Source: Podarcis liolepis | Lineage: Eukaryota | Assembly (NCBI GenBank): GCA_965112155.1 | Contig: OZ218114.1 | Reading direction: 5' to 3' (one strand) | Length of the DNA: 64,000 bases | Shown here: positions 1-64,000 of the stretch, in pieces | How the letters are laid out: each line of letters begins with the position of its first letter | How positions within the stretch are numbered: the first letter of the stretch is position 1 | The notes under the pieces: model-generated | The model's input: the letters and a program-made list of their open reading frames with translations, nothing else | Told to the model about the DNA's origin: nothing | Database searches by the model: none | Position numbers and translations under genes: made by a program

Positions 1-476
1 ACGACGGTTTGCCTGCACCTCTAAATCTTAAGTGCATTCAGCCTGCAAATGTCAGGACTTTAGTCCCCAGTGGGTCTAGGACTGGTGACACAATGTTTGA
101 GAGGCCAGTGCATTGCTCTGGCCAAGGAGGAGGAACTGTAGGAGGACCAGCCAAGCAAGTCACAGCAGCCACAGGCCACTCGGCAGGGTGTCTATGAGTC
201 AGGCTTGCTGGACAGTCTGAGATACTAGGAATGCCTATTCCTTGCTGCCTCTTCTTGCTGCCTCCTCACTCTACCCTCCTCTTTGCAGGAACCAGATCTG
301 GCTGTAAAAGGCTGGTAGTAAAAAATTAAAACCTGATGCCCCCACTAAGGAACTGGAAATGTTTTTCCAATCCTGCTGTTCTCATGTGGAGCTCCGACCT
401 TCTAGCTTTAAAGGAGACATGAACTGGCATCCCCAGAAATGTTTATGAAGTCATAAATTTACCCTTGCTTGTGTAA

Positions 477-656
<180 letters not shown>

Positions 657-3600
657 TGATGTCTGGAGTTTCATGTCCTGGCGGGCATTTTCTCCTTTGC
701 CTGTCAGTTGGCTGTGTATTTGAAAAGTATTTCACCAATCAATATGCTGCAATACTTTCTAATGGGAAGAAATTGTAAGTGAGGTTTACTGGCTAGCATT
801 TCAGGGAACGATCTGGGATTAACTGTTTATTTGTTTAGAGCACTTGTTTTCAGCTGCTGGAACAGGACACCCTAGTGGGTTGCAGCCTGATCCAAGATGA
901 GTTGCAACGAGAGCACTATGACCATACAAATAAATGGGTAAAAAAAAATAAGAAATGGGGCCCCAATGGCATGTTTGGGTTAAAAGTGGATCCTTGGTGT
1001 GAAAAGGTTGAAGATAACCTGATTCAGAGAATTTATAGCCCACTCATTATTACAAAATAACCCCAGGGTGGGTTACAATACAAAAAATAAATACACAATA
1101 AAGCCAGTTACATAAAACTAGCAGATTCATCATTGCATAAAGCTGTTTGACAAGTCAGAAAGGGGAGACCGCCCAGCTCCACAGCCAGTTCAGCCCAAGG
1201 CCTGGGTGAATAAATGGGTTCTTAAATGGTTGTAAAAACACATCAGGTTTGGTGGCAGTAGAATCTGTGATGGGAATACAATCCACAGGTGGGTTGCAGG
1301 TACTGAGTATGTTCTCACGTGTTGCCAAATATCACACACTTGGCAAATGTCTAGGCCATTGTGTACATGAGAGCAGGCAGGCAGCCCATCACATCTCAAA
1401 ATTCTGGGTCTGGTATGGGAGGTGCTGCGTTAGATACAACAGCTAGATACTGCTGTGTCCAAGGTGCTACAGAGCTGAGTGACTTTATCAGCCAAGTGCC
1501 ATGCAAACAGTGCACAGCATGTTACCCGGTGGGCCAAGGCCCACTTTGGGTATGATTAGCTTCTGAACCACCTGGAATACACCCCCCCCCCGGATGGCTC
1601 ATTGAAGATGCAATGCGGGTGCCAAAGTGCTGCTCCTTCATCATCTACAACTCCTTGGTAAAGGGCACTATGGACCCTGCAGCATTGGAGAGGACCCTTA
1701 GGAACAATCATGTCTTCATCTTGCCATCCCATGGTGAGACCAGGACTCAACCAGATCACTAACTCTACTGCCACTGGAGTGTTTGCTCACATTCCGTTGT
1801 TTCAAGACCAGGCTGTTCCTGAAACCTATGTTGGATATGGATGGTCCGCTTGCTTGGTCATGTTGCCTCTTATTTGTTTTATTTATTTTTAAAAGCATTT
1901 ATATACAACAAAATATTTCAAAAACTTCTAAGTGGTGTACTGTCTTTAAAAAAAACCCCCAAATGATATGTGATTAAAATAAAAACACAACCTAAAACAA
2001 ATGGGACAGCAATATAAAAAAACACACCAGAAAAGCATATAAGAGGAATAAAGCATATTCAAACACATAAAACATGGTCCAATTTTATGGGTCAGGAAAA
2101 GCCTGGGCAAATATAAAGCAGACTGGAAACTTTGTCGGAAAGGATGCACACCAAATGTATGCTTCAACCATCAGCCATGTGCTTCCTCTGAGCTTGCTCT
2201 TCAAGCTCAAAAATTGATATGATTGGGAAATGTATTGCGAGTAATGAGGACTGATTCTATTACATGGTTGTCTATAATTATAAAGCAAGATTTTTCCTCT
2301 CTCTGTGTGTGTTTGGCTTTTATTCCTCGCATTCTGATTTCCAGGCTCTCCTTTTTCTTTTCTTTTTCTCTTTTCATTATCATACCAATAGTTTATAAAA
2401 GGCTTTTTAGGCTACTCTGTTTATTCTTGTAAATTCTGCTTACATCTATAGCTAAAAGTAGTAGTGTAGCAATGTAAAAGAGTTGGTTCTTAGTATTCAG
2501 TAATCTGCACTCCATGGTTTCAAAGCTTTGATTTGAGTGTTGGGATAATTTTTTAACCAGGGAACCAGTGGTTAGGGGCATTTGCTGGATGATGCTGAAG
2601 GGCATTCCTAAAATATGGGGCAGCACCTAATACTGGTTAGATTAGTCAGCTTCCTGCCAGTCTTTTGCCTCCTCACCAGCAGGAGGAGGCAAACTCGCTT
2701 TCTAGACTGACTGGTCGAGCAAGGACAGCTCCTCTATCCCATAATAAGGCTCAGGAAACAGCTGCAGCTAGAATATGCCCTACGTGAAAACTGATTGCAG
2801 TCTGGACAAACTGGGTTAACAGAGAAAACGCATCCAGTGTACACAATCATAAACCAAAGAATTATATGTAATGAGCCTAAGCCCAGACTTTGGAGTGAAT
2901 CTGGGCCTACACAGATTGAACTGTACACATGTGCACCTTTAGGAATGTTAGAACATGGAAGTCCGTCTCATGCCAAATCAGACTCATCTGGCCCAGTATT
3001 GTCTATTCTGACTGGCAGCAGCTCTCCAGGGTTTCAGAAAGTAACCCTACCATATTTGGGGTATTATACCTAAAATTTATCACATGTAAAACATGTGGTT
3101 TGCCACTGAGCTATGGCTGCACTCGTGCACGGACACCCTGTAGGTGTCAGATCAAGGTAGAAGCTCTTGTCTGAACGGGCCTAGATGGTTTAGTAACTTA
3201 ACTTTGAGCCCTTATTTACACTGATGAAAATGTACAGGACTTTTACCTTCCATATTCTTATTGAAATAGGTGGCAGGAGTTTTTAATGGATTGAGCCTGT
3301 AATTCTTTGTTTGGTGTTAAAGGTCATTTTGTGCACACGGGACTTCCTTTTGTAGAGCAAGCCCTAGGAGTTTTGCTTTGTGTGACATTATTATTATTAC
3401 TATTGGACAAGAAAGCTTAACATCTAACATGATGATGCTGGGTAGTAATATATAGTCTACCTCTATTCCTTTAAAAACCTAACTTCTTTCCTATATGTAT
3501 TGCATCGTGCAGGGCCAGTTCTTTTCTGAAATTTATGGTATCCTTCAACAAAGATGCCGGTGTTCCCATAATTCCCATAATTTTTGCAGTGTGTCTGTTT

Positions 3601-5287
3601 CTGAGGGACTTTGCTTTTCTGAATTTCCACATATAACATGGTTGTGGTACTTTGATCATATACAGAGCCAGTATTTGCTGTTCATCTAAAACCATGTTTC
3701 TAGCTAAATGGCTGGAGTGTTGGTAGAGAATGGTCCAGAAGTCCTGATCCCTGGGACTTGTGTGCAGGGCTCTGGATCTCTTACCCCATTCCCTCCCCCC
3801 CCCCCGATGTTTTTAAAGAATATTTAAATTAAAAAACAAAAGCTGCAGAGTGCTCAGCTGCCTGTAAGCGAAGAACAGTGGCAAGGGAGACCCCAGCCAC
3901 CCACTGTCTCAAATTAGCCCAAAGGAATGTATGCATATAAATTAGCATGTGCATTTTTATCTTTGCAGATTTGTGCCCTCGGTGGTTTAAAGTACTTACC
4001 AATACCCTGGATGAGTGACTTACTAGTTTAAAGAGTAGCCGCACCCCCACTTTTGAAAACACTTGCTGTTTAGACAGCAGCTCTTGGCTTGTCATTATTT
4101 CCAGAAAATAAATCTTCGTTTGGATTCATTTATAACATTCACTAACTCTAGCAGTTCTGGCTGCCCTTGCAGCCCAAACTCTGTTACTCCAGATCTGTAA
4201 GAATGCTAACTTGTGGATCACGTAATAAAAAAACATGTTTTGTAGATAATATACTGTTATAAATTGTGGTGTATGTATGGGAATACAGGTTTTCATAATG
4301 TCTTTGCCGGGGGGGGGTGCCTCTGGGGAAATAAACAAATAATGCGGGTAGCTTGGGGTTTTTTTAACTGGGAAAATGGTGCAAGGATAAAAATACTGAA
4401 CCCCTGTCTTCATGCGCCATGATCCCAGCCCAGAACACCCCTCCCTGTTAACAAGAGAGAGGACGGACTATTTTGCAAACATTTAGTCTCTAGGGCGAGT
4501 CTCATTTTACAATAAAAATCAGCATATTAAAGGAAGCTTGGGTTGATTTAGAGGCGAGCCTGGTGCAGCCAGTGTTTGAAAGCATGCTCTCTATTGCGCT
4601 TCCTAAGAAGTCCTGGGGGAGCTTGGGCCTTAGGGCCATCACTCTTCTGTCACCGGGCTGGCTGCGTCAGGAGGCGGGGTACAGCTTCCTTGCGAGAAAC
4701 CCCTAGGTGATGTGGGTTTATTAATTTTTCTGGGGAATAATTAATGAATTAATTATACCGGAAGGCGTTTGAATATTCAGAAGCCACAGTGTAATTATTC
4801 TTATTTGGTCTGAGATGCAATTTCATTTGTGGATGGATATGCAAGGACTTGCTATGACAATTTGTTCTTGCTTCCTTTTGGCGTGCAAGTTGCTTCATTG
4901 TTCTTCTCGTTCTCTCCTCCTAATGAATCCTGCAAGGTTGGGTGAAGCCAAGGAATCGTAACTGCTCTGAAGGCAGCTGGGTGTCTTCGGGTCCAAGGCT
5001 AGTATTCTGCCCTCCGCTCTGCACTGGCCTTGAGAAAAAGGTGCTGCTTTGATCCACGCCAGTTGAGGCACGGCTCTGCTCTGGCATAAACGAGAGAGAG
5101 GGAGGGTGGCGAGTGTGTTCTTGAGGCCTCTCTGTGCTGTGAACATTGCTCAGAACGTCCTGGGGGCAAAATAAAGGGACACTTAAGAACTCCCTTTTGC
5201 TTTGTGGCACTGCTGATGGTGTGCAGTGGCCTTTAAAACCAAACAGTGCATTTTCAAAGGACTTGCCGGAGGACGCTCTCTTTTCTA

Positions 5288-5290
<3 letters not shown>

Positions 5291-5336
<46 letters not shown>
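5291..5336. repeat. (CT)n microsatellite followed by a poly-C run
   Basis: Direct observation. Confidence 0.95.
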
Positions 5337-5338
<2 letters not shown>

Positions 5339-6295
5339 CCCCCCCCCCCAGAGACCGAACCGTTGTTCTCTGTGGGCGTTTTCTCGAAAGAAAACCCATC
5401 ACCGAGTGCTTTTGCGTGGAGACCTGGTTTTGGAAGAGCAGATACAGCCGCTCCGAAAAGGAGTTGAAGCGTCAGGAATGAATTATTTTTAGAGCCAAAC
5501 CTTCGGAAGCGCATTACCAGCTGTATAAAAAATTAATTGCCTCTGTGGTTCTGCTCGTGTTTCATAACTGGCTGTCTGGCTGTTGTCAGTGTTACCGGCC
5601 TGTAATGAAGTCCTTTTGTTTTAGTATTCTGGTTCTCTTCCCCCATCCCACCCCCCCACCCCATTGTCGCAATCCCCTTCCACCACCAGGAGACGAATGA
5701 GTTACTGCGTGGCAAATGGGAATTTAACAGGATAAATAAAGATAGCCAGTCTCGTTGCATTGAAGTTGTGCCCATAGAGGGCATGCTTCAGTTCTGTGCA
5801 GATATTACACTGCTGATTATGGGGTTGCTAGCAGCTGCAAAGCTCTGGTTCAGAGACCTATGCTTTAGTGCAGATGAACATTTTACACGTCATGTCTTTT
5901 TTTTAAAAAAAGAGAGAAAACAGATTAGCTATGCTTTAATGCAAAATCTCTTCAAAGAGATCCTTAGATGTGCCTGCTGATCCTGTTGAACAAATTCTGC
6001 TCCTGCGTTTCCACTGTGTTGCTCTCTCCTTCAGCAAAAGAGGAGGCAGTCCCTTTGGTGGAGTCCAGGGAGCCCTTTCTAACTCCTGATGTGGTTTGGA
6101 GTTCACGTTTTCCAGAATGCCGTTCCACCACTGCAAAACTTCCTCAATGTAGAGAAACCCTGCCTTTGCCAAAGGTGGCACAGTGGCCTTCCAGGAGAGG
6201 ACCATGGATGCTATGTTCTGTGTGCATACAGGCATTGTTCCAAAATCAGATGTACGCTCTGTGCAGAGAAGCTCCCATGTTGTTCAGAGCTCTGA

Positions 6296-6479
6296 AAAAT
6301 AAAAAAAATTCCTTCTAGTAGCACCTTAAAGACCAACTAAGTTAGTTCTTGGTATGAGCTTTCGTGTGCATGCACACTTCTTCAGAAACACTTTCAGTGC
6401 ATGCACACGAAAGCTCATACCAAGAACTAACTTAGTTGGTCTTTAAGGTGCTACTGGAAGGAATTTTTTTATTTTGACT
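6296..6479. mobile_element. Penelope-like element (PLE)-derived inverted-repeat insertion
   Basis: ~80-bp near-perfect arms at 6296-6375 and 6397-6475. The motif gtagcaccttaaagaccaac...gagctttcgtg resembles reptile Penelope termini. Flanked by a 12-bp direct repeat agagctctgaaa (6286-6297, 6480-6491). Confidence 0.8.
6352..6389 (-). ncRNA. Minimal type-I hammerhead ribozyme motif (PLE-type)
   Basis: Minus strand reads GUUU-CUGAAGA-A-GUGUG(CAUG)CACAC-GAAA-GC-UC/AUAC. The core, helix II and palindromic AGCU helix III are intact; helix I has one U.U mismatch. Confidence 0.7.
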
Positions 6480-8699
6480 AGAGCTCTGAAAGGCAGACTA
6501 GAGCAGTCTTGTAGTTAGCCGCACACCTACTCAGATTTCAGAGGACTCTGGGTGAAATGCTCATTCACTTGCCCTTCCTCAAATCTGCACCACCTCCAAG
6601 AGGGAGAGGGCACAGTAAGCAGGAGTTTTCACCCACTCAGAGAGGACAGGTGAACAGGCAGCCGGGTGGAGGCCAGCTGTGGGTCTTGACTTTATTTTGT
6701 GTGTGCCTGTATACTTGCTTCCCGTAAAAAAATAAAGTGGCTTCATTGCAGTTTGCATTCAGACAAAAGAACAGGAATCTTGAAAAGAAAGGAAAAACCA
6801 AGAATACTGTTAAAAACCACCCATTAAAATAATAAAAATCAGTGTAAGACACAGAAGGAGTAGAGACTTTAAAAAGTAAAAATGAAATTAAACAAGATCT
6901 AAAAACTTTGGGGAGAGCAAGTAATTTTTCACTCTGCAGCAGAAGAACACCCCTATCAAGCCCACCCACCCCTTCACAGGGGGAGAGGTCCACGGCTGGG
7001 CAGGTGTTTGAGGATGCTCTGCTGAGAGCTAAGTGACAGTTCTGCTGGCCTATGGAGGGGAAATGCCTCCAGTTCTCCACCATTGCCAAAAGAGACCCAC
7101 ATTTTTCTCTGCTCTCTCTCTCCTCCCTCCCCAGCTTTATATCTTTATGTGCAGCTCACCGGCCTTCTTCATATTCAGCTTCTCTGACCCTTGCCACACC
7201 TCTCTAAAAACTGACCTCCACCAACCTCTTTGTCCGTCAGTTTTGTTCTGCCTTCTCGGTCCAACCCTGCTAGGATGACACAGAGCCTCTCTGGCTCATG
7301 ACACCCACCCCTTGCGTTCCTCTACCTTTCTCTGCTGGTGATTATAGGGCATTCTGTTGTGTTTGCACCCTCACCCTTCCTTTTTAAGCACGGTTGGCAA
7401 TCTGCAAAACCTGCACTGGAGGTCTGGATCCAGATCCGGTCTGTCTTTTGCTCCCAGTCCTGTTCAGCCGTGATGGGTTTTACTTTCTTTTTGGAAATGG
7501 CATGGGTGGTCCCCACACACTCCCCATCTAGAGGGATTTTCATCATTTTTGCTCATCAGCATGCTAATTGCTGTATGACTAATTATGCCCTGAATTCCAG
7601 TTGATTTTTTTAATGAGACAGCTGGGTTAATTATGTAATCATATGATTACATTAGCCTAGAGTGCCCCAGCGCAAAGTAATCCACGTGGGCACATGATGT
7701 CATTGTGGAAGCAAGGCTCACAAGGGGTGCATTGAGCCCTTCACCTAATGGTGAAGGGGGGGAGGAGAAGGACAGGGTCAACCTCAATGTTCCCTTTGTA
7801 AACACTTACGTTGGAGAATAAAGGGTGTGTCCCATGGGCGGAGAGCATTTTTCTAAAATGCATCTTGCCTTTCTCTATTAGTCCACTACCCTCTCTCTTT
7901 CTCGGGAACAAGGCTTGAGTTCAGAATAAAACAGGATTTTCCAGATTAATGTTAGTGGCATATGCTATTCTTAAAGGACAAAGAAAAATACATGCATGTT
8001 TATTTAAAAAAATAAAAAAATAAGCCTGTGCTTCCTCATATATTGTTTCGGCAACTTACAAGAATAATAAAATACAATAAAAAAGTAATACACAAAAAGA
8101 ACAAACAATAAAAGCCATAAGTAAAGGGATTCAAAAACAGCTGCAGAAAGAATGAGTTGCAGTCCATTGAGAAGTTCGGTTCTGTTAATGTGGGTCTGGC
8201 GTGAGATGGTGACTTTCTGTCCTACTGCCTCTGTTAGTTAGCTCAGCATTGGCAAGTTGTTTGTTTTAATAATTGTTATTAATTCACCCCAAAAAAAGGT
8301 TATATAGGATTCTGCAAAATACATTGTTATCAAATGGGATCTGATGGCAATATACATAGACCATATACAATTATAGATCACTGCCAAACAAATACAGACA
8401 TAAATTAAAACCAAAATAAATAAACCACAGGTATGTGAATGTGTGGAAGGTAGTGGCTAGAACCATTTATAGCGTAAACCTAATGGTTCAACAAGAAAAA
8501 GTTACAAAACATGCACCCTGTGGTTTTCTATTGCCTGTCACTGCTTGTTGTGAAGGGTCACTTGTTTGCATACAGTCCGGCCCTCATTGAATTGTCGCAG
8601 ACTGTCCATGTTGCATTCCCTTCCCTTCTGACTTCATAACTTTTAATTCCATCCCGAACCCCATGTCTGCATATATCTAGAACTGTTGGTTATGCTTCA

Positions 8700-8885
8700 G
8701 GCAGAGGGCCTTCTCGGTAGTGGCACCCTCCCTGTGAATGCCCTCCCATCAGATGTCAAGGAAATAAACAACTATCTGACCTTTAGAAGACACCTGAAGG
8801 CAGACCTGTTTAGGGAAGTTTTTAATGTTTGATGTTTTCTTGTATTTTCAATATTTTGTTGGAAGCTGCCCAGAGTGGGTGGGAT

Positions 8886-8918
<33 letters not shown>
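8700..8918 (+). mobile_element. L2-type LINE 3' end with (ATC)n tail
   Basis: agggccttctcggtagtggcaccctccctgtgaatgccctccc (RAFSVVAP.LWN.LP-like L2 terminus), then 3' UTR and (ATC)n. Confidence 0.65.
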
Positions 8919-9578
8919 GACTGCAAAAGCTTATGCCATAACTAGTTTCTTAGTCATTCATTAAGGTTCTACAGGATTTTTTGCTGCTTTTGCAGAATAA
9001 CATGGCTACCCCTCTGGAAACAAGAAGAACATCATAGAACATAATTTTCAAAATTGGAGTGAAAACAGCAGCAGAGCAGCTCCCAGAATAATGGGCAGCC
9101 AGCCTCCTTGTACTGGCAGGTTGCCCAGTTAATGCTGCATCCCTGTTACCCACTCACGTAGGGCTTAGGAATGGAATTCTGCTTTCTGGGCAGTGTTGAT
9201 TCTTTGGGGACTCTTCCCAGTGAATTGGAGAAGACCAGGTCATCCTCACTCACAGTAGTGGGGCAACTACATATGCAGCACCCAGAAAGAGAACGAATTT
9301 GTGCTTGCAGATTTTTATGTACAGATTTATATTTACAAATATGCAAATAATGCGAATCGAAATAAAATTGATATCGCTGTCTTGGGAAAGACTGGGACCA
9401 GGTGGCCTGAGTGCCTACTCTGTCTGCTGCCCAGGTGATAAGTGTTAATGGGCAACCTTGCCAGTTCCCCTTCTGATGGTTCCTTAGGTTTAAACTGGAC
9501 TTGGACCAGGCAGCACATCAACTACAGATATGGTGGCTTGTTTCCAGGGCTCACCTGTCTACTTTGCTACTGAGTTTA

Positions 9579-9960
9579 GGAACAGGTGGTGCTGTGGTCT
9601 AAACCACTGAGCCTCTTGGGCTTGCCGATCAGAAGGTCGGCGGTTCAAATCCCCGCAACGGAGTGAGCTCCCGTTTCTTTGTCCCTGCTCCTGCCAACCT
9701 AGCAGTTCGAAAGCACGCCAGTGCAAGTAGATCAATAGGTACCGCTGTGGCAGGAAGGTAAACGGCGTTTCTATGCGCTCTGGTTTCCGTCATGTTGTTC
9801 CATTGCACCAGAAGCGGTCTAGTCATGCTGGCCACATGACCCAGAAAGCTGTCTGTGGGCAAACGCTGGCTCCCGTGGCCTGAAAGCAAGATGAGCACTG
9901 CAACCTCATAGTTGCCTTTGACAGGACTTAACGGTCCAGGGGTCCTTTACCTTTACCTTT
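9579..9960 (+). mobile_element. Sauria SINE, full length
   Basis: tRNA-like head with B-box ggttcaaatccc, Sauria core (gccaacctagcagttcgaaagcac) and (ACCTTT)n tail. Confidence 0.9.
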
Positions 9961-11610
9961 TACTGCTCTAAAACTTTATTTGATGAACCCGAGCATTCAG
10001 GCACAGAAATTCTCACCGCTAACCAGGGTCTTTCTGTTTACTGTTAAAGGCAAAATCTTTCAACGTGTGTCATGATTGTCCTAGTGATGCAGCTGCAGAT
10101 TTATACTCAACCATGTTCTATGGAACATAATAATTTCTTAGTAACATTTCCAGTGTTCACGGTCTTTCTCAGCAATTATACAGTTGCCAACAGCCTTGTG
10201 AGGTAGACTTATTGACATTCCTCCCATGTTAGAGGAGAAAGAAAAAGAGTACATTCACATCTCTGAATAGAGATTCGAACCCAGGTATCAACACAGGGAG
10301 CAATTGTTTCTCTTCTCAGTCCCCCAAATAATTTTACATGATTACACCCTCACATCTGGTGGGGATATTCTGCTCCCCAGCAACTTGGAATACTTTTGTT
10401 CCCAGTTGAGAGATATTAAGTGCAAATTTCTGGCACTGAGTGGAATATGGGGGGGGGGGGTGTTTAAGTTATCTTCACAGCTATTTTCAAACGTTGTGTC
10501 TCATTCTTCTTGTAAGAGAGTTAATAACCAAAGTGTAGTTTTTAGTAGGTTTTCATTTTTATATGCTCTAGTGAAATCATTTTTGTTTTTTAGAATCATT
10601 TTTCCTTAACAGATACCACTGCAAGGTTTGTACAATAATACTTAAAATGGCCCTCCTTGGGAATTTTTCTGAGTTCCCAAATACATACCTTTTGAAACTT
10701 GTTACATTTTTAGGTTTGAAGCGTAGCAGTCGCTGGGCTGGCATGTAGCAGAATCATGGCCGAGTTTTTATAGCAGTGATTATTAAATTAGTTTTCTTTA
10801 ATAGAAGCCATACAAATTAAAGTGGAGAAGTCTGTTCTGTGTGGCCTCTTTAGCATATCCCAAAACAATATTCAAAAGCTGCTGACATTTTAATCATTCA
10901 TCTTGGCTTAAGCAAATTTTGGAGTTTAATGCAAGGAGATAGGCTTAACATTATGCTCATACTTTATTCTGCAACTGTTTTGCTTCTTTGACATTAACCT
11001 TTAATAAAGCTAAATTAAATATACATATCCTAATGAATAATTATGAGTGCCAACATTTTCATTTACGATATAATGTTTTCCAGGGATTTGGGAATTTATT
11101 GACTAAAGGTTTAGTCATTATTCATTTTATAATGTAGATGTTGGTGGGGTGGGTGAGTAATAGTTAATACAAAATGCCTGGCAGATTTTAGTCCAGGAAA
11201 GCCTTGTTAATTTGCAAGTCCTGGGACCCTAAAAATTGTCATGGGCCCTGTGACTTAAGCCAGGTGGGACTGGTAGGATCTGCTAGAGGAGGACCCTGAG
11301 GTAGAGGGTTGGCAAAGTTCAGGGGGTGATGGAGAAGAGTGTCTCATGGCACGGCTGCCAGGTGCCTCTTTAAGGGATGGGGAGTTAACAGGCTTCACCT
11401 CTTGGGAAGAAAGTTCGCAGTTGAGCAGAAAGTGGCTGATGTCAGTGGAGCTGGTTGAGTTGGAGGCTGAGGGAAAGTGTGAAGGTTGGATTCTGATCCC
11501 ATTGCCAAGGATGTGCTCCCGCAAAATAATAATAAGAAAAATAAGAAAAATAATAATAATAGAAGAGGAAGAAGAAATATAAGAGATGGGCAAAATTTTG
11601 AGAGAAAGTA

Positions 11611-11720
11611 CAGTCATACCTTGGTTTTCGAACAGAATGTGTTCCGGAAGTCCGTTCGACTTCTGAAATGTTCAGAAACCAAGGCGCAGCTTCCGATTGG
11701 CTGCAGAAGTGTCCTGCAAT
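11611..11720 (+). mobile_element. Truncated Tc1/mariner-type MITE end
   Basis: TA|CAGTCATACCTTGGTTTTCGAAC start; no matching second TIR found. Confidence 0.5.
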
Positions 11721-13819
11721 ATACTCCCAAAGATGCTATTTCTATTTCAGACAGTACCTGTAGTTAAAGATGTGTGTACACGTAGAAATACAGCTTGGGT
11801 GGGTCCAACATGAAGTCCTTGTCAGAGTGCTCTACTCCCACCCAGCACATGCAGACAGGGGCACTTGCTTGGAAATATGAAAGAGATACTTATTCCGGCA
11901 GCCTCAGCAGCAGACCCAGTGCTCAGAAGTTAGAGAGCAGGGCAAGAGGTTTGTAACAGCGTAGAAGTGATGAAGATGCCCCAACAGGTTTTCCCACCCT
12001 TCCCACCAAGCTTCCAAAGATGGGGCAGGATGTGCTTGTTCACAAGACTCATTTGTCTTGTGGGAATAGTGTGAACGCTAGTGCACACTCTGAGCCTTCT
12101 GTTCAGCCTCCCCTCTTAGCCGATCAAAGCCCTCTCCAGCCTCCACTGAGGCTTCCAGCTCCATCGGAAGGTCAGGGGAGAGCTGGCATCCTTGCTGCCT
12201 CTTCCAAAGTGACTGAATTTGCAGTACAGATAGGGTACTCCCCCCTCCCTCCAACCCAGGACCCCCTAGTTCACCCCCCACCACCAGAGCCTGCCAGCTG
12301 AATCTTGACAGCACTGTGGAGGTCATGGCAAAGAGTCAGCATTGACCCTTCTGGTTACATCTCCCCTTAGGGGTGCTCCTCTACTCAGACGGCTGGAGTG
12401 AAAGCCTTGACTTGGCCTTGTCGGTTCAATGCCAGGTCAAAGCTCTTCTCCTGCTTGGAGCGCACAGACTCCTCCCATCTGCCTCTTCGGGCACCAGTGT
12501 TTCCAGTTCGCCACCCATGGAAGTTGGACCTGCTACACTCCAGGCTCTAGCTCCAGCTCACGAGGCCCGGGCAAAGCCTCTGGCTGATGAGAGACAGCAG
12601 GAGCACTGGTTGTTTCAAGTGCTTCCACCCTTCAGCCCAGCCCAGCCCCAGCAGAGGGCAGGAAATAGTGGCAGCAATTTGTGCACTACTTAATTGGACA
12701 GTCCTGTTGGGGCTTTACCTCCCCGAGCTGCCACTGAACTTAAATTTTATAATTGCTCTCAAATCCTCCCTGTGTTAAATAACTTTTTTTAAAAAGACCT
12801 AATGTGAGATGAATATTTTAACAGTGCTAATAATGAAGAAGAGAAAACAACCACCCTGGCCTAAAAACCACAAATGAGAAAGTGATGTAGTTATAAAGTA
12901 TGCATGTGCTGTGAGGGCAAGTGATAAGCAGCCTCAGTTTTTCCCCTTGCATTATGGAGGTGGCAAGGCAGGAAGCCCTCTCTGAGCAGAGTTAACACAA
13001 CGCAGCACACCCTGCCTCTCTTTCCTCAACATAACCCAGTGCTGTTCTTTTATAAACTCTGGTGCTGGACTGACACGTTGCAAAGTGCCCAGGCTTGCAC
13101 TTAATGCGTTAAGAGAGGTACAATGGGCTTATTATGCGTTTCCAGCAACTGAGGGTGGTCTGTAAAATTAATGATTGTGGCGGCTGCAAATTAAGCGAGC
13201 TCCCTAATATGTACTGTTGTTGATCCTCCGAGATTGGTGTGTTTAACATTCCTCAGCGGGAGACTAAATCTTTGTAGCCATTTCACAAGTGATGCTGGCG
13301 CCCACCGCAGAAATGTATGCAGCGCTATTTTATGAGACCCTTTTTGGATTCCAGGATTCTTCTGCTCTGGCTGGCAAAGCTCCACAACCAGCCCAGCAGT
13401 CTCTGTGAAACGTGCTTGTCCAGCCATACGTGGCAGGTGTATTGTGGTGCCTTTCTAGGGATGCTTTGAACATTATTAGGCTGCCTGGATGTGCTAGCTA
13501 ACTAGGGCTGGGGCGTCTCTCCCACTTGATCAGACCCTTTTGCCTGAGTGTTCTGGCCAAATGCTTGGTGGGGGGATCCTGGTGTGGTTTTTCAGTGTTT
13601 GTTTTGAATGTTTGAGCAACCTAATTCTTCCCTATCGTCGCACACCATGCCAGTTCTCCTGCTTCCTCAAGAAAGGAAAGATCTAGATCTGAGAAATTCT
13701 AAGCTTCCCCAAAGCTTAGAAATCTAGAACCCCCCAAAGAACTGGGAAATCATTTGGGAAATCTAGGACTTCCTGAAGAAATGTGACCAAGATAACTTGA
13801 CTTGTTGGAAAGGATTTGA

Positions 13820-14173
<354 letters not shown>

Positions 14174-14992
14174 TGAACATAAATGTTTGGGGGATGGTTT
14201 AGATAAGGAAATAATAATGATATTTAGAGACGGAATGCCATCTGTAAAAGCCAGTTCTCCATAACCTTTTGCACTGTAGCATGACCAAGAAACAGAACTC
14301 TAGATGGGGCTTTGTAGATGAGCGGGTAAAGTAGATAGCAGCAGGCTTTATTCTCAGCCCCTGTGGTCACCAGGATTTACAGGGGCAGGTTAAGATTCTG
14401 GTGTCCCCAGGCCTGCCTTTTTTGTGTTGGATCATGATCTCCGCTAGAATCTTCTTGATAAGCATCAAACATGTGCAGCATCTAGGCCTCAATAAATCTG
14501 TTGTTCTCATTTGTCTTTCAGGATTTAGCTGACCTGTTTTTAACTTCTTGCAGTTGCCATTTTTCAGTGTTTGAATATTAAGGCCCAGCTTAAATGTATT
14601 AATTTATATGTGAATCTTTTCCAGCCACTGCCTGTATGCTTCGTACGCATTTAGAGGGAATGCTTAGCGCTGTGCCATTTTCTGTCAGTTTAATATGTGA
14701 CTCTACGTGGGCATTTGCTGCCTTCACTTTACTTTGTTTATCCCTAGGGTAGAGTGCTGATATTGAAGCAATGTAGGTTAGTTATTTAAGTGGACGGGCC
14801 AACTGTTAATGGTGTCCCTTGTAGATAGAAACACTGTAATTACAAGCAGCGAGCGCTCACCTCTTCAAATGCTTCAGGTTGTGTGTGTTCCCATTTGGAC
14901 TTTGCAGCAAACAGCGTCCTGAAATGGGAATGAGACGTTGTTCTCTCTAAAACTGTTTTCCTTATACACTACACCTGTGGTTAAAATTGTGG

Positions 14993-15114
14993 AATCATAG
15001 AAGGGACCATGAGGGTGCTAGAGTCCAACCCCCTGCAATGCAGGAATCTTTTGCCCAACATGGGACTCGAACCCATGACCCGGAGATTAAGAGTCTCATG
15101 CTCTACTGACTGAG
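14993..15114 (-). mobile_element. tRNA-Lys(CTT)-derived SINE with CR1-like tail (Squam3-like)
   Basis: 15053-15114 is the reverse complement of most of tRNA-Lys-CTT with CpG decay and no 5' acceptor strand. It is fused to a CR1 3' end (gggggttggactctagcaccctcatggtcccttctatgatt). Confidence 0.75.
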
Positions 15115-16728
15115 GTTACTATGGCAGTACCTAATTCTGGGCATTATGGCTTTGAGAGCTATCAGTTGTGAAGGTGGCTGCCATTTTTTATTATTTTTAC
15201 CTGCATCCTAATATTGAAGAGTGGATAATATGTTTTGTAGCTTTTCTATATTGCTGTTTTGCTCACAGGAAAGACTCACTGAAACTTTCTGCAGTGTATG
15301 TGTTTGTATGTCTGTATAAAACAGGAAATAAGCAGCATTTAGCTGAAAAGATATGCATTGGTCAAACAGTTTTTGTGCACTAATTGCTGCCTGATTGAAC
15401 TTCCGCTGGTGAGGAAAATGAGCGATGGGGAGGATTATATCCCTTCTGCTGTGGAGTTTCACATAAAGGGGGGCTAGTACCAAAGAGACCCTGCCATTTA
15501 TTCTGGCAGATGTCTCCATGAAAATAGAGAACGTAGAGAAAGCCTTCATTAGTTGTTCTTAATACTTAGAATGGTAAAGAATTCTTTCTTTCTTTTTTAA
15601 GGAGAAGGTGCCCCCTCAGGTTGCTATTGATGTTTATTGTGAGACATAGCACATGCACACAATTGCCCAGCCCAGCCCACAGTTTCCCTGGTCAAAAGAA
15701 TAAGAATAATAACAACAAAAGTACCCTGAAATATAATGCAGGTACAAGTGTTGTTGGTTTACAATACCTATGTTAGTCCCCAGCTTTGGAGTCAAGCACA
15801 CTAGCAGGAAAGAGGAAGCAACTGAGTTTACCAGCTCACTGCTTGCAGAAGAAATACACTTGGCATTGTATCCAGCTAAGTTGTATGCAGAGTACAACTC
15901 CCTGAAATTAATAGACCCAATTTATTCACTCCCATTGTTTTCTACTCTGAGTTGGATCAGCCTTAGATGCAATCCTCTGGATATAGACTACATGGTCACC
16001 CCTTGTATCTCCTCCAAAACGAAGAAGCATAAGTGTTGGCACACTGAATCTTGGCACAATCCAGGAGGGGCCAGGAGAAACTTTGATCCCCCTGGTGGTA
16101 GTCCATAGCATCCTAGGGAATCCCACATCACGTTTTGCTGCTACTTCTTGTGCTCCTTGCTGCCACTGCACAGTTCACCCATATCTGCAGCCTGGCTTCC
16201 CCCTGTTCCCTGCGCCTCTCACCCACTTCAGCCCTCTTGTATCAGCAGATACATCTTACCCTTGGGCAGGGCAACATTCAGGGCTGCTAAGAAAAACTTG
16301 CCAGCTTCTAATTCTGTATATTTTAAGCACTCTAGGGAGGAGGCTCTGTTTGAGTGGCCGTGAGCTGGTCAGGGACTCTCGTCCAATAATTAAGCACATT
16401 CTTTGCATGGGGAAGGTTTCATGTTTTTGTCCCCAGAATCTCCAGCTAGGGTTGTGGGGGGGATTCCTCTGAAATCCTAGAGGTCCCTGTGGACAGGCCA
16501 TGGTGTGACTGTGTTTCAGACAATTTCCTGATCCTCATCTCTGATCACCCTAGAGCTTAATGTAGGGCGATGAGGTGTCTTGCCGGCGATTCCGCCCTGC
16601 AGTCAGGTTAGAGAAACCTTCACTCCGCTTCCCGGCAGCGTCCATTGATCCTGCTTAACCTTAAACATTTAAAGTTCAATTTACCATTTAGGGAGTAAAA
16701 GGTATCCAAAGGGACTTGTGGCCATTGA

Positions 16729-17010
<282 letters not shown>

Positions 17011-18162
17011 TAAGTTAACGAGTGCAGGTGGGGCATTTCTGTATTCCCCGCCCCCAATCTTTCCCTTTTGAAAGAAGAGCATATTGGGAAAGAAGAGCAC
17101 TAAGCACTGGGCAGGATGGTGGTGAATGCAGTGGTAGTGCTTGTTTTAATATTGTATTTATCATCAATGACCATCCTTCATGTAAAAGGTAAAGCAACAC
17201 AGCTAAATCTACAAATACAAATAAAACACAGCAGTTAAGAAGACCATTGAGATCATGGGCAGCATAAAAACAGCCAGTAAATTTTTAAAAATCCATTTTA
17301 AAAGCCCGGGAAAATAGAAGGACTGCTCTGATCATGTATGTGAAGCGCTTGAAAGTTCTTAAATTGCTCCAGAAATGTGAAGCATGCATATTATCTATAT
17401 TAATAAGGCTGTCTAGTGATAAGGGGTTTTGATACCGACCCTGTACTGCTCACCCTTTGGTCCAAAGGTAGCACACTAGAGAGCATGCACATGAAAACAA
17501 CCGTCCATGGTTGGGGAAGTGTTATTTTTTGGAAAGGAGCCATTTTTTTCATCTTTTGGGGCACAAACTTGTTCTGTGTTAAGAGATCAGTCAGGTGCAT
17601 GTATTTAAAGCGGGGGTGGGGAACCTATGTCCCACAGTCCAATCTTGATCATTAAATGATTCATTGATTGCATTTATAATTGCTGATTTGCTCATAAGCT
17701 CCCAAATAAGTCTCTTCTGAAAAAGAAAGGGACCACCAAATGCCAAATGTGCAAGAATTTTTAAACTGCCTGGCACTTTTTCCACATTGACTTGTCTGCA
17801 TTGGGGCTATGATGTCCATCACTGAACATCAGATTGCTCCATTGATGAGTGGGGAGGGTTGATAATCCAACCTGCACAGATCAGCTGAATGGCTCACAGG
17901 GGGAGGGTCTCACTTTTGGTCTCACCCATTGCTGGTATGCAGTTCCCAGAGAGCTGGCCAACGAGCCCTCAAACCAAAAAAGGTTAGCTATCCTTGTTTT
18001 ATGGAATGCACTCAGAGGAGCTTGCTTCTGTTGAAATTAGACAGTGGAAGAACTCCTCGGATTCAACCCTGTGTAAGATGCATTTTTATGTTTCTATTTT
18101 ATGTTACATGGAGATGAATATATTTTAAGTTGCCTTTTGTTTCCTTGGCTTTCTCCTTACAG

Positions 18163-18239
18163 AATGTTGCAAGAGACGCAGGTTTCGACAGCCTCAAAGC
18201 TGGAGGAGGCTGAACACAAAGTGCAGGCGTTGCAAACAG
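18163..18239 (+). CDS. CUX1: CUX1/CASP exon 7 ([25 protein letters not shown])
   Basis: cttacag|AATG...ACAG|gtttgc; 77 nt. Confidence 0.96.
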
Positions 18240-19269
18240 GTTTGCTATTTGACTGATTCAAACGGAGAAGGGGGAGGTACTTTGGGTTCATCAAAACATT
18301 GGCCACCTCCTCTCTTTGTACCGGAGCAGATGCAAGGCTACCAGTTTCCGAACCATAGTTAGGAGACCTCAAGCCTGCCATACATGACCTCACTCCCACT
18401 CACCTCCACTACCTACATGGATTTCTGATGAGGAGGAACTTTGGTTCACCATAGCATCCTCACTGGTACTATGGGAATGGCTTAGAACCAAGCTTAGAAC
18501 ACAAGATGGGCCCAAAGGGGGGCACATCTATCCCAGCATCCAGTCTTCACAGTGGCCAATGATTTGCTCATGGGAAGCCATGCTCAGGCAGGATTTTCCC
18601 CTCCTACCAGACCAACTCTTCCTGTGGCCAGTTAAAGGTTGGGTCCTCAGCCCTCGACAAGCACCCTGGGATCTTTGTGGCCACCAATGGCCTTTGTTGA
18701 GGAGGGCCCTCTTATACCCCCAGACCTGGGACCAGATCAGTCTGTTGCCTATGACTCAGCTGCACCTTGATTTCTGTGCCTGATGTTCTCAGAAAGACTT
18801 AGAGATGGAGGTTACTTTCCTTCCTTTGGCCTCCACACTGAAGTTCAGTCACTTGAAGTTGTCCCTCCCTCCCTCCCTTTCCTCTGTCTCTCCTTCCCTC
18901 CCTGCCAGTAGCTTGTTCTTGACTTACCTGCTCTTGCTTCCCTGCCTGAGCTTCAGCCTGCCTGGCTTCTTTCCCATCTGAAGCCAGAGCAGGTCCCCGT
19001 TTTAACTGGCACAAATGGTTTGTGTCACAGAAGCAGATCTATAAACGGAATATAATGTGCTTAGCTAGATTCAGCGGGACAGAATCTGGAAACTTTCACT
19101 GTTCCTGAAAGAGAGAGAGTGTGTATGTGTGTGTGTTTTCTAAAGGAAAGAATTTTGAAAAGCTTTTAAGCCTTGTTTTTCTGCAATGTGATTTTGTTTG
19201 GTCAGGGAGAAAGCTTAATGCAAGATGACTTTTCAGACAGAGAACAGTTTATAGTTCAATAGTAATTGA

Positions 19270-19419
<150 letters not shown>

Positions 19420-19637
19420 TAAGACTTCTTGGCTCCTCTTTAGATATACGCCGCGTGTTTTTAGTGCTCTGCCATCTTCATGTCATTGGGTAAAGCAAAA
19501 TAGAATTTTTTAAAAACTGGGCCTTGTTCTTAGACATGATGACTTCATCTACATATTTCTTTTCTGATATAAATGGAAGTGCCTCTGCAGGGTGCAGCAG
19601 AAACACAATAATTATATGGTTCTATATGCTTGGGTTA

Positions 19638-19998
19638 GGGATGCGGGTGGCGCTGGGGTAAAACCTCAGCGCCTAGGACTTGTCGACCGTCAGGTCGGCG
19701 GTTCGAATCCCCACGGCGGGGTGCGCTCCCGTTGCTCGGTCCCAGCGCCTGCCAACCTAGCAATTCGAAAGCACCCTTGGCTGCAAGTAGATAAATAGGG
19801 ACTGCTTACTAGCGGGAAGGTAAACGGCGTTTCCATGTGCTGCGCTGGCTCACCAGATGCAGCTTGTCACGCTGGCCATGTGACCCGGAAGTGTCTTCGG
19901 ACAGCACTGGCCCCCGGCCTCTTAAGCAAGATGGGCGTGCAACCCCAAAGTCGGACACGACTGGCCCGTACGGGCAGGGGTACCTTTACCTTTACCTT
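19638..19998 (+). mobile_element. Sauria SINE, full length with 15-bp TSD
   Basis: GGG...ggttcgaatccc head and (ACCTTT)n tail; TSD tatatgcttgggtta (19623-19637) / tatatgcttggatta (19999-20013). Confidence 0.93.
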
Positions 19999-21061
19999 TA
20001 TATGCTTGGATTAGCATAGGAACAATAAAATTGGGGGGGGGGAGGCACAGGTGTAGTGGGTCTTAACATTTCAAGAGCACCATGCTTGCTCTTCCCTATG
20101 GCCCCAAATCCACACAGGGATGAAAGTAGCCAAGAGGATCTTGATGCCAGCATATGAAGTTGCTTTAAAGTGAGTCTGGCGCTCTGACACTGAGAGGTTG
20201 CCACTGCCCAAGATTTAACCCATCTTCTTGATGGAACTAATGTCACACACCCCACTTTCCAACAAGATAGGTTATTCTAAAATGAAAACCTTGTGGTGGT
20301 GGCTCCATCCAACACCATTGATTTATGGGACCAGCAGCACTAGATGCCCGTTGCTAACACAGCAAACAACTAACGGCATTCCTACAGATAACCTCAGTGA
20401 GAAAAGGGCTCAGGTTGCTCCCAAGGAGTTGGATTTGTGTCTACCATTTGTCCAATGAGGAAGTATGCCCCCAAAGATTCTTTATTGCCTATCTCTGGGG
20501 CAGTGAAGGTGTTAATGACTAGAACAGAAATGGCTTTGCAGTACGTCAACTGGGATACTAGAATCTGAAATCGACAAGATGCCATCAGTAAAGTTTTCCA
20601 TGTGTAGGCTTGAAATAAAATGCAATTAGGCCTTTATGTGCAGAACAAGGATCCATTGATGACTACAGCTGGTCTTTGTTTTCATCTGTCACTGAGTGTG
20701 GGAGGTAGAAAGTGCTCCTCTTCATGTTTATTAATGCAGGATTCCTGAGACAAATGGCAAGCACAGTTTAATGTTTGTTGGGACATGGTGGGGCTTGCCA
20801 AAACAGTTGTGTAAGAGGATTTCAAGGTTTTCAGATTGCGGCTCTTCCTAGGTTAAATAAATGGATGGCAGGCCTGCCTGTTTCTCTTCAAGAGGCAAGC
20901 CAAACAGGAGAGGCCTGAGAGAAGCAGCAGCAGCAATAAATGGGGAGCACTTGGAGGAACTGGGCAAGAGGAGGCAAGACTTGGCAGTGAATGAAGGGTG
21001 AAGGAGGAGACAGGACAAGGAGAGACATGGTTGTTCTGCCAGGATGGTTGAAGGGAGGAAC

Positions 21062-21260
21062 CCCAGCTCAGTGAGAGAGCCCCTGCTTTTGCATGTAGAA
21101 GATCCCAGGTCCAGTCCCCAGCACCTCTAGTTTTAAAAAGGGTCAGTGGGAAAAGACCTGTTAACTCTGTCCAAGACCCTGGAAAGATGCAATCAGAGTA
21201 GACAGTATTGGAGTAGATAGGCAAATAGCCTGGCCTGGTAGACAGCATCTCCCTTTGTTC
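21062..21260 (+). mobile_element. tRNA-derived squamate SINE (degenerate)
   Basis: agctcagtg...gcatgtagaagatcccaggtccagtcccc head; related copies at ~49281-49430 (+) and ~50485-50662 (-). Confidence 0.55.
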
Positions 21261-22594
21261 CTTTGAGGTCTGGTTCAGACCTGCATGTTGGGGACATGGC
21301 CCTGTATGTGCAAGGTCCAGGGCTTGAGAAGATGGCCATTCAGCCCTGCATTCTATATGAGTCATATTGCAGTTTTCTGGCAGCAATGGGGCAGACACAT
21401 TTCTGAAATCTGAATTTGTGGTTAACCACCAGGATGAATGTTTTACCCAGCCTCAGTGGAAGAATGAGACGCAATGGGTCTAGGTTGTATTGAAGCATGT
21501 TAGGTGCGATTTTGGGAAACTTCCTGTGCATTAGAAATGGTGAATCAAGTTTCTTGGGGACTCTGACACACTGTTCATGCAGTTTTTTAAAAGGAGTTGC
21601 TTGGGTAGCACTGTCGCCTATATGTGCATTATTTTAAATTTCCGGTGGGATTTATGCAATAGCCACTTTACCTTACGAATTTGCACATGTCTCTTAAAAT
21701 GTAGGTGCTATGGGACTGGGACTTAAAGAAAGTAGATAGACTGGGGTGGGGAAATTCTTCTAGCCTCTGGGTAAGATCAGAATATTATCATTTGAATGTG
21801 AACCAAATTTTATAAATGGACAAAGTTGCATATCTGTCAGTCAACTGACATCACACTTTGAAGTCCCAATTGTTGGGACTTCAAAGTCAGTACAATGTTT
21901 AAACACCCTTTTGCTGCTTGTGTAGAAGAGGGTGCTGAGAGTCCCCCCCCTCCCCCCCGGAGTGGTGAGTCATCCAAATCCAGCCCTGGAACCCTGATCA
22001 TGATATTCCTTGTCCTTACAGTTGATATTGTAGGTGAATGTTTAGCTTCACCAGCTCAGGTTAGGCATCACAGCCATAGCATCATTTGACCATTGTTTGT
22101 GGACCTCAGGCTTGTACAGCCCAGAATGGGAAACTGCAGTTTAAACTAGGTTTCCCAGACTGATCTGGAGGCAAGCTAGTTTGCACTAGACATGCCTTTA
22201 CCAATCTGCAAATCTTGGCAAACTCTAGTTGTTGCAGACTTGAAAGCAAGAAATGGAATTGGAGTGCATGAAGGGAAGAAGGAGCTTGGAAGCCCATCTG
22301 TGATAAGAAACCATTGTTTGGTGATGAGTCTGAAATGGGCACTGTGATTAAAATTAGGTAGGACAACAAAGGGACAGATACTTTGGCTTTGTGGGAAAAG
22401 CAGGGTTCTCTACCATCGTTTCTGCTGCTTTTGTCTCACAGTCTTCACCAACAGCATGGCTGTTGGCCAGGGATGATGCAGTCCAAAACATCTGGAGAGT
22501 ACCAGGTTGGGGAAGGATGCTATACTGTAGTGGCTCTGTCTATAGCTGTGTTGTTAATGATGTAATCACTCACCTCAGTGTTGTAAAGTTGACT

Positions 22595-23128
22595 GAGAGC
22601 CAGTGTTGGACTAGGACTTGGGAGACCAGGGTTCAAATCCCCACTAAGCCATGCAGCTCCTTGGGTGACTCATGGGCCAGTCACTGCCTCTCAGCCTGAC
22701 CCACCTCCCAGTACAATGGTGCCTCGCAAGACGAAAAGAATCCGTTCTGTGATTCTCTTCGTCTAGCGGTTTTTTCGTCTTGCGAAGCAAGCCCATTGAC
22801 GGATTAGCGCTATTAGCGCTATTAGCGGCTTTTAGCGGCTTATCTGCTGATCGGATCAGCTGATAAGCGGCTTAGCGGCTTAGAAAAAGGGGGGAGGGGG
22901 AAAAACCCGCAGGAACTCGCAAGGCATTGTCGTCTTGCGAAGCAAGCCCATAGGAAATTTGTTTTGCGAAGCATCTCCAAAACGGAAAACTCTTTCGCCT
23001 AGCGGGTTTTCCATCTTGCGAGGCATTCGTCTTGCCGGGCACCAGTGTATTGCTATGAGGATAAAACAGGGTATATGGGAACCATGTATACCACCTTGAG
23101 CTCATTGGAGGAAAGGTGGGATATAAAT
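22595..23128 (+). mobile_element. MIR/CORE-like tRNA SINE interrupted by a MITE
   Basis: ggagaccagggttcaaatcccc head; the body resumes after 23049 (gaggataaaa...ttggaggaaaggtgggatataaat); antisense copies at ~40008-40187 and ~53760-53925. Confidence 0.7.
22714..23047. mobile_element. Tc1/mariner (pogo/Tigger-like) MITE
   Basis: TA TSDs; imperfect TIRs CAATGGTGCCTCGCAAGACGAA / TTCGTCTTGCCGGGCACCAGTG; internal TTAGCG repeats. Confidence 0.85.
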
Positions 23129-26100
23129 CTAATTAATTTTGTCATTCTTATAGTCCACCTTTCTAGCTGAATGGCCTGACAAGGTGGCTTTTTTTAAAAG
23201 CAGCATTGCACCTAAAATTTCATCAATAGTTTAAAAACCAATTTAGGTACTTTAAAACCTAATATATAAGCATAACTAGGAGTAAAGTGCTCTGGGATAA
23301 AATGCAAGTCTGCAGAAGGAAATGCCCACCGTGACGCTCTGCCTGTTTCTGACAGGCTGCCTTGCCCCCTGTGAATGTGATCCAAGCAGCATATGGCACC
23401 CAATGGGGCCTGGGTTTCTCCTAATAGAGCGAAGGCTCAAACCTCTAGCCAGAAGCTGATTAGCTTTAAGCACCTTCAGTCACATAGTGTAACCTCTGTC
23501 TCTTTCTTCCCCTCACCTTACCAGTGCAGCCTTCAGTCCTTAATAAGGTGGGAATTCAAATTTATGATCAGCACAGCTGTGATGTCCTGGAAATGTACTT
23601 GCTGGCAGAGGAGCAGATGCCTTCTCGGGAATGAGGGAGAATAACAGGAGACTCTATGGGTGCTTTTCTTCCCTCTGCGCCCCTCTCTCCCCAGGCAAAA
23701 ATATTAAAAGTTGGATTTTAGTAGAGGTGTCTTTCTAAGCTATGAGATGTACGGCTTAGTTGGGTTGGGGATTTCTTCTATTTTCCCTGATGGTGTTTTT
23801 GATTTCTTGGGAAGGGGTATGTTAGTGCTTTCTCCTTAAATATTCATACCATTTCCCCCCTGGGATTTGTTTTTGGTAATTAGTGAAATTGGGAGGGGCC
23901 TGGCATCGTTGGAGTGCATGTGAGAAGCTTGGGTGGAGTTTAGGAATGTAACTGGCCTCCCATGTTATCCCTCCTGCTCCCTAAAATCTGAGGGGAAGGC
24001 TCTTTTCTGTGTCCCGATGTGGCTGGGTTCCAAGTTGGTCTGGAGGCACGAGAGGGCCCTTTTCTGTCGCCTCTCCCCAGCTGCAGAGCTTGATCCCATG
24101 GGAGGTTTATTTGGCCCTCTGCTTTTAGCTTCCCCTTCCAGTTGCGCTTTTTATCAACCTTTGCATTTGCTCCTTTGCTGCTTGGGTTTCAGCTGATACA
24201 CTTGTTGATTGTTTTGCTGTATTTTGATTGTTGTTGACCGCTTGAGTGTTTGGTAAGTGGAAAGGCAGCAAATAAACATTCTTGAGACAGGTTTGATCTT
24301 TTAATTCCTGTGTCAGGTTTGGGTGCTAAATAGAGACTTCTATGCCCCAGTGTAGGGTTTTGTGGCCCCTAAAGGATGCCTTGCAAACAAACCCTCCCTA
24401 CTTTGACTATCTTCCCAGTTGATTGGCAGTTGTGGCATGGAGGGCTCTATCTGGATGTCTGGAGCCACACAGCATGGTGGGTTTCAGGGAGACTTCCCCA
24501 GAATTCAGTCAGAGAGGGAATTTCAGATTGCGGCCCTGTTTGAGAGAAGGCTTCGCATTTCTCTTTTTTATCTGGCAGATTGTACTCAAATTGTCTCTTC
24601 TGTAACATTTCTAATCCCCACCCCACTGTGCATAATCAGGTGTGCCTTCCCTTGATATGAATATCTGAAATACTGTGGTAATGTTTCTATATTTAAGATC
24701 TTCAGAATCTTAAAACTCGGATTTTTAAGGACCAGTTTTGGATAGTGCGTAAATTTCTGTGCTGCCGCCGTGTTTTACTTTGAGACCCGTAATACTAAAA
24801 CAAGTTTTTCCTAAAGCGTAAATGCTGCATTAGCTACGCCTGAGCTCCCAGGTCCACAATGTTTTATGTGTCATGTTATGCGTATTAACTGTACCCCCAC
24901 CCAGCCTTGTGATCAGTTTTTCTCTCTTCCCAAATAGGCCTACTATTGCTTTGTTGCTCCCATAGAAATGTAGACAAGTCGATCTGTGGCTCCGATAGCA
25001 AGCAAACATTTCACCAACAGCAGTATCATCTTACCTGCTTTGTTTCTCTCTAGATGCTGCTCACTGTGCAGTTTGACTGCTGCATTTGCAGGATGATGGT
25101 CTCGCTAAGGTTACATTTTGGTCCTTATCTGAGAGTAAATGTGGAGCAGGGGGGCAGCGGAAATAATATAATGGGAGTACAATTTGCTCCACAAAAGGGT
25201 TCCCACCTCTGCTCTGCTCCCCCCCCCCTCTCTCCAGCGTGGAAATCTCTCCTGTACCCTCCCGTAAAGCAAATTTAATATGGCACCAAACAGCTGGCTG
25301 GCTTGGAAACTGAAAAGTTTCCTTTCCAAGAGAAAGGGAGGGAGATAATTGAACGCTTTGATTTGTTTCATGGTTTGTTTGCCCTTTCATTCCTTTCCCG
25401 AGGTGCTGTTTGTTGAGGAATGTCTCCAATTGCCAGGGAGATGGTGGGGTGTCTAATACTTTCCCGCCAGCACTCCTTTCAGCCAGAGCCGAGGACCATG
25501 GCAAGCCTGCGACATGCATTTTTAATGCAGAACTCTATACCCCGGCCCTTGCAGCACGGCGGCGCGGCCCTCTCTGGAGCTTTCAGATTTAACGCTCCGC
25601 TGAACAAAGCACAGGCTCAGGGCAGTCGGCATCAGCTGGCATTAACCCCTGCGCGGACCAGTTAATTTCCCCACAGAGCCAGCCAGGGAGACGGCGAAAG
25701 GCTTTTGTTCCATTTATTTGATTATTTCCAACATTGCAACGGTGCCTTCAGATACAGATTTATTGTTGGTCTCGTTTGCTGATCCCGATTGCTGCAATCC
25801 ATCAGCATGTAGGACCTTTCCTTACCTGTGGCTAACTCTTTGCAACAGCCTGCATAGATCCCTCTCCTCTCCTCTTGAAGAAGCATGGGGATTATGTGGA
25901 GTTGAACACATGTAGCTTCCTTGTACCAAATCAGAGCATTCGCCCACCTAACCCCAGGCTGTCCACTTGTACTGGCAGCAACCTGCCACGGTCTCAGTTC
26001 TTTTGCAGCCATGTTGCGTGATAATTCCTGGGTTCAGACCTGGGGACTTCCTGAATGTAAAGGAGGGTTCTCCAATGAGTTATATATAGCCTCTTCTGTG

Positions 26101-26569
26101 GTGCCACGTAGGCTGGCATGGAACTGATATTCTTACAGTCTTGTGACCTTCTTCTGACTGTACGGGAAAGTTTTCTGATGGCTCAGTAAATGATAAGAAA
26201 TGGTTGAATAACATCTGCTTAGGCTTGCTCCCCCACTCCCGCTTCCTGTCTTTGCTGCTGTTCAAGCATCAGTCTGTTTGGCGATGTTCAAGAACGTCTA
26301 GCTCAGGGTTTCTCAAAGTTGGGTCTCCAGCTGTTTTTGGACTACAACTACCATCATCCCTAGGAATGGGAGGTATTCCAAGTCAGATGTGATTCCCAAG
26401 CAGACTTCAGCACCTCTTAGTTTGAGAAATCAACCCCTGGTGTTCAGAACCCACCAACTCTCTCCCTTCTCCCACCCAGTCCCATTACACATTGTGAATA
26501 GATTCATGCCCTTGAAAACTTTCCTAGCCACAAACTTCACTCTGGGAGACTGCCATTTTTTAAAATATT

Positions 26570-26913
26570 TATATTTTATTAAGGTGATTTCAGTTAAAAG
26601 AAATAAAGTGATACGGGGGGGGAGGGAGGGAGAGGAAGAAAAACACCAAAGATACATATAAAAGCAAAAATATGCAAAGAAAAGAAGAAGCAATATACAA
26701 TATTCCCATACATTCTTGTATAAATTGGTATAGTGTTATTATCCTGGTGCTTATGTAAATGTTAATAGCCTACTACATTTTGTATAAACTCATTCCAAAT
26801 GCTATCGTATTTATCCATACAGAGTCTGTGCCTGTAAGCAGTCCGTTCATAAATTGCCAGTGATGTCATATTGTCAGTCCATTGATTGAAGGGTATCAAA
26901 TTTTACTTTTCCA

Positions 26914-26959
<46 letters not shown>

Positions 26960-27570
26960 TCTTTATTGTCATGGTACAACCTGTGTACGATGAAATTAAA
27001 CAAGCCTCCCTCCCCCCAAACACTCAATCCCTTATCAAACAACACATCACCTCGCAAGTCAATTTCGCTATGTTGTTTTTTGGTCAACTGCCTAACAGCC
27101 CGTGGATAGAAGATATTTTTTAGCCTGTTGGTACGACTGATTATACTTCTATATCTCCTACCGAAGGGTAGAAGATTAAAGAGGCGATGGCTGGGGTGTG
27201 AGTCATCCCTGAGAATTTTTCTTGCTCTCCCAAGGCAATGATCCCTTGCGATGTCATCTAGCGGACTCAAGGGACAGCCCATGATATCATTCTGATTCCT
27301 CAATATCAATCTCTTGGCCACCATTAGGGCGCAGAAAATCCATTTCCATTGTCCCGTTGATAATTTCCATACTGCAGATACATAGTTCAATAAAATATTC
27401 TTGGCTGAAAGCTTTAACTTTTTCTGCACAGTCATGGTTACAGAGTCCAGCACTTTCTCCCAAAACTTGTTAAGAACACCGTACAACCATGTGTTTCAGA
27501 GAGACGTTGTCCTTGCCACATCTCCAACGCCGAGTTATCGCAGCTAGCCCATTTTTATACAACTGTAACT
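26570..27570 (-). mobile_element. L1/Tx1-clade LINE 3' fragment split by a nested insertion
   Basis: ORF2 C-terminal-like peptides FWEKV...LMVAKRLILRN and, after the insert and a frameshift, WKSK-LIPFNQWTDNMTSLAIYE...KYDSIWNEFI; A-rich 3' end on the minus strand. Boundaries are approximate. Confidence 0.7.
26917..27294 (-). mobile_element. Rex1/Babar-type LINE 3' fragment with (ATT)n tail
   Basis: IMGCPLSPLDDI...RARKILRDDSHPSHRLFNLLPFGRRYRSIISRTNRLKNIFYPRAVRQL matches the Rex1/Babar C-terminal motif. Confidence 0.8.
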
Positions 27571-28476
27571 CCAGGCTCTGCCATCTGCACCTAGCAGCAT
27601 AGGTCATGAAGGCTCCAGGAATACTGCAAGTTTTCTCCAGAAATAAGCATGAGTGTTGCCTCTGATGACACTCATAACATTAACGTGTTAACAATTGCAT
27701 TAGAGGGGAGAACTGTACACCTACCATCCATAATGGGAGAAAGAGTCTTGCATGTTTAAAATGTGATAGAGGGAGATGTTAGCTGCAGAGAGTCAGACTG
27801 GATACAAAACAGGCAGAGGTGTTAATGGCACTCAGCAAAGGATTTACACTCAAGCAGTGTTTAAAGTGTTTGCCTTGAGCCCTTTTGAATTGCATGCACA
27901 ACTTGACTTTAAAGTGATACCACAGAAATACATTTACACTTTTTAACAGTCGTGGACAGGCTCGCGTTCTTCAGCCAAAAAGTTTGCCCGTTTTCCCTGT
28001 GGTATTGGAGAGGAAATATCAGCAGGGCAGAGAAATCTGAACAAAAGGCAAAAAGTTTATCAGGAGGAGAAAGATTTCCCAAAGCTCAGCTAAGCCCCGT
28101 TGGGGTGAGGGACATTTTCTGTAAAGAGAGTTGGCAGGAACTGAGCCCTGCTTCCTGTCCCTGGGAGCAGCTGCTTCCCAGTTGGGTCATGGGTTTCTTC
28201 CTGACCCAATGAGAACAGGAATCCATAGTAAGAAAACCCCTTCTTTTTTACTAAATAAAGCCAGCGTCAAGCAGACACTCTTCCATTGAGGGTCAGAACA
28301 GATGTGACACAGCAGAACCGTGATCAGCTCTCCCAGTGTTTTTCTAAAACTTTTTTTTTAAGCTGCTGGCGGGGAAAGAGAGGTGGTCTGATTTTGATCG
28401 GAGCAATGGCATGGTGGGGGTGAGGGGTACTTAATCTTTTTCTGCTACTCAGTTTCTCCAGCTGAGATCACACACA

Positions 28477-28579
28477 TCCTGAAGCAAAGTTCTTAACCTG
28501 AAGCACTATTTCTGGGTTAGCGGAGTCTGTAACCTGAAGCGTATGTAACCTGAAGCATATGTAACCTGAGATACCACTG
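28477..28579 (-). mobile_element. Truncated copy of the 32667 MITE family
   Basis: Reverse complement nearly identical to 32667-32755; ends ...ataccactg|TA. Confidence 0.85.
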
Positions 28580-30291
28580 TAATAGGAAGCTTGAATTTTC
28601 TGACTTTGCCCCACTACATGCTGCTTTGGCAGCATCCTTTACCTTAGCCTCACCACATATTCTAATACAGAAATGAAAATCAAAGCCGCCTGAGCAGAGC
28701 CGAGTGGGATAATGTGTACACCTGTGAAGGGCTAGAACATCTGGCCCCTGCTTCATAACACTTCACAAGTGACAAGAGATGGCTCACCTGGCCAGTTTGT
28801 GACTAAGCCCCATAATAGGAGTTTGTTGACACAGAGGTTAATACAGCACCTGGCATCTCAATGCTTACTCTTTCAGACTTCCCTCTTATGGCAAAAGCAG
28901 AAGGAAATTGCAGTTGCACTGTAAACTGTGCCTGCATCCTGGTACATCCGTGCCTAAGTACTGCATCAATAGAATCACATTGTTCTCCGGGGCGAAGTAA
29001 GCGCTCTTTTTTATTGCAGGAATGGAGCTTGGAGATAACAGAGACTTCGTATTATGGCATCACAATTTGGCCCAATTACTTTTGAGCATTAAAGGTGCTA
29101 TTATTAAGGGTTTCCTTTATAGCACATGCTTGCAGAGCCCTGGAGATGGATATAAGGGAGACCTTTTCTGGCTCTAGAATTGTCTTAGGGGTCCCAATCC
29201 TGCCATCAAAGTAGCACAAGGGTATCCTTGCTCCTTACAAGTGAGCCATATAATAGTAAACGGTGCTTGGAGGACACACCCGGCTGACCTCCCTTGATTT
29301 CGTTGCAAATAGAAGGCTCTATTTTGGTGGTGTTTCTTAGATTCTTTGCAGCCTAGTGGAATACTTTAGTTTTCAGGAAGCACACCTGGAAAAATGAGGG
29401 CCCTTCTAGATCAGATCAAATCTCCATCTAGCCCAACTTCTTCCTTCCATCAGTGACCACCAAGTGTCATCAATTCAGATCAAACAGACTGTGTTTGCAC
29501 ACAACACGTAAGCTAAGCTCTCTAACTGACATTTTGCAAGCCATTGGCAGCATACTTTCAAATCTTAAATTGCAACCTTATAGGCAATGTTTATTACTGG
29601 GTGTGTCCCCCCACAAGAGGGTACAAAAGCCATCCATTACATTGTGACTGTGCAGGATTTGCTCCCCTGCCTAGTGCTGAAGTGTCCAGCAGGTGCAGCA
29701 GAGTTTGACTTAAGCAATGTTGCAGTCCCTAACCAGACTATTCTATAGAACTTCTCGCTGCAACATTTGGCCAAGGGCAGCCTCACTGTTGGTGCCAAAT
29801 GCTCGTTCAACTTACAGATGTCTCTGTTCTCTGCAAATGCTAGCAAGGAAGCAAATCTCTGTTTTCCTCTTTTAGTGGGAAGCAACCTTTTCTTTTACAG
29901 AGCTCTGTGCGCTGCAGGTGAATCATGGGCGAGGCTTAAGGAAAGGGCTTCCAAAGAGTGACCAGTTCGCAGGTTAACAGGCATTAGATCAGCAGCTTTT
30001 AAATTTTGCATGAAAGGTCTCTGCTTATTACAAGAAAGAGGTATGTTATTTCAGCAGGTTTATGGCGAATCATAAAAATAGTAAAGATTCCTCTGGCAGG
30101 CCTGATGCTGCTAGGGGCTGGAGCAGACATAATGGAGCTGCAGTTAAGAGAGCAGCGGCCGAACACAATATTTCATGCCTTCTCCCCACACTCCCTCCCT
30201 GGCTCCAGTTGCCTGCTGAGGGGTCTCCCTTCATATGAGCTGCCAAGAAGTCAGTTCCCCATGGTTCTCCTTTAAAGACCCATGAATTGAT

Positions 30292-30390
30292 TGTAGCAGC
30301 ATCTTTTGCGGACTAGAACCCACTTCGTTGCATGAAGGTAACGCTCACTGCATCTGAAGAAGGGGCCTCCAGTCCAAGCGAGCTTATGCC
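30292..30390. mobile_element. Decayed Penelope palindrome remnant with mutated hammerhead
   Basis: gcat-CTGAAGA-a...GCGA(for GAAA)GCT-T-atgc on + strand; degenerate inverted arm upstream. Confidence 0.55.
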
Positions 30391-32362
30391 ATGTCAGTCT
30401 CCGTGAAATAAATACAGTCCATATATGGACAGAAGGAATCTCCCTGGATATAACAGTTTTCACACACAGGGCAGACTAAAGATAATAGTTTGGGTTCCTC
30501 ACTTGAAGCTTTATAAATTTATATATTGTACCATGACGAATGAAAATCATTAATTATGTAGCTGTTGACTAGGGGATTATTATTATAACTGAAATGTAAC
30601 TGACATTACTTAAGACTATGGAACACAATGATATAAGATTGGAAATGCACCCAAACCATCATGCGGGGACCAATTGAACTAAAATGTATTAATTGGAAGT
30701 TGATTGGCACTTTGATAATTGTATAATTTGGGAATTAATCAATATTGTTATAATTTGGCTATTATTGGGAGTATATCGGAAAACGTGTGTGTGCGCGCGA
30801 GCACGAAAAGAATGCAGTTTTCAGGGGACTTCCTAGATTCAAAAACCCTTTCATTCCATCAGCAATAGTACTGCATTGTTTAATCAGTTACGGAATAGTC
30901 TACTTTTTTAAACATTGAACAACTAAAAAATATTACCTTGAATAACTGGGTAATAGACTTTTTAAAAGCAAATATTATTTGTAATTCAAGTATTTACAAA
31001 AATTATAGGTGGTAAGCACCATCTGTAAAGAGGGCTTACCACCTTCTCACACACAAATGATGGTATCTCTTCTAAAACAGTGTATGCTAAATCTCAGATG
31101 TAAAACAAGGTAAATAAGAGTTTTGTTTCAGAACTATTGTTTGCTCATAGGAAACTAAAACTCATCCTATTAATTGACTTTAATTGAGGGTCACCCTAGT
31201 TAGCATAATATCGCCTAGGTCCTTTGGCCTAAACCTGCCTGAGTTTAACTGAGAAGTCCATCAAGGGAACACATAGGTACATTCCAATGTAACTCATTTT
31301 AATATGAAGTTTGGACTGCCCTCTGTATGAGAAGAAATTCTGAATCTTCTTACTTCGTTTAGAATTGCTTCATTTGTTACATGATCAAAGGCTTCTGACA
31401 TGTATATGGCAGGCACCAAATGAATTGCGAAACACAGGGCTTAATTCTCTGAGCCATAATTTGGAGGTGGTTGTTGTTGGTTATTGTGATTCTTTGCCCG
31501 CTGAAAATGAGAGCCTTGAACAACAGCTTTTGATCATTCTTTAGATCACATTCTTGAATATCACCTGTATTTTTTGCTGCTGTCTACATGCTGTTTTATT
31601 GAACATGGAAAATTAACACACTGCTGGGCTGCCCAAGACCAAACTGAGGGTCATTCTCTCTATATATTTTTCCTGACTCACTCCGTGTTGAAAGTAAGGA
31701 GAAGGGGATTTGCTGTTTGTGGACCCAGCAGCAGTAGAGAAGAGAACCTACTGAAAATGAAGTTGTAGATTTTGGTGAAAATCAGCTCTCATTTTTGTTG
31801 CCTTGTTGCATTCTAAAATATAATGGGGGCCTGAGAGGAGGAATACTGGATCACAGCTTGCCAGTTTGCTTTTCATCTTGGCAGGAGTGGTTTTCAATTT
31901 TTTTCTTTTGTCACCCCGTGAGAATTGAGTGTACCCAACTGTACACTTCAGTAGTGGTGGACAAGATAATTTTTAGTGAAACCTGTCCATGTCCTTCCTT
32001 CTCTGGGATATTTTGACAGCCAATTCTGTAAAGCAAGGTTGGCATTTGTTCTCAAGGGCCATTCAGTTCTCCAGATAGTGATCCAAAGGTCAGAAGTGTG
32101 GTTTGGTTGTTGCGTGATCAGGCTTTGCATTAAATCTGGTGCCACCTGGCAGTGAGGGCTTCACAATTATGAAACACTGTGAGGTGGAGCAAAAGAGGGC
32201 ATATTGCATACAAAATCCCAAAGTAGTGTAACGTGAAAGTGTGACTTTCCTCTCACACACCACTTCAAGGTGGCATTCCATAGTTTCGGGGCTTGCTCTG
32301 GACTGTCAGTTGGTTCCCCATTTCTGCTGGAGTGTGTAAAGCCATTCAAGGAGTGGGTGGAT

Positions 32363-32369
32363 GGATAGA

Positions 32370-32421
<52 letters not shown>

Positions 32422-32442
32422 TAGATAGATAGATAGATAGAT
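32363..32442. repeat. Compound (GATA)n(GACA)n(GATA)n microsatellite
   Basis: Direct observation. Confidence 0.95.
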
Positions 32443-32666
32443 CTTCTACTATTTTATGTAAGGTTGGCCCTGTCACAAAGGGCGTTGCACATAGGTTACC
32501 TACAGTAATTGTTTTCACCTGTTACCACCTTGTCCGAGTTGACAACATTTTATGACAATGAGTATTCAGAATGCAAATGAATGAAAATGAACTGCAAGTG
32601 CCTAGCAAAATATGTAAACATGTGCATTCCCATTTTTATGCACTGGATCTGTTTGAAGAATGTGTA

Positions 32667-32884
32667 CAGTGGTACCTCGGGTTACAGACGCTTCAGGTTA
32701 CAGACTCCGCTAACCCAGAAATAGTACCTCAGGTTAAGAACTTTGTTTCAGGATGAGAACAGAAATTCCGCAGCAGCGGCAGCGGGAGGCCCCATTAGCT
32801 AAAGTGGTACCTCAGGTTAAGAACAGTTTCAGGTTAAGAACGGACCTCCAGAACGAATTAAGTTCTTAACCCGAGGTACCACTG
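32667..32884 (+). mobile_element. Tc1/mariner (pogo/Tigger-like) MITE, intact, 218 bp
   Basis: Perfect 18-bp TIR CAGTGGTACCTCGGGTTA / TAACCCGAGGTACCACTG; TA TSDs. Confidence 0.92.
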
Positions 32885-35800
32885 TATTCTTTTCAGGTAT
32901 CTTTAAAAACATGAGTGACCTGGTTTTCCCTTTGCAACGGTGCCAAGAGGCAACATGTTTACATGTTGGATAGTGTCCATCCATTTTGTTGTCTTAATAT
33001 TCCTGGGAAGAAAGAACTTGACTTAGTGTGGGACTTTATCATTACGATTTCTTGAACAGTAGCTTCTTAAATACACTTGAACATAATCCTAATGCACCGC
33101 TCCCGTAAAGTCTCTCAAACACCAAAAATTGTAGTTCTCCCATTCCTTCATTCTAAAGAAACGCCACCCCTGCTAAACACACACAAAAACACACTCACTC
33201 TCTCTTTTCCCCTCTCTGCACACACACTCTTCACAGAGTGAACAAGAGAATACCCCACCCCCTTTGTTAAGGTCCTAAATCTATGGTTTACTTTGTAACG
33301 TAGCTGGCTCTTGAAGGACACAGTTGCACAGAATTTTTGGAGCAGCCTAATAGCTTCCTGTCTGTTCCTTAATTATTTAAGGTTTATTGAAGGTTTTCCA
33401 CAAAAGTCCAGCAGATAAATCTGTACCAGTTGGACATAAAAAGTTTCTCTCTCCAGTGTAACTCTTCCACCAGCCCCCATTAATAGCAAAGGAGAGAAAG
33501 TCAAATTGAAACAAGAGAAATGAACTCTCCTTCACCTAAAAGATCTGCTATGGATATCTACTTTGCTTAACAATTTTGAGAAGCTATGCAGTTGGGCATC
33601 AGAGATGCTCATGTGAACCATAATTTGTTCACCAGAACTCATAATAATCTTAAAAAATGTTTGGGTGTAAATTATTGTTAATATTAACAACACACACACA
33701 CACCCCAAGATTTGCTCAAGCAGGAAAAATATTTTAACATTATCAACACAACAAAACAGATTGTTTCATCATGTTTGCTACTTCGGCTACTTTAGCAAAA
33801 TTAGCATAGCTGCTGTTATAAAACACTGGAATTAACTTTAAAAAGCGTAGTATTATTACTTTTAGCAAGGTTAGGTAAAATGCAAAGCATTCATAGAACT
33901 CGCTGTAGTCTCTGGCTTTTATCCCGGAATGGCAGGGTCAACCTCCATGTATTTTTTTATTTATTGGATGTAAACCAGAAACAAAGCAAAGTAACAGTAG
34001 CTATTAAAATGTGAGACTTTTTAGAAGGAGTTTTGCAAAATGGCTCATTCTCTAAGCATCACCAACCTTGTGAATCATTGAATATTTAAACTGGATCAAA
34101 TAATTGATTGTCTTATGTGCCAACCCTTCATCTAAGAGCTTGCTTGTGCCCTCTGCAATTTTCTCCCTGTCTCCTTTTGTATTCTTAAGACTCCTCTACG
34201 GTATCAGAAACTGCCTCCGAACCTCCCCTCTGTTGCAAAATCAGCGTACTGCGCAGCTGGCAAGGCTGGCCTGCCCATGAGGTGGCAGGCTCCAGACAGC
34301 GGGCAGGTGTGGCACATCTGCTTCCTGTACTTGTAAGCCACTTCCTCCTCTGCTGTGAGCCCCACCCACCCTGTTCTTGGGCAGCAATGGGCAAGCAGTG
34401 ACAGGCAGGCACGTGGGGGGGGGGCATTTTCTGCAAAATCTCCTGGGCGGCCTTACCTGCTGGTCTGAGAAAGGAACATCTTGAGCCTCCTTGGGAGACC
34501 GGAACTAGCTATTGCACCCCAATCTTCTCTATCCCTTCCACTATTTTCTTTGCCATTGTTAAGTCAGGGATGCAATGCCGTTCTTTTATTTAAGTGAATT
34601 GTACAGTTCCCCAATATCAATAGCAGGTAGGGTTTTCTTATTATTTGCAAGAGGTTGTAATAAAAAATTTAGCAGCGCATTTTAACGAGCCCTTGTGGCT
34701 TCATATTAACAGTTACTCAGTGCAATAAAAAGAAGAAAACAGCAACGGGGAAAATGTTACTTTTTTCTCCTTGCCAAAAAACGTTACCCTGTCCAGCTAA
34801 TAAAACAGAAACGTTTGCCTCCGCAGTAAATTTCAAATATATATTCTCTGTGGGTTTTTGGTCCTCCCGCATGTGGAAAAGGAAGGTACAACAAGCCTTT
34901 CACGCCTAGGAAGTGCTACAAGCAGAACTGGCAGGTGACCAACATGTTGCATATGTTAAGTGAACTCTTTGTATGTGGACTGGCAGTAAGTTCTGGACAG
35001 AGAAGAGTGTGTCTAATAGAACTCCCTGGCTCAAGGTGTGTGATGGCTGGTAGTTTAGATTATGTTAGAATAGGATTAAGAATATCTCTGCAGGTCGGAC
35101 CAAAATTCTATCTAGTCCAGCATCCTCTTTCCACCAGCACCTAAGCTTATGCCTTCAAGATGCCCACAAGCTGAAGGCAATAGCCCACTCCTGTTATTGT
35201 TCCCTAGAAAATGGTACCCCGACTCATGTTGTTGTTGATGATGATGATGATGTTGGCCTCTAAACATGGAGAGACCATTTCCCCATCATGACTAATAGCT
35301 ATTGTTAGACCTATATTCTTCCCCATGTATTTATCACTAAATTGTCTTGCGTAGCATCTCAGCCCACGACCATCACCACATCACAATGAATCCCTCATTA
35401 CACACATTCGTAACTGGCAGTCGATGGTTACAAGACAAGATCCCTAAATGGAACATCCGTGTTCAGAGCCAGCGTACCTCTGAATACTTGGCTGCTGGGA
35501 GCAAATAGTAATGGATGGCAATTACCTTTATTCACTTTTGTGGAATTGGGAATTCTGGGCCAGTTCTGTCTGGGTAGTCTTTTTTAAAGTTCTTCTGGAA
35601 GTGCGTGTTAGCAGAAGACTTCAGTAGTCCTTTTGCTGTGTTCAGTACTGGAAATGAAACAAGGTCCAGAGATGGTTCAGATGGTTGCTTTTCTGTAGGC
35701 TCAGCGGTTCAGCACCGTTTGAAAAGCTGTTACCATGCACCAATAAATTAGAGGTTTGTTGTTGGTTTAAATGCTTTAATTAAAATATTTATCACCTGCC

Positions 35801-36841
35801 TGAGTTCTTGAGATAGAAGCTGCAAGCCCAACACAAAGTTTATAGCATGAAAAGTCATTCCTCCCCTCAATTCCTCATCGAATTTCTGAGCAACTTTAAA
35901 TAGGATTAGGATGTCTTTGCACTGCAGTTTACTCTAGGACCTACCGTTAAAAAAGTGCTGTAGAATTAGCAGAGATATACAGTTCCATGAACTATGTAGC
36001 CACAGAGAAACCCTTCCCACCACCACAAAGAAATGTGAAATTTTGAATGCATGTGTGTACACACAACCAGTACAAACATTTATATATTTGATTGGCTATG
36101 GCTTTCTATAACAAATTTGGGAATATTAAGTCAGTCACATAGAAGAGATGGAATCAAGAAGATACTTATGCTGTTATGGACACCAGACATTTATGGAGTC
36201 ACATTAAGGGTGTTGCAAATTATTGGCTTTGTCTTTTTTTATGTAGCCTCCTGCCCATTTTGGGGGGGCAGAGAAATAACATAACCAGCCATGCCACAGT
36301 ATATAAATTAGTACATAATCAAGAGTCACTCTTGCAGTTTTGAAGATGTGACAAGAATGCATTTCCCCCCATAGACTCACATTTGAAAGAGTAGTTTCTG
36401 AATGGGAGTTCCCAGTGTACTGTTTTATGTTCAAGTCTGTTTGGCCCATCTGATCATTTGGTAGCAACTTGAAAATCCTTCCTTACCATTCATGGTGTTA
36501 TCATGCTACAAGGAACCAGCATGTCAAAATCCATATTCTACACTGAGACGGAGTTTATTAAGAGTCTGAAACTAGAGAAAATTTTATCTGTTAATATTTC
36601 ATTGAAAACTGTGATGAGTTAGGATGATCAGGGGTATGGAGTGACTACCCTAAAAATCAGTTTGAAATCAGCGTGTTTGTACTTAACCCTGCTGTGTTAC
36701 AAATATATTGCAGAGATGTAGCATACTGGTGGGGGGGGGGAGAGAGAGAGAAATCAAACACTGGAGTGCAAAGCTACCCACAGTGATGGGTAATTTGACT
36801 TGATCATTGATTAACGTATCCTGTTTCTTGTTTTCTTCCAG

Positions 36842-36890
36842 GTCTGATGAAATTGAGATTATCATGACAGACCTTGAAAGAGCAAATCAG
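36842..36890 (+). CDS. CUX1: CUX1/CASP exon 9 (SDEIEIIMTDLERANQ)
   Basis: cttccag|GTCT...TCAG|gtaagg; 49 nt. Confidence 0.96.
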
Positions 36891-37879
36891 GTAAGGTTTT
36901 TTTTAAAGCTAGTATTGTTGGTTGGATTGTCATCCTTATCAGTTGTAGCACTGCAACTCCCATCAGCCTCAGCCTGCATGACCAAGAGCTAGGGATGATG
37001 GGAATTGTAGTCCTACAACATCTGGAGAACCCCCACCCATTCCACTTTACTATTAAGTCTGATGCAGAGCCTAGCAAGCAGAGTTTCACTTGCCTTGCAC
37101 ACATTCTGGTGAACATTCTGTTGTCTTAGCCAAACCTATGACACAACACTAATATGAGGATGAAATGTGCCACCATGGTTTCCTTGGAGGAAAAGGAGAA
37201 ATGTATTTGGCAGTTTGAGACTTCGCTTTTAATACAGTAACCCTTTTGCTACCAAATGGCACAAGTTCCTTAGAGGAGGGGCAGGATAAAAATATAATGT
37301 GGGATTTAATTTTGTGTGTGTTTTTGTTCTTAATGACTATTGTTTCATTGTTCGTATTGTATTTTAATTGTATCATCTGTCTTATGAGCTGGCTATGGGA
37401 CATTTGTTATGGGGCACCTATATAACTACAGTTATGCTGGATGATCAATGTTTCCATTGACTAAAACAGGAATAGCCCTCCAAATCGTGTGCTACTTCTC
37501 ATGTCATCCTGGCTGGGGCTGGTGCAACTTGGAGTCCAAATATCTCTAGATCAGCGCATTGGCTTCCCCTGGATTAAACATCTTTCCCTAGCTTGCAAGC
37601 TTCACCCTGTCTGTGTGGGCAGGAGAGAGAAATAGCGATGGAGAAAAGAGGCTTGACAAAAAAACATTGTGCTTGTTTCAGGCAAAGCAGGCTGAGGATC
37701 TCTTAATTCAGCATTTACTCGTGAGAATTATTCCCATGAGGAATCTTGCAGCACAGCCTGCTTTGGCTGGGAGTATAGAAGGCAATTGAATCAAAGGGTT
37801 CCATTTCCACTTGCATTCATCCAGCCTGGGAAATTCAGTGGGCCGCAGCATTTGTGTCAGCAGGGGATTCCTTGCTCCT

Positions 37880-38023
37880 NNNNNNNNNNNNNNNNNNNNN
37901 NNNNNNNNNNNNNNNNNNNNNNNNNNNNNNNNNNNNNNNNNNNNNNNNNNNNNNNNNNNNNNNNNNNNNNNNNNNNNNNNNNNNNNNNNNNNNNNNNNNN
38001 NNNNNNNNNNNNNNNNNNNNNNN
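37880..38023. other. Assembly gap (144 N) in intron 9
   Basis: Run of N. Confidence 1.
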
Positions 38024-38062
38024 GAATTGATGAATGTTCGTGCAATAATTGCCAGTTGTTAA

Positions 38063-38317
<255 letters not shown>

Positions 38318-39318
38318 TGAAACACCTCCAGCTCAGCTTCTTGCACTTTGCTGCCAGGCAGAGCTGAGGTTTTCAGCTGCCGCCAGAATTGTGTTTCTTG
38401 GGAATCGCCTTTCCCTTGCGATGCCTTCAAGTACAGCTGCTTGTTGTGCCGGGTTTGGAGCAGGGATATTGATGGGAGGATGGGGGGGCTTAGCAACCTT
38501 GCCGTTTTCATAGGGGAGCTGTAAGGTAGGGGTTGCTTATTTGGAGCTTTGCTTTGTCTAGCCTGTAGATTGCAAAGCAGGAATAAACCAGGGACTGTGC
38601 CTGAACCAGGGACTAAAGACCTTGAAGTTCTTTTAGTGCAGCGTCTATCAAAATTATTTGCATGGTCGCAACATGCTAGATGGTGTGCAAAAAAAGTGGC
38701 ATGTTGCTTGTCTAGTCAGCTCTTCACTTCCTGTAGTTGTGAAAATTCACACAAAAGCTGAGTCTGCATGGTTGTATTTATTTATTTTTGAAAAGTAAGT
38801 TCCTAGACCACGCCAATCTTAAACTTTGGGCAGATTCATACAAGTGAAGGTGGTTCTTAAGGTATCTTGGTTCCAGGATGTTTGGAGCTTTAAACGTTAT
38901 TGCCAGCTCTTAAATCAAGCCCCGAAACAAATAGATAGCCGACAGAAATGGAAATATATTTCATTTTCCCAAGTTCTGGTCAATGATTTTAGATCAGTAG
39001 AAGTTTTCAAACTTGCTTCAAGGGCAGCCCCATGTAGAGAACATTACAGTAATCTGATCTATTAAGTTGGAAATATTTTTGTCACCCCTTTCAACAGACA
39101 TGTTTTCATACCTTTCAGAAGCAACCAAAGTTAAATGAGGGGGATAGACTTTTCTGAGTTGCCTGTCTCTGATACCTGCCCTTTAATCTCTTGCTTCTGC
39201 CATCATTTCTGGATGAACTACCGGTGTTTTTAGGCCTGCTGTTTTGCCAGGGTGTGATTTCTATCTATCTCTCCACCCCTTTCTCACTTCAACCCCCCCC
39301 CCAAAAAATGTCTTTTAG

Positions 39319-39549
<231 letters not shown>

Positions 39550-41489
39550 TGAGACCAGAGGCACAGACAAGTTGCATCAGAGCCTAAGAGCCCTGGTGGA
39601 TCAGCCCAAAGGCCTATCTAATCCGACCTCCTATTTACCAAGGTGGCCAATCAGATGCCTGTGGGAAGACAGTAGCCCTCTCCCACTTCTGGTACACAGA
39701 GACATGGCACTTCTGATCCTATAGGTAGTATGTGGGCATCATGACTAGTGGTCAATGTATGCCTGTGGTGCTGCTGTAAGGGGCATTCTTGTTTCCATGT
39801 GCAGTGTTACCAAGCTCCTTCCGGCCCTGCAATGCGTTTGTTTATAACTTTTAACATTCTCCAACACAAATGACAATTTCTCAGTGGACTTGCCACAGTG
39901 ATTCCTACTTACTCATGTTCAAAATTCAGATCCATTCTGTTGTAAGTCTGGCTGAAGCAAGAGAAAACAACATTTGGCATAAGAAGGAGCAAGCCTTTGT
40001 TTCTATTACGTTTATATTCCGCCTCTCCTCCAGTGAGCTCAAGGCAGCACACACAGTTCTTGGTTCTCCCCATTATATCCTCACAACAACCCCATTGACT
40101 GATAGGTTGAGAGATAACGAGTGGTCAAAGTCACCCAGGAGGCTTCATGTCTTAGTAGGGATTTGAATCTTGATGTCCCCCAGTCCTTGTCCACAAATGT
40201 TAAGCACTTCACCGCACCAGTTCATATGGATTCCATTCTCTCCCCTGTCCAGGAATTTGGGTGCTGCCCACAGGTTCGAATTCTGAGCATCACTGCTTTG
40301 CTCAGCAAACAAGTGTTGCCAGCTCTCAGGGTGCTCACTCTGGCCTCCTCGTCTCACCATCGCTGATCGGGAAGCAAATCAAAAGTTATGGGTGGTGGTG
40401 TGCATTACGAAGCCCGTCTTTATGATTTGAAACTGGCCTGTTATGATAATTGTGGTTGTTGCTTCTGAAAATGTCTGCAAACACAACACATGCTGCACCC
40501 CTGAGCTGTGGGTCCTGCCAGAGAGAACTGCCTTACAATGAATCAAACCACTGATCTTTCTCACCCAGTGTTGTCAACCCCATCTGGTAGCGGCATTGGA
40601 TGGCAGGGGAGGAAGGGAGAGACTGAGCCTTTCCTGTCTGTGTATCTTTGGTTGTGCACAGTTAACGTGGCTGTCCTGGTTCAGTAGCAAGAATCAAAAC
40701 TGGTACATTTATCTTGGGGGAAGGGGTTAAGAAGAAAGGGATGCAGCTTTCTGTTTTGAATGCAGGCCATCTGAAAATATTATGTAATCATTTAATAAAG
40801 GCCTTAAGGGTAGGACCTGGAAGAGGAACCGTTTTTGCTTCTTGGCTGCTTTTTCTTGTTCATTCTTTGTACCCAGTGAGTAGGTTAATAAACTTAGATT
40901 GGCTTCTTGATAAGATGCCTTTTCCTGAGCTACGGCATGGGAGTCTCCCCCCACCAACTCCACTCCTGTTAGTGCATCATTTTGCAAGCTCCCAGAGGGT
41001 GCATTTTTAGACCTTGCGTGACATTAGAAACATGCCTTTTATTTTGTCTGAAAACGAACCAAGTCAATAGTTGGAGCCAGATATTAGTTCCTCCAGATTG
41101 TCTCACAGCTTGAACCTTTTGTTCTGCTTTGCATTTTGCTGGGTTCTTCCAGACAATTGCTATGCTAATTTCTTCCCACAACTGTTGCAGTGAGATGGGG
41201 GGCACTTGGTGCCTAAATGGCCTGATCGCATCAGACTGTAGGTATCTCCTCTTTCTGCCTTGGTGGGCATCGTGTTAGCTGGATCAAGAGGAAGGTCATT
41301 CCTCTGATAGGGATAACACATCCCACAGGTGATGACAGGCAGGGTCCCAAACAGTTTTCTGCCTCCTCTCCAGAGAATGGGGCCATCCCACCCACCAATC
41401 TGATCCTGTCTGTCTTTTTTGTTGGGTCTGACTTGTCAGGTTGAAGAATTTTAATCTAATCAAAATAATGCTGCACTTTTTCTTTTAAG

Positions 41490-41548
41490 CAACTGGAAGA
41501 AAAATTGAAGGTGCAAGCTGACTATGACGAGGTTAAGAAAGAATTGAA
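41490..41548 (+). CDS. CUX1: CUX1/CASP exon 12 (QLEEKLKVQADYDEVKKELN)
   Basis: ttttaag|CAAC...TGAA|gtaagt; 59 nt. Confidence 0.96.
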
Positions 41549-41827
41549 GTAAGTATTTTTTATATATATAGTTGAAATCAGCAATACTTTTTTTCTGGGT
41601 GGAAAAAATACAATGATTTCAAACTAAGAACCAACTCACTAAAACCAAGAGAAGAATACATCTGATGCATGTTGGTTGTGGACACGTTTGTGGCTTCAAA
41701 CATGTGGCTTCACCCAAAAAATCTAGGCGCTGTGAGCACCCTGAACTTTGTCCAAGGTCTTTAATCCCTTTGTGGATTAATGGTTTTCATAAGAGAAGTC
41801 CTATTGAATCAGACCAAAGATCTAGTT

Positions 41828-42053
41828 CAGAAGTAGGCAACCTAATCGCCTTCTTAATCCGGCCCATGGACGGTCTGGGAATCAGTGTGCTTTTACATGA
41901 GTAGAATGTGTGCTTTTATTTAAAATGCATCTCTGGGTTATTTGTGGGGCACAGGAATTCGTTCATTTCCCCCCCAAAAAATATAGCCCGGCCCCCCACA
42001 TGGTCTGAGGGACGGTGGACCGACCCATGGCTGAAAAAGGTTGCTGACCCCTG
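41828..42053 (+). mobile_element. Non-autonomous hAT element, OposCharlie1(OC1)-like
   Basis: CAG...CCCCTG termini; degenerate 8-bp TSD atctagtt/atacagtt; internal atgcatctctgggttatttgtgggg...ggtctgagggac motifs recalled from OC1-type MITEs. Confidence 0.65.
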
Positions 42054-43510
42054 ATACAGTTAGTTCAGCATCCTGTTTACTGCAATTCATGCACAGAAAT
42101 TTAAATAAATGCAGCTTTCCCCACACCTTTATCTATCTACCAGGAAATCATTTACCTCCTCAAAAGCTTGTAAGTCAAGAAGCTTAGTGAGCATCCTTGA
42201 TGCTTATCCACCAACCCAAGAACATGTCCCAAGGCCAGGGATGAGCAGTCCAGTCCACTGTCCCATTTCCTCATCATTCTGTGATTGTTTTTTAAAGACC
42301 TACAGAAATTCACATTTTAAAAGTATTTTTGCTCACAAAATATGCATATTACTGTCTTTTTTGAAATGACTCTGGAGCACTTAAAGCGCCAAAACCAAAG
42401 AACAAGTGCCTTCCAATTGCGTGTTAGTTTGGGAAGTTTGCTTAAGCACTGCAGAGACTACCACGTATCCCAGAGGCATGTCTAGTTTGTACTGGAAACC
42501 GGGCTTCTGGTGTTACTGCTCTTTCCCTGGGGTGTGACCCATTCATTTACAGATTGTTATTTATAGCTGTAGAAATTGTTTTGTTGTTTTTAGGGTTTGT
42601 AAGAATGCTTTTATTGTTTGTAGGACTTGTATTTTATCTCATTTTTGCCTTCTTGTACAACGTTTCAAAGGCTTCAGGCAGTGAATCAGTTCATAAATTT
42701 GTAAAATAATAATAATAATAATAAATATTCAAACTAAATGGAGAGTTTTTTCTGCAGTGGCCAGTTTTGAAAACCATTGGCCTAACTGCACAGTTTTGAC
42801 TTTCCCAGCAGCCTTGACAGGCCAGCACACCAGGCTGGCCAGCTGAATGGTTTGCTATTGTTGAGTCACTTATTGAGGACTTGGAGAGTAAAATACAAAG
42901 GGAATGTCTTAGTAATTTCCAGGTGCTTCATAGAGCTTAAGAAATACCAAGCAATTCTTGGGTTCTATCACTGTGGAGTGCTTGATTATTAAAATGCAAA
43001 ACAGAGTCTCCTCTGTTTTTTAAGCCTGTGTTGGGTCATGCAAATAATTTGTGCTCGTTTTCCTTGATATGTGAGCTGATAAATTTTGCATGTTTTCATT
43101 TTTCGCATTTCATGGGCATTATTATGACCATGATGACGATTCCCTGTTTTTGCTGCTTTGTTATAAGCCTCCCCCCATTTCCCTTCAAGCGTCACACACA
43201 CATTTATATTGTTTCTGACAGTTTAAAATGTTATATCCTTATTAACCTTTAAATTTATGCTTGAAACGGGCCTGGTGGGACTGCGTTGTGCAGTGATTTA
43301 GAGGGCATTTGAGAAAATGTTCTTCTCTGATAACTAGTGTGAATAGTTATTCTATATTCATTATCAGATTATATTACTCCCAAGAAAAGTTGTTAAAGTT
43401 ATCACTTAGGGTGTTCCTGGAGAGCTGAAAATTACAATGTTAATGCTTATTAGAGGAGCTGTTATGAAAGGACAGAAGAGAAAATAACTCTTTATTCTAC
43501 CACTTTGCAG

Positions 43511-43559
43511 CATCTTGAAGTCCATGGAGTTTGCACCCTCTGATGGCTCCAGCACACAG
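43511..43559 (+). CDS. CUX1: CUX1/CASP exon 13 (ILKSMEFAPSDGSSTQ)
   Basis: ctttgcag|CATC...ACAG|gtaaca; 49 nt. Confidence 0.95.
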
Positions 43560-46132
43560 GTAACAGGACTGCTTTTGGATTTTGGGCGAGCAGAGCTGAG
43601 GGTGGGGAGGTCACTTCTGAATGCCAGCTTGGATTGAGAAATGTTGTGTCTGACACACTAAGAGTCCATGAGGCTTTTTGGGTAAAGAACTTTGACATGG
43701 AAGACCTGGGTTCAAACCTTGCTCAGCCAGGGAATTAACTGTGTGTGGTCTTGAGCATGCCTGCCAGTTTGCATTTCCAGCACTTAAACCCTCTACCTCG
43801 CAAGTTGATGGTGAGGAAAAATGAAATAACAGAACGATCTAAAGAGAGCCAGCATAGCAAGTGTGTGACACCAGCTCTTTTGTCTTTCAGAGGACAAGTT
43901 ATACCTTTTTATCTTAGACCAGGGGTTTTAATGAGTGGTTCATGGCTGCTGTTCTCGTTTCACTTGTTCTTTTAACTGCCTGCTTGGTTTTTTATCTGAT
44001 GTGCTTGTTGTGGCGGCTGCTTTAATTCTTCCATTGCTTGCTTTTTAAACTTATTTCTATTGTAAACCACTTTTGATGTGATGATAGAGGTGATGAGCTG
44101 CTGCCTTATGAAGGAATTGTAGTAATTCCTGAGCTAAAGGTCTTTGGGTATTGCAATATTTTAAAGTGTGCTGCAGATAGTGACCGATGAGGAAGATGTT
44201 CAATAATACAAACATTTAATAGTTCAGAAGGGAGAAAATGAACAGATATGATTTTATTCAGGGTGGGAAATGGGGACCATGACATAGAGTTGAAAAATCT
44301 GGAAGTGAAGTGTCAATATTTAGTCAACAAAATCTACCAGGGCTGCAAGATGCACACACGCAATTCTCTTCTGTCTCCACAAGTGTGTGAAAATGCAGCT
44401 ATCATATCCACTGTGGGGATATAAACCCAGATCTCCCTGGTCTATGGCCAACACATCCCTCACTACACCATACTGATCCTTGAAGTGCCTATTGAAGTGG
44501 TAACTCAAATCCTAAATTTGCCAGATCCAAATGGAATACATACATTGCTCCTATGTGATATTGAAGCCTTTTCTTCCCTTCCCAGAAGAAGGAAGGAGAG
44601 CTGTCTGAGTAGGAGCGGGTAGCCCAGTCTCGCTCTAAATTATTTGCCGTTGAGTTTTTTCCCAGCAATTTTGGCTAAATCCCATGGAGGTTCCACAATG
44701 GCTGCTTGAGGAGCTGCCTGCTCAAGTCCAAGCCTCTCCATCACTGGCTGTGGGGGCTAAGCAGCCTTTTCCTGTGGCTTCTGACAAGCCTTTCACTGCC
44801 TCTTTCCCATATGCCCTTGATGCAGTTTGGAAAGCTAAATAGGCCCACCCTAATTAACCCAGAAATGTTCCCGCATTGGCACAAAAGCCTTATGCCCTTG
44901 CAAAACCCATTATGGGTCAACTGCATTTACCTGCAGTGGATCCACTTGCAACTCTCAGGAGCTGATGACTGACCACCGTTTGGGGGGGGGGATTACTGTG
45001 GCCCTGCCAGCGAGAAAAACAAAGCCAGACAAACCATCAAATCCACCCCAAATGGTCTCCTGCTTGATCACGGTTTTTTGCAGGATGCGCCAAAACTCCA
45101 CAAAAATACCCTCCCACACAGGAAGAGGGGACCCCAAATCCACTGGCCCTCCTCCAATGCCAACCCCAAATGCCCCAAAAGGGAACCACACTGGGAATCA
45201 CAGAAGGAGGGGGGTGCAGTGGGCAGGGGAAAGACCAAACATGTGCCCACAGCTCAGCTAATAAGCAATGGAACAAGAGAGGAGACAAAGAACAAGCCAA
45301 TGTCACACAGCAGGAGCACAAGGAATGGGGGGGGCAGGGGGACAGAAGAGGCATAAAGGAAGCAAGCCTGAGAGCTCAGCTTTCGCTGACTACAGGCGTG
45401 GTTGGTTTGGATCCTTCCCCCTGGACATGAGGCATTGGCCTGGAAGGGGCCCCGCCTGAACCTCCAGTTAGGATGTTTTCCATCTGGATCTTCAAAGAGA
45501 AATTCACAATAAGACAATTTTTCCGTTTTCAGACCTCCTTCAAATGCACAATTGAACTACATTGAACAAAGAAACCTTTGGGTAGTGGGGGGTGGGGGTG
45601 GGAGGGAAGCATCCAAAGCCTGTGGTGTCGTCACATATTAATCTTGTAGGATCAAAGGTTACAAATTGGATTCTGGCATCTTTAGTGCAAAGTTGAAGCC
45701 GCTTCCCTGTGTGCCAGGCGTTTTATTATTTCCAGTGGGTTTCGATGATTGAGAGTCGCGTGCGGGGAAAGGGGAAGGGTCGGTGTTTGTGACTGATTTA
45801 ATTTGTCCATTTTCTCCATAGCGCCGAGACGCAGTGTTTCAGGGAAGATACGCCGCGATAGTGCTGCGTCTGAAGGCAAACAGGTGTAAAAAAAAGAAAG
45901 GAAAATGATTAATGGGGCACTTAAAAATACATCTCTGGAGCTGATAAGCAGCCTGCACCAGAACACCAAGCAGTTTCGCGGCCATAGACTAGGGAGTCGT
46001 AGCAGATGTGCCAAAATGCAGATGACAAATTCTAGGTTGCTGGCCGAGCCCCATCAGCGCCCTCGTGAACTCCACCCTGAGGTGCAATTCTCAGGCTCTT
46101 TGGCGCCTAACCCTTCTTCCGTCTCTCCATAG

Positions 46133-46232
46133 GATGCTGCATCCAAACCGCTGGAAGTCCTGCTGCTGGAAAAGAACCGCCTGCTACAATCGGAGAACGC
46201 CACGCTCCGTATCACAAACAGTGACCTGAGCG
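46133..46232 (+). CDS. CUX1: CUX1/CASP exon 14, last exon shared with CASP ([33 protein letters not shown])
   Basis: ctccatag|GATG...AGCG|gtaagt; 100 nt. Confidence 0.96.
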
Positions 46233-46984
46233 GTAAGTGGATTGGCGGGGGCGGAGGGGGGGGAACAAACGTGTTTCTCAGGCTGCAAGTCTTTGTTTGC
46301 TGATTCGAGGGTGAGGATGGGGAAGAGGGCCTGAGCCCAAGCCTTGTGCTGCATGACAGAAAGAGTAATGGAGAGCAAGAACTTTGAATCGTGTTTCATC
46401 TCTCCGCCGCCGCCTCCCTGCACCCTTTATACTGTAGATAATAGAATAAGACTTCGAGACCTCGGAGACGGTCCAAAGGGTTAGGAAGGAGAAATGTTTC
46501 CGAATGTTATGTGAGGAGCAGCGTCGGAGTCTGTCTTCCATTTTGGTCGCAAACCTGACATTGGTGCTAATTTCCCCCACCCTTCCCCAAACGTAAATTA
46601 AAGTGGATTCCAAAAGTGAGCCTGTCTCATATACTTAGCTGGCATGTCAGTTTGAATCCCTGTTCTTTTATTTCCAGAGGTGGTGCATTTCCTTTTCTTG
46701 TTTGCTTTTCTCAGAGGCAGGGGATGTTGCACATGCCTAAATATATATATATATGGGTGGATTTGTGGAATTTCCAGGTGCTTCTTTAGTTTGGGTTTTC
46801 GCAGCTGGTGACAGCTGTATAAATTGGGCACCCAGGTGGTTGTTTCATTCTCCCAGTAGCGTCTGAACTATACTTTGGCATTATTCGAGCAATGATTTCT
46901 CTAATCCGAGTTTCATCTGGCATTTATAAATGTTTGCTGCATTTGGGTTCAACCAAGGTCTGTTTTGGAGACAAGGCAACTTGA

Positions 46985-48070
<1,086 letters not shown>

Positions 48071-51000
48071 TGAGGCATTAGCCACTGGCTTTCCTTTCCA
48101 TTTCTGTTCTTGGTAGATGGGAGGCCCTGTCAACAGGACTTCCTTCATCTGGTGGTTGAAGAGGTCCATTTGGCTTTCACCTCTTAAGCCAATTATTCTT
48201 TGAATGGACCGTGGCAGAGAGAAGTGGCAGAGTGGAAGTTGGGACAGTACGATCCAGTGGTTATGTTTGCCTGTGCTGGCCCCATACAATATAAGGTTCC
48301 CATTGCCATCTGTTTCCATGGGCCAATGCAGGAGAGCATCCCCATGAATTGCGCCCTGTGTTTATTAGTGTGTGGAATGGTCCATTTTGATGTTTTAACT
48401 CAGGCGCCCAAATCTCTTGGGCCCGCTCTGATTCATTGGGTATCCATGAAACAGGTTTTTGTTTCTTTAAGTATCTTAAATGTGCAGAACTTGGAAAACG
48501 TGGTGTTCCCGGCGTAGCAGAAACAGCGTCTTTTGCTGTCCCATCCTTGAGTGTGTATCTATCAAAGTAGTTCATTTTCATTGTAGTGATTCGATGACTC
48601 TGCACTCATTCGATAAAACTTGAATGAATGCAAGTGAGAAGTTTTGCCGCTTTCAAAACTCTGAATTCTCAGCAGAATTTATGATCAAGGGAAATCTGGT
48701 TCAACCCTCTCTGCAGGTTCCCCAAGTCAGACCCACAAGTATCCACCCCACTCTCAATACAGGCCTAATTGTGCCACAGGAAACTCTTGCCCTCTGCTTC
48801 CGGACCAAGCAGATTCATAGAATGTAAAATAATCAGAAATGTGTAACATATTTTAAGATGCCAAAGCGCAAAGCAAAACTGTTGGGGATGGGGAGAGGAT
48901 GGCTATTGATCTTCATTAACAGAAGGGTTGATGCAAAACTCTTAAGGAGCCCAAACAATACTGAGACAGTTATTGTCATCCTGTCTCCCTCCACTACCAG
49001 GTTCTCTGTAAAATCCACTGAAATAACACACCTTTGCTAAATGTTGTCTTTGTGCAGCTTCTCTGCAAATGGTTGCATTTGTTGAGAGAGAGCTGCCACT
49101 ATTTCATGTTTCTCTCGCTCACGCTCACCCCCTTCTTTTCCTGGTAATGGCTCCCGTACTAACAGTATGTGACACAAGGTGATGACATTGGGCTGAGCAT
49201 TTCCCCACCCCTCCCATCTCTGGCTGTCAACAGGAGGCGTGGGGGAAATGTACCGCGTGACATCATCACTGTGTGGAGAGGGGCCAGATCCTATGGTAGA
49301 CCACAGGCTGCGCATGCATGAGGTCCCAGGTTCAAAATGCACCTAGCTAAAAAGACTGAGCCGCTGGGCAGCCGCTGCCCACCAAAGTAGAGCTAGATGG
49401 GGCAATTGCCTGGCTCACTATAAGGCATTGATAAGACACCAGATTTTTCAGCTAAAGGGATCTTTGGTAGCAGGGCTGGGAAAGACCCCAGAAAGCTAAT
49501 TGTGGGGTTGGGGGGGGACGTTTTCTCCAACCTTTTCAGGCTTGTGATTGTCAGCCCAAATCAGGGCTATTTAAGGGGGGAGGGCTAAGGCTTGTCAGAG
49601 GGAAAGGCCCAGGTAGTATGTGTGAGAAATCAAACAAATTATTTAAAAATCACAAACTCTGTTCCAGTGAAAGATAAAATCTTCAAACATAAATTCATGA
49701 CGCTCTTTTCTTCGAATGAACACATTTATTTCCTGGCTTTAGCTGCAACCAAGTCATGAATTATATCATTCCTCCAAGGCGGGTCAAGGGGGTGCACATA
49801 CAGGGGTTTTCCTCTCCCCCCCCCCCATTCAAAAAAAGAGAGGAAACGACCACTTCTCTGAAAGAAAGAGAAGGCTAAGAAAGAATGACTGGCCCAAGGA
49901 CCCCCCCCCCAGTGAGCTCAACTGGGAAATTGGGGGGCTAAAAAAGGATAAGTGCCTAAAGCTATACACTTGTTTATTTGATTTGATTTGATTTATAAGC
50001 CCTCCCTCGATTCTGAGTGATCCCAGAGTGGGTTACGGCATAAAACGAACATAAAGCAAATCACACTATCCAGGTCAGACACACCAATTACTATAAAAAC
50101 AGTTTTAAAAGTCAAGTGCAAATTGCAAACTCAGACATAATAATATAACAGACAGCAAACTCGGACAGCGAATAGTGCTGTTCCTCAAACTTCCCAAAAA
50201 GCTTGGGCATAGAAGTGACGATGTGGCTCCACCATGACAAAGACCCTTTCCTGCTTCACTGTGTCACATAGTTCACCTGCCAATGGGGCAAGATGAAGAA
50301 CCTAACCTGCTCTCCCCTAACACGCATGGTTAATCCAGCTGGCCCCCAAGGTGCATTATGGAACCCACTTCCTGGATTTTTTATGCTGTTTTTTAAAACA
50401 CACATCTAGACTTTAAGAAGCATTTACTGATGCCAAAGCTTGGAAAAACCATAAGGGCATCAACGCTGGAAGCGAAATCACAGGAACATAGGACGCTGCC
50501 TTATCCCAAGTCAGATCATTGGTCCTTCTAGCTCAATATGGTGCACACTAATTGGCAGTGGATCTCCAGGTTTTCAAACAGAGATCCTTCCTGGCCCTAG
50601 CTGGAGATGCAAGAGGTTAAACTGGGACCTTCTGCAAGCAAAGCATGTGCTTTATCACTGAGGCAAATCTAATCTAAGGGTGTTGATCTGTACACTAGCC
50701 CATACAAATAACAACTGTGGTCATAAGGATGATAAGCATCCTGTTACTGGGTGCAAGCTAAAATTTGACAGGAAGGGAAGGAATGAAGAGCTGTCCTGTC
50801 CCAAAACAGGCTCTTGTTTTCAGGAAAGAGGAGTGCTGGAAACTCATCGCCAGAAGGAGCTGGCTTAAGGGAAGGGAGAAGGGTCCACCTGTCAGTGGTG
50901 TTAGGGAATGGGGGGGGGGGAAGGTTTTTGCCCCCTTACAGTGCCATCCCAACTGCAGGGTTTTGCTTTCCTCTGCAGGAATGAGGCCTTTAAAAAGCAC

Positions 51001-51519
51001 TTATCTGTGCAAGCTTTGTGCACATGCCCTGTCAGTTGCATTTAAGGATGTGAGTGAAATCATTCACATCACAAACGTCCTGGTCCAGTGCAGTAAGTGT
51101 AGCTGAGTCAGCTTTGTATGCACACCCAGTCATACTGAGTCCATGCCAGCCCATTGACATGTGCTCCAGGACAGAAGTACCTAGTGGCCTGGTAGGTGCA
51201 GCCAGAATATAAGAACATCAAGAGTATCCCTGCTAGATCTAGACCAAATGCCTTTCTAGTCCAGCATCCCATCTCCTATCATGGCCAGATGTCTGTGGGA
51301 AACCCCCAAGCAGGAGAGCAGGGCAATCGGACTCTTCCGCTACTCTGTGGATTGGTATTCTAAGGCAAGCTCCCTCTGTTCCTGGAAGGGGATATTGCCA
51401 TCATGACTATTAGCCCTTGATATCCTTATCTTGCGTATAACATGTAAATGGGCCAGTTCATGTGAAGGTGCAGGTGAAGAAAATTTACATGCGTAAGGGC
51501 CTTCCTTGTGTCTTGTCCT

Positions 51520-51960
51520 TAAAAATCAGACTTAAACCAGAGTCCTTTTTGTTGGGAATAACCCAGACAGAAATTCCCAGGTGCCAGAGAAGTTTACTTA
51601 TGTATGCAACCACAGTGGCCCGCATTCTGTTGGCCCCAAAACGGAAAGTGAGTGAGGTCCCTTGTAAAGAGGACTGGCAACTTAAGATGTTAGAATATGC
51701 AGAACTTGCAGGTACGACACACAGATTAACAGAGCAAGAAGAACATATATTTAAAGAAGTGAGGAAACTATTTATTGAATATATAGAAAATAATTGTACA
51801 TCTGAAAACACTGACAGCATTAAGATAAATTCAACAGAGTAAACAATATTTGATTGATGTGAAAGTGGAAAATTGATTTGAATGGTTATAGTAAAATATG
51901 CAGGAAAGTATGGTATGTAATATGAACCATGGAAGGAGAAGAAGGGAACTCAGTGGATAT
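51520..51960 (+). mobile_element. L1/Tx1-clade LINE 3' fragment
   Basis: PESFLLGI...LMYATTVARILLA...EDWQLKMLEYAEL...LFIEYIE is an ORF2 C-terminal signature. Confidence 0.7.
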
Positions 51961-51967
51961 TTTAAAG

Positions 51968-52103
51968 CAGGCATCCCCAACCTGCGGCCCTCCAAATGTT
52001 TTGGCCTACAATTCCCATGATCCCTAGCTAACAGGACCAGTGGTCAGGGATGATGGGAATTGTAGTCCAAAACATCTGGAGGGCCGAAGGTTGGGGATGC
52101 CTG
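51968..52103. mobile_element. Palindromic hAT-type MITE (136 bp)
   Basis: TIR CAGGCATCCCCAACCT / AGGTTGGGGATGCCTG; flanked by ttaaag on both sides; degenerate relatives at ~22400-22540, 26303-26440, 36940-37040, 37470-37575. Confidence 0.85.
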
Positions 52104-52934
52104 TTAAAGTTTGTAATTCCAGTGGCTAAAGTGAGAAGTCAGGTTTCCTCCTCCTGAGCTCCCTCTCATGGCACATCGTGGCCAATCCCAATTGTGATTT
52201 GGAAAATGGTTCATTATTAGAGAAAATAAAGAGTATCAAAAAGCTGGCTGCTGGGAATGACTAGCTGTAAGGATAAAGATGAGGATGTTCTTCCACTCCT
52301 CTGCCAGCGCCTGTATTTTATTTGTTGCTTATGGTGCATCTGGTTTCCCCTACTTAGCATCATGTGCCAATCTGAAAACCCACCCACCCCGCAAGAGTAT
52401 TTTGGGCAGAGGACCTCACTGGTGCTGCTACGCAACAGTACAGTATTGCAAAATGAGCTCCCCCCCCCCTCCTAAAATAAAGCTGCATTCATTTCTGATT
52501 GGCGTGATTTCATTTGACAGAGGTTTTTGAGAAAAGGAGAGCGGAATGACAGCAAGTTGCAAAAGATCACTCAGAGCTTCCCTTTGTTGCCAGGGAGTGG
52601 TGTGGCACCTCGTACTGTGTTCTCCTCCTTTGGGCTCTTGCAAGGATTACTGACCCGTCTTCATCTTTTTGTACCTTTTTAGATGTTTATTTATATCTTT
52701 CTAATCTCCTTTCTGAGTGTAGCGGTAATCTTCATTAACCAACCAGCCTGCCTTGCTTCCTTTCCAAAGTAGCCAGCTGCTCTGAACAGACCTGGGGTTT
52801 TTGTTTTTTGTTTGAACTGCTTGATTTCACTTCTGCCCCCACTCCCCATCTCCTTCCTCCCGAGCCCCTGGTTAGCACAAGGCAGTTCTTGTTGCATCTC
52901 ACAGCCACGATTGTCGGAACCACCCTCCCCCTGA

Positions 52935-53297
<363 letters not shown>

Positions 53298-54511
53298 TAA
53301 CATGATTTTGTGTTGCATGTGGACCAAACCATGATGGAGCTTAATTATAATAAATACACTCACAATCAGATCTTGATAGCAGCGTTTGGAATGGATCTGC
53401 AAGTCCTCATTATAGGGACAAACCTGGTTAGCATCGTATCAGTGTACATGAAACATGGTATCATGTTAACACGGAAGAAAGGAATTCCTAACCTAAATTT
53501 AGGTGGGGGGAAAGAGAGTGAGAGAGAGAAATGTGCATTCCTGAGGTTGACTCCTGATTTGTGAACCATGGTTTTCAGGTAGCCAGTGTTTCATCTGCAT
53601 TGGGGCAGTAAGTATAAAACAAACCATGGGTTAGCATCAAGAGCACTTGCTTCTCCCCCGCTTCCCTCTAATTCTACTGCTGTACTAACTTGTCTCCTTC
53701 AAATAGAACTCCTACCTCACAACAGAGCTAAACCTTATTATCATTTATGTTGATCTTATTGGTATTGGTATCTTGTCCTTTCTCCAAGGTTGGCAGCCAT
53801 GGGAATTCCATTTTATCCCCACAAGGCTGGGAGTGAGTGACTGGGCCAAGGTTGCCCAATGAATTTCATGTCTGAGCAGGGATTTAAACCCTGATTTAAT
53901 ACCACTCTGGCTTTTATAGCCACTAAAGCAATTGATTACTTTGGGGTTACTGGACACCCAGTTGTCAATCATAAGCAATTCTGGTGTGAAAGGTATGTGT
54001 GTGTGTGTGTAAACTGATCCCTCTAGGAAACATGTGTGATCCAAGCCATGTTCCCTTCTGCTCTGGTCTTGAACAGATGACAAGGGTGCTGCATGCCGTC
54101 GTCAAATGCGTAGATCTGCAGAGTGTGTCACAAAGCTGGAAAAAAATGAGAGTTTGGTAGAGGACAAGGGATTCCTGTACCAGCTATGGAGGGATTCAGA
54201 GGTTGTGAAGCCTTGTCTCCTGCTGCAAGCTGAGTCATCGATAGGAAATGCAGTGCTCAGGTGCTGCCAAAAATATTGGGCATGGGACGCTGCGAGCCGC
54301 TTTAGTAAGACACAGAAACGGCACCGTGCAGCTCTGAGCCATACCCACTTCCTTGCTTGAAACCCCATTTGGGTTTCAAGCGTTCTCCAAGTCAAGAACT
54401 AGCAAAAGGTTAATATGGAAGATTGGTGTGGGGGTGAGCTTGGGCCCAGGAAGTTCTGAATTCAAATCACCCCTCAGCTGCAAACTCCCTCATGTTGCCT
54501 TAAGCAAGTTG

Positions 54512-54543
54512 TTTTTATTTATTTATTTATTTATTTATTTATT

Positions 54544-54596
<53 letters not shown>
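54512..54596. repeat. (TTTA)n joined to (AAT)n microsatellite
   Basis: Direct observation. Confidence 0.93.
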
Positions 54597-55832
54597 TCCA
54601 ATGCTAAAGGTGACTTCCAAAGCAGTATCAAATGCCGAATACTGCTAGATTAATGCATTTCTTTTCTAGGTGTCTGTTTTAAAAGAAATTGAATTGAGAC
54701 TTCTGTCGTAAGCACACTCGCATCATCAGTCCAATGGTGCTTACTTCTGAGCAAGCCTATAAGATTGAGGTGTAAAGCCTGTTTTAGAGAGCGGCAGATA
54801 GAGCTGGAACCAAATAAAAGCCAGCATTGTTGATCAAAAGGCAATTCAAAGGATACTGACTTTGATGGGCTGCCTCCTGAGTCTTGGGCTTTTTTCCAGT
54901 GTGCCCCCTACCCACTTTCTCTCGCCCAAAGCTCTCTGAAATAAGGGCCTCTGTGTCTCTCAGCCTCCCCTGTAGAAAACACCTTCTCCCATAGGACCCT
55001 GAGTATTAAGATCAGCTGCAGAGGACCTACTCTCTGCCCCATCTTTGCTGTAATGTAGATGAGCAAATCTGATAGGCTGAAGTTGTTGTGGATTTTGTAT
55101 TTGACCTGTTCTATTATGGCTTAATTTTATCAGTTGCCTTGGAAGGGCTAAAAAGGAATTGGTATACAATAGCTAAATAGAGAATATAAATAGGCATTGC
55201 CTTTTTAGCAGTGGCACCATGACTGTAGGCTGCCCTCCCTGGAGAGATTTGATGCGTCCCTTACCTTTCTGTTTGCAGATGAGAAATTAAACCTTTTTAA
55301 TGTTTTAATGATCATCTGCTTTTAAGCTTTCACTTTAAACAGCATGGTACTTTTCATGCTGCTATATGTACCGTTTTTGTATTCTCGCTGTTCTAACTTT
55401 TCTGGCGTTAGTTTTCCACTTTACCGCTGAATGCCTTATTTTTAACGGGAACAACAAAGAGTCTTGTGGCATCTTACATATTAACATACTTATTTTTATC
55501 TGTGTGCCACCTCTCCACATTTTAAGCCATGCTCAAGGCGGCCTATGAGATGAAAAGAATACGTAACTACAACATAACAAAAGTAGTCGTAAACAATAAA
55601 TAAAACATTAAAAATACACAACCAAACTGAACAATTTCCGCCTAAATCACACCACGATCTAAAATATAGATACAGCAACTACCCCACCCCCCAAAATCCC
55701 AAACAGAACCCTAACCCCCAAAAATCTGTTCAGCAGTTCAACCTTTGTAGCTGGAGTCAGTCAGGGTCCTGCCCTCCCAGGCCATCTGGAAAAGGCTTGC
55801 GAGGCAGGGAGTAGGTCCTGCAGGACTCACAG

Positions 55833-55932
55833 CTAATGAATTTATTACAGCTCAAGCTTTTGTGGATGTTGTGGCGTGTCATGGATTTGGTGAAGCCCGT
55901 GAAAGTTTATTCCGTAATAAATTTGTTGGCCT
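55833..55932. mobile_element. Decayed Penelope palindrome remnant
   Basis: aatttattacagctcaagcttttgtgg ... gtgaaagtttattccgtaataaatttgttgg degenerate arms; a further PLE-end fragment at ~55450-55497 (aaagagtcttgtggcatctta). Confidence 0.5.
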
Positions 55933-56585
55933 AGGCTCTTTGCTGTTTGTGTTGCAGAAGATGACTCCTTTGGAAGTTATTTTTATAAGCCACTTCAGGT
56001 GTAAAGTGGACTAGAAAAATAACATTTATTAGGAGAATAATACTGCTGTGGCTATCTTTAGAGGGTAGTACATCTAAGGATTATTGAGATGAAGTATATG
56101 GTGCCCTTTGAATGGTAAAGAAAATATACACATACACACACATATATCTCAGTAATAGTAATCTGAGGCATCTAGACATTTTATGCTTGTTGATTTTTCT
56201 CTTGGGAGGGCGGGAAGTCAGCTTTTAAATTTTTATTGAATTTGGTGACAATTTTTTTTTAAATATGGAAAATCAATAAAAATAATGGGCAAAAAAGTTG
56301 ATTTTTCTCCACAGGCTTACACTTTAAAGTTCATATGTTGTTGATTTATTTCATATGTTTATATACCACCTTTCTCCGATTCAAGGCGGCTTACGGCATT
56401 TAAAAACATCATTATAAAATACAAAGGATTATTCTGTGATTCTGAGTCCTTGAATAGGGCTTCTGTGTATTTCACAAAGCAGAGAACATGTGCAGTGCTT
56501 AAAGGTGCCTGTCATATTATTTACGTAAGCCAAGCCATCAGTGGTGGCTGGTCTCATTGGGACTGAGAGGGCAGAAGGCAGGGAG

Positions 56586-56605
56586 CCCACCAGTAGGTGG
56601 CGCTA
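56586..56605 (+). promoter_or_regulatory. Candidate CTCF binding site
   Basis: cccaCCAGTAGGTGGCGCta matches the CTCF core CCASYAGRKGGCRS at every position. Confidence 0.65.
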
Positions 56606-56631
56606 GAGCCAATGACAGGCCGAGCCAACTA

Positions 56632-56859
56632 CAGTGGGACCTTGGGTTGTGGATGTAGTCTGTGACAGAGGCACATCTGCAACCCGCAGCGTTTGTAACC
56701 TGCAGCGCTGCGTCTGACGCAGCGTGACGCAATTTAGCGCTTCTGCACATGCACGAGCGGCAAAACCCAGAAATAACCCTTTCCAGTACTTCCAGGTTTC
56801 CCGCAATCCGCAACCTGAAGACACGTAACCTGAAGCGTTTGTAACCTGAGGTACCACTG
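56632..56859 (-). mobile_element. Tc1/mariner MITE related to the 32667 family
   Basis: TA|CAGTGGGACCTTGGGTT ... AACCTGAGGTACCACTG|TA. Confidence 0.85.
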
Positions 56860-58625
56860 TAATTCTAGTTTTGCGCCCATCTACCTCCTCCCTGCTGAAT
56901 TCTACAAGGGCAACCCAGGAGGAAGCTGACAGGCAGGGTCACCCCTTGGACTGGTTGTAAGTCAGGAGATAGTGAGGGGCTAGCTAAGGACAGGCTGAGC
57001 GTGGTGGGGCAGTGCCGCACTTACCCCACTCCCCACTGCAAGCCATGCCACGCATTTGTTCCTGATCCTAGATTCTGTGACCCTGAGAAGACCCCATTCA
57101 TACAGTCCTCTTAGGGGAACTCTTCCCATTTCAGCTCACATTATTACTTTTGCGCTGCTTACCTATGAGTTTATAAGACTAGTGTACAAAATAGAAAATA
57201 GATTGTAGCACAACAGAGAATAAAAACTGAATTGGTGTGAATCAGCTCCTGGGGTGCAAGCAGAGGCGTCTCTTCCATTAGGCAAGAGATGGGCAACTGA
57301 TGGGTGCCGTCAAGAGCAGCAGGAAAAAAAGACCGCATAGAACTGGCCCTGATGGGATTCGCTTGCAGCTCCCATTCATTTTAATAAGGCTATTGTGGGA
57401 GAACTTTATTCTTTATGGTTCTCTGTATCATGGGGGGGGGGGGAGAGATGAATGCCAGTTGGATTTTTCCACCACGGATGCCAAAATACCTTGGGGTAAC
57501 ATAAGTTGCTGCCACTTACCACCCAAACTCTAGTAACAGTCCCTAGTGCCCTGGAGACATAAGGGACAGGAGCCTAAAGTATTCTGCCTTAGGCACCCTC
57601 CTCATATCCACGTATAGCTTAAGTGCAGGAAGCATGTTCCTGTATCACCGAAAAGGAATACCATGGTACGTTTTTTAATTAAGGGTGATGGCACAAAACA
57701 GCTTTCAAAATTTTAGGATTTTTCTGCCTCTAGTTTTCTAAAAAGAGAGAATTCATGCTTAAGGAAAAATTAGAATTATATTTTGTCATAATGCCAACTT
57801 GGAGAGTGACCAAGATATTTCAAGTGCTCCCTCCCCCTCCTTATGTCCGTTTCCTATTCCAGCCTGCAATACTGTGCTATATTCAGAGTAATATTTTGCT
57901 TTTGAAATCTAGCAGATTTTTCTTCTCTTTTTTTCAAGAAATGTGAGAAAGAACATGCCAATTTGTGCTTTTTAATAACTCTTTGCATTGCTGGTGGGTT
58001 GAAAAGAACCACATGTTTTTAAATAGGTCACAGAAATATTGTTATAAATCCTTGTTGCAAGATTACAGTGCTAGAAAACTTTGCCAAATTATCCCGAGAT
58101 TCAGAGGAGTTTGAGAGGGCGAAGCACAATGGTGAGACACATGCTTCACGTGCAGAAAGTTTCAGATTCATTCCTTGGCACCATAAGTTAAGAGGATCTC
58201 AGGTGGGAGGTGATAGGGAAGCCTTTTCCCCACCAGATGTAGGAGACAGTGTTTGGCTAGATAGCACGGATCAGTATATTTCTTAGATGTGCACCCTACC
58301 TCTTGACCAGAGTCCCTAAAGCGGCTCACAACACATCCATACATTACATTGTACCATTTTTTAAAAACCCAGATTGCGCAGGGAAAGAAAGAATTCAAGG
58401 GAAGAGCAAAGACAATATTAAAAAGCAGAATTGTAAAATTCTCAACTGGGGGCGGAGGGCGGCAGTTTGAACCTGCAAAGAAAATACTGCATTTTGCATA
58501 TGCATAGGAGTACCAGATGTGACTGCAGCTCCTTGTTTTATTTATTATGTTCCTCTAGTTCTCTCAAAGGGCTTCGCTGACAACAGATTTTGAATGGAAA
58601 TGCTGATCCCCAAAAAGCTGCTTAA

Positions 58626-58775
<150 letters not shown>

Positions 58776-59401
58776 TGACCCTGAACCTCAGGATACCCAG
58801 GAAACTATTGGCAAGAGACTTAAGAGTGTGCAAAAAACTTTAACCTGCCTGTTGTGTGCCACTAAAGGGTTAAGAAAAAACGTTGCAGCGTCAGGGACTT
58901 TTTAGTTTATAGCAAAGGTGAGTAAGGGATGACTTGATGGAAGCGTCTAAAACTGAATGGCATGCAAAAAGTGGATAGAGAAAGGTTTTTCTCCCTCTCT
59001 CATAATGAAGTGGAATGTTGGAAGTTTCAGGAAACTTCAGCAGTTAAACTGGTTTGTGTGCGGGTTTAGTTATGCACAGAAAGTTAATTGAAATATAATA
59101 ATGAAATATATTTTTCATATTCCCACATTAATCTTCAGTGGGTTTTATTCTGCATTCTTCTCAGTTTGGTCACAGAGAAAATGTGTGTGAGAGAGAAAGG
59201 GCGATTACTACATCTCATGGAAAGCAGAATGCAGAGATGAGTGTTTGAAGAAGCCTAGAAACACAGTGGTTTCATTCAAACATCACACTACGACTTAGCA
59301 CAAATTTGCAGGCTCCTGGAGATGAGTTGGTGTCTGCTTTGCTCTGCCCCAGTCATTCTGTTGCACTGATCTAAAGCCATGGCTTGCCATAATGTCATCC
59401 A

Positions 59402-59502
59402 AACCTGGGCTCATGGTTTAGACTCTCTAGACTTCCCATGAGCTGTAACCAAGGTTTAGGGCTTGTGGCTTGTCTAGAAGAGCTAAACCATGAGCCCAAG
59501 TT
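59402..59502. repeat. Imperfect inverted repeat, likely the core of a degenerate MITE
   Basis: aacctgggctcatggtttag...ctaaaccatgagcccaagtt arms. Confidence 0.6.
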
Positions 59503-60439
59503 CAGATAAGATGCTTAAGCCAAACACAGCTTGGCTCAGTGCAACAAAGCAGTAGAACAATTAGGGAGGAGGGAAGCAAACTCCTTTCTGCGAGTCCACA
59601 CTCGTGGCAAAGCCGTAATTTTGCATGGTGTGACATGCAAACTAGGCCAATGAAGTGAAGCGGGACAGAAAATATCCAAGGCATGGGTGCAGTGGTTAGG
59701 AGAGATGCAGAGGAAAAAGCAAACCTCAACTCCATTGCAGGGGCAGGTTGCTGAGTGCTCTGTCTTCTTGGTCACAAATTATCACAGCTTTGCTGTCTTC
59801 ATGGTTCCCTCAAGTGTGTGCCGCACTATATGAGCGGCCCAGTAGTTCAGAATGAGAACCATGTCCTATTCTTTTGATATTGCGTGTGATGTTGGTGACA
59901 TCACAATCGGTGTCCAGGCGCAAGTCTGATGTCTGTACGACAATAGCAATAGCAAATTGTTTGAAAGTCAAGGAATGCGTTGCTCTTTATTCTCTAATAT
60001 AGAGAACTGGAATGATTAAAACATTGATAAGTAAGATGTTCATATAATCATAGACAACAGAGTGTTGAAAAGTCAAGGACTATTGACCATTCACCAGTAA
60101 TTCTTGGTATTTTGTAGGGCATGAAAAAGCTAAGGGAAATCTCATGCATACTGGTAGACCTCAGGGTTCCAATCAAGTAATTTTGGGAACGAGCCACCTC
60201 TCTCCTTTATTTCCATCAGTTTCTAGTAAAGGACTTGCGCAGAGGTTGGCTTGCAAATTTCAGAAACAACCCTTCTGAGACAAACATTGGAGATTAACCA
60301 GTAAATGACTTTTTCTCTGGGCCTGCCTCTCTGGTTTGCACCACGGGGTGGGGCAGCAAGACTTTGATTCCAATGTGTTGGCAAAATCAGTTACTTGGGC
60401 CACAACATCTCACCATGCCTTCTTTGTTTATCCCCATAG

Positions 60440-61269
60440 CTGAGCCGGCTCAGCCACCTTCCACCTCGAGCACTGGTGGATCCGACGATGCCATCCGCTC
60501 CATTCTGCAGCAAGCCCGGCGAGAGATGGAAGCACAGCAGGCCGCCCTCGAACCTGCCTTAAAAGCAACCCCTCTGTCCCAAGCTGAGATCTCCATCTTG
60601 TCCCCAAAACTTGTCCCCACGCCCGCCATTTCTTCGGTCGCCAGTTATTCCCCCCTGGCCATGTCCTTGAAGAAGCACTCGTCGTCTGTGGATTCCAGCA
60701 TCTCCTCCCTGCAGACTCTCTCTGGTCTGAAGAAGGAGGCCCAAGAGGCCCCCATCCTGGACCTCCACGGGATGTCTGATTCAACGCAAGGGGTGCTGAG
60801 GCACGTTAAAAATGAACTGGGGCGCAGCGGGGTGTGGAAGGACCACTGGTGGAACACTGTGCAGCCTGACAGAAGGAATGCCGCCCCTCCAGATGACCCC
60901 AAAGTGGAGGAAACCACCAGCGGGAAGGAGAAGGCCAGCAGCCAATCTCGGTCGGACCGTAACCAGCAGCTTCAAGGGCCTTCCTCTTCGGACTACTGGA
61001 AAGAGTGGCCCAACGCGGAGTCACCCTATTCCCAGAGCTCTGAACTGAGTGTGACAGGGGCGAGCCGCAGTGAGACGCCGCAGAACAGCCCCCTCCCTTC
61101 CTCCCCCATTGTCTCTTTAGCAAAGCCATCTAAACCTTCCGTTCCTCCATTGACCCCCGAGCAGTATGAGATTTATATGTACCAGGAAGTGGATACAATA
61201 GAGCTAACCCGTCAGGTCAAAGAGAAGCTAGCGAAGAACGGCATCTGCCAAAGGATATTTGGGGAAAAG
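60440..61269 (+). CDS. CUX1: CUX1 exon 18, linker plus N-terminal half of CUT repeat 2
   Basis: ccccatag|CTGAG...AAAG|gtaagc; 830 nt; ends [28 protein letters not shown]. Confidence 0.98.
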
Positions 61270-61622
61270 GTAAGCGCTTAGCTGGAGCTAGTTTGTTGGT
61301 TTGTGTGCCTTGTGATGGTGACTTTAAGACCGTCTGGGACGTTATCTGCAGAAGGGGAGAATGGCAAATTTATCTGATTTATTAATTTGCATATTTCATT
61401 CATCTTCTTGGAAGAACCTGTATTTTTCAAAGAATTGGGCTTTGAAGGAAAACCAGAAAGAGGGAGACTCTCCACCAAGAGGCTTATTGGGAGTAAGAGC
61501 CACAGAATTGTGGAGGTGGAGATGGTAGAGGAATGATGCCAAACATCTATTCCCTGCTTGCTGAGTGGCAGAAAACTGCTCGGTGTCTTCCAGCACAAGG
61601 GTGTTGTGTGAGTCCCCCGGGT

Positions 61623-61860
61623 CATCTTCTTTGGCGATCACTCGTAACCGAGTAGGATTGTCTTCCATAAACACAGTTTTAACAATGAGTCCGTAAGTGA
61701 CTGTGGAGGCCAATTCTGGATCCACACGTCCTTCCACAGTGGGAACATTGGTTTCCAGGCAGGAGTTGATCACAGTGTGGATTTGCCAAGCATGCCTTCC
61801 TCTTAGCACATTTTTCCCTTTTGTCCTGATTTTGAGTGTCTTCAAAGCCAGGACACTTTG
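61623..61860 (-). mobile_element. RTE-clade LINE 3' fragment
   Basis: FEDT...KRKA...CSHCGRTCGSRIGLHSHLRTH is the C-terminal zinc-finger-like motif of RTE LINEs. Confidence 0.85.
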
Positions 61861-62147
61861 TATCTGTTGGATAGCACATCGAACATGGGCAGTAAACACC
61901 CAGCTGCTTTTTCCACTTGTCTTCCTTCCGTGTAGTCCCTTTGCTTCAGTTCTCCCCCCTTGCCAGCTCAGAAGGGCAAACAACAGGTAACCAGAGATGC
62001 GGCTGAAGGCATTCATAACAATAAGAATGGTTAAAAGTGCTGTTGTGGCACCCTGCACTCTTCCTGCCAGCAGGTTCAAGAAGGCAGAGTGTGGCACAAT
62101 CTCTCCTCTAGCAGGTGTCTCTCTTGAGGAATAAGAGCTGCATGTAG

Positions 62148-62399
<252 letters not shown>

Positions 62400-64000
62400 T
62401 AGACAGTTGGACTCTTTTGGTGTGTTTTTTTAATGCCATACAAAGGCTTGGCTTTCACAGTGTTTCCTTTGGTTTTGTACCCTTCCATTTAGACTGTAGT
62501 GCTAAATCTTTTTCAGCTGGAGGGCTGCATTCCTTTCTAGAGACTGTTTCAAGGTGGGAGGGGGCAAGCACATGCAGGTTGGGACCAAAGTCACAAACAC
62601 AACCTATTCACATTCAAACATCTCTCTCTCTCTTACACACACACATGCATAAAGCATCAGTGGTTGTTGTCTTTACCCTTCAGAGAATAGGTAACTGGGT
62701 TCCTCCAGAGCTGCCACTCACTGGTGTTGAGAAGGCAGCTGCTGTTTTGGTGTGTTTTCCGGCTCCTGGCCAGTGTCTGAAAGGGGAAATGCCCTGCAGT
62801 AGGGGGGAAAACGCAGCCTGATGTGTGTGCAACACTGTGGCCATGACCACAAACGCCCTTTCAGCAGAATCACCCCCTCCCTTACTGGTTTTGCATAAGA
62901 TGACAGAGTGGACTGCAGCTGCCAACTTTCCCTTATCTTTGGGCCTGATAAGCTCCCCAGTGGGTGAGTGGTTGCCCTACCTTTGGAAACCACATTAAGG
63001 CAAGAGGCATCCCACCAAAAAAAGCCCCATAAGTTGGGCTTTCCTAAGGAAGAGCTAAGTAATTCCAGGAAAAGGTAAAGCTGCACTCTCTTTCAATGCA
63101 CTCATGCCTGCAACCTGTATGCCTGGACGGAGGGTACCTGCATCCCTTGGTGGTGTTTCTCAATGCTGGGGCTTCAGGAACTCAAGTTGCAGCTGTTTTT
63201 CCGCCTCCCTTTCCTTCAGCATCCTTGCCTCAAGACGGAGGGCACAAGTTAGCCTTGCAAAGTGGTCCACTTAACTGTGGAATTATGTGGGAGGCTTGAG
63301 CTATTCCTTTCTTTGCTTAGAGTCCTTCCTTTTACAGTTAAAGGGCATCGGGGACTAGAAGTGAGTTGGTCCACCCATCCTCCACCATCCTATTCAGAAC
63401 GATTCCACGTGAATCCGATTAACTTGGAGGACATTTGCCAAGTGTTGGAAAGTAATTTGAATTTAATTTGGATCCATTCTGAATCAGCAAAGCCACTAAT
63501 CCTCCATCTGACCCCCTGACCCCAGACATCTCTAAGAGTCTGATGGGGCTATCATACAGCCTGCACTTTCCCTACCCTTGACTTGCAAAAATGGGGGTGG
63601 GGGGCTAGAAGTAGCTGCTTTAATAGGGCCAGGAATATTTGCAGCAACACATGGAAGCATGGAAACTGCATGCTGTGTGGTCCTGGGGCTTATCACAGTG
63701 CTTCCCAGGAGCTCTCTCAGTCATCCCACCAGCCTTGGGAAGTTTGCATATAAAACCATCTACTTCAGATCAGCCCAAACTCTGGAGGGCTCTTGGATCC
63801 TATTTCAAATGGATCTAGAATGCAGATGCAAGAAATCCAATACCTAGCGCCTCAATTTTAAGATTCCACCCCATCAGCAAGCAGACTCAGTGCCTAAACT
63901 AATTAAGGTAATTTTCAGGCTTTGCTTCTATGCAGAGAGAATATTAAATGCCTTTCAAGGGGGAAATTTTAACAAAACTGGTGCATTTGGGCAGGATTTC

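What the first reader, a model, noticed from the sequence alone, without database searches (positions are those of the whole stretch)
6352..6389. Near-intact minimal hammerhead ribozyme antisense to CUX1 intron 4
Seen: the minus strand reads 5'-GUUU CUGAAGA A GUGUG CAUG CACAC GAAA GC UC^AUAC-3'. This has a complete CUGANGA/GAAA core, a 5-bp helix II with tetraloop, an NUH site (CUC) and a loopless palindromic helix III (AGCU). Helix I has 3 of 4 pairs. Known: Penelope-like retroelements carry such minimal hammerheads, which are thought to cleave as dimers through the palindromic helix III. Inferred: this is a recently inserted, possibly still catalytic RNA motif inside a developmental transcription-factor gene. 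Predicted cleavage is between plus-strand positions 6356 and 6355.
Basis: partly seen in the sequence, partly recalled or inferred. Interest (0 to 1): 0.7.

Follow-up and report, generated by a model that had tools for sequence, protein, structure and literature searches.

The report
Dead Penelope stub with trapped ribozyme
The self-cutting RNA motif is real, but it is one damaged copy of a jumping-gene end present thousands of times in this genome, inserted back-to-back so that it is predicted to be locked in a hairpin and inactive; it is ordinary.

Summary
The motif is there as written (6352-6389, minus; 0 of 200 shuffles). It is the minimal hammerhead of a young Penelope-like retrotransposon (RT, zinc-finger linker, GIY-YIG; Neptune type). 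Its 34-nt core occurs 11,672 times in the genome. 9,879 copies have a complete helix I; this one carries a rare helix I mismatch (14 copies).

The motif is one arm of a 182-bp head-to-head insertion with a 12-bp target duplication. A 79-bp inverted arm traps it; refolding costs about 40 kcal/mol. The other arm lacks the catalytic core. The site is empty in two related data sets and appears filled in a third, so the insertion is recent and unfixed. Nothing points to a role in CUX1.

One family-level point is useful. 41 of 100 sampled arms start 31-38 nt before the cut, about 30 nt after a TATA-like box, and only 1 starts at the cut. This suggests the element's transcript begins just before the ribozyme and that uncut RNA is the template. 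The scan has reported the same fold-back stubs in this genome and others.

The parts
6286..6297 (+). Left target-site duplication (12 bp)
   Evidence: Identical to 6480-6491; present once in the empty allele of run X1; 12 bp is the family's modal length
6296..6392 (-). Long arm: end piece of the Penelope-like terminal repeat, family positions -37 to +59 relative to the cut; 2 substitutions and 1 inserted T against a natural copy; the first 2 nt overlap the duplication
   Evidence: Alignment to L068
6352..6389 (-). Minimal type I hammerhead motif; predicted cut between 6356 and 6355
6387..6387 (-). Private helix I substitution giving a U.U mismatch
   Evidence: 14 genome copies against 9,879 with the paired letter; 349 of 351 family RNA reads carry the paired letter
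6376..6396 (.). 21-nt loop between the arms; holds the CUGAAGA core and the unique head-to-head junction at about 6392-6396
   Evidence: the junction occurs once in the genome
6397..6480 (+). Short inverted arm, family positions -20 to +64; lacks helix I 5' strand and the CUGAAGA core; no 30-nt tail
   Evidence: Identical to L068 over 84 nt
6480..6491 (+). Right target-site duplication (12 bp)
622..13994 (+). Host intron of a CUX-family gene (CUX1 intron 4 by recalled numbering)
   Evidence: Flanking exons 543-621 and 13995-14132

Best explanation
This is a 182-bp head-to-head stub of a very abundant Neptune-type Penelope-like retrotransposon, flanked by a 12-bp target duplication in an intron, and its hammerhead is predicted to be inactive. 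Shown: family membership, arm anatomy, the duplication, empty alleles in related data sets, the helix I mismatch and the core-less second arm. Inferred mechanism: the element's protein nicked both DNA strands 12 bp apart and primed a cDNA on each, at two nearby sites downstream of the ribozyme. One cDNA ran to the likely 5' end of the element's RNA (-37), the other stopped in the palindromic helix II (or carries a 16-nt deletion there), and the two were joined head to head. In the parent element the ribozyme lies in the terminal repeat about 65 nt upstream of the ORF start and would cut only as a dimer or with protein help. In this copy any transcript through the locus, on either strand, would fold into a 79-bp hairpin instead.
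For: 34-nt core: 11,672 exact copies, reversed control 0. Longer copies run upstream into an ORF with RVT_1 and GIY-YIG hits and a CX4CX2C motif before the endonuclease. L193 is a partial tandem: 918-bp repeats 99.7% alike around an ORF that starts just after the ribozyme. 43 of 72 sampled insertion events are head-to-head; 40 of 57 examined have 9-14-bp duplications, mode 12. 1,279 short fold-backs pivot inside the ribozyme. In 25 of 28 pairs only one arm has the tail (p=3e-5), as expected from two priming sites. Folding: -149 kcal/mol, z=-21. The hammerhead-ready fold costs 39.8 kcal/mol with both arms; the dimer model scores -4.9 against -12.7 for an intact copy. Empty site: one X1 contig joins 6285 to 6480; X5 contigs fit the same join. 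In print: inverted 5'-truncated copies, one-sided tail and duplications (PMC8557442, PMC3846280, passages); both strands cleaved and extended, two RT start sites, ribozyme active only with protein (PMC11167929, main text).
Against: Inactivity is computed, not assayed, and nearest-neighbour energies omit tertiary and protein effects; even intact copies score poorly in them (ready-fold probability 5e-4 to 0.15). No RNA run from an animal shown to carry this insertion was available. Neither arm here has the full tail, unlike most pairs. The plus arm can be read two ways (start at -20 with 4 filler nt, or start at -41 with a 16-nt deletion that also occurs in 2 other copies). Snap-back self-priming followed by trimming could give the same shape. 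The 100-arm sample is the first 4.5 Mb of contig C1, not a random draw.
Confidence: 0.9

Rival explanations
1. The copy still cuts: an antisense RNA that begins inside the 21-nt loop or is unwound by protein pairs in trans with another family copy through the AGCU palindrome and is cleaved at 6356/6355.
For: Core, helix II, GAAA and the CUC site are intact. Without the second arm helix II forms at 0.90-0.97. Family fragments are transcribed on both strands in a relative, so partners exist. The related Anolis ribozyme cuts with protein help (PMC11167929).
Against: The inverted arm is transcribed first on the minus strand and pairs with helix II, GAAA, the cut site and helix I. The helix I mismatch costs 7.8 kcal/mol in the dimer model, and an RNA holding the single arm alone still needs 12.9 kcal/mol to reach the fold, against 4.7 for an intact copy. 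The upstream promoter-like region is absent. A single Schistosoma motif showed no cleavage and dimers only low activity (PMC4209133).
Confidence: 0.05
2. The unit is a fold-back miniature (MITE-like) element that moves as a whole through its inverted ends.
For: Terminal inverted arms and a target duplication; 1,279 similar short fold-backs.
Against: This junction is unique in the genome. The 50 fold-backs listed show many different junctions. Arm ends follow the retrotransposon's two priming sites. Single-arm copies carry the same duplications.
Confidence: 0.02
3. The insertion matters to the host as a 79-bp double-stranded hairpin in the pre-mRNA (editing or small-RNA substrate, or a splicing effect), not as a ribozyme.
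For: The + strand folds at -155 kcal/mol. About 60% of sampled events are such hairpins.
Against: It lies 5.7 kb and 7.5 kb from the flanking exons and is absent in close relatives. There are no locus-specific reads. A function, as opposed to incidental processing, has no support.
Confidence: 0.05

Closest known systems
Minimal hammerheads (min-HHR) in pseudo-LTRs of metazoan Penelope-like elements (Cervera and De la Pena 2014, PMC4209133; parts 1-2 of 4 read)
   Same: [quoted passage not shown]
   Different: Helix II is 5 bp plus a 4-nt loop, and the whole hairpin is a 14-nt palindrome. The family is unusually uniform (9,879 identical motifs). This copy has a broken helix I and is trapped by its twin.
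Neptune-clade endonuclease-positive Penelope-like elements and their inverted insertions (Craig et al. 2021, PMC8557442; Arkhipova et al. 2013, PMC3846280; passages read)
   Same: RT then CX2-5CXXC linker then GIY-YIG; partial tandem forming pseudo-LTRs; inverted 5'-truncated copy; 30-40-bp tail at one end; target duplications.
   Different: This insertion holds no coding sequence, only two 84-97-nt ends, and neither has the full tail. Clade placement rests on the linker motif, not on a tree.
Poseidon element PAc of Anolis carolinensis (Frangieh et al. 2024, PMC11167929; parts 1-2 of 4 read)
   Same: Hammerhead near the ORF start; two RT start sites that define the tail; uncut RNA as main template; no RNA-seq reads ending at the cut.
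   Different: PAc is Poseidon clade and its ORF begins inside the ribozyme. Here the ORF begins about 65 nt after the cut.
Animal non-LTR retrozymes (bioRxiv 10.64898/2026.07.22.740005; abstract and part 1 of 2 of Results read)
   Same: Short non-coding hammerhead-bearing sequence derived from Penelope terminal repeats, often intronic.
   Different: Retrozymes are head-to-tail tandem units. This is a head-to-head end fragment of an autonomous family.

Membership tests
Minimal type I hammerhead of Penelope-like elements (sequence motif) | CUGANGA and GAAA boxes with an NUH site | tested here: met
Minimal type I hammerhead of Penelope-like elements (sequence motif) | Extra nucleotide before G10.1, G10.1-C11.1 pair, palindromic 15.2-16.2 | tested here: met
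   A6378, G6377-C6364, AGCU; features as listed in PMC4209133
Minimal type I hammerhead of Penelope-like elements (sequence motif) | Helix I of 4-5 bp | tested here: not met
   3 of 4 pairs in this copy; met in the family (9,879 copies)
Minimal type I hammerhead of Penelope-like elements (sequence motif) | Compensatory changes among related motifs | tested here: inconclusive
   Among 30 older CUGAUGA-type motifs read out, helix I appears as GUAU/AUAC, GCAU/AUGC and UUGC/GCAA and helix II as three stem types, but only 9 of 30 keep all 4 helix I pairs and most are decayed; no formal covariation test
Active hammerhead ribozyme | Can adopt the hammerhead fold in its transcript context | tested here: not met
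   Computed only: helix II probability about 1e-13, 39.8 kcal/mol penalty with both arms
Active hammerhead ribozyme | Self-cleavage at the predicted bond | not testable with these tools
   Needs an assay
Endonuclease-positive Penelope-like element | Single ORF with RT and C-terminal GIY-YIG | tested here: met
   In family copies, not in this stub: RVT_1 E=7e-12 and GIY-YIG E=3e-5 in a 909-aa open frame
Endonuclease-positive Penelope-like element | Partial-tandem pseudo-LTRs holding the ribozyme | tested here: met
   L193: 918-bp repeats, 99.7% alike; ribozyme in the 5' repeat, ORF start just downstream
Endonuclease-positive Penelope-like element | Inverted 5'-truncated copy, one-sided tail, target duplication | tested here: met
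   43 of 72 events inverted; 25 of 28 pairs with one-sided tail; 40 of 57 with 9-14-bp duplication. This copy: inverted arm and 12-bp duplication, no tail
Neptune clade | CX2-5CXXC motif between RT and endonuclease | tested here: met
   CX4CX2C before the GIY-YIG match in P0001; definition from PMC8557442
Neptune clade | RT phylogeny groups with Neptune rather than Nematis | not tested
   No reference RT set in hand
Non-LTR retrozyme | Head-to-tail tandem units | tested here: not met
   Head-to-head single insertion; the only family piece in the window
MITE / fold-back DNA element | Multiple copies of the same whole unit | tested here: not met
   Junction unique

The most novel reading that the evidence does not exclude
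The pile-up of genomic 5' ends 31-38 nt before the cut marks the element's own transcription start (TATA-like box at -67, initiator-like TCAGT at -37). The hammerhead would then be the first structure of the mRNA, and cutting would clip off a 37-nt capped leader ahead of the ORF. It would act as a protein-triggered off-switch or translation switch, not as a way to free the element from read-through RNA. The thousands of short stubs, this one included, would be full-length 'strong-stop' copies of the uncut 5' end.
Probability: 0.3. Interest if true: 0.5.

Novelty: new member of a known kind. Interest (0 to 1): 0.12.

Why it matters
For the host gene it almost certainly does not matter. The family is a useful natural record. 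With about 10,000 identical young ribozymes and over 1,200 short fold-backs, insertion ends can be read to test open questions on Penelope-like elements: where the transcript starts, whether ribozyme-cut RNA is ever copied (here about 1 in 100 arms), and whether inverted ends come from priming on both target strands. The locus itself is a presence/absence marker among close relatives.

Tried and rejected
Rfam: no hammerhead model matched; the microRNA-precursor hits below threshold only reflect the long hairpin. MITE reading rejected. Splice-acceptor reading of the family 5' boundary: the sequence there looks like a 3' splice site, and in D. virilis an intron ends at helix I (PMC4209133); but in the single-arm copies that start there the target duplication mostly abuts the boundary with no shared upstream exon (read by eye), and no GT..AG joint into it is among the 15 of 18 joints shown in four RNA runs; weakened, not excluded. 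RNA ends: no begin/end pile-up at the cut or at -37 in four runs of organism D; these are fragmented libraries read at 6-12% and organism D seems to lack this insertion, so this is uninformative for the locus. No RNA holder was listed for the locus. Loop II pseudoknot (lead from earlier notes): loop CAUG could pair 3 of 4 with the CAAG after helix I, and 8 of 178 copies with CUUG pair 4 of 4, but no compensatory pair of changes was seen; inconclusive. The protein Atlas gave no answer for the exon. Lunse et al. 2017 was not held and is known only through a review's passages (PMC6765202). No strand-bias test of intronic copies was possible without annotation. Supplements of PMC4209133 and PMC11167929 (Fig. 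S2 shows genomic coverage) were not read and may already show the 5' boundary.

Full report
Observation. A descriptor for minimal hammerheads finds only this site in the window and nothing in 200 dinucleotide shuffles. Rfam's hammerhead models do not pick it up. The site lies in a 13.4-kb intron between + strand exons at 543-621 and 13995-14132 of a CUX-family gene. The name CUX1 and the intron number rest on recall and on Pfam profile positions.

What surrounds it. The motif is inside one arm of a 79-bp inverted repeat (6297-6375 and 6397-6475, 96% complementary, 21-nt loop). The pair is flanked by identical 12-bp repeats at 6286-6297 and 6480-6491. Against a natural family copy, and counting from the cut, the minus arm covers -37 to +59 with two substitutions and one extra T; the plus arm covers -20 to +64 without differences and lacks the catalytic CUGAAGA box. 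The junction occurs once in the genome. No other piece of the element lies in the window.

The family. The 34-nt core occurs 11,672 times in the 1.57-Gb genome, with 0 for the reversed control. With the paired helix I there are 9,879 copies; with this copy's mismatch, 14 including itself. So 'three of four pairs' is decay of a four-pair helix, not a natural variant. Longer copies run upstream into a frame with RT, a CX4CX2C motif and GIY-YIG. Locus L193 is a partial tandem: two 918-bp repeats, 99.7% alike, around an ORF (one frameshift) that starts about 65 nt after the cut. This is the anatomy of an endonuclease-positive Penelope-like element; the linker motif points to the Neptune or Nematis clades (PMC8557442, passages), and no tree was built.

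How such stubs look in this family. I took the first 100 exact matches of a 32-nt anchor downstream of the cut (16,103 in the genome), all in the first 4.5 Mb of contig C1, and mapped both ends. They fall into 72 events, 43 head-to-head. Of 57 events examined for duplications (15 fold-backs with one inexact arm were skipped), 40 have 9-14 bp, most often 12. In 25 of 28 pairs one arm ends at about +49 to +66 and the other at +87 to +95. Short fold-backs that pivot within the ribozyme number 1,279. The window's copy is therefore typical, except that neither arm has the tail. Inverted truncated copies, the one-sided tail and duplications are published features (PMC8557442, PMC3846280, passages). 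The Anolis protein cuts and extends both strands and starts at two sites (PMC11167929, parts 1-2), which makes priming on both strands the simplest account. Self-priming, proposed in PMC3846280, is the rival.

Can this copy cut? Computed only. The minus strand through both arms folds at -149 kcal/mol (z=-21). Helix II probability falls to about 1e-13, and reaching the hammerhead-ready fold costs 39.8 kcal/mol. A single-arm RNA still needs 12.9 against 4.7 for an intact copy. The dimer model scores -4.9 against -12.7. Against over-reading: intact copies also fold poorly in this model, and for both the lowest-energy dimer is a duplex through the helix II palindrome. Published minimal hammerheads cut weakly as dimers (PMC4209133) or only with the element's protein (PMC11167929). 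The sense arm, which is what the host pre-mRNA contains, has no core.

Age. In run X1 one contig joins 6285 directly to 6480, the empty site. In X5 two contigs fit the same join (one ends at 6289, the next matches from its letter 27 at 6480). In X3 one contig at depth 6 runs 28 nt into the element, which looks like a filled left junction. The insertion is thus unfixed among close relatives. Oddly, X1's flanks are closer to the window (2 differences in 807 nt) than X3's (4 substitutions and a gap listed in about 390 nt), which suggests old polymorphism, introgression or precise excision; this is unresolved and rests on single contigs.

A family-level signal. 41 of 100 arms (34 of 72 events) begin at -38 to -31. 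Of 72 arms that reach this zone 41 stop in it, 0.07 per base, against 0.002-0.008 upstream and at most 0.012 downstream. Only 1 arm starts within -2 to +1 of the cut. RNA reads of a relative show the same boundary as loose ends at -36, -34 and -33 in four runs; these are transcribed genomic copies, not transcript starts. A TATA-like box lies at -67 and an initiator-like TCAGT at -39 to -35 (consensus recalled). The window's long arm begins at that A. I read this as the element's transcript start, with uncut RNA as template, in line with PMC11167929. It is inferred: D. virilis Penelope has a TATA-less internal promoter with an intron (PMC2377424, passages), the site also resembles a splice acceptor, and no RNA pile-up was seen at -37 or at the cut. 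Searches listed no paper whose title or abstract states this; I read few of them, no supplements, and Lunse et al. 2017 was not available.

Earlier notes of the scan report the same fold-back stubs in this genome and in others. I had reached my reading before seeing them; they are not independent support.

Verdict. A real motif, correctly recognised as Penelope-derived, but a damaged and trapped copy among thousands, with no sign of a role in the host gene. New member of a known kind; interest 0.12.

Noticed in passing
window 6286-6491; runs X1, X3, X5: The empty allele sits on flanks closer to the window (X1) than the apparently filled allele (X3). Old polymorphism, introgression or precise excision of the hairpin between its 12-bp repeats could explain it.
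   Followed up: partly
L068:1969-1976; Family 5' ends pile up 31-38 nt before the cut, about 30 nt after a TATA-like box, and almost never at the cut.
   Followed up: partly
window 15052-15125 (-): tRNA-like sequence with a CUU (Lys) anticodon, 33.6 bits, poorly paired acceptor stem; likely a SINE head or pseudogene.
   Followed up: no
window 51968-52103, 53183-53603, 59392-59512, 32800-32886: Other inverted-repeat elements (58-bp arms at 93%; 83 bp at 72%; 57 bp at 72%; 25 bp at 92%), unrelated to this family; probably miniature DNA transposons.
   Followed up: no
L194:1710-4439 and L195:1883-4453: Family copies with uninterrupted frames of 910 and 857 codons, consistent with a recently active family.
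   Followed up: partly
L197-L226: Older hammerhead-bearing families with a CUGAUGA core and other helix I and II sequences, mostly decayed; 46 matches genome-wide.
   Followed up: partly
L091, L092: Two other copies have lost the catalytic core through the same 16-nt deletion between short GTG repeats.
   Followed up: partly
L028:1500: A short copy inserted into an older copy of the element's own terminal repeat, with a 12-bp duplication.
   Followed up: no
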